From: Mustelus asterias
Lineage: Eukaryota
Assembly: GCF_964213995.1 (NCBI RefSeq)
Contig: NC_135813.1
Coordinates: 61,194,001-61,258,000 of the forward strand
Length of the DNA stretch: 64,000 bases
Reading direction: 5' to 3'
A program made the translations under genes and the position numbers. Shown piece after piece: positions 1 to 64,000 of the stretch (the first letter of the stretch is position 1; every line of letters begins with the position of its first letter). Under the pieces are notes generated by a model. It did not search any database. It had not been told where the DNA came from and saw only the letters and a list, made by a program, of their open reading frames with translations.

Positions 1-108
1 GCAAACGTGATGTCCGGTGGTGTAAATGTTCTTAAAGATAAGTTTAGAAGCTGCTGTGTTATTAGTCTCGTGAAACATTTTGTTCTGAGCTCGATAATAA
101 TCTACGAA

Positions 109-157
109 GTGTTTGAGTGGCTTCGCCTTCTCGCCGTCCTGGCGCTATGTTTGCAAC
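109..157 (+). pseudogene. IGLV: Ig light-chain cluster 1 leader exon with start codon mutated (ATG>GTG)
   Basis: 49-nt exon (V)FEWLRLLAVLALCLQ followed by GTAAG, colinear with the leaders at 36097 and 62304; GTG at 109-111 sits where the paralogs have ATG. Confidence 0.9.
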
Positions 158-300
158 GTAAGTTCGGGCTGGAAAAACTTTTTCAAATTATCTTTCTGGT
201 CCACTGATCGAGTGCAGTGCTTCAACTGGTTGGGTCTGAAATACAAATGTTCTCCGCTGTGCACAGAACGACGCTAAGCAATATTTTCTTATTTCTCCAG

Positions 301-635
301 GTGCCAACTCCGCTCCTTTACTATCTCAGCGAGCGATCATCTCAACTTCACTGGGGAAAACTGCCAAAATCACTTGCACATGTCCGGAGGCAGCATGGCC
401 AGTTACAACACCAAGTAGTATTGGCAGAAACCCGGCAGCGCCCCTGTCTTTGTTTGGGCGGACTATGATCCTTCTCGAGGTTCGGGGATTCCTGAGCGAT
501 TCACTAGATCAAGGGACACATCGAAGAACGTTATGCATTTAACCATTTCCAATGTACTAGGCGATGATGTCGTTGATTATAATTGTGGTGCCCTGGGATT
601 ACACAGTTGGTGGATTCACGTTCGGGATGTGGGCG
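301..635 (+). pseudogene. IGLV: Germline-joined VJ exon of cluster 1, pseudogene
   Basis: Acceptor ttctccAG at 300, donor GTAAG at 636. Against V2/V3: 1-nt deletion near 379, conserved Trp changed to TAG at 416-418, 1-nt insertion near 592, 16-nt deletion in J. Confidence 0.93.
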
Positions 636-1527
636 GTAAGTGCAATTTTCGCCATGTGCGTCTAAGATTCTTAACCTTCGAATTTAGAAGTTCTGAGTTT
701 ATCTAAGAACAGAAATGCTTTCGAACAAACATTATCATTATCTCTTGGTGTTTACAAAGAGATGCGTACATACCACTCCCTCCCCCACCCCAAGAAATGT
801 TCCAGAAAATGTCACATAATATTGGTGTTTTAAATCCTTGGGCATTTTCTTACTATGGAAAGACATTGCAATTGAGCTTGTCCCGGTTTAATGATGATAC
901 TTTTATAATGCATGTTAATCTACATAAAACGCTGATGACAATCATGTAGATACTTACCACTTACCTGTATGTGCCGTGCTGTGGTTTATCTTTCGTGTAG
1001 GATTTAAAATACATTCAGCGAAACCATTAATGTGAAACATTTTATAATTCTCCCACACGATGGTTTTAAGTAGTCGGAGTCAGAGAGTTGGATCCTATGA
1101 ATTTTCTGGGAAGATTCATTGTTCTATAGGCTCAGCAAAAATGATTCCGTTGTTGCGACATTTTCAACAATGTGTTTCCTGTTAGCCATATATTCATAAC
1201 TTCACTAGTAAGTAATAAATAACAATACTACACCCCAATTGGTTTTGAAATTTTAGTATCAATTGCACATTTTAAGAAGTTGATGTTCTTTTTTAGAGAT
1301 GTGGTATTGAGATTATCAAAGATAAAAAAGGGAATAGAGGTTTGTTGTCTTACGAAATACTTTATAGGTGGACGTTGTGATTCCTGTTTAGTGCGGCCGT
1401 TCAAAGTTTTTTTTTAGGAAACTAGAAAATAATGGCGGGACAGAGATTAGCTGAATTCCATCACTTCCTGGGCACTTATGATCTCCGGAAGATTGACTGC
1501 TCACCATGATGAATTCCGGAAAAGTAT

Positions 1528-3258
1528 ATAAGAACATAAGAAATAGGAGCAGGAGTCGGCCACCTAGCCCCTCAAGCCTGCTCCGCCATTCATTAAGATC
1601 ATGGCTGATCTGATAGTGGGTTCAGTACCGCTTACCCGCCCGCTCCCCATAACCCTTAATTCCCTTAATGGTTAAAAATCTATCTATCTGTGACTTAAAC
1701 ACATTTAACGAGGTAGCCTCTACTGCTTCATTGGGCAGAGAATTCCAAAGATTCACTACCCTCTGGGAGAAGAAGTTCCTCCTCAACTCTGTTCTAAATT
1801 GACTCCCCCGTATTTTGAGGGTATGCCCTCTAGTTCGTGTTTCCATTGTAAGTGGAAATAACCTCGCTGCTTCTACCCCTTCATTATCTTATATGTCTCC
1901 ATAAGATCTCCCCTCAACCTTCTAAACTCCAATGAGTACAGGCCCAGTCTACTTAATCTCCCCTCATAAGCTAACCCCCTCATCGCCGGAATCAACCTGG
2001 TGAACCTTCTCTGTACCCCCTCCAAAGCTAATATATCCTTTCTTAAATAAGGGGACCAAAATTGTACACAGTACTCTAGGTGCGGCCTCACCAGTACCCT
2101 GTAAAGTTGCAGCATGACCTCCCTGCTTTTATACTCCATCCCTCTCACGATAAAGGCCAACATTCCATTTGCCTTCTTGATTACCTGCTGCACCTGCAAA
2201 CTGAGTCTTTGTGATTCATGCACAAGGACCCCCAGGTCCCTCTGCACAGTAGCATGTTGTAATTTTTCACCGTTTAAATAACAGTCCATTTTACTATTAT
2301 TCCTTCCAAAGTGGATAACCTCACACTTATCAACGTTATACTCCATCTGCCAGATCCTTGCCCACTCACTTAGCCTATCCAAATCTCTCTGCAGACTCTG
2401 TATCCTCCACGCAATTTGCTTTCCCACTCATCTTTGTGTCATCCGCAAACTTTGTTACCCTACACTCGGTCCCCTCCTCCAGATCGTCTATGTATATGGT
2501 AAATAGTTGAGGCCCCAGCACCGATCCCTGTGGCATGCCACTAGTCACTGATTGCCAACTGGAAAAGCACCCATTTATTCCGACTCTCTGCTTTCTGTTA
2601 GATAGCCAATCCTCAATCCACGCTAACACTTTACCCCCAACTCCGTGTACATTTATCTTATACAGCAACCTTTTGTAAGGCACCTTATCGAGTGCCTTCT
2701 GGAAATCTAAGAACACCACATCCACCGGTTCCCCTCTGTTAACCGCACTCATTATATCCTCAAAGAATTCCAGTAAATTTGTCAAACATGACTTTCCCTT
2801 CATGCATCCATGCTGTGTCTGCTTGATTGAACCATTCTTTTCCAGGTGTCCTGCTATTTCTTCCTTAATGATAGATTCCAGCATTTTCCCAACTACGGAT
2901 GTTAAGCTAACCAGCCTGTAGTTACCTGCCTTTTGTCTACCTCCTTTTTTAAACAGTGGCGTTACATTAGCTGTTTTCCAATCAGCTGGCACGTCCCCAG
3001 AGTCCAGTGAATTTTGATAAATTACAACTAATGCATTTGCTATTACTTCTGCCGTTTCTTTTAGTACCTGGGGATGCATTCCATCCGGACCAGGGGACTT
3101 GTCTACCTTTAGTCCCATTCGCCTACCCAGCACTACCTCTTTAGTAATAGTGATCGTTTTAAGGTCCTCACCCCCTACAGTCCCATGACCGTCAATTATT
3201 GGTATGCTATTTGTGTCCTCCACTGTGAAGGCTGACACAAAAAACTTGTTTAAGGCCT
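1528..3258 (-). mobile_element. 5'-truncated CR1-clade (HER1-like) LINE in the J-C intron of cluster 1
   Basis: RT motifs [17 protein letters not shown] and KFADDTK in ORFs 2375-3238, 1873-2427 and 1622-1846; (ataagaac)n tail; absent at the matching intron position of cluster 2 (about 37530). Confidence 0.93.
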
Positions 3259-4708
3259 ACAATTGGGCACATGTTTTTTTTCGCTGTTGTATTTCCTAAG
3301 AAGACTGCAGTTATAGGAGATCGCAAAGCAGAGCTGCTGTGCAATTAATGGCCTGATACGATTTTCCCGTCTGTCTCAACGCATACTTACAGCATTTTAT
3401 AAACATCAGACGTTGATCCAGCGCAGCCTCACACATTCGAATCGGATTCATTTTATACAAATTCTACCGTGGGATTCGTACGTACACAGAAATCCCAGAT
3501 TCAAGCAAATGTTCACAATCTCTTGGCGAAATTCAAGAAGCAGCAAAAGGTCACAGTTCATAATCTTTTCCCCACCCCCGTCAGAATGATTGACTGAGAA
3601 AGAGCATATTGTTATTTCTAGCTTCTTACATCATTTACTATCACCGCGCTTCAAAGGCTAATGTGTGCAATCTGACATAGTGCTATAAGATACGACTCGT
3701 TATTCCTTCTTGGTGTTATCAACAAGTTGAAATATTTGAGCTGTCTGCAGCGGGTGATTAATCCGTTGACTAGATAGCTAAAATCTGATCAAACTGGGAG
3801 CGTTTCGATTAAACAGGGTCTCGAGAGTAACTTTGCCCAGGTGCGATAGTAGTTCCAACTGTCAAATTATGACCGAATGAAAAACAAACCAGGCACTGGG
3901 CTAGTGCTCTGAAAGACCGAACAGACTGGAACACTTTTCCCTGGAAAAGAGGGAGCTGCGATGTGGGTGGGGAGGGCATGACCGAACACAGCGCTACGAA
4001 ATTAGTGAAGAGCTTGATAGTGTAGATCGTCACAAGGTATTTTCACTTTCGTGTCTATAACTATTACATCGCCACTAATAAAATTAGTGGGGAACCCGAG
4101 AGATAACTATTTAGGCAGAGACCTGAAATTGGCCGCCGCATGCAGGGGCGACGAGAACAGTGCCAATGTTTCTAGGGGGAATTAAATAAATGCACTAAGG
4201 AGAAATAGAAAGAAAGATTTGCAGATAAAATGAGATGAAGCAAGGTGAGAGGAGATTTCAGCGGAACAGCAATATCGCGATAGCTCACATGCAGCGAATG
4301 GCCTGTTTCTCTGCAGCAATTGGTATGTAACAATTCAAAAAGGTGGCCCCGCTGAGCGTTGCTAAATTTACCCTGGAACCTCCCCAACTAGTTTGCACTG
4401 AACATGAAATGTATATTGAAATATAACAAAATGGTGACCTTCGGGATTTAAACTGAATAAGAATCAATAATCTGTCTGTTCCCTTTTTTTCGAAAGGCAC
4501 GTTGCGTTGGGATTTTATTCAATTCGTTTAATAGTCTTCCAGATCTGCAGACTATGTGTGACTAGTTAAGGCACATTAAGAAGCTCTCGTTGCACAACAT
4601 ATAACTTGCGCAGTTAGATAGAAAACATATTTAAAACTTAAATCATTGAAACTGTTTGCATTTAAAACGCAGTAGATCTTCACACGTTGTTTCCACTTTT
4701 CTTTCCAG

Positions 4709-5031
4709 CGCCGCGGGCCCCCACGGTCTCCGTCCTTCCACGTTCATCGGGTCAAATCAAAGAAAAGGACAAGGCCACCCTAGTGTGTTTTCTTAACGGC
4801 TTCAACCCGCGAGTTGTGGAGGTTGAATGGACTGTAGAAGGCAGCGTCAGAGAGAATGGTGTTGAGACCAGTCGTGTACTGCAGGAAGCGGCCGACACGT
4901 TCAGTGTGAGCAGTTATCTGACTCTGTCAGTCTCAGAGTGGAATTCACACGAGCTTTATTCCTGTGTGGTTAAACACGAGGCCCTCGCAAACGCGCTTAA
5001 AGCAATTATAGAGAGGTCTAGCTGTATCTGA
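4709..5031 (+). CDS. IGLC: Ig lambda-type light-chain constant exon, cluster 1 (ORF intact)
   Basis: Acceptor ctttccAG at 4708; C1-set domain ATLVC..W..YSCVVKH with penultimate interchain Cys (SSCI*). Confidence 0.95.
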
Positions 5032-5235
5032 TGTAATAATCTTGGATATTCGTCTACTGTAACCTTAGTGAACGTCAGCAGAACAAAATTGGAATTTAAA
5101 GGTAGAGTTTTATTTTAAATGATCTATTTGACATAATGACAAACATCCCAAGTTACTTTATGTGACACCACTGTGTGTAGCGTGAGAATGCGCTGACTCT
5201 GCAGTCATTTTACTTTCTTTGTGCCATTGCAGTGT

Positions 5236-5241
5236 AATAAA
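5236..5241 (+). terminator. Polyadenylation signal of cluster 1
   Basis: AATAAA about 200 nt after the C stop, followed by T/GT-rich sequence; aligns with AATACA at 40181 in cluster 2. Confidence 0.65.
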
Positions 5242-5424
5242 ATAATTATTTTGGTATCTCATTTGATGGTAGCGTTTTCCTCCTTCTACTATCTTCGAAT
5301 TCATGACCATTTCAAGCCTCATAATCGTGAGGTTGTATTCTTGAAATCCTTTGAATATTTACATACAATCGTCTCACACTTGGTGGAAATAACGATTTTA
5401 CTAAATTGGTGACTGATCACTGAG

Positions 5425-6207
5425 TGAAGAAGGGAAATGGTTAATGTTTTTTTTGTACTCAATGTATTTTGTACCTAAAAGGTTGAACTTTGTACCTGGA
5501 ATGTATCACAAACATAACCCTTCCTTATGGGTAGTCTCCCCTTTGTTTATATTGCTCCTGGTAGTAGTATAAGCCATTTGTTCATGTCTTTCATCTTTTA
5601 CTTTTAGTAGTATAAGCCATTTGTTCTTGGTTTCATCTTTTACTTTTGGTATAAGCCATTTGTTCATGGTTCCCTCGCTTGTTTATATCATTCTGATAAA
5701 ACAGACAGTTAAATGTAGATGTAGGGTTGGAAGTCTTGCTTTTGCCGTAGGCTTGTGTATGATTTAAACAAAGGAAGCAGCTATCAAATGGTAGAGTGCG
5801 AGAATGGCCGTTTGAAGGAGGACTCCCACTGGGACAGCTGCAATCGCACACAGTCACTTCAAAGGAAAAGCTGCGGGAAGAGCAGGGGACCAGAGGTGGC
5901 ACCTTGACAACAACGACCAGGAGAATTGTGGTTTATGACCCAAGGATATCAGATAGTCTCTAACCATGATCCAGAGACTATCAGAAGCTGTTAAAGGAAC
6001 TATAATTTATGATCAAGGACTGTTAACTGGACTTTGTTTTATGGCTTGTATTGGGAACCCTGATGTATAAATATCCACGCCTCTTGTGTTCAGAGAGAAC
6101 TTTGGCTTCCGCTTTCAAGGGGTCAAGTTCTCCCATAAGCTTGTGAGAATAAAGCCTGACTGTAGTTTGACTCATACCAGCCTCAAGAGGTATATTTACC
6201 GACTTCA
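5425..6207 (+). repeat. 5' LTR
   Basis: TG...CA ends; about 3 tandem copies of a ~43-bp unit in U3 (about 5564-5670); TATAAATA at 6066; AATAAA at 6148; direct repeat of 11439-12220. Confidence 0.95.
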
Positions 6208-6209
6208 TT

Positions 6210-6227
6210 TGGTGCCAAAACCCGGGA
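6210..6227 (+). promoter_or_regulatory. Primer-binding site complementary to tRNA-Phe
   Basis: TGGTGCCAAAACCCGGGA two nt after the LTR; 17/18 match to the complement of the vertebrate tRNA-Phe 3' end (TGGTGCCGAAACCCGGGA). Confidence 0.9.
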
Positions 6228-6701
6228 GACCCCCGGATCTGTTTGCGGGCCTCTGTTTGCGGGCTCAGGTTGAATGGCCACAACCTGGGTACTGGAATAG
6301 AGTTCTGAACCTAATAGGGTGAGTCAAACTACAGTGGGCTGATCATATGTGATGAGAGAGTGTGAGAGTGAAAGACATCTGAGCTGAACACATACGGACA
6401 AGGAGGCATTTGTCTGTATGGATTCTCAAGTGAGTGTAAAGACTGGAGAAAAGTTGCCTGAGGTGTGATGTTCAGACGTGAGAGAGAAAGAAACTGTCTG
6501 TGTGAGAGAGAGACTGTCTAAGTGATCACCGGAGTAGAAGTAAGCTTAATAGTGTAAGCTTAATAGTGTAAGCGGTGGTACGGAGGGATTTGATCACCCC
6601 TGACAGGTAACACCGGACTCTGATAAGAGCAGCCTAGGAGTGGGAGAGCGAGAAGGGAGAATAGAAGGCTCCAGGTGGTGAGTATAAAACTTATCTGTAT
6701 T

Positions 6702-7760
6702 ATGGTGGGATCACAAGCACAAAGACAGTGGGGACTTCCGGAATCCCTGATAAATGAGTGTATGACTGAGAGGAACAAATTCATTAAACAGATGAGAAAA
6801 GGGGGGTGGAACTTATCCTGCCCTCTGGGCCAACAGCATAAGTGGTTGGGCAAAGAAAAGAGAAACATGACAAAGAAAATAGGAGTATTGTTAATACATC
6901 AGTTAGCTGGACTAATTGAGCAAGTAGTTGCCTCTACTCAGAAGTGGAGTGAGGAGAAAGAAAGGATGAGGGAGTTAGAATGCAGAGTAAGGGAACTGGA
7001 GAAACAAAACCAAGTGTTAGAAGAAAAGCTATGGAGAGGGGAAACCGTTCCTCTACCTCCTTATGAGTTCACACAACAGGGACTAAACGCTCTTCCAGAT
7101 GAATGGGACGCCCTAGAACACAACTTAGTGCGAGTAACCCGAGGGGGAACAGATGTGCAGCCAAAAGTAAATTATGAACCATTCACCCCAGGTGAGAGGC
7201 AGCAGATAATGGCTTCCCTGGGTAAATTACAACCTAGAAGCACAAACACTAAATTCTGGGAAGAATTAGACACAATCTGGGTAGGACACCTATTACACCT
7301 GAGAGACGTACACCAGCTAGTCAGGGCAGCCTGTCCAGCGGATAAGTGGAGGCAGGTAGCAGGTGGACCCGCCACTCCTCCAGCGCAGGATTATAGTGGG
7401 GGGTGGTGGACACATGTAGTCACCCTAACATCAGAGATAGATGCCCAACAGACACCCTTCACCCAGTTTAAGGTAGAAATTCTGAGAGTATTAGGGAATG
7501 CTCCCACTAACTGGAGCAGAATGACCACAATGAAACAGCTAAAAGGGGAAGGAGCTTCTGAATGTGGGGGATGGTTGTCCCAGGTACATCAGGAGTGCTC
7601 TGGACAAGGAAACCCAGGTCGAGGAGATCGAGCGTTCATCCAGGCTTTGAAGGATGAATTCTTTAGTGTTCACCAAAAAATCCTTGAAATGGAAATTCTC
7701 AGTACCCCAAACAATGATGAGTTGGTAGAATGGGCTAATGGCATACCTGGAGGTGGATAG
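6702..7760 (+). CDS. gag: Gag-like protein, C-terminally truncated
   Basis: Open frame of about 352 aa after the PBS; coiled-coil segment, LPPY late-domain-like motif, degenerate MHR-like KQLKGEGASECGGWL; no CCHC knuckle. Confidence 0.7.
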   Translation: MVGSQAQRQWGLPESLINECMTERNKFIKQMRKGGWNLSCPLGQQHKWLGKEKRNMTKKIGVLLIHQLAGLIEQVVASTQKWSEEKERMRELECRVRELEKQNQVLEEKLWRGETVPLPPYEFTQQGLNALPDEWDALEHNLVRVTRGGTDVQPKVNYEPFTPGERQQIMASLGKLQPRSTNTKFWEELDTIWVGHLLHLRDVHQLVRAACPADKWRQVAGGPATPPAQDYSGGWWTHVVTLTSEIDAQQTPFTQFKVEILRVLGNAPTNWSRMTTMKQLKGEGASECGGWLSQVHQECSGQGNPGRGDRAFIQALKDEFFSVHQKILEMEILSTPNNDELVEWANGIPGGG

Positions 7761-8526
7761 GAGAGATCTTAGTTGTTGTATTTCAGTGTGTTTGTGTGAT
7801 CTGGTTTCTAGTCGAATGTAGGTGGTTGTTGTTGTATTAAATTGAGAGCAGGAATTGTTGAAGCCTTTGTTTGTTCTTGTGGAGTGTTTATTGCGGGTAA
7901 TAAATGACCTTAGTTTAGCCTCAGGAGAGCTGGGGAGGTGTTAAGACTGTTAAAGATTAAAGTGATAAGATTTCTTGCATTTCCTTCTGTTTTGAGTTTT
8001 AATTACAGTTTGGAAGAAAGAAGAATAAAAGTGACTGTCTTAATCCAAGTTCTGTATTCTTTTAAATGTTTTACTTACATCTCAGTTTAAGATGTTAAGT
8101 TTGAATGAGTGTTGGAAGCTTCCATGTGTGTCTGTGTGTGTTTAACAGAGTTGTTTGTTTTGATGTGATTTTACAACAGTGGGTTTGATACAGGGTTTAA
8201 ATAAAATTAGGAAGGTAAATTGAAATTTCAAAATCAAAATACATAAATTGAAGTTGGAAATAGCCAATTTGAATTTTGATTAAACCTGTGTTTGAATTTT
8301 GTTAAGAAAGGATTTAAACCTTGGAGGGAACCATGTGCTCTCTCCTTTGTCTTAAAGTGAAGATTATGAGAGAGTTAGTTGAGAAATTGGGAGAAGAAAT
8401 TAAGTAATTTTATGGAAAAGTAGATAAGCAAGAACAAAAGAATGAGGTAAATGTACTGTCTATGAGTCAGTTTAAAATATTTTAAGTTACGTGAAATGAA
8501 TTATAATTCTGCTTATTTCAAGTTCC

Positions 8527-8674
8527 GATGTGGAAATGCCGGCGTTGGACTGGGGTAAGCACAGTAAGAAGTCTCACAACACCAGGTTAAAGTCCAACAG
8601 GTTTATTTGGTAGCAAATATTTGCTACCAAATAAACCTGTTGGACTTTAACCTGGTGTTGTGAGACTTCTTACT
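8527..8674. mobile_element. Penelope-like pLTR fragment forming a perfect 112-bp palindrome, inserted in the ERV
   Basis: 8563-8674 is self-complementary about 8618/8619; flanked by ATTTCAAGTTCC (8515-8526, 8675-8686); arm matches 19190-19240 and 50051-50110. Confidence 0.8.
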
Positions 8675-9443
8675 ATTTCAAGTTCCAGCAGGAGATTAAT
8701 CAATTAAATCTTAGTTGCCAATGCAAATTACCCTTACACATGTCTGATAGTTTAATATTCTGTAACCTGGTTAAAATTATGTACTGCCGTTGGAATTTTA
8801 TGTGCTATCTATTGTTCAAAGTTTGCCAAATATTGAGCACTGTCAAGCTTAAAATCTAGCCAGTTAAAATCAAACCAAAATATTTTTGATTAATTAACTA
8901 GTGTGTATTGTACCTACTGGTTTTGATTTGGCGCCTGTTGTTTTCCTCGAGTGCGGGGGGTTTGATCTGGAGCTCAGTTTAAATTGGAAACGGATTGGAT
9001 TAAAGGGTTTGGATATCACAGTTATGGTGTGTAAAGTATGATATAACTGCCGCTTGATTATTTTTATTATACAGTATAGCACTGCTACATAGACCCGGAA
9101 ATAAAATCAAACCCTGAAAAGCCCTTACCAATTTTGTATAATATAGTTATATATCATATGTTGTGTATTGATAAAACATAATTCTGTTGGAGCTTCCTGT
9201 TTTCCTCGCCATACAAATGATTAAACTAGAGATAATGTCGGGGTACGTTATATAAAGATTGGAGCTGTATGGTATGTGATTTTAATGGGGAATGCGATGT
9301 TTATTGATGAGATTATATACAAATGAATAGATGTCCAACTGCAGCCAAAAACCAGTGTAAAGTGTTATTTAATTCACACTAAGCTTTCTATGGAAGGGGG
9401 GTGTGTAGTTAACTGTATAATATACTAGCTACTATACCGATGA

Positions 9444-9733
9444 GATTAAGAATTACCACAAACCGGACAACCGGATTAACCCCTTATGAATTAATGACAG
9501 AATGGGTGATGACGTAGGTTCACTAAAAGATGAATTCAGGAGATATGTGTTGGAACTGAGCACCCAACTTAAAGGGATGCACAAATTGGTAAAAGACAAT
9601 CCGGAACAAAGAGACACGGGGAGAGAGAGCTTGAAATGCTCCCTGACGGGCGGAAAGTTGCGTCCAAGTAAAAGCACTACTTGACAAACGTGGGTTCGCC
9701 CCTAAATGGGAGGGCCCCTATGAGGTTAAAATT
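9444..9733 (+). pseudogene. pol: Integrase C-terminal remnant
   Basis: LRITTNRTTGLTPYELMT (end of IN core) and, in another frame, GFAPKWEGPYEV (GPY/F module). Confidence 0.75.
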
Positions 9734-9873
9734 GTGTAGAGTGCTTAATTCGCAGATATGCGAGACGTTTGACCTCCAAGCAAGCTGAACAGGTTCGCGG
9801 GCAGTGGCGCGTGGGCGCTATAGCCTTTGATCCATTGTATAACGGTCGCGCGGGTTATTAGTTAAGTGATAGG

Positions 9874-11344
9874 ATGATTTTCTTGCTGCTTCTCATGGCC
9901 CTTGCCCTGCTAGATACGGAGGGGAAGTATAGATGGAATTGTGTAGACTTGAAGATAGAGCATCGCAAGCATCTCTGTAATGATGGCTCTGTCTATTGTA
10001 ACCTTCTGACACATGGAATAAGTCCCTGGGAGGTAACCCGTAGGGGCCGCTGCTTGGGATTTCTTAACCATGTCATGTTGCTAACTCTGTTGGAGGGGCG
10101 AGGTGATTGGGGTCTCCCATGCATGTAGTGTGTTGTAACTGGAATTTTTGGTGTTTAGCTGAGGGACCGGGATGGATCTGTACCCGGCAACAGCAGAGGG
10201 CTTGGGAGGATATGTACATCAACACGAGATTTGGTCGATCCAAGCAATCATTGTACCAATCCTCTAAAATCCGACTCGATCACATGAACACTTTCATGTA
10301 TATGTCTCACTTGTATGTATTGCAGCCAAAACTTTGAGCAAGTGTTGGGTCTGCTTACATATTCCCAACACGGAGGAAAGGGGGGAAAAGTCCTTTATTC
10401 CCTATCCCTTTGTCAACTCCGGGAATGGTAGAGGGGATATCGAATCAGAATGGAACCCACGATGGGACAAGGAAAGTGACATTTAAAAACGCCATCAGGC
10501 ATGTTGTGAAAAACCAACAAGGGGGGGATCCATCAGCTTGGTAAGAAACGGAACCATACCTGTGGGCCTCAGCTGCTGTACCCAGCAGGTTAATGTCACC
10601 AGTGGTGCCTGGGCTTTGGTGCAACAGATTACAATCCATTGCCCCACTGCTGATGTCCTGGTCAGCCTCTCCTCTACTTATATGAGCAGCATGACTGTAT
10701 ATGATGGTACCTGTTGTGTCTGTGGAAACAATGCCTACCCATGGCTTCCTTGGGATTGGGTAGGATCGTGTTAATTAGCATATGTAGTATCCTATATTCA
10801 CCATTAGTGAGACAGAATGGTTCTTTATGATAGCTTTCCCACTTTATGGGACAGCAAAAGCAGCTCAGGAACTTATACCTATGGCCTTGACCTTGGAGAG
10901 ATTTGCGAATGAAACTAGAGACAGGTTCGAGGAGGTGAGCACAGCCTTCTCTGAAGTATCAACTGAGGTTGTAGCTATCCGGACTGTTGCTTTATTGAAC
11001 CGATTAACACTTGATTATGTGCTGGCTTTCCAGGGAGGAACGTGCGCTATAATTGAATCGAATGCTGCATGTATATCCCAGATGTTTCAGAAAATATAAC
11101 TCGTTTGGCAGATCATATCAAACGAGTGATGATGACAATACAAGGTGAAGGGAGCCAATATCATAATTATAACCCTCCGGGATGGCTGGGGCAATGGTTC
11201 AGGTCGTGGGAATCATATCTGATGCACGGGTTAATTGTATTAATTTTCATTGTTATTGCTTGTTGTATTTATATGATATTATTGAATGAACAGCCCGAAT
11301 TATGCCGAGTGCAAGTGTACAGGCAGAAGGGGCAGTCTTCCTGA
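9874..11344 (+). pseudogene. env: Gamma-type retroviral env, frameshifted
   Basis: Signal peptide MIFLLLLMALALL; CWVC at 10343-10354; CGNNAYPWLPWDWVGSC; ISD-like LLNRLTLDYVL; CX6CC split by a frameshift near 11058; TM anchor LIVLIFIVIACCIY. Confidence 0.88.
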
Positions 11345-11425
11345 TGAAGGAGGTAGGCCCATATATATTGGTAACATTTGGCTCTGAGTTGGTCATGGGG
11401 CCATGTTTGCACTTGGCCTCTGACC

Positions 11426-11437
11426 AAAAGGGGAGAA
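11426..11437 (+). promoter_or_regulatory. Polypurine tract
   Basis: AAAAGGGGAGAA ending one nt before the 3' LTR. Confidence 0.85.
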
Positions 11438-11438
11438 T

Positions 11439-12220
11439 TGAAGAAGGGAAAGGGTTAATGTTTTTTTTGTACTCAATGTATTTTGTACCTAAAAGGTTGA
11501 ACTTTGTACCTGGAATGTATCACAAACATAACCCTTCCTTATGGGTAGTCTCCCCTTTGTTTATATTGCTCCTGGTAGTAGTATAAGCCATTTGTTCATG
11601 TCTTTCATCTTTTACTTTTAGTAGTATAAGCCATTTGTTCTTGGTTTCATCTTTTACTTTTGATATAAGCCATTTGTTCATGGTTCCCTCGCTTGTTTAT
11701 ATCATTCTGATAAAACAGACAGTTAAATGTAGATGTACGGTTGGAAGTCTTGCTTTTCCTGTAGGCTTGTGTATGATTTAAACAAAGGAAGCAGCTATCA
11801 AATGGTAGAGTGCGAGAATGGCCGTTTGAAGGAGGACTCCCGCTGGGACAGCTGCAATCGCACACAGTCACTTCAAAGGAAAAGCTGCGGGAAGAGCAGG
11901 GGACCAGAGGTGGCACCTTGACAACAACGACCAGGAGAATTGTGGTTTATGACCCAAGGATATCAGATAGTCTCTAACCATGATCCAGAGACTATCAGAA
12001 GATGTTAAAGGAACTATAATTTACGATCAAGGACTGTTAACTGGACTTTGTTTTATGGCTTGTATTGGGAACCTTGATGTATAAATATCCACGCTTCTTG
12101 TGTTCAGAGAGAACTTTGGCTTCCGCTTTCAAGGGGTCAAGTTCTCCCATAAGCTTGTGAGATAAAGCCTGACTGTATTTTGACTCATACCAGCCTCAAG
12201 AGGTATATTTACCGACTTCA
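11439..12220 (+). repeat. 3' LTR
   Basis: 782 bp; by eye about 11 substitutions and one 1-nt deletion relative to the 5' LTR. Confidence 0.95.
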
Positions 12221-13589
12221 CTGAGTAATGATATATCCTATTAAACGCTACATTGGCTAAAATGTCTTGTATAAATATTGAAATATATTGTGCCTGTGAT
12301 TGAGTTGCTCATTCATCTTAGTTTTGCGTGACCTCAGTGTGAAAACACGTAATGCATCCTCGTTGGAAAAATACAAAGAGTAATCAGAAGCCCAATAGAA
12401 TCACATGGGAAGCTGAGCTGTAAAAAAGCAAAAATCATAGAACATGCTGCACAAATTCCACATGTACCGTAGAATCGGTTAAGAATATCGAAAGAACATT
12501 TTTGGCAAGGTTTCGATATTTGATCAGCGGTTCAGGAAGGAATCATCCCTGAACCGATCAGCAGGTGTACAGGATAGAATCTGCGATCAGGAACTAAAGT
12601 TGTTTTTTAAGAGAAGGTGCAACGATTTGTATAATTAGGAGAATATGTGCCCAGACGCATCGTCAACCATGTCGGTGAGCGTGTGGCAGCAGAGATATTG
12701 TGTGTAAACAGCAACTATCTGAGCGAATTGTTTCAGCTGCTGCAGAAAGAGTTCTGTCCCCTGACAGAATTTCAAAAGAAACAGTAAAGTGATACCCAGC
12801 CAGCGGTGGCGCAAGTTTTGCTTGCTACAGATGAGGTAGATTGGAATAAGAATCTAGGAGTGAACGGGGTGGCAGAGGAAGGGCTATGTGTGACGTCATT
12901 GAGGTAGTGCCGAAGCATATCATTAACTAAAATGGTTTTGTGCAGAAAGCTGAAGTGGAGTAATAGGGGTCAACATGAGGCATGAACCATTAGACAGAGG
13001 CCACACGGAGTAACTAACAATCGACTGGACACATCGAGTGCAGCGAAATATTGGCAGACGAAAAAGTAATTAAAAACTCACGGGGCTGATACGTAGATAC
13101 TCATCGCTGCAGGCTTGTGTAAAGATTCTCATTAATGGGTGCTACCATTGATTTCATTCTGGGGTGCATGAGCCAGGTGCCCTAAGCTAGTAAGCAGCCT
13201 GGCAGAACGGGAGGACAAACAAAGAAAGAGCGTATATTAATCCTAAAAGCGGATTCACGTCAGTAAGAAGAATATGGGTTAAGTAGACAATCTCAGAGAC
13301 TGAAAGTTAAGGCAACCTTCTTTCAGTGCAATGATTTCTTTCAAATTTGTCTGCCAACTGCAGTCTGCAGAGCCTTGCACGGGCTCACTCCACCACTTTA
13401 GAGGGTGGCCATTGGAATCACAAAACCTTTGCAGGCTTTATATTAGTTAACGTTAGAACAGTGCATCAATGTTATCCCTGAATAGATATTTTTGCTCAAT
13501 TGCGAAATGCAAAGGAAAGGCAACGAAACAAAGTCGTATGTCCAATGTTCTCGTCACAGGCTTCCCCGCTTCTCCCATCCATATATGCT

Positions 13590-14293
13590 TGTTATCTTGA
13601 GCACATCCAAAACTTTACCCACTCCCAACTCGTAGCACTTCCAGGACATTCGTCAGAGGAACATAGGGCAGAAGGAAGCGAGAAAGTATGGATCAGTATT
13701 TCCGAACATCTACCATTGGGAAAATGCTGGAATATATTATTCGGTAAATACTGGGAGGAGGCTTATAAGGTAACAATACAATCAAGTGGAGTCAACATAT
13801 TTGTATGAAATGTAAATCGTATCTGACAAATTTATTCGCCTTCTTTGAGGACTTCACAGGTAGGATGATTAAAGGAAAGCCAGTAGTTTATTCGGATTTC
13901 CAAAAGGCATTCGATAAAGTGCCACGTAAAAGTGTGTTACAGAACATGTTGATGGTGGATGTACTAAAGCAGCTCAGACAGACGATTAGTCAACTAATAC
14001 CTAAAATAATGTCTCGAAAGTGAGTCATGGCTGAGTTGGCAAAGTCATTCGTGATTACCAATGATGTGGCGTCAACTATCGACAATCTATATGAAAGGCG
14101 GATGATAAGACTGTAAGTATTATAACACTTTGGCCATGATACAGAGGTAGGCAAGAAAGCAAGTTTTGAGGAGGGTAAAAAGAGGTTGAAAGGGGATTAT
14201 AAATAGAATAACCGAAAGGGCAAATTTTACAGATTGAGTATAATATGCGAAAATGTGATGTTGTCCACGATGGCGGGAGAAATAGAAAAACGG
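13590..14293 (+). mobile_element. Ancient decayed CR1, 5' part (continues at about 17345-18090); shared with cluster 2
   Basis: CKSYLTNLFAFFED and DFQKAFDKVP remnants; homologous uninterrupted copy at about 41690-42545. Confidence 0.75.
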
Positions 14294-17200
14294 AATAGAA
14301 CATAGAACAGTACAGCACAGAACAGGCCCTTCGGCCCACGATGTTGTGCCGAGCTTTATCTGAAACCAAGATCAAGCTATCCCACTCACTATCATCCTGG
14401 TGTGCTCCATGTGCCTATCCAATAACCGCTTAAATGTTCCTAAAGTGTCTGACTCCACTATCACTGCAGGCAGTCCATTCCACACCCCAACCACTCTCTG
14501 CGTAAAGAACCTACCTCTGATATCCTTCCTGTATCTCCCACCACGAACCCTATAGTTATGCCCCCTTGTAATAGCTCCATCCACCCGAGGAAATAGTCTT
14601 TGAACGTTCACTCTATCTATCCCCTTCATCATTTTATAAACCTCTATTAAGTCTCCCCTCAGCCTCCTCCGCTCCAGAGAGAACAGCCCTCGCTCCCTCA
14701 ACCTTTCCTCATAAGACCTACCCTCCAAACCAGGCAGCATCCTGGTAAATCTCCTTTGCACTCTTTCCAGCGCTTCCACATCCTTCTTACAATGAGGTGA
14801 CCAGAACTGCACACAATATTCCAAATGTGGTCTCATCAAGGTCCTGTACAGTTGCAGCATAACCCCACGGCTCTTAAACTCCAACCCCCTGTTAATAAAA
14901 GCTAACACACGATAGGCCTTCTTCACAGCTCTATCCACTTGAGTGGCAACCTTTAGAGATCTGTGGATATGAACCCCAAGATCTCTCTGTTCCTCCACAG
15001 TCTTCAGAACCCTACCTCTGACCCTGTAATCCACATTTAAATTAGTCCTACCAAAATGAATCACCTCACATTTATCAGGGTTAAACTCCATTTGCCATTT
15101 TTCAGCCCAGCTTTGCATCCTATCTATGTCTCTTTGCAGCCTACAACAGCCCTCCACCTCATCCACTATCCACCAATCTTGGTGTCATCAGCAAATTTAC
15201 TGATCCACCCTTCAGCCCCCTCCTCTAAGTCATTAATAAAAATCACAAGGAGCAGAGGACCAAGCACTGATCCCTGCGGCACTCCGCTAGCAACCTGCCT
15301 CCAATCCGAAAATTTTCCATCCACCACCACCCTCTGTCTTCGATCAGACAGCCAGTTACCTATCCAATAGGCCAACTTTCCCTCTATCCCACACCTCCTC
15401 ACTTTCATCATAAGCCAACCATGGGGGACCTTATCAAATGCCTTACTAAAATCCATGTATATGACATCAACTGCCCTACCTTCATCAACACACTTAGTTA
15501 CCTCCTCAAAAAATTCTATCAAATTTGTGAGGCATGACTTGCCCTTCACGAGTCCGTGCTGACTATCCCGGATTAATCCGCATCTTTCTAAATGGTCGTA
15601 AATCCCATCTCTAAGGACTTTTTCCATCAATTTACCAACCACCGAAGTAAGACTAACCGGTCTATAATTACCAGGGTCATTTCTATTCCCTTTCTTAAAC
15701 AGAGGAACAACATTCGCCATTCTCCAGTCTTCTGGCACCATCCCCGTGGACAGTACTGCGTCCAGTTCTGGTCGCCGCACTACCAGAAGGACGTGGAGGC
15801 ATTGGAGAGAGTGCAGAGAAGGTTTACCAGGATGTTGCCTGGTATGGAGGGTCTTAGCTATGAGGAGAGATTGGGTAGACTGGGGTTGATCTCCTTGGAA
15901 AGACGGAGAATGAGGGGAGATCTAATAGAGGTATACAAGATTATGAAGGGTATAGATAGGGTGAACAGTGGGAAGCTTTTTCCCAGGTCGGAGGTGACGA
16001 TCACGAGGGGTCACGGGCTCAAGCTGAGAGGGGCGAAGTATAACTCAGACATCAGAGGGACGTTTTTTACACAGAGGGTGGTGGGGGCCTGGAATGCGCT
16101 GCCAAGTAGGGTGGTGGAGGCGGGCACGCTGACATCGTTTAAGACTTACCTGGATAGTCACATGAGCAGCCTGGGAATGGAGGGATACAAACGATTGGTC
16201 TAGTTGGACCAAGGAACGGCACAGGCTTGGAGGGTCGAAGGGCCTGTTTCCTGTGCTGTACTGTTCTTTGTTCTTTGTTCTTTGACAGCGAGGACCCAAA
16301 GATCAAAGCCAAAGGCTCTGCAATCTCATCCCTTGCCTCCCAAAGAATCCTAGGATACATTTCATCAGGCCCAGGGGACTTATCGACCTTCAGTTTATTC
16401 AAAACTGCCAGGACATCCTCCCTCCGAACATCTATTTCCTCCAGCCTATTGGCCTGTAACACCTTCTCTTCCTCAAAAACATGGCCCCTTTCCTTGGTGA
16501 ACACTGAAGAAAAGTATTCATTCATCGCCTCGCCTATCTCTACTGACTCCATACACAAGTTCCCACTACTGTCCTTGACCGGCCCTAACCTCACCCTGGT
16601 CATTCTTTTATTCCTCACATAAGAGTAAAAAGCCTTGGGGTTTTCCTTGATCCGACCCGCCAAGTGCTTCTCGTGTCCCCTCCTAGCTCTCCTGAGCCCC
16701 TTTTTCAGTTCATTCCTTGCTAACTTGTAACCCTCAATCGAGCCATCTGAACCTTGTTTCCTCATCCCTACATAAGCTTCCCTCTTCCTTTTCACAAGAC
16801 ATTCCACGTCTTTCGTGAACCATGGTTCCCTCACTCGGCCATTTCCTCCCTGCCTGACAGGGACATACCTATCAAGGTATTCCAGTATTTGTTCCTTGAA
16901 AAAGTTCCACTTTTCATTAGTTCCTTTCTCTGACAGTTTCTGTTCCCAACTTATGCCCCCTAATTCTTGCCTAATCGCATCATAATTACCTCTCCCCCAA
17001 TTGTGAACCTTGCCCTGCCGTACGGCCCTATCCCTCTCCATTGCAATAACAAAAGACACCGAATTGTGGTCACTATCTCCAAAGTGCTCTCCCACAACCA
17101 AATCTAACACTTGGCCCGGTTCATTTCCCAGTACCAAATCCAATGTGGCCTCACCTCTTGTCGGCCTATCCACATATTGTGTCAGGAAACTCTCCTGCAC

Positions 17201-17340
17201 ACACTGCACAAAAACTGCCCTATCCGAACTATTTGACCTACAAAGGTTCCAATCAATATTTGGAAAGTTAAAGTCCCCCATGACAACTACCCTGTGACCC
17301 CCACACATATCCATAATCTGCTTAGCAATTTCTTCCTCCA
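14294..17340 (-). mobile_element. CR1 LINE (late endonuclease plus RT), interrupted by a younger CR1
   Basis: ORFs 16139-17314 (GDFNFP, SDH endonuclease motifs), 15166-15780 and 14372-15166; (catagaa)n tail. Confidence 0.93.
15754..16283 (+). mobile_element. CR1 3' fragment nested in opposite orientation
   Basis: [10 protein letters not shown]... C-terminus; (ttctttg)n tail; GACAG duplication at 15749-15753 and 16284-16288. Confidence 0.9.
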
Positions 17341-17344
17341 GCCT

Positions 17345-18090
17345 CCAGAATATTACTTAAATAGAAAGAGACTGCAGGATTCTGCATTGCAGAGATTTGG
17401 GTGTCCTCCTTCATGAATCACAATAAGTTAGTATGCAAGTGCAATTAGTAATTCGGAAGACAAATAGAACGTTCGAATTTAATGGACTGGGTGAAATATA
17501 AACGTAAGTCTTAATATTGATCATAATGTTGATGGTTCCGCACCGAGAGCATTTCGCACAGTTTTGGCCTTTTTTATTTAAGGAGCAATATTGTCGCATT
17601 GGGGCAGTTCAGCGAATGTTACCAGGTTAATATCAGAGATGGTGCGATTGTGTTATGAGGAAAGGTTCAGATGCTTAGGACGTTAATCATTGGTGTTCAG
17701 AAAAATTAGAGATGATCTGATTAGAACATATAAGATTCTGAGGAAGCTTGGCAGGTTAGATGCTGAGAGCACGTTTCGCGTCTTTCACAGTTTAGAGCTA
17801 GTAGTAGTCTCAAAATTAGGTATCTCCCATTTAAAACAGAGACGAGGAAGAATTTACCGTCTCAGAGAATGATTAAACTTTGAATCCTCTGTTCCATGGA
17901 AAAATTGAGTCAACATCATTGAATAAATTCAAAGCAGATTTTTGTTCTACAAGTGAATCAATACTTAAAGGAGACAGGCAGGAAAATAAAGTTAAGGCGA
18001 TACAATCAACCATGATCTGGTTGAATGTCGGAGCAGGTTCAAGTGTCAAACTGTCTACTCCCGCGGCTACTTCTTATTTTGTATGTTAGT
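17345..18090 (+). mobile_element. Ancient decayed CR1, 3' part
   Basis: Degenerate C-terminus (RDDLIRTYKIL) and 3' UTR/tail; continues the 13590-14293 piece. Confidence 0.7.
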
Positions 18091-18442
18091 AGGGCACTTT
18101 CCTCCTTCAGTCAATTAGATCATGGCTCATCCGAATCTGAATACAATTGCCCACATTAACCTTACTAACCAGGCCAAAAAAAATCCACCAATATCCTATA
18201 AATAAATTGACGTATCTTCATTGACATTTTAGGTGGTGTGTTCCGCATTTTTACTTCGCTTTGTGCCACCAAGTGTTTTAGAACATCGCTCATGAATGAC
18301 CAAGAGTTAATTGAAAAAGGTGTGCTTCTTCGAAATTCTTAATCTCATTTTAAGCACCTTAATTAGGGCAACCCGTAATATTACACGTTCATGTGAACAC
18401 AAATGCATACAGCAAGTGCTAATTATATAACATTGGTAAACA

Positions 18443-21400
18443 AGAAGACAAGAAACAGAAGCAGGCCGCCAGGCCCGCCAGGCCCGTCCCGCCATTCAAT
18501 ACGATCATTGCTGATTCATGCCGGCCTCAACTTCTTTTCTGTGCCATTTCCCCACAGCCCTCTGTTCCTCAATCTATCAAATATTTATCCACCTCCACTT
18601 TACATGCTTCTAATGGCCCAGCCTCCACTACCTTTGGGACAGAGAATTCAAGAGATTCGCCACCTTGTGCGGGAAGAAATTTCTACGTACCTCAGTTTTA
18701 AATGACCGGCCGTTTATCTTGTAGCTATGTCTCCTTGTTGGAGACTTACCCACCAGTGAAAACATCTTACCATTTACCCTGTCAAGCCCCCTCCGGATCT
18801 TATATGTATGAATAAGCTCACCCCTCACTCATTTAAACTCCGAAGAATACAGACCCAGACTATTACGCCTCTCTTGAGAGGGCAACCCTCTCATTCTAAA
18901 ACTCTCCTTTGGACTGCCTCCAATATTACTATATCCTTTCTAAGGTAATGGGACCAAAACTGTATGCAGTATTCATGGAGCAACACATCCTCCATACTTT
19001 TAAAGTCTAAGCCCTTTGGAATTAAAGCTAAAATGTTGTTTGCCTTCTTAACTGCATATTGGACCTGCCTGCTAGCATTTTGTGATTCATGCATAAGAAC
19101 ACGTTGATCCCTCTGCACTTCATAAACCTGCAGTCTCTCTCCACTTGACTCACCTGATGAAGGAGCAGTGCTCCGAAAACGTATGATTCCAAATAAAGCT
19201 GTTAGACTTTAACCTGGTGTTGCGAGACCTCTTACTGTGCTCTGTCTATTTAAATCATACTCTACCTTTTGTTTCCTCCTACCAAAATGCATGACCTCAC
19301 ATTTCCCCACATTACAGTCCATTTGCCAGGGTTTCACCCAGTCACCCAATCCATCTATATCCTGTTGCAGAATCACAATGTCCTCATCACAACCTGCCCT
19401 TCCATCTATCTTTGTATAATCGGCAAACTTGGAAACCTTACATTCTGTTCCTTCCTCCAGCTAATTAATATAAATAGTGAACAATTGTGGACCAAAACCT
19501 GATCCCCGTTGTACTCTACTATTTACATTTTTCCATTCTGAAAAATGAGCCATTTATTTCAACTCTGTTTTCTATCTTAAAACCAGTTTTCAATCCATGC
19601 CAAGGCATTTCCACCAATTCCATGGACTTTTACTTCATGCTCCAGCCTCTTTGGTGGCACTTTGTCAAATGCCTTTTGGAAACCTAAATACATTTACAGG
19701 TTCCCCTCTATCTATTCTTCCTGCTACAACCTCAAAGAGTTCGAGCAAATTTGTCTAACATGGCTTACCTTTCATAAAACCAAGTTGGTTTGGTTTGATT
19801 GCATTCAGTTTTCCTAAATAGCTAGATATTTCATCATTGATTATTGACACCTTGTCAATTATCTTGCCAATAATAGATGTTAAACTAATTGGCCTATAGT
19901 CCTCGTCTCCTGATTTTTTTCCCATTTTGAACAAGGGCATCACATTGGCTCTTTTCCAATCTTCTGGTACACACCCGGAATTTAGCGAGTTATAAAACAT
20001 TTCAACCAATGCGTCCACTACCTCTGCGGCCACTCCATTAAAACCCTAGCATGTTGTTCATCGGGTCCTGGCGGCTTGTCTGCCATTAGCCACTTGTGTT
20101 TCTCTAATACTGTAGCCCTTCTGATTGGGATTTTTGTAAGTTCTACTATGTTACTTGAAATCAACCCTTCGGATAACTTTGGGATATTTGCAATGTCTTC
20201 CATGAAGTAGACTGATGCAAAAATATATTTAACATGTCCGCCAATTCTTTGTTTGCTGTTATAAGTTCACCCACCTCATTCAGTCAAGGTCCCACATTTA
20301 CCATAGTCACTTGCTTGATATTTATATATCTATTTACATATCCAAACTTTTACTGTTCATTCTAATACTGCATGCAAGTTTTCGCTTAAAGTGTATTTTC
20401 TCACATCCTATGCGCTTTTGCTGCTGGACCCTAAACGCTTCCCAATCCTCTGGGCTACCACTATACTTTGCCACCTTGTTTACCCTGTTTGCCTCCTTCT
20501 CATGGAATCCCTTTTTGATTGGAATAAACTCCTGCATAGCATTTTGGACAGATATTTGAATACAAACCACAGCTCATATGCTGACCTGTATCGTGGCTTG
20601 TTTACCCTGTTCACATTAGACAGCTCCTCCCTCATACCATTATAATTGCCCTTCTTTAAGTTGAAGGCATTGTTTGTGGACCTATGGCGTTCACCCTCAA
20701 ACTGAATCTGGAATTCCAACATATTATGGTCAATACCCCTAGGAGATCCTTTACCGCAAGATCCTTCCTAATCATTCTTCATTGCACAAAACCAAATCTA
20801 AAATAGCCCGTTCCTGGGTAGCTTCCACAATATACTGCTCTAAACAGCAAGCCCTAATGCACTCCACAAATTCTTCTTCTGTACTCCTTTGCCGTTTGCT
20901 TTGTCCAGTCAATGAGCAGATTAAAATACCCTTGATCATTGCAGTTGCCTTCGAACATGCCCATGATGTTTTCCCGTTTATGCTCTGGCCTCTTGAGATG
21001 TCACATTTTGGGGGCCTATAGACTATTCCAACCCTTGTCTTCCTTCCCCTGCTGTTCGTGATTTCAACTCAAACCGAATGTACGTCACTATCCACTGCCT
21101 CTATGTGACGACTCAGCACTGCTCTGAAACCTTCCTTGATTAACAACGTTATCCCACCTCCTTTCCTATCTAGCCTGTTCTGTTGGAACATTTTATACTC
21201 TGGAATATTGAGCACCCAGTCCGGCTCACCCTGCAACCCCGTTTCTGGAGTAGCTAAAACACATCATACTATGTTGCAATCTTTCCTATCAACTCAGCAA
21301 TCTTGTTACAAATGCTTTATGCACTTAGATAAAGTACATTTAGCTTTGATTTGCTACAATAGTTTACAAGTTTGAGATTTCCTCTCTGTTGCATATATTT
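18443..21400 (-). mobile_element. Old fragmented CR1 LINE
   Basis: Multiple short minus-strand ORFs with CR1 motifs (PEDWKRANV, EYCIQFWS, RGELIHTYKI); 5' boundary approximate. Confidence 0.8.
19146..19242 (+). mobile_element. Penelope-like pLTR fragment with a degenerate hammerhead ribozyme core
   Basis: CTGATGA-aGGAGC-agt-GCTCC-GAAA at 19154-19178, followed by the same pLTR sequence as the 8563 and 50051 copies. Confidence 0.75.
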
Positions 21401-21774
21401 GTTTCATTTCGTTCCCCGACCTGTCACACTGTGTGAGTCAAGTTTCCCCTCACTATCCCGTGCCACTGCTCTCTCAAGTACCCATGAAATTTAAACCTTC
21501 TATTCTTAGAACCTTTGCTCCCTGCTCCTAGTTAGGAAATCTTGTCCGAGTCCTCGCTGTAATATAATATCCATAGTATCTGTCCCTACTTGTAGTTGTC
21601 TCTTGACACTCAGAATGATCACTAGCCTACACTCCTACCTTTAACTTTGCCTTCCCAATTTTCCAAGCAATTGAAACCCCAACTCTACTCTTTAATTTAA
21701 AGCCCTCTGTACTTTCCTAGTAATAGGAATCATTATTGTGATTTTTCTTTCAGCAGGGGACAGTGTCTCCTGAA

Positions 21775-22672
21775 AAACATAGAAGATTGAAGCAGGAGGA
21801 GGCCATTTGGCCCTTTGAGCCTGCTCCAACATTCATCACGATCATGGCCGATCGTCCAACTCAGTAGCCTAATCCTGCTTTCTCCCTATAACCTTTGATC
21901 CTATTTGCCCCAAGTGCTATAACCAGCGGCCTCTTGAATACATTTAATGTTTTGGCATCAACGACTTCCTGTGGTAATGAATTCCAGAGGCTCGCCACTC
22001 TTTAGGTGAAGAAATGTCTCCTCATCGCCGCCCTAAATGATCTACCCCGAATTCTCAGACTGTGACCCCTGGTTCTGGACTCCCCCACCATCGGGAGCAT
22101 CCTGTCTGCATCTACCCTCTCTCGTCCTGTTAGAATTTTATAAGCCTCACTGAGATCCACCTCATTCGTCTGAACTCCAGCGAAAACAATCCTAACCTAT
22201 CATAGAAACCCTACAGTGCAGAAGGAGGCCATTCGGCCCATCGAGTCTGCACCGACCACAATCCCACCCAGGCCCTACCCCCACATATTTACCCGCTAGT
22301 CCCGCTAATCTACGCATCTCAGGACTCTAAGGGGCAATTTTAACCTGGCCAATCAACCTAACCCGCACATCTTTGGACTGTGGGAGGAAACCGGAGCACC
22401 CGGAGGAAACCCACGCAGACACGAGGAGAATGTGCAAACTCCACACAGACAGTGACCCGAGCCGGGAATCAAACCCGGGACCCTGGAGCTGTGAAGCAGC
22501 AGTGCTAACCACTGTGCTACCGTGCCCCCATCAATCCCTCCTCATACATCAGTCCTACCATCCCCGAATCATCCTGGTAAACCTCCGCCAGCTCTCTCCA
22601 GAGCAAGAATATCCTTCCTCAGAAAAGGAGACCGAAACTCCACACAATATTCTAGGTGTGGCCTAACCAAGG
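21775..22672 (-). mobile_element. CR1 3' fragment hosting a SINE
   Basis: CR1 3' UTR and tail; similar to 47300-47880. Confidence 0.8.
22199..22529 (-). mobile_element. HE1-like tRNA-derived V-SINE
   Basis: tRNA head with B-box GGTTTGATTCC, V-domain (GGGTTTCCTCCGGGTGCTCCGGTTTCCTCCCAC), CR1-like 3' tail. Confidence 0.9.
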
Positions 22673-22857
22673 CCAGAAGACTCAATGCCCATCTATGGTC
22701 CACCTCTTAAATATTCCTCACTCCCTCAGTATACCTTCAGTCATGTCCTTCCGCCCCCATCCTTCACATGTTCCCCAAACGCCAATCCAAGTACTAATCC
22801 AAGGCCCTTACTCTTATGTCTCGAAGTACTGGAGAGGTGTCACCTTCCGACTGCATC

Positions 22858-23187
22858 TTAGAATCCCTACAGCACAGAAAGAGGCCATTCGGCCCATCGA
22901 GTCTGCACCGACCACAATCCCACCCAGGCCCTACCCCCATATCCCTACATATTTACCCACGAATCTCTCTAACCTACGCATCCCGAGACACTAAGGGCAA
23001 TTTTAGCATGGCCAATCAACCTAACCCGCACATCTTTGGATTGTGGGAGGAAACCGGAGCACCCGGAGGAAACCCACGCAGACACGAGGAGAATGTGCAA
23101 ACTCCACACAGACAGTGACCCAAGCCGGGATTCGAACCCAGGTCCCTGGAGCTGTGAAGCAGCAGTGCTAACCACTGTGCTACCGTG
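22858..23187 (-). mobile_element. HE1-like V-SINE
   Basis: Same tripartite structure; B-box GGTTCGAATCC. Confidence 0.9.
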
Positions 23188-23569
23188 ACTGGCCGGAAGT
23201 TTTCTGAAACGAGACTTACTGTCTTCTTGGAGCGAAAATCAGCCTAATTTCATTTGGCTGCGGAGCAGCCTATGTCTCCCTATGTCTCCCTCGGCGGACT
23301 CGTCTCGAAATTTTAGGGAGAGGGCGAGCGGGAATATGGCGCCTCCTAAAACTCAAATCTTTAATTCTGTATTTTCCGTTTACCTTTGAACACCAACCCG
23401 TATCACACTTACTGATCATATATTTCAGTTATCAGTCCGAGAGGGCGTTATGTCAGGGAGAAAATAATTAACTTCCTTCTTGGTAACAGAAAATATTGCT
23501 TTGGAAGTTAATACTCACACCTTGTCCATTGCTTTACTGCTCATCAGCAAGAAATAAATATTTTCAATT

Positions 23570-24920
23570 CGCCATTTGAAATGTTGTTTCTGGCACCTCA
23601 CTTCATCTGCAGACCTGCTGTCATTTACAATTGGAGAGTTATTGCAAACAAATGAACAGCATAAAATGTAGTTTATCACTAGTGCCCTGTAGAACTGAAG
23701 CATAACCTCCACGCGTTTGTATTCAATTCACCTTGCAATTAACAGAATGCTCAATTAGCTTTCCTAATTGCCTGCATACCAATCTTTTGGGGTTAATGCG
23801 CTAGGATGCCCAAATGCCTCTGCGCCTCTGAACTCTGCGGTCTCTTACAAATTAGGTAACATGCACCTTTGTTTTTCTCCTGCCAAAATTGACAATTTCA
23901 CATTTTGTCATATTATACTCAATTTTCCAGATATTTGCCCACCCAATTAACCTATCTATATGTTCTCGTCGCATCCTCACAACTTACTTTCCTACTTATG
24001 TTTCTGACATCATCAAATTCGGCAGCCATCCCTTCAATCTCTTCCTCCATGCCATTTATAAAGATTGTAAACAGTTGAAGTTACTTATATGCTCTGTACT
24101 GAAGAAAAACGCAAAATGCGTGTATAATTCAACTACTATGTCTTTGTTTTCCATGATCAAATCTTGAGACTCACTTTCTATTGGACCAATGCCCACTTTG
24201 ATAACTCTTTTCTTATTTAAACATTGGAAAAATAAAAGCTCCTTCTATCAGTTTTTATATTTCTGGTTAGCTTTCTATCATATTTTCCTTATTAATCTTT
24301 TGGTCTTTCGTTTATATTCCTGTTATTCTCCCCAACCTCCAGATGCGCCACCTGTGTTTAAACAATTATGTCTTTTTTCTTGCAGTTCAAAAGTATCTTT
24401 AACTTTTCCGGTTAACCATGGATGGTGGTTATGTCCCTTGGACTTTTGCTTACTCATTGGAAAGATCTATTCTGAGCATTCAGAAATATTCCATTAAATA
24501 TTTGCCAATGCATCTCAATTGAGCAAATGCATCACCTAATTTGCCAATTCACTACAGCCAGCTCAGCTTTCATAACCGCAAAACTGCCCTTATATAAATT
24601 AAAAACAATGTCTCAGACTTATTTCTCTTTCCCTTAAACTGAAAATAAAAGTCAATCATATTACATTCACTCACCCTAGGGGTGCCTTCACTGTGAGATC
24701 ATTATCTCACCTCATGCACAATACCAGGTCGAGTATAGGCTAGGTTTGGTTCCAGAACTTGCTGTTCTAAGAAACTATCCTGAAAACATTCAATGATTTC
24801 CTCATCTTTGTCCTACCTTTGTCCATCTGACTTTTCCAGTGTATATGTAAATTAAAATCGCCCATGTCCATTGCCATGCCTCTCTGAAAGCTCCAATTAT
24901 TTCGTCGTTTATGCTCCACA
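23570..24920 (-). mobile_element. Highly decayed CR1 fragments
   Basis: EVMLQFYRALV remnant and nucleotide similarity to other CR1 copies; boundaries approximate. Confidence 0.6.
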
Positions 24921-25343
24921 AAGTGCAAAAAGCAAAGAGAGTGACAGTTTGGTAAGGGTAGAAGTGTAACAGTTAATCTTTTGCCACAGAGTTTATAGCT
25001 AAATGCTGCTAGGTCCTTGATAACATCAACTGTTTAGCAAGGGTTAAATCTAAAGGGCAGACAGTTAAGTCTGTTTTAAGGAAAGAAAAACCTTGGGTGG
25101 GGGTTGCGTTCATTTTAACGGGGCCCTATCAGAAATCCGGTTGAAACCAGTTCCTGAAGCAGCTGAGACAGAGACTATAAATAAAGAGGCCTCTATGCAA
25201 CCAGCACCGATTGTTCAACGAGCAAAGAGAGTGGCAATTTGGTAATTGTGGGAGTTACGTGAAAGGGGAGGGGATGTTTTTCTTTTTTGAAAGAAAGGAT
25301 TAAGTGAGATACAACACAAACAAGTGAAAGTCAGGGTCAGTAT

Positions 25344-25664
25344 GGGCGGCACGGTGGTACAGTGGTTAGCTTCACAGCTCCAGGGACCTGGGTTCGATTC
25401 CCGGCTTGGGTCACTGTCTGTGTGGCGTTTGTACATTCTCTCCGTGTCTGCATGGGTTTCCTCCGGGTGCTCTGGTTTCCTCCCACAGTCCAAGGATGTG
25501 CGGGTTAGGTTGATTGGCCATGCTAAAATTGCCCCTTAGTGTCCTGAGATGCGTGGATTAGTGGGTAAATATGCAGGGAAACGGGGGTAGGTCCTGGGTG
25601 GGATTGTGGTCGGTGCAGACTCGATGGGCCAAATGGCCTCTTTCTGCACTGTAGGGCTTCTATG
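25344..25664 (+). mobile_element. HE1-like V-SINE
   Basis: Full length; AGTAT duplication at 25339-25343 and 25665-25669. Confidence 0.9.
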
Positions 25665-25906
25665 AGTATAATAAAGTAATATAAGTGCACAAAGTAGTGC
25701 AACAGAAGTCAAATTAGCGTAAGTTTAGAGAGAGTGAAGTTCTTAAAATCCATCCAGGAGAACTTTCTGAGTCAGTATGTAAAAGGTCCTACAAGAGAGG
25801 GGTCTGAACTTAATTTTAGGTAACAAAGCCGGGCAAGTGATTGAAGTATCACTGGGGGAGCATATTGCAGACGGCAATCATAACTCTGCTGGATTCATGA
25901 TTGTCA

Positions 25907-27468
25907 ACAAAGAACAAAGAACAAAGAACAATACAGCACAGGAACAGGCCCTTCGGCCCCCCAAGCCCGCGCCGCTCCCCGGTCCAGGATTGAATCCTGA
26001 ATCCAGGATCCCCGCCCAATTTTCCAGCCTATCTACATACCAATATCCTATCCACCGAGCTGTCCCTCACAGCTACGATGCTTTGTTCATTACAACCTAT
26101 TAACTTACCCCCACCCCCCCATTCCAGACCATGTGATCTCCAGGGAGAGGCGAAAACCCAGAGTGAAAAACCCCAGGGCCAATATGGGGAAAAAAATCTG
26201 GGAAATTCCTCTCCGACCCCCTGAGGCGATCGAAACGAGTCCAGGAGATCACAATGGCCCCGATCGGAAAATGCTTCCCAACCCTAGTCATTTCCACTTC
26301 CACGAACACCATATGAATTCCCTGCCCCCGAGACAGGTTCCCAACTATCCGCAGTCTCACTCTGTACTGGCACCAGCAAGATGATCATAGAATGAAGCCT
26401 TGAAATGAGAAACCAGGAACAATTAGCCCGCGCCGCTCCCTGGTCCAAACTAGACCACTCTTTTGTATCCCTCCATTCCCACTCCGTTCATATAGCTGTC
26501 TAGATAAGTCTTAAACGTTCCCAGTGTGTCCGCCTCCACCACCTTGCCCGGCAACACATTCCAGGCCCCCACGACCCTGTGTGTGAAATATGTCCTTCTG
26601 ATATCTGTGTTAAACCTCCCCCCCCCCTTCACCTTGAACCTATGACCCCTCGTGAACGTCACCACCGACCCGGGGAAAAGCTTCCCACCGTTCACCCTAT
26701 CTATGCCTTTCATAATTTTATACACCTCTATTAAGTCTCCCCTCATCCTCTGTCTTTCCAAGGAGAACAACCCCAGTTTCCCCAATCTCTCCTCATAACC
26801 AAGCCCCTCCATACCAGGCAACATCCTGGTAAACCTCCTCTGTACTCTCTCCAAAGCCTCCACGTCCTTCTGGTAGTGTGGTGACCAGAACTGGACGCAG
26901 TATTCCAAATGCGGCCGAACCAACGTTCTATACATCTGCAACATCAGACCCCAACTCTTATACTCTATGCCCCGTCCTATAAAGGCAAGCATGCCATATG
27001 CCTTCTTCACCACCTTCTCCACCTGTGACGTCACCTTCAAAGATCTGTGGACTTGCACACCCAGGTCCCTCTGCGTCTCTACACCCTTTATGGTTCTTCC
27101 ATTTATCGTGTAGCTCCTCCCTACATTATTCCCACCAAAATGCATCACTTCGCATTTATCAGGATTGAACTCCATCTGCCATTTCCTTGCCCAAATTTCC
27201 AGCCTATCTATATCCTTCTGTAGCCTCTGACAATGTTCCTCACTATCTGCAAGTCCTGCCAGTTTTGTGTCGTCCGCAAACTTACTGATCACCCCAGTTA
27301 CTCCTTCTTCCAGATCATTTATATAAATCACAAACAGCAGAGGTCCCAATACAGAGCCCTGCGGTACACCACTAGTCACAGGCCTCCAGCCGGAAAAAGA
27401 CCCTTCCACTACCACCCTCTGTCTTCTATGACCAAGCCAGTTCTCCACCCATCTAGCCACCTCCCCCT
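25907..27468 (-). mobile_element. 5'-truncated CR1 with an extended 3' UTR
   Basis: ORF 26450-27487 with RT C-half intact; (acaaaga)n tail; TTGTCA duplication at 25901-25906 and 27469-27474. Confidence 0.92.
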
Positions 27469-27739
27469 TTGTCATTGAACAAGACAAGGATGGGCCAGAA
27501 ATCAGCGTGGGGCGCAGTGCTAACCACTGTTCTAGGGACCCTGGTTCAATTTCCGGCTTGGATCATTGTCTGTGTGTATAGGGCCAACGCTTTGTAGTAA
27601 GAAAAAAATGTGGGACCAACAAATCCAGTGAACTCTGGATATCAAGTGATATGCAGCATTGGATGAAGGGAAAAAGGGAGGATTATGGCTGACGCCGAGG
27701 GCTCCGAACAGCAGAAGCCGTAGAGGTGTATCATCGGTC

Positions 27740-28350
27740 GGGGCACTGAGTTTAAAAATTGGCAAGTCATGTTGCAGTTTTATAGAATCTTAGTTAGGTC
27801 TCACTTGGAATATACTGTTCAATTCTGGTCGCCACACGACTAGAAAGATGTGAAGGCTTTGGACAGGGTACAGAAAAGATTTACCAAGATGTTGCCTGGT
27901 ATGGAAGGCATTAGATATGAGGAAAGGTTGGAGAAAATTGGTTTGTTTTCACTGGAACGACGGAAGTTGAGGGACGACCTGATAGAAGTCGACAAGATTA
28001 TGAGGGGCATGGACAGAATGGATAGTCAGAAGCTTTTTCCCAGGTTGGAAGAGTCAATTACTAGGGGGCATAGGTTTAAGGTGCGAGGGCAAGGTTTAAA
28101 GGAGATGTACGAGGCAAGCTTTTTACACAGAGGGTGGTGGGTGCCTGCAACTCGCTGCCGGGGAGGTAGTGGAAGCAGATACGATAGTGAGTTTTAAGGG
28201 GCGTCTGGAAAAATACATGAATAGAATGGGAATAGAGGGAGATGGTCCCCGGAAGGGTAGGGGGTTTTAGTTCAGTCGTGCAGCATAGTCGGCACAGACT
28301 TGTAGGGTCGAAGGGCCTGTTCCTGAGCTGTAATTTCATTTGCTCTTTGT
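27740..28350 (+). mobile_element. CR1 3' fragment
   Basis: ORF 27850-28197 (VQKRFTKMLPG...) and 3' UTR. Confidence 0.85.
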
Positions 28351-28399
28351 TCCTGGCAAGGAACGGAGGTTCATAGCATTTTTATATAAGCATATGTTT

Positions 28400-31300
28400 C
28401 GTTTAAAAAAAGAGAAAATAAGGGGCTGAAAGGTAGTCGTGGTAGGAGAGCTTGCACCTCCGATAGATGTTTCCTTTGTTATGTGGCAAATCATGGAAGC
28501 TTCAGTTGTCCCTGGTGACCACGTGTGCAGCAAGTGTGTCCAACTGAAGCTACATTATCTACTTGCTATCCGCATTTCGGAGCTGGAGTTGAGGGCGGAT
28601 TCACTGAGGAGTATCTGCGATGCTGAGCAAGTCGTGGAAAGCACTTTCAGTGAGATGGTCACGCAGCAGGTGTAGATTACACAAGCAGGAAGGGCATGGG
28701 TGACCATCAAGCAGCGTAGAGGAAGTCAGCTCGTGCAGGAGTTCCCTGCGGCCATCCCCCTTTCTAACATATATACTATTTTGGATAGTGTTGGTGGAGA
28801 TGACTGTGCAGGGGAAAGCAGTGACAGCCAACTTCATGGCACCATTATTGGGTCTGCTGCACAAGAAGGGAGGAGGAATAATTGGAGGGCTATACTGGTA
28901 AGGGATTCAACTGTAATGGTAAGACACGGGCGTTTCTGTGGCCGCAAAAGAGACTCGTTACCTCCCTCATGCCAGGGTCAGGTATGCCACTGAACAGCTG
29001 CAGGTTATTCTGAAGGGGGAAGGTAAACAGAGAGAGATCATGGTACATGTTGGTACCAACGCTATAGGTACAAACTGAGCGAGGCCCTGCCAGCAGAATA
29101 TGCACAGTCAAAATTAGCAGAGACAGCAGGTCAATGAGGAAGGCATAGAAGTTATAGGCCACTTAAGGCGCAAGGGCATTCGACAATATTGAATGGTATT
29201 TATTGTAATGCAATGAGTCTGACGAACAAGGCAAATGAGTTGAGGGTGCAAATTAAAACATGGGGGTATTATATCATTGCTGTGGGGCAGGATTGACAGC
29301 TCAATATTCCACGATATAGGATTTTCAGACAAGACGGGGAAGAAGATAAAAGAGGCGGGTGTGTCACATTTTTAATCAACGAATCAATTACAGCAATAAG
29401 GAAGGATGGTATCTTGGAAGGGTCTACTAATGAAGCCTCGTGGTTACAACGTACAAACCAAAAGGAGCAATCACATTCCTGGAAGTGTTCTATAGGCCCC
29501 AAAACAGTCGGAGTGAAATGGAAAAGCAGATATGTAGGCAAATTTCAGAAAAGTGTAGCACTAATAGGGCAGTGGTAGTGGGGGATTTCAAATTCCTCAA
29601 TTAAAAGTTTAGAGAGAGTGAAAGTTTTAAAATGCATCCAGGAGAACTGTCTGAGCCAGTATGTAAAAGGTCCTACAAGAGAGGGGTCTGAACTTAATTT
29701 TAGGTAACAAAGCTGGGCAAGTGGTGGAAGTATCACTGGGGAAGCATTTTGCAGACAGCAATCATAACTCTGCTAGATTCATGATTGTCATTGAACAAGA
29801 CAAGGGTGGGCCAGAAATCAGAGTAGGGGCACGGTGCTAGCCATTGTGCTAGGGACTTGGTTCAATTTCTGGGTTGGGTCACTGTCTGCGTGTATAGGGC
29901 CAACACTTTGTAGGAAGGAAAAAGTGTGGGACCAACAAATCCCGTGAACTCTGGACATCAAGGAATGAAGGGAAAAAGGGAGGATTATGGCTGATGCTGA
30001 GGGCTCGGAACAGCAGAAGCCGTAGAGGTGTATAAAATGTGTAAGATGGAATTTAAAAAGGAAATTCGAAAGCAAAAAGAAGGATTTGAAAGAATACTTG
30101 CAGGTAGAAGAAAGAAAATCCTAAATTGTTTTACAAGTACATTAAGGGTAAAAGGATAACGAGGGAAAGAGTAGGGTCCATTAAGGCCCAGCATTATAAT
30201 TTGCGTGTGGAAGTTGAGGACGTAGGTAGGGTTCGACATGAATACTTTGTGTCAACGTTCACTAGCGAGACAGATGATGTGGGTTTAGAAATCAGGGAGC
30301 AGGACTGCGATACAATTAAATAAATTAACATAGAGAGGAGGTTCTGAATAGCCTGGCAGGTTTAAAAGAAGATAAATCTCCAGGCCAGGATGAAATGTAT
30401 TCCAGATTGTTGAGTGAGGCAAAGGAGGAAGTAGCAGGGCCGCTGGCAATAGTATTCAATTCCTCTCTGACCACAGGATAGGTGCCGGAAGACTGGAGGA
30501 CAATCAATGCGGTACCATTATTCAAGAAGAAATGAATGGATAATCCAGGACACTACAGGCCAATCAATGTGTCAACAGTGGAGGGGAAATGATTAGAAGC
30601 AATTATGAGCAACAGAATTACTCTGCATTTGGGGAGACAGTAATTAATTAAGAACAGGCAGCATGGTTTTGTTAAGGGAGGTCATGTCTGACCAACTTGA
30701 TTGAATTTTTCGAAGAGGTGAGCAGGTATGTAGATGAGGGCAATACACTTGACGTAGTCTTCTTGGAGGTCAGCAAGGCTTTTGACAAGGTTGGGAGACT
30801 GGTGGCTAAGGCAAGAGCCCATGGGATCCATGGGTATTTGGCAAACTGGATTCAGAATTGGCTGAATAGCAGGAAGCAGAGGGTGATGATCGAGGAGTGC
30901 TTTTCGGACTGGAAGACTGTGTCCAATGGAGTGCTGCAGGGGCCCTTGCAGTTTGTGGTTTATCTAAATGATTAAGACATAAATATAAGAGCGTTGATTA
31001 GTAAGTTCGTGAATGATCCGAAAATTATGGGTGGTAAATGGTGTGGAGGATAGCCTTAGATAACAGGGGTATATAAATGCGCTGGTCAAATGGGTTGATC
31101 GGTGGCAAATGGATTTCAATACAGATTAGTGTGACGTGATGCACTTGAGCAAGATAAACAAGAAAAAGGAATGCATGATGAACGACAGGACCCTGGGAAG
31201 CACCGAGGATCAGTGGGGCCTTGGTATGCCAGTGCACTGGTCCCCTAAAGTAGCAGAACAGGTGGATAAAGTGGTTAAGAAGGCATATGGCATACATACC

Positions 31301-31960
31301 TTTATCAGCCGAGGCATAATCTTTAAGACCAGGGTGGTTATGCTGCAGCTATGTAAAACGTTTATTAGGCCACAGTTAGTGTATTGTGTGCAGTTCTGGA
31401 ATCCATATTATAGGACGGGTGTGAAAGCAGTGGAAAAGATGCAGAGGAGATTTATCAGGATGTTGCCTGGGCTGGAGACTTTTAGTTATTATGAGTGATT
31501 GAATGAACTGGAATTGTTTTCCTTGGGGCAGAGGAAGCTGGGGAGCGGGGCGGGGGGGGGGGGGCGGTCGGGGGAAGGGGGGATATGATTGAATTGTATA
31601 AAATTATGAGGGCCATAGATAGAACAGGTAGGAAGAAACCTTTCTCCTTGGTGGAGGGATCAATGACTAAGGGGCATAGATTTAATGTAAGGGGCAGAAG
31701 ATTTAAAGGGTATGTGAGGAATAATGTTTTCACCAAGAGGGTAGTGGGAGTCTGGAGCTCACTGCCTCAAAGGGTGGTGCAGGCAGAGATCCTCATAACA
31801 TTTAAGAAGTATTTAGGTGTACACTTGCAATACCAAGGCATACAAGCTATGGGCCAACAGCTGCAAAATGGGGCTAGAATGTTGGACGGTTTATCTTTGA
31901 ACGATGCAGACGTGATGGACCGAAGGGCCTTTTTCTGTGCTGTATACCTCTGACTCTGTT
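28400..31960 (+). mobile_element. Near full-length decayed CR1 (ORF1 zinc finger/esterase plus ORF2)
   Basis: ORF1 remnants WQIMEASVVPGDHVCSKCVQL and IMVHVGTN (SGNH esterase block); endonuclease and RT remnants to about 31950. Confidence 0.85.
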
Positions 31961-32610
31961 GCTGTTTGACTCCACCCTACCATAGGCTTACCACTGGGGG
32001 CCTCTACAGGACTCGCACAAGTGACGTCTTGCAATTATCCCTTTTCATCTCTATCCAAACCATGCCCACATCCTGGTTCAATGAACCCGGGTTATTCCTC
32101 GCTTTTCTGCTGATATCATAATTACCTGCACAGCCACTCCACCAGATTTTCCTCATTAACTTCCCTTCCGAAATATGCTGCACGCTTCAATATTCAGGTC
32201 CTCTTGCAGTCAATTTTCCTTCTCTATGTCCAATCTAGTTGAAAGCTGGCGTCTCACAGCTTTTAAGACTTCGGCGCAATGGCACAAGTCACTGCTCAAT
32301 GACCATCATAATGCAAATCTTTTGCCTGAAACGAGAGGTTTTTGCAAATGGGGTATCGAAATCTCGTGATTCCAAGGTCTGTGTAATGTACACTGCATTA
32401 CTTCATCAGCACTGCACTGAAATCCATGTAATTTGTTCGCTATTAAATGCAATCTCCATTCAAAGAAGAAGTAAAATGCTGCACTTACTTAATGTCAGTT
32501 GGAAGAGTGGTTGACGAAACATTTTTTATCAGGAATTGTGCTATATTCCAGGCTAGATTGTAAAACCGAATGAGGTCTTCGGGGTGATGAATCCTAAACT
32601 GCAAGGAAAT

Positions 32611-32895
32611 TGGTGGCACAGTGGTTAACACTACTGCCTCACAGCGCCGGGGACCCAGGTTCAATACCTGGCTTGGGTCACTGTCTGTGCTGAGTCTGCA
32701 CGTTCTCGCGGTGTCTGCATGGATTTCCTCTGCGTGCCCCAGTTTCGTCCCACAGTCCAAAAGACGTGCCGATTAGCTGCTTTGGCCATGTTAATTTCTC
32801 CCTCAATGTACCCGAACAGGCGCCGGAGTGTGGCGACTAGGGGATTTTCACAGTAACTTCATTGCAGTGTTAATGTAAGTCTACACTAATAAATA
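32611..32895 (+). mobile_element. V-SINE of a second subfamily (different 3' tail)
   Basis: tRNA head and V-domain; tail ...gcagtgttaatgtaag...ctaataaata instead of the HE1 tail. Confidence 0.75.
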
Positions 32896-33237
32896 AGCAA
32901 TAACAGTATGCATCATTTTTTTGGTCCGAAACAACAGCTTGAATTCAAATCTCGTGATTCCAATGTCTCTACAATGCATTACGCTATCAGTACTGCATTG
33001 AAATTGATGTAGTTTGCTCGCTATGATGCGCAATCTCAGATTGAAAATGAGAAAACAACTGCACTTCATTCATCATATTTGGAACAATGAGTTGACAGAA
33101 CCCCATCATCAGAAATTGTGCTTCATTTCCGGATGGATTTCAAAACTGAACGCAGTCTTTGGGGAGATAAAGATTCAACTGAAAGGAATTCGAAATCACT
33201 GGGGCATGAGTAAGGAGATGTGCCACATTAAACCATC

Positions 33238-34754
33238 AGGGAGGCGACAGATGCAATTGCTGGGCCTCTAACAGAAATCTTTGTCCCTTCGCTGGGCACA
33301 GGTGAGGTCCCAGAGGACTGGAGGATAGCAAATGTGGTCCCGTTATTTATGAAGGGTAGCAAGGATAACCCGGGCAATTATAGGCCGGTGAGCTTGACGT
33401 CCGTGGTAGGGAAGTTGTTGGAGAAGATTCTTAGAGATAGGATATATGCGCATTTAGAACTGAATAATCTCATTAGCGATAGACAGCATGGTTTTGTACG
33501 AGGGAGGTCATGCCTCACAAATTTGGTGGAGTTTTTTGAGGAGGTGAACAAAAACGATTGACGATGGAAGGACCGTAGATGTTGTCTATTTGGATTTTAG
33601 TAAAGCGTTTGACAAGGTCCCTCATGGCAGGAATGGGCAAAAGGTTAAATCTCACGGGATAAAAGGTGAGCTAGCTAGATGGGTGGAGAACTGGCTTAGC
33701 CATAGAAGACAGAGGGTAGCAGTGGAGGGGTCTTTTTCCGGTTGGAGGTCTGTGACTAGTGGTGTTCCACGGGGCTCTGTACTGGGACCTCTGCTGTTTG
33801 TGATATATACAAATGATTTGGAGGAAGATGTAGCTGGTGTGATCAGTAAGTTTGCGGACAATACGAAGATTGCTGGAGTTGCGGATAGTGATGAGCATTG
33901 TCAGAGAATACAGCATGATATAGATAGGCTGGAACATTGGGCGGAGAAATGGCAGATGGTATTTAATCCAGATAAATGCGAAGTGATGCATTTCGGTAGA
34001 TCTAATGTAAGGGGGAGCTATACAATAAATGGCAGAACCATCAGGAGTATAGACACACAGAGGGACCTGGGTGTACAAGTCCACAGATCCTTAAAGGTGG
34101 CAGCACAGGTGGAGAGGGTGGTCAAGAAGGTATATGGCATGCTTGCCTTTATTGGACGGGGTATAGAATATGAAAGTTGGCATATGATGTTGAAGCTGTA
34201 TAGAACAATGGTTAGGTCACATTTGGAATACTGCACCCAGTTCTGGTCGCCACACTACCAGAAGGACGTGGAAGCTTTGGAGAGAGTACAGAGAAGGTTT
34301 ACCAGGATGTTGCCTGATATGGAGGGTCTTAGCTATGAGGAGAGATTGGGTAAACTGGTGTTGTTCTCCCTGGAAAGACGGAGGATGAGGGGCGACCTAA
34401 TAGAGGTGTATAAAATTATGAAGGGCATAGATAGAGTGAACAGTGGGAAGCTTTTTCCCAGGTCGGAGGTGACGAACACAAGGGGTCACGGGTTCAAGAT
34501 GAGGGGGGCAAGGTTCAACACAGATGTCAGGAGGACGTATTTTACACAGAGGGTGGTGGGGGCCTGGAATGCACTGCCAAGCAAGGTGATTGAGGCGGAC
34601 AAGCTGGGATCGTTTAAGACTTATCTAGATAACCACATGAACAGACTGGGAATAGAGAGATACAAAAGAATGGTCTAGTGGGCACATGCGCGGTGCAGGC
34701 TTGGAGGGCCGAAGGGCCTGTTCCTGTGCTGTATTGTTCTTTGTTCTTTGTTCT
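33238..34754 (+). mobile_element. 5'-truncated CR1
   Basis: ORFs 33334-33561 and 33590-34678; 11-bp TSD ATTAAACCATC (33227-33237, 34755-34765). Confidence 0.93.
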
Positions 34755-34840
34755 ATTAAACCATCTGATCGCAGTCTATTCTACATTTAGCCTTGATCTC
34801 TCTTTGAATAGGCTGATGTCTAATTATTTAAGGCCCATTC

Positions 34841-35688
34841 TGTTATAATTCAGATCGGAAACACCAAAGTGCTTTATTAAATCCGCCTGGATCATAAGTT
34901 TTGCAATTTGAATTTGGCTAGGGTAAGTATGAGATGTTTCACTTCAGGTATGATTCAAATGACCCAAAGGGAGATTTTATCAAACAAAGTTTATTTAAGA
35001 ATACAGTTAACATATAGCAATGACTTTACCAATTACAAACAATAAAAAACAACCATGATATTTTATAAGCCTTCACAACTTTACTAAATGCTCCAACCAA
35101 ACATACCTCCTTAAAACATACCCCTCCCACAGGTTTAACACAGAAAATAACAATGCTCACGTGATGCTGGAACTTAGTCCTTTGTTTGGAGAATTGAAAC
35201 TCTGACTTCCCAACGATATAGCAAACCTCGAGGTAGAGATAATGCCACTGTGGGCCTCTAGGTTTAAGCCAGCAAACCACTGCAAAAGACAGAATTCTCA
35301 CTCCAGGAATGCAAGAAGTCCTGCTTTCAGTTGACTAATAGAATCTACAATAGCAGGGAGAGAGAGTGAAAACCTGCCTGCAACTTGAAAGCCCGGAAAG
35401 CTTCTGACTTTGAACCAAAACTGAAAGTGAATCCTTGGATTCTTCTGGTGAGGAGCTACCTGACTTTGACTTGTCAATCATTCTTCCCCCTTAGAATTCA
35501 AAAGGTCGTAAAATCTCGGACATTGCATGAAGCCTAGAGTAAAAATATATAAGACCTATTTAAACCATTGAAGCAGCAATAAAATGACTGCTGAGTAGGC
35601 AGCCGGTGCCACAGTGAAAAAGACTGCTTACAATCTGCAGTCAACATGATTTAAAAAACATCCCTTAAAAGCACACCAGCGTCATAAC
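34841..35688 (-). mobile_element. Probable solo LTR upstream of the cluster 2 promoter
   Basis: TGTTAT...ATAAC inverted termini; AATAAA on the minus strand near 34990; flanks are contiguous in cluster 3 (about 61880). Confidence 0.6.
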
Positions 35689-35923
35689 TCGGCTAATAGT
35701 TTCATTTATTGGGTTTCTAAGAATTCCAATTGATTGCCAATTAAACAGAGTTTTAAATTGTAAAACATTTTACTAAAACTCAATCAATATAATTTCAGCT
35801 GAACTCAATCAATATTGCCGCGGTAAGATGGACAATGACATTTATCTTCAACAGCTTCAGCATGTCATGAATAGTCTGCTAATTAAAAATCCCGATCACT
35901 CACTTTTACAAACGTCAAATAGA

Positions 35924-36011
35924 CCAATTCGAACGATCCAATAAAGAGCAGTGACGTGCCATAAATTTGCATAAACCATCGATGCGAACGTGATATCCGG
36001 TGGTGTAAATA
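35924..36011 (+). promoter_or_regulatory. Ig light-chain promoter, cluster 2
   Basis: CCAAT at 35924 and 35938, TGACGT at 35952, octamer ATTTGCAT at 35965-35972, TATA-like TAAATA at 36006. Confidence 0.85.
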
Positions 36012-36096
36012 TTCTTAAAGAGAGGTTAAGAAGCTGTTGTGTTGTTAGGTTCGTGTAGCGAAACATTTTGTGCTGACGTTGATAATAATCTACAAA

Positions 36097-36145
36097 ATGT
36101 TTGTGTGGCTTCGCGTTCTCGCCGTTCTGGCACTTTGTTTGCAAT
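36097..36145 (+). CDS. IGLV: Leader exon, cluster 2
   Basis: MFVWLRVLAVLALCLQ with phase-1 donor GTAAG. Confidence 0.93.
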
Positions 36146-36290
36146 GTAAGTATTCGTCTCGAAAGGATTTTTAAAAAAATCTTTGTATTATGCTCATCGG
36201 GTGCAGTGTTTGAACTGGTTGGGTCTGAATTGCAGTTATTGTCCACCGTTGAATGAAGGGCCGCTGAACAATAACATTTTATTTCCCTAG

Positions 36291-36641
36291 GTACCAACGC
36301 TGCTCCGGTGCTAACTCAGCCAGCGTCCATCTCAACTTCACTGGGAAAAACCGTCACAATCACTTGCACCATGTCCGGAGCCAGCATGAGCAGTTACTAC
36401 ACAAGCTGGTACTGGCAGAAACCTGGCAGTGCCCCGGCCTTCGTTTGGAGGGACTATGACTCTACCAGAGGTTCGGGGATTCCTGAACGACTCACTGGAT
36501 CGAGGGACCTATCGAAGAACGTTATGTATTTAACCAACAACAATGTAAAGGCCGAGGATGTCGCTGATTATTATTGTGGCTCCTGGGATTTCAGTGCTGG
36601 CAGATTCACTTTCGGCAAAGGAACTAAACTGAATTTGGGCG
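36291..36641 (+). CDS. IGLV: Germline-joined VJ exon, cluster 2, in frame
   Basis: 351 nt between AG and GTGAGT; ITC..WYWQKP..DYYC GSWDFSAGRFT FGKGTKL; no RSS. Confidence 0.96.
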
Positions 36642-38467
36642 GTGAGTGTAATTTTCGCCGTGTACATCTAAGATTCCTAATTTTCGAGTTTTGAATTTCT
36701 GAATTTATCTAATAACATAGAAGTGCATTGGTGCAAACATTGATCATTCGTTATCTCTTGGTGTTTGCAAGGAGGTGCGTCGCAATTTTTTCCCAATATG
36801 CCCGAGAAAATTTCAAGTAAATATCGGTGTTCTAAATCCTTAGGAATTTTCGTACCAAGGAAGGACATTTCAATTGAGCTCTCTGTAGTTTATGTATAGT
36901 ACTTTTATAATGCATGTTAATCTGCACATGACCATGATGAGAATAATGATAAATTATTATTTACTTGTATGTATCTTGCTGTGGTCAGTGTGTCGTGGAG
37001 GCTTCATTGAGCGAAAACATTAACGTGAAATATTTTACAATTCTCCCACACGGTGCAGTTAAATATTGGGGATCAGAGAGATGGAGCGTGTGTATTTTCT
37101 GGGAAGATTCTCTGTTCTTTAGACTTAGCAGAAATAGTTCAGTTAGTGCGTCATTTTGAACGTTGTGCTTCATGTTAGTCATATGTTCATAACGTCACTA
37201 GTAAATCATGAGTAACAATAAACCAATTCGTTTAGAAAATTTAATAACAATTGCACATTTTACGAAATTGATGCTCTCTTTTGGAGCTGGAGTGTTGAGA
37301 TTATCAGTAATCAAATGGGAGTCGTAGTTTTAAATGTAAGTTGTTGTTTTATGGGGGACATAATGGATAGAGACTGTGATTCCGGTGATTAGTATGAGGG
37401 TGCAATGTTTTTGTTTTCAGTCAACTAGAAAATATTAGCGGGAAAAAGATTAGTTGAATTCCATCAAATGAAACTTTCTGGGTAAGTATGATCTCCGGGA
37501 GCTTGGCGGATCATTATCAAGAACTCCGCAAAAATATTTCCAACAATTCAATTGGACATATATTTTTCGCTGTTCTGTTTCCTTAAACAGATTGCGGTTA
37601 CAGGAGGGCGCAAATCAGGACCTCCTCTGCAATGAATGGCCTGATACTCTTTTCCCATTCTTCTCAATACATGTTTATAGCATTGCAGCAAAGTCAGACG
37701 TTAATCAGAAGTTAATTCCACGCAAAGCTTACAACCACTAATAAACTCATATTCAAATCGGGTTCATTTTATATAAATACTACCGCGGGATCAATGAATA
37801 AATATAAATCCCAGATTCAAGCGAATATTCACAATCTCTCGGCGCTATTCAAGGAGCAGCAAAAAAAATCACGGTTTGTGATCTCTTCCCCACGAATCCG
37901 AATGATTACCTGAGAATAAGCATATTGTTATATGCAGCTTCGTTCTTCATTTACTCGCACTGCGCTTCAGAGAACAATGTGTGGTACCTGACATAGTTCT
38001 ATAAGACACGAGTTAATTCATAGTAATCTTAACAAATAGAAATCCTGCCACGAATGATTTGACTAGGCAGCTAAAATCTGAACTGGGGAGCATTTAGATC
38101 AAACAATGTCTGAAGGATGATTTTGCCCGGGGTAATAGTAGTTCCAGTAGTTCAAGCATTCAAATGATAACATAACGGAAAACAAACCAGGCACGAGGTT
38201 GGTGCGCTGCAAGAAGGAACAGACTGGGAAACTTTTCTCTGGAAAACAAAGAGCTGCCGGTGGGTGGTGGTGAGGCGGGGTAGGGCTGATGACCTAATAT
38301 AGAGCTCCTAAACTAAAAACGAGTTTGATGGTATAGATTTCGACAAGATATTTTCATTTTCGTCTTTCTCCAAATACAGATTGTACAACTATTACATAGC
38401 CACGAATGAAGGCAGTAAAATATCCGAGAGGTTACTCTTGAAGCAGAGATGTGTAATTTGCCACTGC

Positions 38468-38822
38468 ATGGGCGATGGCTTAGTGGTATTATTGCTGGAC
38501 TATTGATCCAGAAACTCAACTAATGATCTGAGGACCCGGTTCGAATCCCGCCATGGCAACTGTTGGAGTTCGAATGCAATAAAACAATAATCTGGAATTA
38601 AGAATCTACTGATGGCCATCAAACCATTGTGGATTGTCGGAAAATCCATCAGGTTCACTAATGTCCTTTGGGAAAGGAAATCTGCCGTCCTTACCTGGTC
38701 TGGCCTACATGTGACTCCAGACCCACAGCAATGTGGTTGACTCTCCACTGCCCTTCGAGGGCAACTAGGGATGGGCAATAAATGCTGGCCAGCTAGGGAC
38801 GCCCATGTCCCATGAATGAACA
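38468..38822 (+). mobile_element. tRNA-derived SINE, DeuSINE/SacSINE1-like, in the J-C intron of cluster 2
   Basis: A-box-like TGGCTTAGTGG, B-box GGTTCGAATCC, central domain, tail ...GGGCAATAAATGCTGGCC...CATGAATGAA; absent in cluster 1 (about 4140); family name recalled, not verified. Confidence 0.75.
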
Positions 38823-38971
38823 GAAAAAGTGCTGTGGGTGAGGAGAACCAGAGGAAAAATTAATAAATGCAAGCGGGGGAACAGAAAAAAAGGATTTGCA
38901 GATATAAGGAGATGTTGTAGGGTGAGAGGAGATTAGGTGGAGCAGCAAATCGGCAGAGTCCAATTGGAGGA

Positions 38972-39234
38972 TGTTATGGCGACCACGAAGGCCGGGGGTC
39001 ATCAATAGATGTCACGGTGGGTTTCGTGGAGTACGACCTGCCTTATTGAGGGAGCGGAGGCTTGCACAATACGTAGCAGGCAGCGGTGGGTTTTAAAGTG
39101 GTTTTTTTCCCCGGACAGGTGTTTTTGGTCCCGGCGGAGACGACCTTATTGTAAGCCGCGGGAACTGCCCTTTCCTTTAGTACACATTAAAGGGTGTTGA
39201 TGACGGGAAACTGGCTTGTGCCTGAATTACTACA
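38972..39234 (+). mobile_element. Possible short solo LTR
   Basis: TGTTA...TACA ends; ATTAAA at 39186; absent from the cluster 1 intron; no clear TSD. Confidence 0.35.
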
Positions 39235-39660
39235 CTGGGGATCCCCCTTTTTTCTGCTGAAATTTGTATGTCATAATCCAAAAAAGGTTTGTGGCCACTA
39301 GCGTTGTTAAATTCTCCCCACAATCTTCAAAACTGAGTTGCACTGGACGTGAAACGAAAACTGAAATGGAGCAAAATCTGATTTTTGGGTTTTAATCTAA
39401 GTAAGAACATATAATCTGTCAGTTTCCGTTTTTCGAAATGCACGTACTCTAGGATTTTGCTCAATTCGTTTAATAGGTTTCTAGATCTACGGACTATGTG
39501 CGGTTAGTTAAGGCACTTTAAGAAGTTCTCATTGGACAACATATAAATAGCGCAGTAAGATTTTAAAAATCGTCTAAAACGTAAATCTGTGAATTTCGGC
39601 TGTTTGTATGTATAAAGTACGGAGTAGATCTTCATGCGCTGTTTCTCATTTTCTTTCCAG

Positions 39661-39983
39661 CGCCTCGGGCCCCCTCTGTCTCCGTCCTGCCGCCTTCGTC
39701 GGATCAAGTCAAAGAAAATGATAAGGCCACCCTGGTCTGTTTTATTAACAGCTTCAACCCGGGAGTTGTGGAGGTTGAATGGTTTGTAGATGGCAGTGTC
39801 AGAGGGAATGGTGTTGAGACCAGTCGTGTACTGCAGGAGACGAACAGCACGTTCAGTGTGAGCAGTTATCTGACTCTGTCAACCTCAGAATGGAACTCAC
39901 ATGAGCTTTACTCCTGTGTGGTTAAGCACCAGACCCTGGCAAATCCGTTAACAACAAACATACAGAGGTCTCGCTGTATCTGA
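39661..39983 (+). CDS. IGLC: Ig lambda-type light-chain constant exon, cluster 2
   Basis: Acceptor ttctttccAG at 39660; (A)PRAPSVSVLPPSSDQ..ATLVC..W..YSCVVKH..SRCI*; phase matches the VJ donor. Confidence 0.96.
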
Positions 39984-41689
39984 TGCAAAAGCCCAGCATC
40001 ACATTCTGTAGTTTAAACGTCAGGAAAGCAAAATTAAAACTTCGGGCTGTATTTTTATTTTCAACGCTCCATTTGAAATTATAAAAAAAATGCCCAGTTA
40101 GTTTGTTTGATACAATTTTGTGCAACGTAAACATTTGCTGATTCTGCAGTCATCTCACTTTCTTTGTACCATTTCAGTGTAATACAATTTGTAATTGATG
40201 GTATTGTTTTCCTGCTTCAGTATCTTCGAATTTCGGACCATTTTAAGCATCCTAATCAAGCGAGGCTGTATTCTTTATAGTCTTTTGAAAATTTATACAA
40301 AACTGCCTAGCATATTGTCGAAATAATGATTTTACAAAATTAGTGACTGAGTAATGATATATCTTAGTAAATGCTACACTGGCGAAAATGCCCTGTGTCT
40401 ATGATTAAGGTGATCGTTTGTCCTTGTTCTGAGTGACCTCAATGTGAAACCAAATAACGTCACAACTTCCTCGTTGGCAAATATAATTGGTAGTCAGGCA
40501 CCCAATAGAATCAGAATGTAAGCTGAGATAATACAGGAAGAAATATTCATCGAATGTTTTCGCACAAATAACACACGTGTCTTAGAATCGGATAAGTATT
40601 TTAACACAACGGTTTTATAAAGCTGTAGCAGGATTCTAAGCAGTGGAACGATGATTCCGGAATTGGTCACCCCTGAACCGATCAGAAGCTGTACAAGAGA
40701 GAATTTGGGAGCAGAAATTAAAGTTACTTTTAAGAAATTGGTGAACATTTGCGTAATTTGGAGAATATGTGCACACAAAGATCGCCAGCCATGTCGTTGA
40801 GCGTTTGCAAGCAGAGGTATTGGTCCTGAACAGTAACAATCTGTGCGAACTGTTTCAGCTGCTGCAGAAAGAACTCTGTCACCTGACAGAATTCTAAAAA
40901 TAACAGTAAGTTAATATCAAAGTGGCAAGTTTTGTTTGCTACTACGAGAAGCAATAACACAATTGAGGTCGTGCCGAAGCATACTACCAACTTAAACGGT
41001 GTCGTGCAGGAAGAAGAGGTGTAATATGGGCCAACGTGAGTCATTAACGGTTAGACAGAGACTGTAATACAGCTGAGTAAATGAAATTCAGGCTAGCCAC
41101 ATCGAGTTCAGCAAAATATTGGCAGACGAAAAAGCAGTTAGAAAATCGCAGGGCTGATACGCAGACGTTCACTGTTCTGGGATTGGGTAAAGACTCTTAT
41201 TAATGGGTACAAACATCTATTAGATTCCAGGGCAGATGCCCAGAGCTGGCGAACAGGGTGGCAGGACATAGGATAAACACAGAAAGAGCATGCGTTAAAC
41301 CTAAATGAAGATTCACATCAGTAAAAGGAAAATGTGTTGGTTAGGCAATTTCACGAGCCTGTAAACTGTGGCAAGCTGCACCAGGAACCTTTCTAATTTC
41401 ACTGGACTGTTTTACTTACAATTTGACCGCGAAACTGTCGTCTGCAAAACCTTGCACGGGCTGGCTGCACCTCTTTGCAGCGCCCCTTGTTGGAAGCGCA
41501 ATGATTTTGCAGGCTTTATATTAGTTAATTTTAAGAATGGGGCATACATGTTATCGGTGAATACAAACGTTTTCTCTACTGATAATTTCCAAGGATAGGC
41601 ACCGAAATAAAGTCATCTATCCAATACTCTCCTCATAGGCATCCCCTCGTCTGCCATCCATGCACCCTCGTAATCTAGAGCACATCAAA

Positions 41690-42545
41690 AACTCTTGGCT
41701 CGCACCACTTCCAGGAAACCCGTCCGAGGAACATAGGGCAGGAGGAAGCGGGAAAATGTAGGCCCATAATTCATTGGAAAAAATGCTGAAATATGCTATT
41801 CAGTAAATGCTGAGGGGAGATTGAAAATTAACAATAGAGTCAAGTGGAGTCAAGGTGATTTTCATGAAATGTAAGTCATATCTAACAAATTTATTATCGT
41901 TTTTTGAGGACCAAACGGACAAGGCGAATAAAGCGAAGAAAAAGTAAACATAGCGTATTTGGATTTCCAAATGGCATTCCAGAAGGTGCCATGTAAAAGT
42001 ATATTGCACAACATTGGCGTTGGGTATGCTAAGTGAGCAAAGATAGATGCTGGCCAACTAACATGAAATACAGAGTCAGGATAAATGGGTCATCGCTCGG
42101 TTGGCAAGTTTACTAGCGGCGAGCCGCATGTCATCGATGCTGGTAAAGGCAGGTTGTGAGGAGGATGAATACTATTCAAGGGGATATAAATAGGATAAGT
42201 GGACGAGCAAAGACATTGACATATAGGGGTATAATGTGAGAAAATCTGCCGTTGCCCACTTTGACTGGAACAACAGAAAACGGAACCTTACTTAAAGGGA
42301 GATATTTTCAGAATTTTGCAGTACAGAGATGTGGGTGTCCTCTTTCATGAATTACCAAAGTTTAGCGCGCAGATACAGAAAGTAATCAGTGAGACAAATG
42401 AAACATTAGAATATAATGGAATGGGTTGCATATAAAGGTAAGGAGGTGTTGGCATTGGTGTTGATAATGATATTGATGTGACCGCACCGAGGCTACTTTG
42501 CACGGATTTGGGCTCTTTATTTGAGGAACGATATTGCTGCATTAG
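41690..42545 (+). mobile_element. Ancient decayed CR1, paralog of the 13590-18090 copy
   Basis: Colinear with 13590-14293 plus 17345-17600, without the nested insertions. Confidence 0.7.
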
Positions 42546-42687
42546 AAACTGTAATATCCTAACTGTGCAAGGAGTTGTGGGTTTTAACGAAAAGTCGACA
42601 ATGTGGTTTTCACATGTTAATTCAAACTAACACAGAAAGTGATGTTCACTGCACAGAGTACAAACCGAAAGTGAACCAGCAACCTCT

Positions 42688-43046
42688 GGGCGGCACGGTA
42701 GCACAGTGGGCGGCACGGTAGCACAGTGGTTAGCACTGCTGCTTCACAGCTCCAGGGTCCCGGGTTCGATTCCCGGCTCGGGTCACTGTCTGTGTGGAGT
42801 TTGCACATTCTCCTCGTGTCTGCGTGGGTTTCCTCCGGGTGCTCCGGTTTCCTCCCACAGTCCAAAGATGTGCGGGTTAGGTTGATTGGCCAGGTTAAAA
42901 AAATTGCCCCTTAGAGTCCTGAGATGCGTAGGTTAGCGGGATTAGCGGGTAAATATGTGGGGGTAGGGCCTGGGTGGGATTGTGGTCGGTGCAGACTCGA
43001 TGGGCCGAATGGCCTCCTTCTGCACTGTAGGATTTCTATGATTTCT
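42688..43046 (+). mobile_element. HE1-like V-SINE with the first 20 nt duplicated
   Basis: GGGCGGCACGGTAGCACAGT twice, then a body nearly identical to 22199-22529. Confidence 0.9.
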
Positions 43047-43399
43047 GAAGCACTCTCATGACATCACCATCAAATCATGTGATCAGCTCTTAAAGCAAAC
43101 TGCAACCTTTTAAAATATATAACACCGCTCTCCCATTACTTCTGTGGTCACGATAAGAAATTACGACGATGTTATACATAGGGTCAATAATCCTCTGGAC
43201 ATAGTAGTATGCACCATTAATCTTTCTACACAGTCAATGAGAAACTCGATCAGAGTACATCGATTCCTCTTTTATTCTATACAAGGTTCTGCACTTGAGC
43301 AGTCCTGGAACCGAGAAGTGTGATTGGGAACATCAGTAGACGCTTATTTTCTTGGAACTAATTCTGAAACATTCTCAGCACAGTAGTAGAGACACAATC

Positions 43400-44990
43400 A
43401 TCAGGCAATTCAGATACAATTAATTATTTCGTAGTAGTATTCACAACCTAGGGACTAAAGAAGTTTGGACTTCTGGAGGCGATTCTGAGAAATCATTACG
43501 AGATGACAACAATTGGTTAGCATGGTAACACCAAAATAGTTCACCTTTGATTTGAGCAGTTTAAAAATTTGGACTGTTTTTGCTAAAATTAATGCTGGTA
43601 CCCATTTCTCACTCGTGTCATAATTACACGCTAACACACGATCTCCTTGTTGAAATGAATATTGTTTTGCCTTCATTTCTAGTCCAGCAACTTAAGATTG
43701 TTGCTGATGCTTTACCCTCTCTGACGTTTCTGAAGGTAATAACAAACCAAACGTAGTTCTCAACTTTCTCATCAAGAGTAGTAATGCAGATTAATTTAGG
43801 GTAGTCGCAGGAGTAGTGTTTCTACAATGTCAAACAAACTGTTCACATGGTGTGATAATGAATCTTGCTCTTTTGCAGTTTTCAAGAAGGAATGTGCAGA
43901 TCTAACAACTAGTGCATTGGTTGATGGAGGATAAGGCAGTGCCAGGGCACCCGGTAGGCAGAGCCAGGGTATCAGGTTGGCACTGTCAGCCTGGCACTGC
44001 CAAGGGGCACCTCCCATGTGCTCACCCTCGGGGGTGGGGGGCTTAATGGCTTCCGGTTCTACCGGCGAGGCGATCACCACTGGTCCCCATTCGTGCAGAC
44101 AATCTGTGATCCTCACCGGAGAGAAACTCTCCCGGAAAGGCAAGTGAGCCCGAACGATCGTGCCCTCTGCTCGTCAGTTTCATTAAAATGAGCATTTAAA
44201 TATAAGCAAATAATTTATTTACCCTCTTGCCAGAAATGGGCGGGAGTCTGGATGCGCTGCACATCCAGTGCCATAAGATTGCGACAGGCCACAAATTCGA
44301 CGCAATCCTGATTTCTCCATTCTCGTGCGATTTTACCGGCCTACCCCGCCCAACGATGGGCAGAGCAAAGTGGTAAGATCACCCCCATCTGGTTCCATAT
44401 CAAAATGTGTTCCAGCTAATGATGTGTTCCACCTATTGTTCCTTCCTATACCATATCCAGCACCTTCCCCGTCACGGGATAATTCCTGGTATGTCTCTGA
44501 ACTTGGAAACTGTCAATGGCAAATAATCTACCAGCAAAAATGGAATAATATCAGCAAAACTAGTTGGTGGCATCTGCTCAATAGGTAAATGATAGCGTGA
44601 AAATGCGTCAGCATCAGCATAACACTGAATGACTATAATGCATATCGTAAGAGTGTGCAGATAAGATCAGTCACCAACTTTTCAATCGCTTCATTTGAAT
44701 TCCCTTCATTGAGCCAAGTGTCCCTTCGAGTACACTCTTGTCTTTATCCAGCAGGTGCTTCAGGCCTGTTTTGACAGCCACCAATGTGTTGACAGAATTT
44801 CAACCAAGCTTTATCTGCTTCAACCATGATTCCCCCAAATATAGCTGGAACATTACCACGGATCACATCAAGAGGCAACTCCGCTGTTTGTCCACTCAAC
44901 TCTATGTTAACCATGATGTATCTTTAAACATCATGGTCTTTTTCATTCATGTCCTTAAAATCAAGACTACCATCTGCATCAATTCAGCAT
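43400..44990 (-). mobile_element. Decayed Ty3/Gypsy internal fragments, interrupted by a GC-rich repeat at about 43930-44380
   Basis: SFQQGDRVLACNYDTSEKWVPA resembles the SH3-like tail of Gypsy integrases; boundaries uncertain. Confidence 0.5.
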
Positions 44991-44994
44991 TAAG

Positions 44995-45912
44995 CATCTC
45001 GCACAAAATATGTGTCAAAGGGAAATGGGGTAACTCTGCGCTCTTTGGAGACATGGCCTAGCACAAGCGATGATTGTTCTGGTGGTGGGATGTTAATCAT
45101 CTCACTTCGAGAACGTCACTGCAGGGTTTCCTCGCGGAGTGTCCTTGGCCTAAGTATCTGCAACTGCTTCATCAATGATATTCGTTCCATCACAATGTTG
45201 AAAGTTCTGGAATGCAGATAGATGGGAATGGGGTCAATTATTGTAGTTAACTGTACATTTGTTTTGTATAGTGACCTTTCTTGTGTGGTTTTACATGTTA
45301 ATAAACATTATTTTATTTGAATGGTTACAACGAGCATACCATTCCTCACCTCATACCAAATTGTATAATTACACTCTTAGGAACCGGTGTTCCGAATTAT
45401 CCTTTCAAATATTTGGGGTACCCCTGCGTCTAACATCAGCGGGGTTCTTAACACAGTCAAAGCCTTCCTGGCACTTCCTGACACTCAATAAGCTTAATAC
45501 CATCCAGGCCAAAGCAGGCCCATTTCGTGGTGCTCCATCCAGAAACATGCACTCCCTCCACCACCTATGCAGTGTGGTAGCAATATGCGCCATCTGCGTG
45601 ATGCAATGCACAAACTCACTAAAGGTCCCTCGGCAGACCTTTCCAAACATATGACTGCCATGACGTGGAAAGCCCAGGGCAGCAGACACAAGGGAATACC
45701 ACCAGCTGCAAGTCCCCCTTCAACCAAGTCACCATCCTCAATTGGAAATATATCGACATTCGTACATTGTCACTGAGTCAAAAACCTTGAACGCCCTCCT
45801 GAACCGCATTGTGTGTGCACATACAGATCACCAAAAGCTTCTCAAAGGCAGTTAGGCACGGGAAATAAATGTTGACACAGTCAGCGACAGTCACGTCTAA
45901 TGCATGGATAAA
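44995..45912 (+). mobile_element. Old LINE 3' remnant with a tail like that of the 38468 SINE
   Basis: SVLGLSICNCFIND RT remnant; 3' end gcagttaggcacgggaaataaatg...gcatggataaaa. Confidence 0.6.
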
Positions 45913-46419
45913 ACCAACGAATGCAAAGCAAAATATGCTGAAATGTCCTCAGTAAGGTAATTGATCTCATAATGGCGAGTGTAATTGGAATGTACGCGGT
46001 TGATAACGTCCACAGGGACGTTGATAAAGTGGTTGATAACAAACGAGGTAATAGACTTCTGAGGAAAATCAAGAGGATCAATTGGCTGTGTGAATATAAA
46101 ATTGGGTAGGGGTGGGTGAGTAGTGAGGAAAGTTTTTTTTTAGACTGAGGGAAATTGTTCATTGGTGCCGCCACGACTCCGTTATGACCAACGCGTTTCT
46201 TCATAGTTATTAACGATGTGGGCTGTGCACACAGAATAAAATGTCAAAGTATTTCGAAGGCAGGAAATTCAGAAACGTAGTAAGCAATGAGAAGGATTGC
46301 AACGGACATCAGGTGGAAATAGACATTGTTCAACTTTTCACTTCTTTGTCTCTGTGTTAAATACTTGATCACATTTCCAAGCCCTCCACTTCTGGATGTT
46401 TCAGCCAGGCAGAAACATT

Positions 46420-47240
46420 GGGCTTTGCTTTACGGGTGCAAGGATATGATTTTTCGGATTCCGGGGTTACCTGCCCCGACACGTGAAAAGTTGGTGCGGA
46501 ACGCATCCCCGCCCATAATGTTGGCAATGCAGTCATTTAAAATTTCGTAGGGCTAAAACGAGCTAAGGGAAATACTCCCACAACCCATTTGGGGGGGGGG
46601 GGGGAGACACATCTTAGAACGCTGCTGGCCAATTGGTTGCCAAGTGACTCTATAGTCCCAACAGCGTCAGTTTTGCAAGGTGAACATTGCTTGGACAAAA
46701 ACTAGTTCCAAAAGAAGAAATCTAATGGAGTCCGCACTAAGGGTTATGTATTTGGGTTATGCGAAGTTCGAGCGATGGGGTTGATGGAGGTATTGACCTT
46801 CTTACGCTACGGCATCAACTTACGTTGTCAGGTCCACTGATTCGAGTTAGGAGACGGTATGATCTTGGGTTGAGGGCGTCTTCAATATGTCCAGGGGACT
46901 ACAAAAGGAAGAACCATTCGCGTGCTGGATACCAGCCCGCACAGTTAAAGCTGCTGAATTACCCATTTGGGGTGGGTCAGTTCCTAGCACGGGTAAAATA
47001 ATAGCGGGGGCAGGATGAGGCGTTTGAATGGCTCTTGATTGGCTGCTCAAAAGTTTTAATAAGTCGAAAGGCAGATGCGCTGCTCAGCGCCGCCACCTAC
47101 GCTCGTAAAATGGGAAGGAGGTCAACGGCGGACGACGGGGCAGCAGGAACACCATGGGCTGAATGTTCCCACTTTCCCACTTTCAGCCCCGCCACAGGAG
47201 CGACGGGGGACGTGGGTGGGGGGGACGTAAAATCCCGTCG
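46420..47240. mobile_element. Possible non-autonomous DNA transposon with degenerate TIRs
   Basis: gggctttgctttacg at the left end vs cgtaaaatcccgtc at the right end; GC-rich and non-coding. Confidence 0.3.
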
Positions 47241-50050
47241 CATATATAGGGCTCAAACACGACAGTAAATGTGAGACTCACGCGAGAATAAATTGGATTT
47301 ACATAGAAACATAGGAAATAGGTGGAGGAGGAGGCCATTTGGCACTTCGAGTCTGCGCCGCCATTCATTGCGATCATCGCTGACCGTTCAACTCAATAGC
47401 CTAATCCTACTTTCTCCCCATAACGTTTGGCCCCTTTTGCCCTAGATCCAGCCGCCTGTTGAATACATTCAATGTTTTGGCATCAACTACGTCCTGTGGT
47501 AATGAATTCCACAGGCTCGCCACTCTTTGGGTGAAGAAATGTCTCCTTACCTCCGTCCCAAATGGTCTACCCCGAATCCTCAGACTGTGACCCTGGTTCT
47601 GGACTCCCCCAACATCGGGAACATCCTCCCTGCATCTCCCCTGTCTAGTCCTGTTAGAATTTTGTAAATCTCCATGAGATCCCCCCTCGTTCGTCTGAAT
47701 TCCAGCGAAACCAATCCTAACCTAGTCAACCTTTTCTCATACGTCAATCCCGCCATCCCCGGAATCAGCCAGGTATACCATCGCTGCACTCCCTCGAGAG
47801 CAAGAACACCCTTCCTCAGAAAAGGAGACCAAAACTACACATAATATTCTCGGTGTGGTCTCACAAAGGCCCTGTATAATTGCAACCACATATCCCTGCT
47901 CCTGTACTCGAAACATCTCGCAATGAAGCCCAACATACTATTTGCCTTCTTTACTGCCTGCTGCATCTGCATGCCTACCTTCAGGGACTGGTGCGCAAGG
48001 GCACCCAGGACCCGCTGTGCAACTGCCTCTCCCAACTTACAACCATTCAGGTATTAATTTGCCTTCTTGTTTTTGCTTCCAAAGTGAATAATCTTATCCA
48101 AATTACATTGCATCTGCCGTTGATTTGCCCACTCACTCAACCTGTCCAGATCATTCTAAAGGATCTCTGCATGCTCGTCACATTTCACCCTCCCACCCAA
48201 CTTGGTATCATCTGCAAGCTTTGAGATGTTACATTGTGTTCCGTCATCCAAATCATTAATACATATTGTGAATAGCTGGGGTCCCAGCACCGATCACTGT
48301 GGCACCCCATTAGTTACTACCTACCGATTTGAAAAGGACCCATTAATCCCTATACTTTCTTTCCTCTCTGCTAACCAGTTTTCTATCCATCTCAATACAC
48401 TTCCCCCCGTCCCATGCACTTTAATCTTGCACGATAGTCTCTTATGCGGGATTTTATCAAACACTTTCTGAAAGTCCAAATATACCACATCAACTGGCTC
48501 CCCCTTGCCAACTCTATGAGTTACATCTTCAAAGAATTCTAACAGATTTGCCAAGAATGATTTCCCGTTCATAAATCCATACTGACTCTGTCTAATCCTG
48601 TCACTGCTTTCTAAATGCTCTGATATAAACTCCTTGATAACGGATTGGAGATCTTTCCCCACTACTGATGGTAGGCGTACTGGCCTATATTTCCCTGTTT
48701 TCTCTGTACCTCCCTTTCTGAATACGAGAATGACATTAGCTACCCTCCGATCTGCAGGGACTGTTCCAGAGTCTATAGCATCCTGGAAGATGACCACCAA
48801 TGCATTCACTATTTCTAGAGCCACTTCCCTAGCTACTCTGGGATGTAGATTATCAGGCCTTGGGGATTTATCCACCTTCAATCCCATCAATTTTCCCAGC
48901 ACCATTTCTCTAATAATATTGATCTCCCTCTGTTGTTCCCTATCACTAAATCTTGCATTCTCTAACGTATCTGGTATCTGATTTAAGAACAAAGAACTAA
49001 GAACAGTACAGCACAGGAAACAGGCCCTTCGGCCCTCCAAGCCTGTGCCGCTCCTCGGTCCAACTAGACCAATCGGTTGTTTCCCTCCATCCCCAGGCTG
49101 CTCATGTGACTATCCAGGTAAGTCTTAAATGATGTCAGCGTGTCTGCCTCCACCACCCTACTTGGCAGCGCATTCCGGGCCCCCACCACCCTCTGTGTAA
49201 AAAATATCCCTCTAATATCTGAGTTGTACTTTGCCCCTCTCACCTTGAGCCCGTGACCCCTCGTGATCGTCACTTCTGATCTGGGAAAAAGCTTCCCACC
49301 GTTCACCCTATCTATCCCCTTCATAATCTTGTACACCTCTATTAGATCTCCCCTCATTCTCCGTCTTTCCAGGGAGAACAACCCCAGTTTACCCAATCTC
49401 TCCTCATAGCTAAGACCCTCCATACCAGGCAACATCCTGGTAAACCTTCGCTGCACTCTCTCTGACACCTCCACGTCCTTCTGGTAGTGCGGCAACCAGA
49501 ACTGGACGCAGTACTCCAAATGTGGCCTAACCAGCGTTCTATACAGCTGCATCATCAGACTCCAGCTTTTATACTCTATACCCCGTCCTATAAAGGCAAG
49601 CATACCATATGCCTTCTTCATCACCTTCTCCACCTGTGTTGCCACCTTCAAGGATTTGTGGACTTGCACACCTAGGTCCCTCTATGTTTCTATACTCTTG
49701 ATGGCTCTGCCATTTATTGTATAACTCCTCCCTATATTATTTCTTCCAAAATGCATCACTTCGCATTCATCTGGATTAAATTCCATCTGCCAACTCTCCG
49801 CCCAATTTTCCAGCCTATCTATATCCTGCTGTATTGCCCAACAATGCTCATCGCTATCCGCAAGTCCAGCCATCTTCGTGTCATCCGCAAACTTGCTGAT
49901 AACACCAGTTACACCTTCTTCCAAATCATTTATATATATATATCACAAATAGCAGAGGTCCCAGTACAGAGCCCTGCAGAACACCACTGGTTACAGACCT
50001 CGAGCCGGAAAAAGACCCTTCGACAGCTACCCTCTGTCTCCTATGGCCAA

Positions 50051-50260
50051 CACAGTAAGAGTTTTAACAACACCAGGCTAAAGTCCAACCGGTTTATTTG
50101 GTAGCAAATACCATTAGCTTTCGGAGCGCTGCTCCTTCGTCAGATGGAGTGGAAATGTGCTCTCAAACAGGGCTGCTTTCTTGCATGTTTGTAGAAACTT
50201 GATGTCTGTGTCGATATGCGCGATCTTCTTGGAGATCCTCTCCACTTGGAGCCGGCAGTT
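50051..50260 (-). mobile_element. Internally deleted Penelope-like element
   Basis: CCAA duplication (50047-50050, 50261-50264); pLTR plus a coding stub NCRLQVERISKKIAHIDTDIKFLQTCKKA resembling PLE ORF N-termini. Confidence 0.75.
50111..50147 (-). ncRNA. Minimal type I hammerhead ribozyme
   Basis: Minus strand CCAU-CUGACGA-aGGAGC-agc-GCUCC-GAAAGCUA-AUGG: catalytic boxes, 5-bp stem II, 4-bp stem I, palindromic AGCU stem III. Confidence 0.8.
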
Positions 50261-53200
50261 CCAAGCCAGTTCTCCACCCATCTAGCCACTTCTCCTTGTA
50301 TCCCATGAGCCTTAACCTTCTTAACCAACCTGCCATGTAGGACTTTGTCAAATGCCTTACTGAAATCCATATAGACGACATCCACGGCCCTTCCTTCATT
50401 AACCGTTTTTGTCACTTCCTCAAAAAACTCCACCAAATTTGTAAGGCACGACCGCCCTCTTACAAAACCATGCTGTCTGTTACTAATGAGATTGTTCCGT
50501 TCTAAATGCACATACATCCTGTCTCTAAGAATCTTCTCCAACAACTTCCCTACCACGGACGTCAAGCTCACCAACCTATAATTTCCCAGGTTATCCCTGC
50601 TACCCTTCTTAAACAACGGGACCACATTCGCTATCCTCCAATCCTCAGGGACCTCACCTGTGTCCAAAGAAGCGACAAAGATTTCCGTCAGAGGCCCAGC
50701 AATTTCATCTCCCATCTCCCTGAGCAGTCTAGGATAGGTGCCAACAGGCCCTGGGGCTTTGTCAGTTTTAATGTTCCGTAAAAAACCTAACACTTCCTCC
50801 CTTGTAATGGAGATTTTCCCTCACGGGTCAACACCTTCCTCCGAATCACTCCCGGTTAACACATCCCTGTCCTTCGTGAATACCAATGCAAAGTATTCAT
50901 TTAGAATCTCCCCTATTCCCTTGGGTTCTAAGCATAATTCCCCTCCTTTGTCCCCGAGAGGTCCGATTTTCTCCCTGACAACTCTTTTGTTGCTAACATA
51001 TGAATAGAATGCCTTAGGATTCTCCTTAATCCTGCCTGCCAAGAACACCTCGTGACCTCTTTTTGCCCTTCTAATTCCCCGTTTGAGTTCTTTCCTACTC
51101 TCTCTGTATTCCTCCAGAGCTCCATCTGTTTTCAGTTGCCTGGACTTAATGTACGCCTCCCTTTTCTTTTTAATCAGATCCTCAATTTCCCTGGTTATCC
51201 ACAGCTCTCGAATCCTACCTTTCCTATCTTTCCTTTTTACAGGCACATGCCTATCCTGCAGCCTTATCAATTGTTCCTTAAAAGACTCTCACATGCCAGA
51301 TGTGGAGTTACCCTCGAACATCCTCTCCCAATCAACGTCCACCAATTCCTGCCTAATCCGGCTATAGTTAGCCTTCCCCCAATTTAGCACCCTGCCCGTA
51401 GGACAGCACTCATCCTTGTCCATTACTATCCTAAAGTTAACAGAGTTGTGGTCACTATTTGCCACATGTTCCCCTACCGAACCTTTGACGACCTGACCGG
51501 GCTAATTTCCCAGAACTAGCTCCAATATAGCCCCCTCTCTCGTCGGGCTATCTACATACTCTTCCAAAGAACCTTCCAGTATGCATTTTAAAAATTACTC
51601 CCTGTCCGGAACCCCAGCTCTGAGCACTTTCCAGTCTATACCAGGGAAATTAAAGTCCCCCACTGCAACAATCCTATTTTTACTGCACCTATCCAGAATC
51701 TCCTGACATATCATTTCCTCCACTTCCCGTGGGCTGTTGGGTGGTCTGTAGTACACCCCCAGCATAGTGACTGCACCCTTCCTGTTTCTGAGTTCCAACC
51801 ACAGTGACTCCTTTTTCGTGTCCTTTTTTGTGAAGACAGAACCAAAGTATGAATTCAGATGCTCAGCCATTTCCTTTTCCCTATTATACATTCCCCCGTT
51901 TCTGTCTGTCGGGGACCTACATTTGTCTTCACCAACCTCTTTCTCTTCACGTATTTACTTCAGAATGTTAGCATTTCGAGTTAATTGCTGGAAAATAACA
52001 TTTGTGATGAGGTGCAAAAGCAACAGTTTTGTTCTTCCCCAAAATTGGAGGAAATTTGTGCTCATCCAGGAGCCCAAAGAGGTGACAATGAGGTAAGGCT
52101 GCGTGGTTTCAGAGTGCAAACAGAATATCATGTGCTGTCAGAAGATATCGCCAATGGGAAGAGCAGTTAGATCGGAAACAGGAGGGGCCAAGGATAAATG
52201 GTTTGGGTGCTGACATGGGATCAGGAAGAGATTGCAGGTAATTGTACGGTTTTACTTGATAAAGAAGAATGGAAGCAAGTGGAAACAGATCCAACCAACG
52301 AACCGACAGTGGAGATTCACTGCATCATTGATGAACCGTTCCAAAGGCTGAAACAAGACCGAAAAGAATGAGCTGTGATTGTTTTGAACAGTAGCTGTTG
52401 CACACAACGTGACTGTGATACCAGGTATCCCAGTATCCCAATGGCAGTAGCAGGAACGTGATTGGAACAATTCAAACGTAGAATGACTGTTCAGAAAGTA
52501 ATTAATTTGGGAGATAACAATATATTCAAGGCGTTTGGCGTCGACAATGCATTTAAGATGGTACAGTGGTTTTCCAGTACAGAGGGAGAAGGTTTTCGGA
52601 CCGGATTGATGATGACTGGAGGATGAGTGCCTGAGGAAAGAGAGCAGGGAATGCTATCAGTGAAGATGGAAGCAGGAAGGGATGTTGGATGATCAGGGTT
52701 AAGTGGACAAACAGCCAAGGGAGTGGAGGATTTAATGGACAAGTTTAAACCTTTGAGTGAATGAGAATATGCGGGAGACATGATTTCATACCTCAGCTAT
52801 GGTTTAGTTTTCTGATTTCCGTTCTGACTTACTTCTCTCTAATTAAAAATTATTCCCTCTTTTTCTGGATTCTGTCGTGACTGGAAATAATTTCTTTGGT
52901 CTTATCCTATCACATCCCTTCATCATTTCGAATACTTCGATTAGATGTCTTCTCTAGCTTTAAAATGCAAAGAAACACAGGCCACGTTTAAGCACCCTGT
53001 CTTGATAGTCCAATCCTTAAAGCAATCAGAGGATAAATTTGGCTTCAAGGTTTACTGAAGTCTCCCGGGTGTTTTCCTGCAGATGGCAAGGAAATAGAGA
53101 GAGGCGCTATCCCCAGCGGAAGGGAGAAGGAGAAGGTGAGGTCACCTTATGAAGAAGACAAGGAAATCAGTAATCTCGCGGTAGTCACATAAATATGGCT

Positions 53201-54580
53201 ACAGTGCCATATGCGTTGCAATAACTCGGTGCAATCGGGAAAGATGAGTGACATTCTTAACAGTAATTTCACAGCTCCACATGTACTGAACAGTGCCTAA
53301 GAGATGTAAGACGAGCTGGTCAGCCCATGTAGCGACACGATCAGTGAGCAGTATCCACAGTAAAATGCCGTGTAGCCCCACATTAGGAGAAGCCCATGGT
53401 CAGTCAGGGTAGATAGCTGTAAACCCCAGACCGAATGGCAGCTCGTAGAGCATCTCCTGGTAATGTGCGATTCAATATGGAAGCTGGCAGAAACTGAAAA
53501 GCGCAAACAGCCTTTCAAAATGATTGACCCTGCTTATGCATTTGATAACAGGAGAAACATGATTATAATACCAAGTGGTGGGGAGGATTTGGGGGTGGTG
53601 TGCTATTCAGAAGTAAAATGACTCGTAACATAGAGAAGGCATAGAGGTGGGATGGTTTGCACCAGAGCAGCCTAGCGCTGAGGGTGAGGAGGTTGTCGAC
53701 TCATTGAGGGGGATTGAAACAGGAATCCTGGCGCCCAGCTGCCTTCTTAGTGAAGGATCATTGTGACGTCAGGCTCCGCCTCCAGTGGTTCAGAAAAAAG
53801 TGACGTTCTCACTCGCTAGTGACCTCAAAGTATCTCCACTTCTAAACCCCACCACGGTGTATGTCTCTGCACTGGTGAAGTAACCGCTGAAAGTGTTGGT
53901 GAGTCTGAGATTTAACTGGAGCTGCTATCCGGGCTTTTGTGTTCCGCCCAGCCGGAAAATGCCACTGGCTGCTCCCTTGCAGTGTCTGCAAGAGAAGAGA
54001 AATATTTTGAGTGTGTGAAAGTGACATAAGGATATAAGCGAAAAGACTGGCGTGAGTTTGGTGAGGTGGCGATCAGGTTCTGAGTCCTCACTTATTTTCC
54101 TCAAGCCCACTTCCGCCTCGGCGTAGGAGAAGCCCTGTCCCTCCCCGGCAAATAATGTGGCTTTCTCCTCAAACTTCGTTTGAGGATTCAATTCGGCCAT
54201 CCTTCCGCCCGATTTTGCTCTCTCTCCAAACAGTTCTGAGCGTTGTTTTCCAGCAAAGGAACAGACGGGGAGCGTGCAAGCAGGCCGCGTGGTAGACGTA
54301 CGTGCGTGAGTGGGTAAGCAGAGATTGATGAGAACAGAGACTGACACTGGCTGAGTGGTGGTCATTCATTCTCTACCTACACTTGCACTTCCGACACCCT
54401 GTGCGGAGTGTTGGCACTAATGAGAGCTGCCACCGCAGTTCATGCCATGTTGGTGAACTTGTTAGAGGGCCGCCTCCCTGTCTTTGTTTTCCAACTCTCA
54501 CCTGCACCCCTTCAGCATTTTGCCCTGCTCCGGGTCTGAAAACTTTGGTGCTGCCTTCCTCGCAGCCATCCTCTGCTTTA

Positions 54581-55327
54581 GACTTTGATTTTGATTTGAT
54601 TTATGATTGTCACATGTATTAACATACAGTGAAAAGTATTGTTTCTTGCGCGCCATACAGACAAAACATACCGTTCATAGAGAAGGAAACGAGAGAGTAC
54701 AAAATGTACTGTTACAGTCATAGCTAGGGTGTAGAGAAAGAACACCTTAATGCAAGGTAAGTCCATTCGAAAGTCTGACAGCAGCAGGGAAGAAGCTGTT
54801 CTTGAGTCAGTTGGTACGTGACCTCAGACTTTTGTATCATTTTCCGAAGGAAGAAGGTGGAAGGGAGAATGTCCGGGGTGTGTGCGGTCCTTAATTATGC
54901 TGGCTGCTTTGTCGAGAGAGCGGAAAGTGTAGACAGAGTCAATGAATGGGAGGCTGGTTTGTATGATGGATTAGGCTACATTCACGATCTTTTGTAGTTC
55001 CTTGCGGTCTTGGACAGAGTAGAAGCCGTACCAAACTGTGATACAACCAGAAAGAATGCTTTCTATGGTGCAACTGTAAAGGTTGGTGAGAGTCGTAGCT
55101 GACATGCCAAATTTCCTTCTTCTGAGAAAATAGAGGCATTGGTGGGCTTTCTCAATTGTAGCGTCAGCATGGGGGGACCAGGACAGATTGTTGGTGATCT
55201 GGACACCTAAACACTTAAAGCTCTCGACCATTTCTATTTCGTCCCCATTGATGTCGACAGGGGCATGTTCTCCTTTACGCTTCCTGAAGTCAATGACAAT
55301 CTCCTTCGTTTTGTTGACATTGAGAAC
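54581..55327 (-). mobile_element. Rex1/Babar-clade LINE 3' fragment
   Basis: VESFKCLGVQITNNLSW..LYFLRR..TIESILSGCITVWYG; (tttga)n tail. Confidence 0.8.
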
Positions 55328-55575
55328 AGGTTCTGGGCAGTCGTTAAAGTGGAGCTTCCCAGTAATTCAATGAGTCAGCCTGAGGACAGCCCGGCGAGTT
55401 GGAGTCCATCCGTGCAGCGATTAATTCCTGTTCTAAGGCTGACGGTACGGCAGGAAAACAGATACCGCCACTGGTGGGCAACAGCCCAGTTTTCCCGCCG
55501 GACTGGACACTTGGCCAAAACTTTAAAAATACCGCCCGACGTCTGGAGCATTGTGTACAGTTTTGGGCTGCGCCC

Positions 55576-57694
55576 GTGACAAACCGTTTAATAGTTCTCA
55601 GCAAAAATATATTCCAGCAAAAAACAAGGATTGTAAGAAAAGGGAGAACCAGCCGTGGATAACGAAGGAAATAAAGGAGAGTATTAAAATAAAAACAGCT
55701 GCGTACAGAGTGGCCAAAAATAGTGGAGAAACAAGTGATTGGGAAAAATTTAAGAAACAACAAAGAGAGACTAAGAAAGCGATAAAGAAAGGAAGGATAG
55801 ACTATGAAGCTAGGCTAGCAATTAATATAAAAAATGATAGTAAAAGTTTTTATAAATATATAAAAAGGAATAGAGTGGCTAGAGTGAATGTTGGACCCTT
55901 GGAGGACGAGAAGGGGGAGTTAATAGTGGGAAATTAGGATATGGCTGAGTCTTTAAATAAGTTTTTTGTGTCGGTCTTCACGGTGGAGGACACAAATAGT
56001 TTGCCAAATATTAACGATAGAGGGTTGGCAGCAGGAGAAATACTTAATACAATTAATGTTACCAGAGAGGCAGTGCTGGGTAGACTAATGGGACTGAAGG
56101 TGGACAAGTCCCCGGGTCCGGATGGAATGCATCCCAGGGTATTGAAAGAAATGTCAGCGGTAATAGTGGATGCGTTAGTGATTATTTATCAAAACTCGTT
56201 GCATTCTGGGGTAGTGCCGGTTGATTGGAAAACGGCTAATGTTACGCCGCTGTTTAAAAAAGGAAGGAGACAAAAGGCGGGTAACTATAGGCCGGTCAGC
56301 TTAACGTCTGTAGTAGGGAAAATGCTGGAATCCATTATTAAAGAGGAGATAGCAGGGCATCTGGATAGAAATGGTTCGATCAATCAGACGCAGCATGGAT
56401 TCATGAGGGGAAAGTCGTGCTTGACGAACATGTTGGATTTTTATGAAGATGTGACTAGGGCGGTTGATGGAGGAGAACCGGTGGATGCGGTGTTTTTGGA
56501 TTTCCAAAAGGCATTTGATAAGGTGCCCCATAAAAGGCTGCTGAAGAAGATTAGGGCACACGGAGTTGGGGATAGTGTGTTAAAGTGGATTGGGGACTGG
56601 CTATCCGACAGGAAGCAAAGAGTCGGAATAAATGGGTGTTTTTCCGGTTGGAGGAAGGTAACTAGTGGCGTGCCGCAGGGATCGGTACTCGGGCCGCAAC
56701 TGTTTACCATTTATATAGATGATCTGGAGGAGGGGACGGAGTGTAGGGTAACGAAGTTTGCAGACGACACAAAGATAAGTGGAAAAGTGAATCGTGTGGA
56801 GGACGGAGAAGATCTGCAGAGAGATTTGGACAGGCTGAGTGAGTGGGCGAGGATATGGCAAATGGAGTATAACGTTGAGAAATGCGAGGTTATACACTTT
56901 GGAGGAAATAATAACAAATGGGATTACTATCTCAATGGAAACAAATTAAAACATGCTACCGTGCAAAGGGACCTGGGGGTCCTTGTGCATGAGACGCAAA
57001 AGCCCAGTCTGCAGGTACAACATGTGATCAAGAAGGCAAATGGGATGTTGGCCTATATTGCGAGGGGGATAGAATATAAAAGCAGGGATGTCTTGATGCA
57101 CCTGTACAGGGCATTGGTGAGGCCGCAGCTGGAATACTGTGTGCAGTATTGGTCCCCTTATATGAGGAAGGATATATTGGCATTGGAGGGAGTGCAGAGA
57201 AGGTTCACCAGGTTGATACCGGAGATGAGGGGTTTGGATTATGAGGAGAGGCTGAGGAGATTGGGTTTGTACTCGTTGGAGTTTAGAAGGATGAGGGGGG
57301 ATCTTATGGAGACTTATAAGATAATGCGGGGGCTGGATAGGGTGGAGGCGGAGAGATTCTTTCCACTTAGTAAGGAAGTTAAAACTAGAGGACACAGCCT
57401 CAAAATAAAGGGGGGTCGGTTTAAGACAGAGTTGAGGAGGAACTTCTTCTCCCAGAGGGTGGTGAATCTCTGGAATTCTCTGCCCACTGAGGTGGTGGAG
57501 GCTATCTCGCTGAATATGTTTAAAGCGCGGATGGATGGATTCCTGATCGGTAAGGGAATTAAGGGTTATGGGGATCAGGCGGGTAAGTGGTACTGATCCA
57601 CGTCAGATCAGCCATGATCTTATTGAATGGCGGGGCAGGCTCGAGGGGCTAGATGGCCTACTCCTGCTCCTATTTCTTATGTTCTTATGTTCTT
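55576..57694 (+). mobile_element. Young 5'-truncated CR1 LINE
   Basis: ORF2 continuous except one TAG at 55935-55937; (ttcttatg)n tail. Confidence 0.95.
55941..57596 (+). CDS. CR1 ORF2 reverse transcriptase domain, uninterrupted 551 aa
   Basis: [42 protein letters not shown]; no endonuclease domain. Confidence 0.85.
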   Translation: MAESLNKFFVSVFTVEDTNSLPNINDRGLAAGEILNTINVTREAVLGRLMGLKVDKSPGPDGMHPRVLKEMSAVIVDALVIIYQNSLHSGVVPVDWKTANVTPLFKKGRRQKAGNYRPVSLTSVVGKMLESIIKEEIAGHLDRNGSINQTQHGFMRGKSCLTNMLDFYEDVTRAVDGGEPVDAVFLDFQKAFDKVPHKRLLKKIRAHGVGDSVLKWIGDWLSDRKQRVGINGCFSGWRKVTSGVPQGSVLGPQLFTIYIDDLEEGTECRVTKFADDTKISGKVNRVEDGEDLQRDLDRLSEWARIWQMEYNVEKCEVIHFGGNNNKWDYYLNGNKLKHATVQRDLGVLVHETQKPSLQVQHVIKKANGMLAYIARGIEYKSRDVLMHLYRALVRPQLEYCVQYWSPYMRKDILALEGVQRRFTRLIPEMRGLDYEERLRRLGLYSLEFRRMRGDLMETYKIMRGLDRVEAERFFPLSKEVKTRGHSLKIKGGRFKTELRRNFFSQRVVNLWNSLPTEVVEAISLNMFKARMDGFLIGKGIKGYGDQAGKWY

Positions 57695-57799
57695 AATAGC
57701 GTCAGAAGCAGCTCAGCGAATGTTCATTCGACAGATGAAAGGGTAATCTGATTTGGACAAGTTTTACAGCTAGGGCCTGTATCTCTTAGTGTTTAGAGG

Positions 57800-58017
57800 A
57801 ATCATAGAATCATAGAATCCCTACAGTGCAGACGAAGTCCATTCAGCCCATCGAGTCTGCACCGACCACAATCCCACCCAGGCCCTATTCCCGTAACCCC
57901 ACATATTTACCCTGCTAATGCCCTGACACTAGGGGCAATTGGCCAATTAACCTAACCCGCACATCTTTGGACTGTGGGAGGAAACCGGAGCACTCGGGGG
58001 AAACCCACGCAGACACG
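57800..58017 (-). mobile_element. 5'-truncated HE1-like SINE within a decayed CR1 (about 57695-58390)
   Basis: (catagaat)n tail and partial V-domain. Confidence 0.85.
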
Positions 58018-60049
58018 ATGACAGGGAGTCATATTGAAACATATGAGGTCCTGAGGGGAATTGACCGGGGGCTGTTGAGATGCTGTTTCCCCCTGTGGGA
58101 GAGACTGAAACTAGGAGACATAGCTTTGAAACAAGAGATCTTCTATATAAGTGGGTAAGGAAAAATTCTTTCGCTCAGAGAGTCGTTTGTCTTTCGAATT
58201 GTTTGCCCAAAAAACGAAGTTTTTAAAACAGTTGGACTGATTCTTGGCTGCCAAGTTTATTTAAGGGTATATTGGGGTTGACGGGTAAGTGGATTTAAGT
58301 CCACGATCAAATGAGCCATGATCTTACAAAATAGCAGATCAGGATTGGGGGCTAAATGGTCGAATCCGGTTGCTGATTCGAATGTTCTTGTTAGCTTCTT
58401 TTGTTCCTAATTTGATCTTATCAAAGTTTTGAACCATCAGATGATTTACTGTGGTGTTGGCAGCATCACCTTTTAGGATATCACAGTCAAGGCAGAGGTA
58501 GCAAGACCTCTACAGACACTGGGGGAACAATCTGCTGGTCTTTGCATACATGAACCTAAATCAATTGGATTTTCTGATATTCTATATTTTCATCAATAAA
58601 GAGGAGGAACTCATTAAATGAGGTAATTGGAAATACAATAAGACAATATTCTAAAAACGGCTTTCATTTTTAATCCATATTTTCCGGGAGTCAATTAATT
58701 TTGTCCGGAATCGTTGTGTCTATAACGTTCGTGAGGATATGATTTTATACAACTCGTATTTAAAACGTAGGTTTCGACCTAAAATATACTCGCTATTGTC
58801 AATTGGGAAAAATATTACCACCACGAGCAGTCTGGGTAAAACAGGGCTATGTTTGATATATAGGTTGGCGGCTTGGTATGATTTAAATGCATTTAACGGT
58901 GGCTATAATGGAAGGGTTTTCTTGGACGTTACCTACAAGAACGTTGGAAGCTCCCACGTGGAATAATAAAGAAAAACTTAGTGAAGAAGTTATTTCTGAT
59001 GTACTTCTATTCTGACTGCAGTCTGTGTTAAGACGTCCAGCGGGCGGTTTGAAGAAACGATGTTCAAAGATTGTAATCCAAAGCTAAGTAACTGGAAAAG
59101 AGAGTTGAATACACTTTAGGACGTATCAAAGGATTTATGTAACCATTTATAGTCTGATAGTTAATTTGGATTCTTAGTTTTGTTACTACTTTGAGATATT
59201 TTAACCATTCTTCATGAAATACAATTTCCCCGTCTTGTGTCCACGAAGTGCAATATTGCCACCTTCTGGTTCGTAAGCATATGGCACACAGGGATGGCGC
59301 AGTCGCATTCGAATTGATGGATTTCAAGCAAGCTTCCCATCGTAGGCTGGAATTGTATTGCAATTGTTCATCAGGTATATACATATTTATGGACGTTGGT
59401 ACAAGTATACATTTAATATACCTATTAAGGAATAAACGCATACATGGCCACTGCATTTTCTGCATGTAATAAATAATGTTCTGCATGTATTTGTTGTTCA
59501 GAATTTCATCAGTAATTGAAAACATGTCAGATCTTGTATTGGCTCATAATTTCCCGGTTATATTTAATAAATAAAGGATACGACATACGGAATCATAGAA
59601 TCATAGAATGATACGACATACGGAATGGAAAAGATGCCCCGACTGAATACCAAGACCATTAAATGATGCAGTTTCCTCGGGCTTCAACTAGTGGGCAGTC
59701 CAGTAGAAACCGGGAAATGAAATTGGGCTTTGGCAATGGACTAAAACGGGCCAATGAATCACAGATAATTTCCAGGGAGTAAAAGCTGTCAACAATTCGT
59801 TTTGGTCTTCTCAGCGGGGTGATCCATTTTAAGTTTACATGAGGGATTTCTTCGGAACATGCACGGGAGCTAACGTTGTGCAATGCGTGAAGGTCGAAGA
59901 AATTCCTTGCTCGTGGTTGCACGCGTGGTCTCAAGGTCGAACCATCGCATACATATTGGAGTTGTTCTTGCCGTGATCCTAATGCAGAATGTGTTCACGG
60001 TGCTGCAGTGCAGCTTTACCAAGAACAACCAAAACTATATACTCCATTA

Positions 60050-61400
60050 CCATACTGAAAAACAACCAAGATAATGAGACCTCCCCCGAATCTGGGGAAT
60101 TTTTGGAAAATAAAACCTAATCTATCAACGAACTCTACAGCCATTTATTTCATGACCCTTGGATGAGGTCCATCCGGATCCGGATTTTGGTCAGCCTGCC
60201 GCTCCAAAGATTTACTGAGTACTGCCTCTCTGCTAACTGCAATTTCCTCAGTTCCTTCCTCCCTTCCACTTCCTGATTGTTAGCTGCTTCTGGGATGTTA
60301 TGTGTATCTTCAATAATGAAGAATGATGAAATGTACCTGTTAAATACATCTGCCATCTCTTTGATTTCCCTTACAAATTCTCCGGACTCACTTCCGAAAT
60401 GACCAGCACTCACTTTGTTAACTTCTTTTTTGGAAAAAAAATATTCATAAGAAATCTACCCGTCTGTTTTTTATTTTTCTGGTAGACTCTAATTTTTCCC
60501 ACCTTATTAATTTTTAGTCATCCTTTGTTATTCCTTATATTTTATTCAATCTTCTAAGATTCCACCAGTCTTTGCGTAGTCATGTGCTTTTTCTTTAAGT
60601 TTCTTACTACATTTAATCTTTCTGTTTAACCATGGATGGTGTGTCAGGCCATTGAAATTTTTCTTATTCGTTGGAACGTATCTATTCTGTGCATTCAAAA
60701 ATTTTCCCTTAAAGACTTCCCACTGCCTTTCAACTGATCGATCCCTTAACCCAATTTACCAACTCACCCTAACCAACTCAGCTTTCGTACCTTCATTTGT
60801 GCCCTTATTTAACATATATTAGACCCATTGCTCTCTCTCTCTCAAACTGAATGTAAAATTCAATCATATTATGGTCGTTGATGCCCAGGGGTGCATTCCC
60901 TATGAGATCAGCAATTAGTCCCATCCCATTGCTCAATACCGGATCTCGTGAGGCCTGCTCTCTGGTTGCTCCGAAACCTAAAAAAACAGCCTGAAAACAT
61001 GTAATGAACTTCTCATTTAGGCTAAAGTTACACCTAACTTTTCCAATCTATATGTCAATTGCACTCTATGTTTAAATTAAAATATCATATGGTTATTGCC
61101 CTGCCTATCTGACAAACTCCAAACATTTCTTCCATTATTCTCCACCGCACCATGGGCTTACTGTTCGGGTGCCTGCACAGAAAGAGCAAAAGTGACTCCT
61201 TACATTTACCCATACGCATCTCTACCCAAACGGTTTCCACATCCTGGTATCCTGAACTTAGATCACCCCTCTCTATTGTGCTGATACCGTCATTAACGAA
61301 CAGAGATACACCACCTTTTCCTTATCCTGACCATCCTAAATATCCGGCACCTTTCAATATTGAGCTTAGAATCCTGGTCCTCCTGCAGCCATGTCGCCAT
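60050..61400 (-). mobile_element. Highly decayed CR1
   Basis: EMADVFNRYISSFFIIEDT remnant; boundaries approximate. Confidence 0.65.
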
Positions 61401-62144
61401 TTTGTGTCCGAGGTGAACGAAAGCTTGCGGCTCACAACCTTCAGGCTCTTCTGCGCAATGACACATGTCAATGATCAATACGCATCTGCAGTATGTATCA
61501 TCTTTTTGCCCCGGAGAATGGTTTGTCGCAAGCGAAGGTGGCGACTTCAAGGGACTCCAAGGTCTCTATAACATAAATGCATTATCCCCTCAGTATTGCA
61601 ATGAAACTAATGTTATTTGCTCGCAATGAAATCCACTTTCCATTGAAAAAGAAAATAAGAAGTTGCACTTCTTTAAAGCTAATCGGTAGGATTTGTTGAC
61701 GTGTTCTCCGTTGGACTTTGCATTGCGTCCTCGGACGATAATTCTTAAACTGAATAGAAATCGAAATCACTGAGGCTTGAATAAAGAGATGCGTGTCATG
61801 CAATGATCTGCCAGCAGCCTACTCTGCACTATAGTTGGACCTTTCTTTCAGTTGAAGAACGCTTAATTTTTTAAAGTCGCATTCGTTTAAATGGCAATGC
61901 GTAGTTGTATCTTGCAGGTTTGCACAAATTTCAATTGATCGCCAATGTAACAGAATTTAAACAGTCAGATGTCTCTTTTTAAAATCAATTAATATAATTT
62001 TCCTTGAACTCAATCAGCGTCGCCATGGTAAGTTGGGTGACGAAATTTACATTCAACAATTTCAGTATGTTATAAATTAGTCTGGTGTTAAGGAAATGTG
62101 GAATATTAACTTCAACAAATGTCAAGCGAACAAATTCCAAGCAT

Positions 62145-62220
62145 CCAATCAACGGTCGTGAGGTGTTAGACATTTGCATAACTCATCGATGCGGACGTGA
62201 TATCCGGCGGTGTAAATGTT
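62145..62220 (+). promoter_or_regulatory. Ig light-chain promoter, cluster 3
   Basis: CCAAT at 62145, octamer ATTTGCAT at 62172-62179, conserved ACGTGATATCCGG and TGTAAAT block. Confidence 0.85.
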
Positions 62221-62303
62221 CTTAAAGAGAGGTTTAGAACCTGCCGAATTATTAGATTCAAGTGGAGAAATATTTTGTTCTGACCGTGATCAGAATCTAC
62301 AAA

Positions 62304-62352
62304 ATGGGCGAGTGGCTTCTTGTTCTCGGCGCTATGGCGCTTTGTTTGCAAT
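62304..62352 (+). CDS. IGLV: Leader exon, cluster 3
   Basis: MGEWLLVLGAMALCLQ with donor GTAAG. Confidence 0.92.
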
Positions 62353-62487
62353 GTAAGTACGAGCTTGGATGATTTTACAATCTTTCTCTTCCCCTGGTCG
62401 GGTGCAATGTTTGATTTGGTCGAAGCAGGACTGCTAAACTGTTTACGGAAGAGTCGCTAAACAATCACTTTTTCCAAAAAAAATTAG

Positions 62488-62838
62488 GTACCAACGCTGC
62501 TTATGTGCTAACTCAGTCAGCGTCCGTCTCAACTTCACTGGGGAAAACTGCCAAAATCACTTGTACCGTGTCCGGAGGCAGCATCAGCAGCTACCACAAC
62601 AGCTGGTACTGGCAGAAAGCTGACAGTTCCCCTGTCTTCGTTTGGAGGGACTATGATTCTTCCAGAGGTTCGGGGATTCCTGAGCGATTCACTGGATCGA
62701 GGGACACATCGAGAAACGTTATGCAGTTAACCATCTCCAATGTAAAGATCGAGGATGTCGCTGATTATTATTGTGGGGCCTGGGATTACACTGTTGGTGG
62801 ATTCATTTTCGGGAATGGAACTAAACTCTATGTGGGCG
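62488..62838 (+). CDS. IGLV: Germline-joined VJ exon, cluster 3, in frame (C exon outside the window)
   Basis: 351 nt; ITC..WYWQK..DYYC GAWDYTVGGFI FGNGTKL; donor GTAAGT at 62839. Confidence 0.96.
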
Positions 62839-64000
62839 GTAAGTACAATTTTCGCCATGTACATCTAAGATTGTTAAACTTCAAATTCTGAATTTATCTA
62901 GCAGCGCAGAAATTCTTTGGAACAAACATTGATAATTCATGCATGATGTCTTAGAAATAAGTCTGTTTCCAGTTTGTTGCTCCAGAAGATAGATGTCCTA
63001 ACATCTTCGGATTTTTTATTTGGAGCGGCATTATAATTTAGCTTGCCGAAATTTAATTTTAATGCATCCATAATACGTGTTAATCTGCATGGGAAGCTAT
63101 TGAGAAACATACAGATGCTTGTTATTTACTGTATATTACCTTGCAATGAAAGTACCCGGTGTGAGGTTTTAAAATGCATATTAAGCGACATCATTACGTG
63201 AAATATTTTATCATTCTCCCACGCGATGGTATTAAGTAGTCGCAATCAGGGAGTTGGAGCCTTTGCATTTTCTGGGAAGATTCAGTGATCTTTGTACTCT
63301 GCAGAAATGGTTCCGTTGTTGCGACATTTTCAATATTGTGTTTCATATCAGTCATTTATTTGTAATTTCACCAGTAAATAATAAATAACAACAATACACC
63401 TTGATTAGATCAGGAATTTTAATATCAATTGCACATTTTAAGAATCCGATGTTTTTTTGGAGATAGGGTATTGAGATATCAGTGATAAAATGGAAATAGT
63501 TGGTTGTCTTCTTATGAGTCTTTACGGATGAGGACGCTAATCTCTGTTTAGTATGGTAAGTAAAATAAAAAATAATGGCTAGAGAGAGATTAATTGAATT
63601 CCATCAAATTGAACTTCCTTGGTAATCTCTGAGAGCTTGATTGATCGTCATCAAGAAATCAAGGCAACTTACTTCCGACAATTGGGGATATGTTTTTCGC
63701 TATTTTCAAAGCAGGAGATGCTCTGCAATTAATGGCACGGCACTCTTCCCCCATCTTTCTCAGCTCATGATATAGCATTGTATAAACATCAGACGTTGAT
63801 CCCACGCAGAGCTTACAAGCGCTGAGGGAATGGTACCTTCGAATCTGATTCATTTTATATGAATGTTACTGCGGGATCAGTAAATAAAAATAAATCCCAG
63901 ATTCAAGCGAAAGTTTACAATCTCTTTGCGCTATTCCAGGAGCAGCAAAACGACACAATTCGAAATTTCTGCCCCATCCTCGAATGATTGTCTGAAAAGA

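Follow-up and report, generated by a model that had tools for sequence, protein, structure and literature searches.

The provirus described here probably represents a mosaic family of endogenous retroviruses (ERVs) that lacks pol, carries a dead env, is copied in trans by a related family, and retains its gag frame for the sake of translation. It lies in a 64,000-nucleotide stretch of the genome of the shark Mustelus asterias (the window; contig NC_135813.1, positions 61,194,001 to 61,258,000). The element's own pol-less family was labeled A, and two related families were labeled B and C; C contains pol, and B includes a pol-less branch with copies present in the genome. The pol-less state is a property of the family and is not private to the copy at 5425-12220, and copying of the family in trans is nearly certain.

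Architecture of the provirus and its family

The ends of the element are intact (Table 1), as a sequence-only reading of this DNA had reported. That reading put the difference between the two long terminal repeats (LTRs) at about 12 of 783 positions; we counted 11 substitutions and 1 indel (K2P 0.0142). The same target-site duplication (TSD) stands on both sides, a genomic tRNA-Phe(GAA) gene matches the primer-binding site (PBS) at its 3' end except for the one mismatch, and the polypurine tract (PPT) is purine-rich, with a slight difference from that of most sister copies. The provirus begins approximately 390 bp past the stop of the immunoglobulin (Ig) exon frame, on the same strand, and a paralogous Ig locus inside the window carries a single CTGAG near 40346, that is, an empty site. 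One sequence run (X1, contigs of uncertain kind) covered the element, not its flank; in a second (X2), which may be the source, the filled junction was unchanged and no empty allele was seen.

Table 1. Features of the element and its surroundings (window coordinates)
Feature	Position	Strand	Remarks
Frame with Ig C1-set constant exon	4666..5031	+	Host context; E 1.5e-23
5' TSD, 5 bp	5420..5424	+	CTGAG
5' LTR	5425..6207	+	Family-C type; TATAAA at 6066, AATAAA at 6148
PBS for tRNA-Phe	6210..6227	+	One mismatch
Leader	6228..6701	+	Family-C-like; putative packaging region
Open gag frame	6702..7760	+	352 codons; without NC; altered capsid-motif residues
Spacer, non-coding, U/G-rich	7761..9430	+	In place of NC-pro-RT-RH-most of IN
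Palindromic insertion, 147 bp	8527..8673	.	Secondary; very abundant repeat
Broken integrase tail	9431..9730	+	B-like
Dead env	9874..11387	+	Family-C type; 84-93% to C
env breaks	near 10123, 10331, 10368, 10386, 10485, 10500, 10521, 10772, 10801, 11060, 11289, 11361	+	
PPT	11426..11437	+	
3' LTR	11439..12220	+	
3' TSD	12221..12225	+	CTGAG

The interior was also largely as first read. No protease, RT or RNase H was detected in the element, the integrase tail being the sole pol remnant; the AT-rich centre has 32-36% GC and no frame longer than 74 codons on either strand (7761-9440); and the gag frame, put at about 350 codons and NC-less, runs from an ATG at 6702 to a TAG ending at 7760, ahead of two zinc knuckles found in relatives. 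The spacer was considered as decayed pol and this was rejected: the best hits of permissive blastn and tblastx searches against 48 pol-containing loci comprised nothing but the repeat insertion. That palindromic insertion, a separate event overlooked at first, is flanked by a 13-bp duplication (8514-8526 and 8674-8686) and is absent from all 30 sister copies of the DNA search; in an Rfam search only the palindrome matched, to a miRNA model below the cut-off. The description as a "gag+env element" did not hold: no break-free env was found among 54 copies scored, so only gag counts as open. The env of the element itself, correctly read as broken, has 11 frameshifting indels and 1 stop, and the deletion near 10500 is present in 49 of the 54 copies. 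Pieces of a CX6CC motif, which we take to be the TM motif by which a class I env is judged here, lie on both sides of an env break, and a TLV_coat match reached only E 0.15.

The junction between gag stop and spacer has 211 exact matches genome-wide (reversed control, 0), and all 30 loci that the DNA search returned lacked protease and RT and had the spacer; at one pol-containing locus (L159), a piece of the spacer may be present as well, since it gave a score. Copies carry their own TSDs and have the deletion, the spacer and env breaks in common. This sharing indicates, as proposed, that internal decay is older than the integration and that copying occurred in trans; sisters with full pol and lesions unique to this copy were not what was seen. 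"Recently integrated" is correct only in a relative sense. Among 38 A copies with their own matching TSD (LTR K 0.0014-0.069; C, 0.0028-0.042) this one is the 16th youngest, and its 1.4% LTR divergence is mid-aged for the family; at published shark rates it equals approximately 10 million generations, or approximately 30 My, an insertion perhaps tens of millions of years old.

Two parental families and a probable helper

Two families contributed to the element by recombination, which the first reading had overlooked. Judged by similarity, family C appears to have supplied the LTRs, the tRNA-Phe primer site, the leader and env, and the pol-less branch of family B the gag core, the spacer and the integrase tail. 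LTR, leader and env are 83-97% identical to young C copies, with essentially no alignment to B; for the leader, 150-nt windows gave 85-92% to C and no alignment to B. The gag core is 82-97% identical to the nearer B group, and over most of it C gives only short or 71-77% matches. The first ~45 gag codons are C-like and the core B-like (crossover ~6820-6850), a B-to-C crossover lies at ~9700-9725 in the integrase tail, and the spacer is common to pol-less A and B copies. In the gag-core tree, A rows fall among B, with C apart at 100/100; the AU test did not reject an A+C grouping in the gag core (p 0.125); the mosaic claim rests on distances.

The sequence-only reading had suggested looking for pol-containing relatives with this LTR and PBS, and C is such a family; it also matches in env and overlaps A in age. 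Mapping the family labels on the LTR tree takes 8 changes, young A is sister to young C, and a single A clade was rejected (p-AU 3e-40). The LTRs of A and C interleave by age, and hence C is very likely the main helper, although some of the interleaving could come from genomic gene conversion. Family B also has young copies, which counts against this assignment. TSD length was tried and rejected as a sign of two helpers: lengths of 4 and 5 bp are mixed in every group (A 13 and 28, B 7 and 7, C 4 and 8), so it has no power to tell helper B from C. The cis signals, namely LTR ends, PBS, PPT and TSD, are retained in the element family. The RT of the helpers matched MLV-type RT chains best (E ~1e-69 to 1e-71), followed by protease-RT chains (E 1e-52), presumably of foamy type; HIV gave 1e-19 to 1e-24. 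Among named pol sequences, those of horn shark (55%) and fathead minnow (50%) are nearest, and a search of viral contigs returned no relevant relative among its matches. From the RT matches and the layout of gag and pro-pol, which share one frame with a stop between, the helpers are suggested to be class I (gamma/epsilon-like) ERVs.

The order of events likely ran from B to C. A family-B provirus would first have lost the segment from NC to IN and acquired the spacer. Recombination with family C at ~6830 and ~9710 would then have given it C's ends, and its LTRs would have been renewed repeatedly from that family, most likely when both RNAs shared a particle, as env went on decaying. B-type pol-less copies still in the genome can be regarded as the surviving pre-switch stage.

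An open gag frame and a decaying protein

Among 77 independent gag copies, 35 of which are open, inherited indel alleles comprised 7 in-frame and 0 frameshift, against 14 in-frame and 34 frameshifts among private indels (p 6e-4). Stops made up 34 of 564 private variants and 1 of 112 variants present in at least 5 copies (p 0.019). A stop at codon 111 in two close copies may be one inherited event. Tolerance of late stops was rejected: those at codons 264 and 291 (2 copies each) sit in non-neighbor copies and thus are recurrences. A gag frameshift "shared by 3 copies" was also discarded, being partly a duplicate locus. These patterns indicate that the gag frame is under selection, as the sequence-only reading had supposed.

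Amino-acid constraint appears weak to absent. The N/S ratio of shared versus private gag variants was 0.56 (0.39-0.81, p 0.002) and rose to 0.93-1.12 after alleles also present in pol-containing families were dropped, a filter that may discard real signal. Codons 1-70 showed no constraint (ratio 1.1-1.2), and 29 of 192 residues conserved in pol-containing frames were altered in at least 30% of copies; for the C-terminal part alone the count is 14 of 60. An NG86 ratio of 0.51 between A copies, for which no neutral baseline was computed, was left out of the argument. In what we take to be a capsid motif (alignment conservation and two sub-threshold Gag_p24_C matches in distant homologues speak for the label), the Arg is kept in 2/77 pol-less versus 41/44 pol-containing copies, the aromatic residue has become Cys in 60/77, and the Gln and second Glu persist in 77/77. 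The presumed capsid-start Pro is lost in 38/77 and present in 40/40 pol-containing copies; a 2-residue deletion occurs in 35/77, and one of 16 residues was inherited by 6 copies. The AlphaFold model of gag had a pLDDT of 42, and the NC knuckles were the only match in a PDB profile search. With NC missing, residues of the capsid motif lost and constraint weak, the packaging role also proposed for gag is unlikely.

An open frame with a decaying protein suggests that translation matters more to the element than the protein does, and we give about even chances to the view that translation of the RNA, not Gag itself, helps copying. In Rous sarcoma virus (RSV), premature stops in gag lower unspliced RNA (PMC2925335); such destabilization by early stops would select for an open frame. 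A frame open up to the spacer might, hypothetically, shield unspliced RNA from nonsense-mediated decay (NMD), or another translation-dependent step might act in cis. A spacer counterpart of the RSV stability element, where a conserved stretch behind the gag stop would block NMD, would be hypothetical: the stretch right after the gag stop shows no clear excess of conservation over the remaining spacer, and it is not CU-rich like the RSV element.

The rival that survives best, though we regard it as unlikely, is a cis role of the truncated Gag, which would join helper Gag in assembly and pull its own RNA into particles, as reported for IAP 1Δ1. The kept frame, the unfiltered N/S ratio, the invariant Gln and second Glu, and the N-terminus acquired from C would agree with it; the missing NC, the unconstrained first 70 codons and the many altered residues, those of the C-terminal part included, do not. 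Retention by the host of an NC-less Gag, as a Bik-1-like developmental protein or as a dominant-negative restriction factor of the kind modeled by enJSRV and Fv1, is improbable. NC loss and capsid-motif changes could fit an interfering Gag, many copies are open, and Bik-1 offers a precedent (PMC12067270). However, decay after insertion is neutral at the family level, private gag variants standing at 0.90 of the env-derived expectation with 22 stops seen and 21 expected (a set that still includes one duplicate locus, which the 77-copy counts exclude), which speaks against host domestication. The signal moreover comes from inherited variants and thus points to replication, not to host loci, and a protein blocking C would hamper the element's own copying. 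We hold it to be equally improbable that the open gag is a chance or sampling effect in a plain defective ERV: open frames had guided the choice of 18 of the initial 47 copies and the inherited indel events are few (7), but 40 further matches added without regard to frame made the pattern stronger, and the inherited env alleles of these copies comprise 13 frameshifts and a single in-frame change. Private lesions, LTR identity by conversion, or spread by segmental duplication can practically be dismissed: some loci do duplicate one insertion (10 dropped from the gag set, 7 set aside earlier) and a few have mismatched flanks, but spacer and env breaks occur even in copies whose LTRs differ at 1 of ~730 sites, and most copies have distinct flanks and TSDs.

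Known systems and significance

A trans-copied, pol-less element is of a kind already known from bovine ERVK C/D, MusD/ETn, recKoRV and IAP 1Δ1. In bovine ERVK[2-1-LTR] (PMC10924933), a defective type of ~6.8 kb has its centre replaced by unrelated DNA and flanks in common with the competent type, as in the shark, with trans-complementation, C-D recombination and defective copies in excess. The bovine pair is betaretroviral, its D-type has no intact gag, and both flanks come from one clade, whereas the shark element is class I-like, with an open gag and a core from a second family. MusD/ETn (PMC6466679) and KoRV/recKoRV (via PMC10924933) each pair a helper with a non-autonomous partner whose ends are helper-derived and whose centre is foreign, as here; the shark element differs from ETn, which has no coding capacity, in keeping 352 codons open, and from both in that a pre-switch stage persists. 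IAP 1Δ1 (PMC6466679) is likewise non-autonomous with a retained ORF, reported to act in cis; it is a gag-pol fusion made by simple deletion, and the shark element has an NC-less gag with a decaying capsid motif, then a spacer. Zebrafish BHIKHARI Bik-1/Bik-2 (PMC12067270) are LTR-flanked, gag-only, recently active fish elements, described there as lokiretrovirus relatives for which a host role was tested and no partner was found; the shark element has helpers with MLV-like RT and env and IN remnants, and membership in that group was rejected. The elephant shark CmiERV lineages II/III (PMC4422223), compared by description only, are epsilon-like ERVs of a cartilaginous fish with few old copies, and the account consulted describes no non-autonomous family. 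The literature searched yielded no account of the shark case, of a helper switch or of frame-only selection; Repbase or Dfam may hold the family under a code name.

Defective/competent ERV pairs, so far mainly mammalian, are thereby extended to a cartilaginous fish, in which a single genome still shows the donor family, the intermediate stage and the present helper. Frame and protein are separable here, and the dead env on the same RNA serves as a neutral control, so the question of why defective ERVs retain parts of gag becomes testable on natural copies. The case cautions against taking an open gag in such a pol-less element as evidence of a working or domesticated protein. Tentatively, the family may be a parasite of retroviruses that outlived its first helper by means of a second family's ends, with gag selected only as a translated stretch. 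If true, NMD or some other step that depends on translation would have left a population-genetic footprint on an endogenous retrovirus.

The pol-less provirus and its family

The sequence-only reading had described the provirus as a recent insertion with near-identical LTRs, an intact target-site duplication (TSD) and primer site, an open gag lacking NC, a spacer replacing pol, and a broken env; all of this structure was recovered. The LTRs differ by 11 substitutions and 1 indel (K2P 0.0142), a duplication of 5 bp flanks the element, the empty site is seen at a paralogous Ig locus within the window, and the primer site agrees with a tRNA-Phe gene of the genome. The gag frame runs for 352 codons and closes ahead of NC, a 1.67-kb spacer lies in place of the region from NC through most of IN, and env carries 12 breaks. 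A horn shark protein is the closest named relative of pol; with the Ig gene clusters of the window, it points to a shark as the probable host.

Positions of features in the window
Feature	Position	Remark
Provirus	5425-12220	+ strand
LTRs	5425-6207; 11439-12220	
B-like stretch	about 6840 to 7750	82-97% identity to nearer B group
Palindromic repeat	8527-8673	in spacer
Ig light-chain-like clusters	4666-5031; about 36600-40000; about 62800	
Ig constant exons	near 4780; near 39730	
V-J-like frames	36611; 62808	YYC motif leads directly into FGxG
Poly(A) signal	5236	provirus begins about 190 bp downstream

Ig gene clusters are present around the insertion, and the two V-J-like frames suggest, from their sequence, germline-joined Ig genes. 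The palindromic repeat, which we take to resemble a shark Penelope-type fragment, recurs at the identical spacer site but in reversed orientation in L081 (G000:C9:57358555-57367554), reflecting either two insertions at one preferred target or an inversion.

Of 170 loci taken from the same genome, 131 were classed (window included): 80 were pol-less with the spacer (family A, apart from five with a B-type primer site and env), and the others were 27 pol-containing copies of family B, 21 of family C and 3 fragments. The spacer start was present in 39 of 40 additional gag matches, so the expectation that sister copies share the deletion and spacer held; a search of the genome for the exact gag-stop/spacer junction gives 211 matches, counting duplicates and B-type copies. 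Families B and C comprise at least 150 and at least 36 scored loci, respectively; some copies of each keep long open pol frames, and B has its own env, distinct from that of C, and a presumably Ser-type primer site. Family B is large, since all 150 RT matches that were scored reach at least 91%, and it includes a tandem array on C26 near 19.03-19.12 Mb at a spacing of about 6 kb. Segmental duplication multiplied L039, L040, L043, L044, L046, L048, L049, L057, L058 and L099. In several of these the flanks do not match and the LTRs diverge by 10%, a signature of proviruses that recombined ectopically with one another.

Mosaic origin, probable helper and age

Identity to B and C copies was measured in 150-nt windows along the element. 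The LTR, leader, first gag codons and env were 83-97% identical to young C copies, with B essentially failing to align there; the integrase tail was B-like, and both crossovers fall where B and C resemble each other. The spacer is common only to pol-less copies, save a piece scored in one pol-containing locus (L159). In a gag-core tree of 39 chosen rows, A was nested among B and C was separate at 100/100, and an AU test did not reject an A+C grouping (p 0.125). Because the spacer is flanked on both sides by B sequence and is found in wholly B-type copies, we infer that the pol deletion originated in family B and that C-type ends were acquired afterwards.

The pol-containing relatives with matching LTRs that had been anticipated are the family-C copies. 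A tree built from 51 3' LTRs intersperses A with C in a ladder that follows age. Five of the young A copies form the sister group of five young C copies (fork support 87/89), and a single A clade is rejected (p 3e-40); LTR age ranges of A and C overlap. Co-packaging predicts such repeated LTR renewal from C, as described for the bovine ERVK C/D pair (PMC10924933), although conversion within the genome could also contribute to the interleaving. Family C would supply the proteins that package the element RNA, reverse-transcribe it and integrate the product, acting on C-type cis signals, a route well supported by the sequence comparisons. Help from family B is possible, since TSD length is uninformative on helper identity and young copies exist in B too. 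Retroviral integrases usually make one main TSD length; families A, B and C each give large shares of 4-bp and 5-bp TSDs (L031-L160). Across the same loci, two one-base-different primer-site variants alternate among close A copies, a tRNA search matched only the variant carried by the window's element, and L078 has a third primer site.

The window copy ranks 16th youngest of 38, and the youngest copies show 1 difference in about 730 LTR sites. Its K2P of 0.0142 would correspond to about 10 million generations at 7e-10 per generation (PMC10587355), or about 32 My if the yearly rate is 2.2e-10, the value that PMC4422223 assumes; CpG decay would shorten both estimates.

Env decay and the kept gag frame

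Env breaks were counted against a natural open frame in 54 scorable A copies (8 partial copies omitted; the stop at reference codon 572, the normal end, excluded). Env was broken in 54/54, so the description as a gag+env element fails for env. The lesions are common to sister copies, as had been proposed: a deletion near 10500 occurs in 49/54, and other breaks in 45/54, 44/54, 42/54 and 26/54. Nonsynonymous/synonymous (N/S) values are equal for shared and private variants (ratio 0.92-0.97), and env is a neutral passenger. Some or all family-wide breaks are absent from pol-less L097, L102, L103 and L118, as would fit recent crossovers within env between these copies and family C.

Among 77 independent gag copies (10 duplicates removed), gag was open in 35. 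Inherited gag indels comprised 7 in-frame alleles and 0 frameshifts, whereas private indels were mostly frameshifts (p 6e-4; p 0.004 for alleles in 3 or more copies), and stops were rarer among widely shared variants; 13 frameshift alleles were inherited in env of the same copies. This pattern indicates that it was the copies with open gag that left descendants. The amino acids were much less protected than the frame: the shared-to-private N/S ratio was 0.56, and 0.93-1.12 once alleles also found in pol-containing families were removed, compared with 0.28-0.48 for family-C gag. Only 2/77 copies retain the Arg in what we take to be the major homology region, and 38/77 have lost the putative first Pro of capsid, both labels being our assumption. 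Private gag variants fit neutral decay, evidence against selection at the host level across the family taken together.

In the reading that we favor, the element RNA would also require ribosomes to read gag through to its stop next to the spacer, and the likeliest reason would be protection from nonsense-mediated decay, as for RSV RNA (PMC2925335); we give this part about even odds. No clear extra conservation of the spacer was seen right after the gag stop. The main rival is that the gag product may work in cis as a protein, in the way described for IAP 1Δ1 (PMC6466679).

The element is not a BHIKHARI, an identity that was considered and rejected. In the published literature searched, with subscription papers, Repbase and Dfam outside its scope, neither this family nor an ERV under frame-only selection was found to be described. 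In its workings the family resembles the bovine ERVK C/D, MusD/ETn and KoRV/recKoRV pairs, and it is of the same kind. The pol-less family is real, and it is a new form of these known pairs of defective and competent ERVs.
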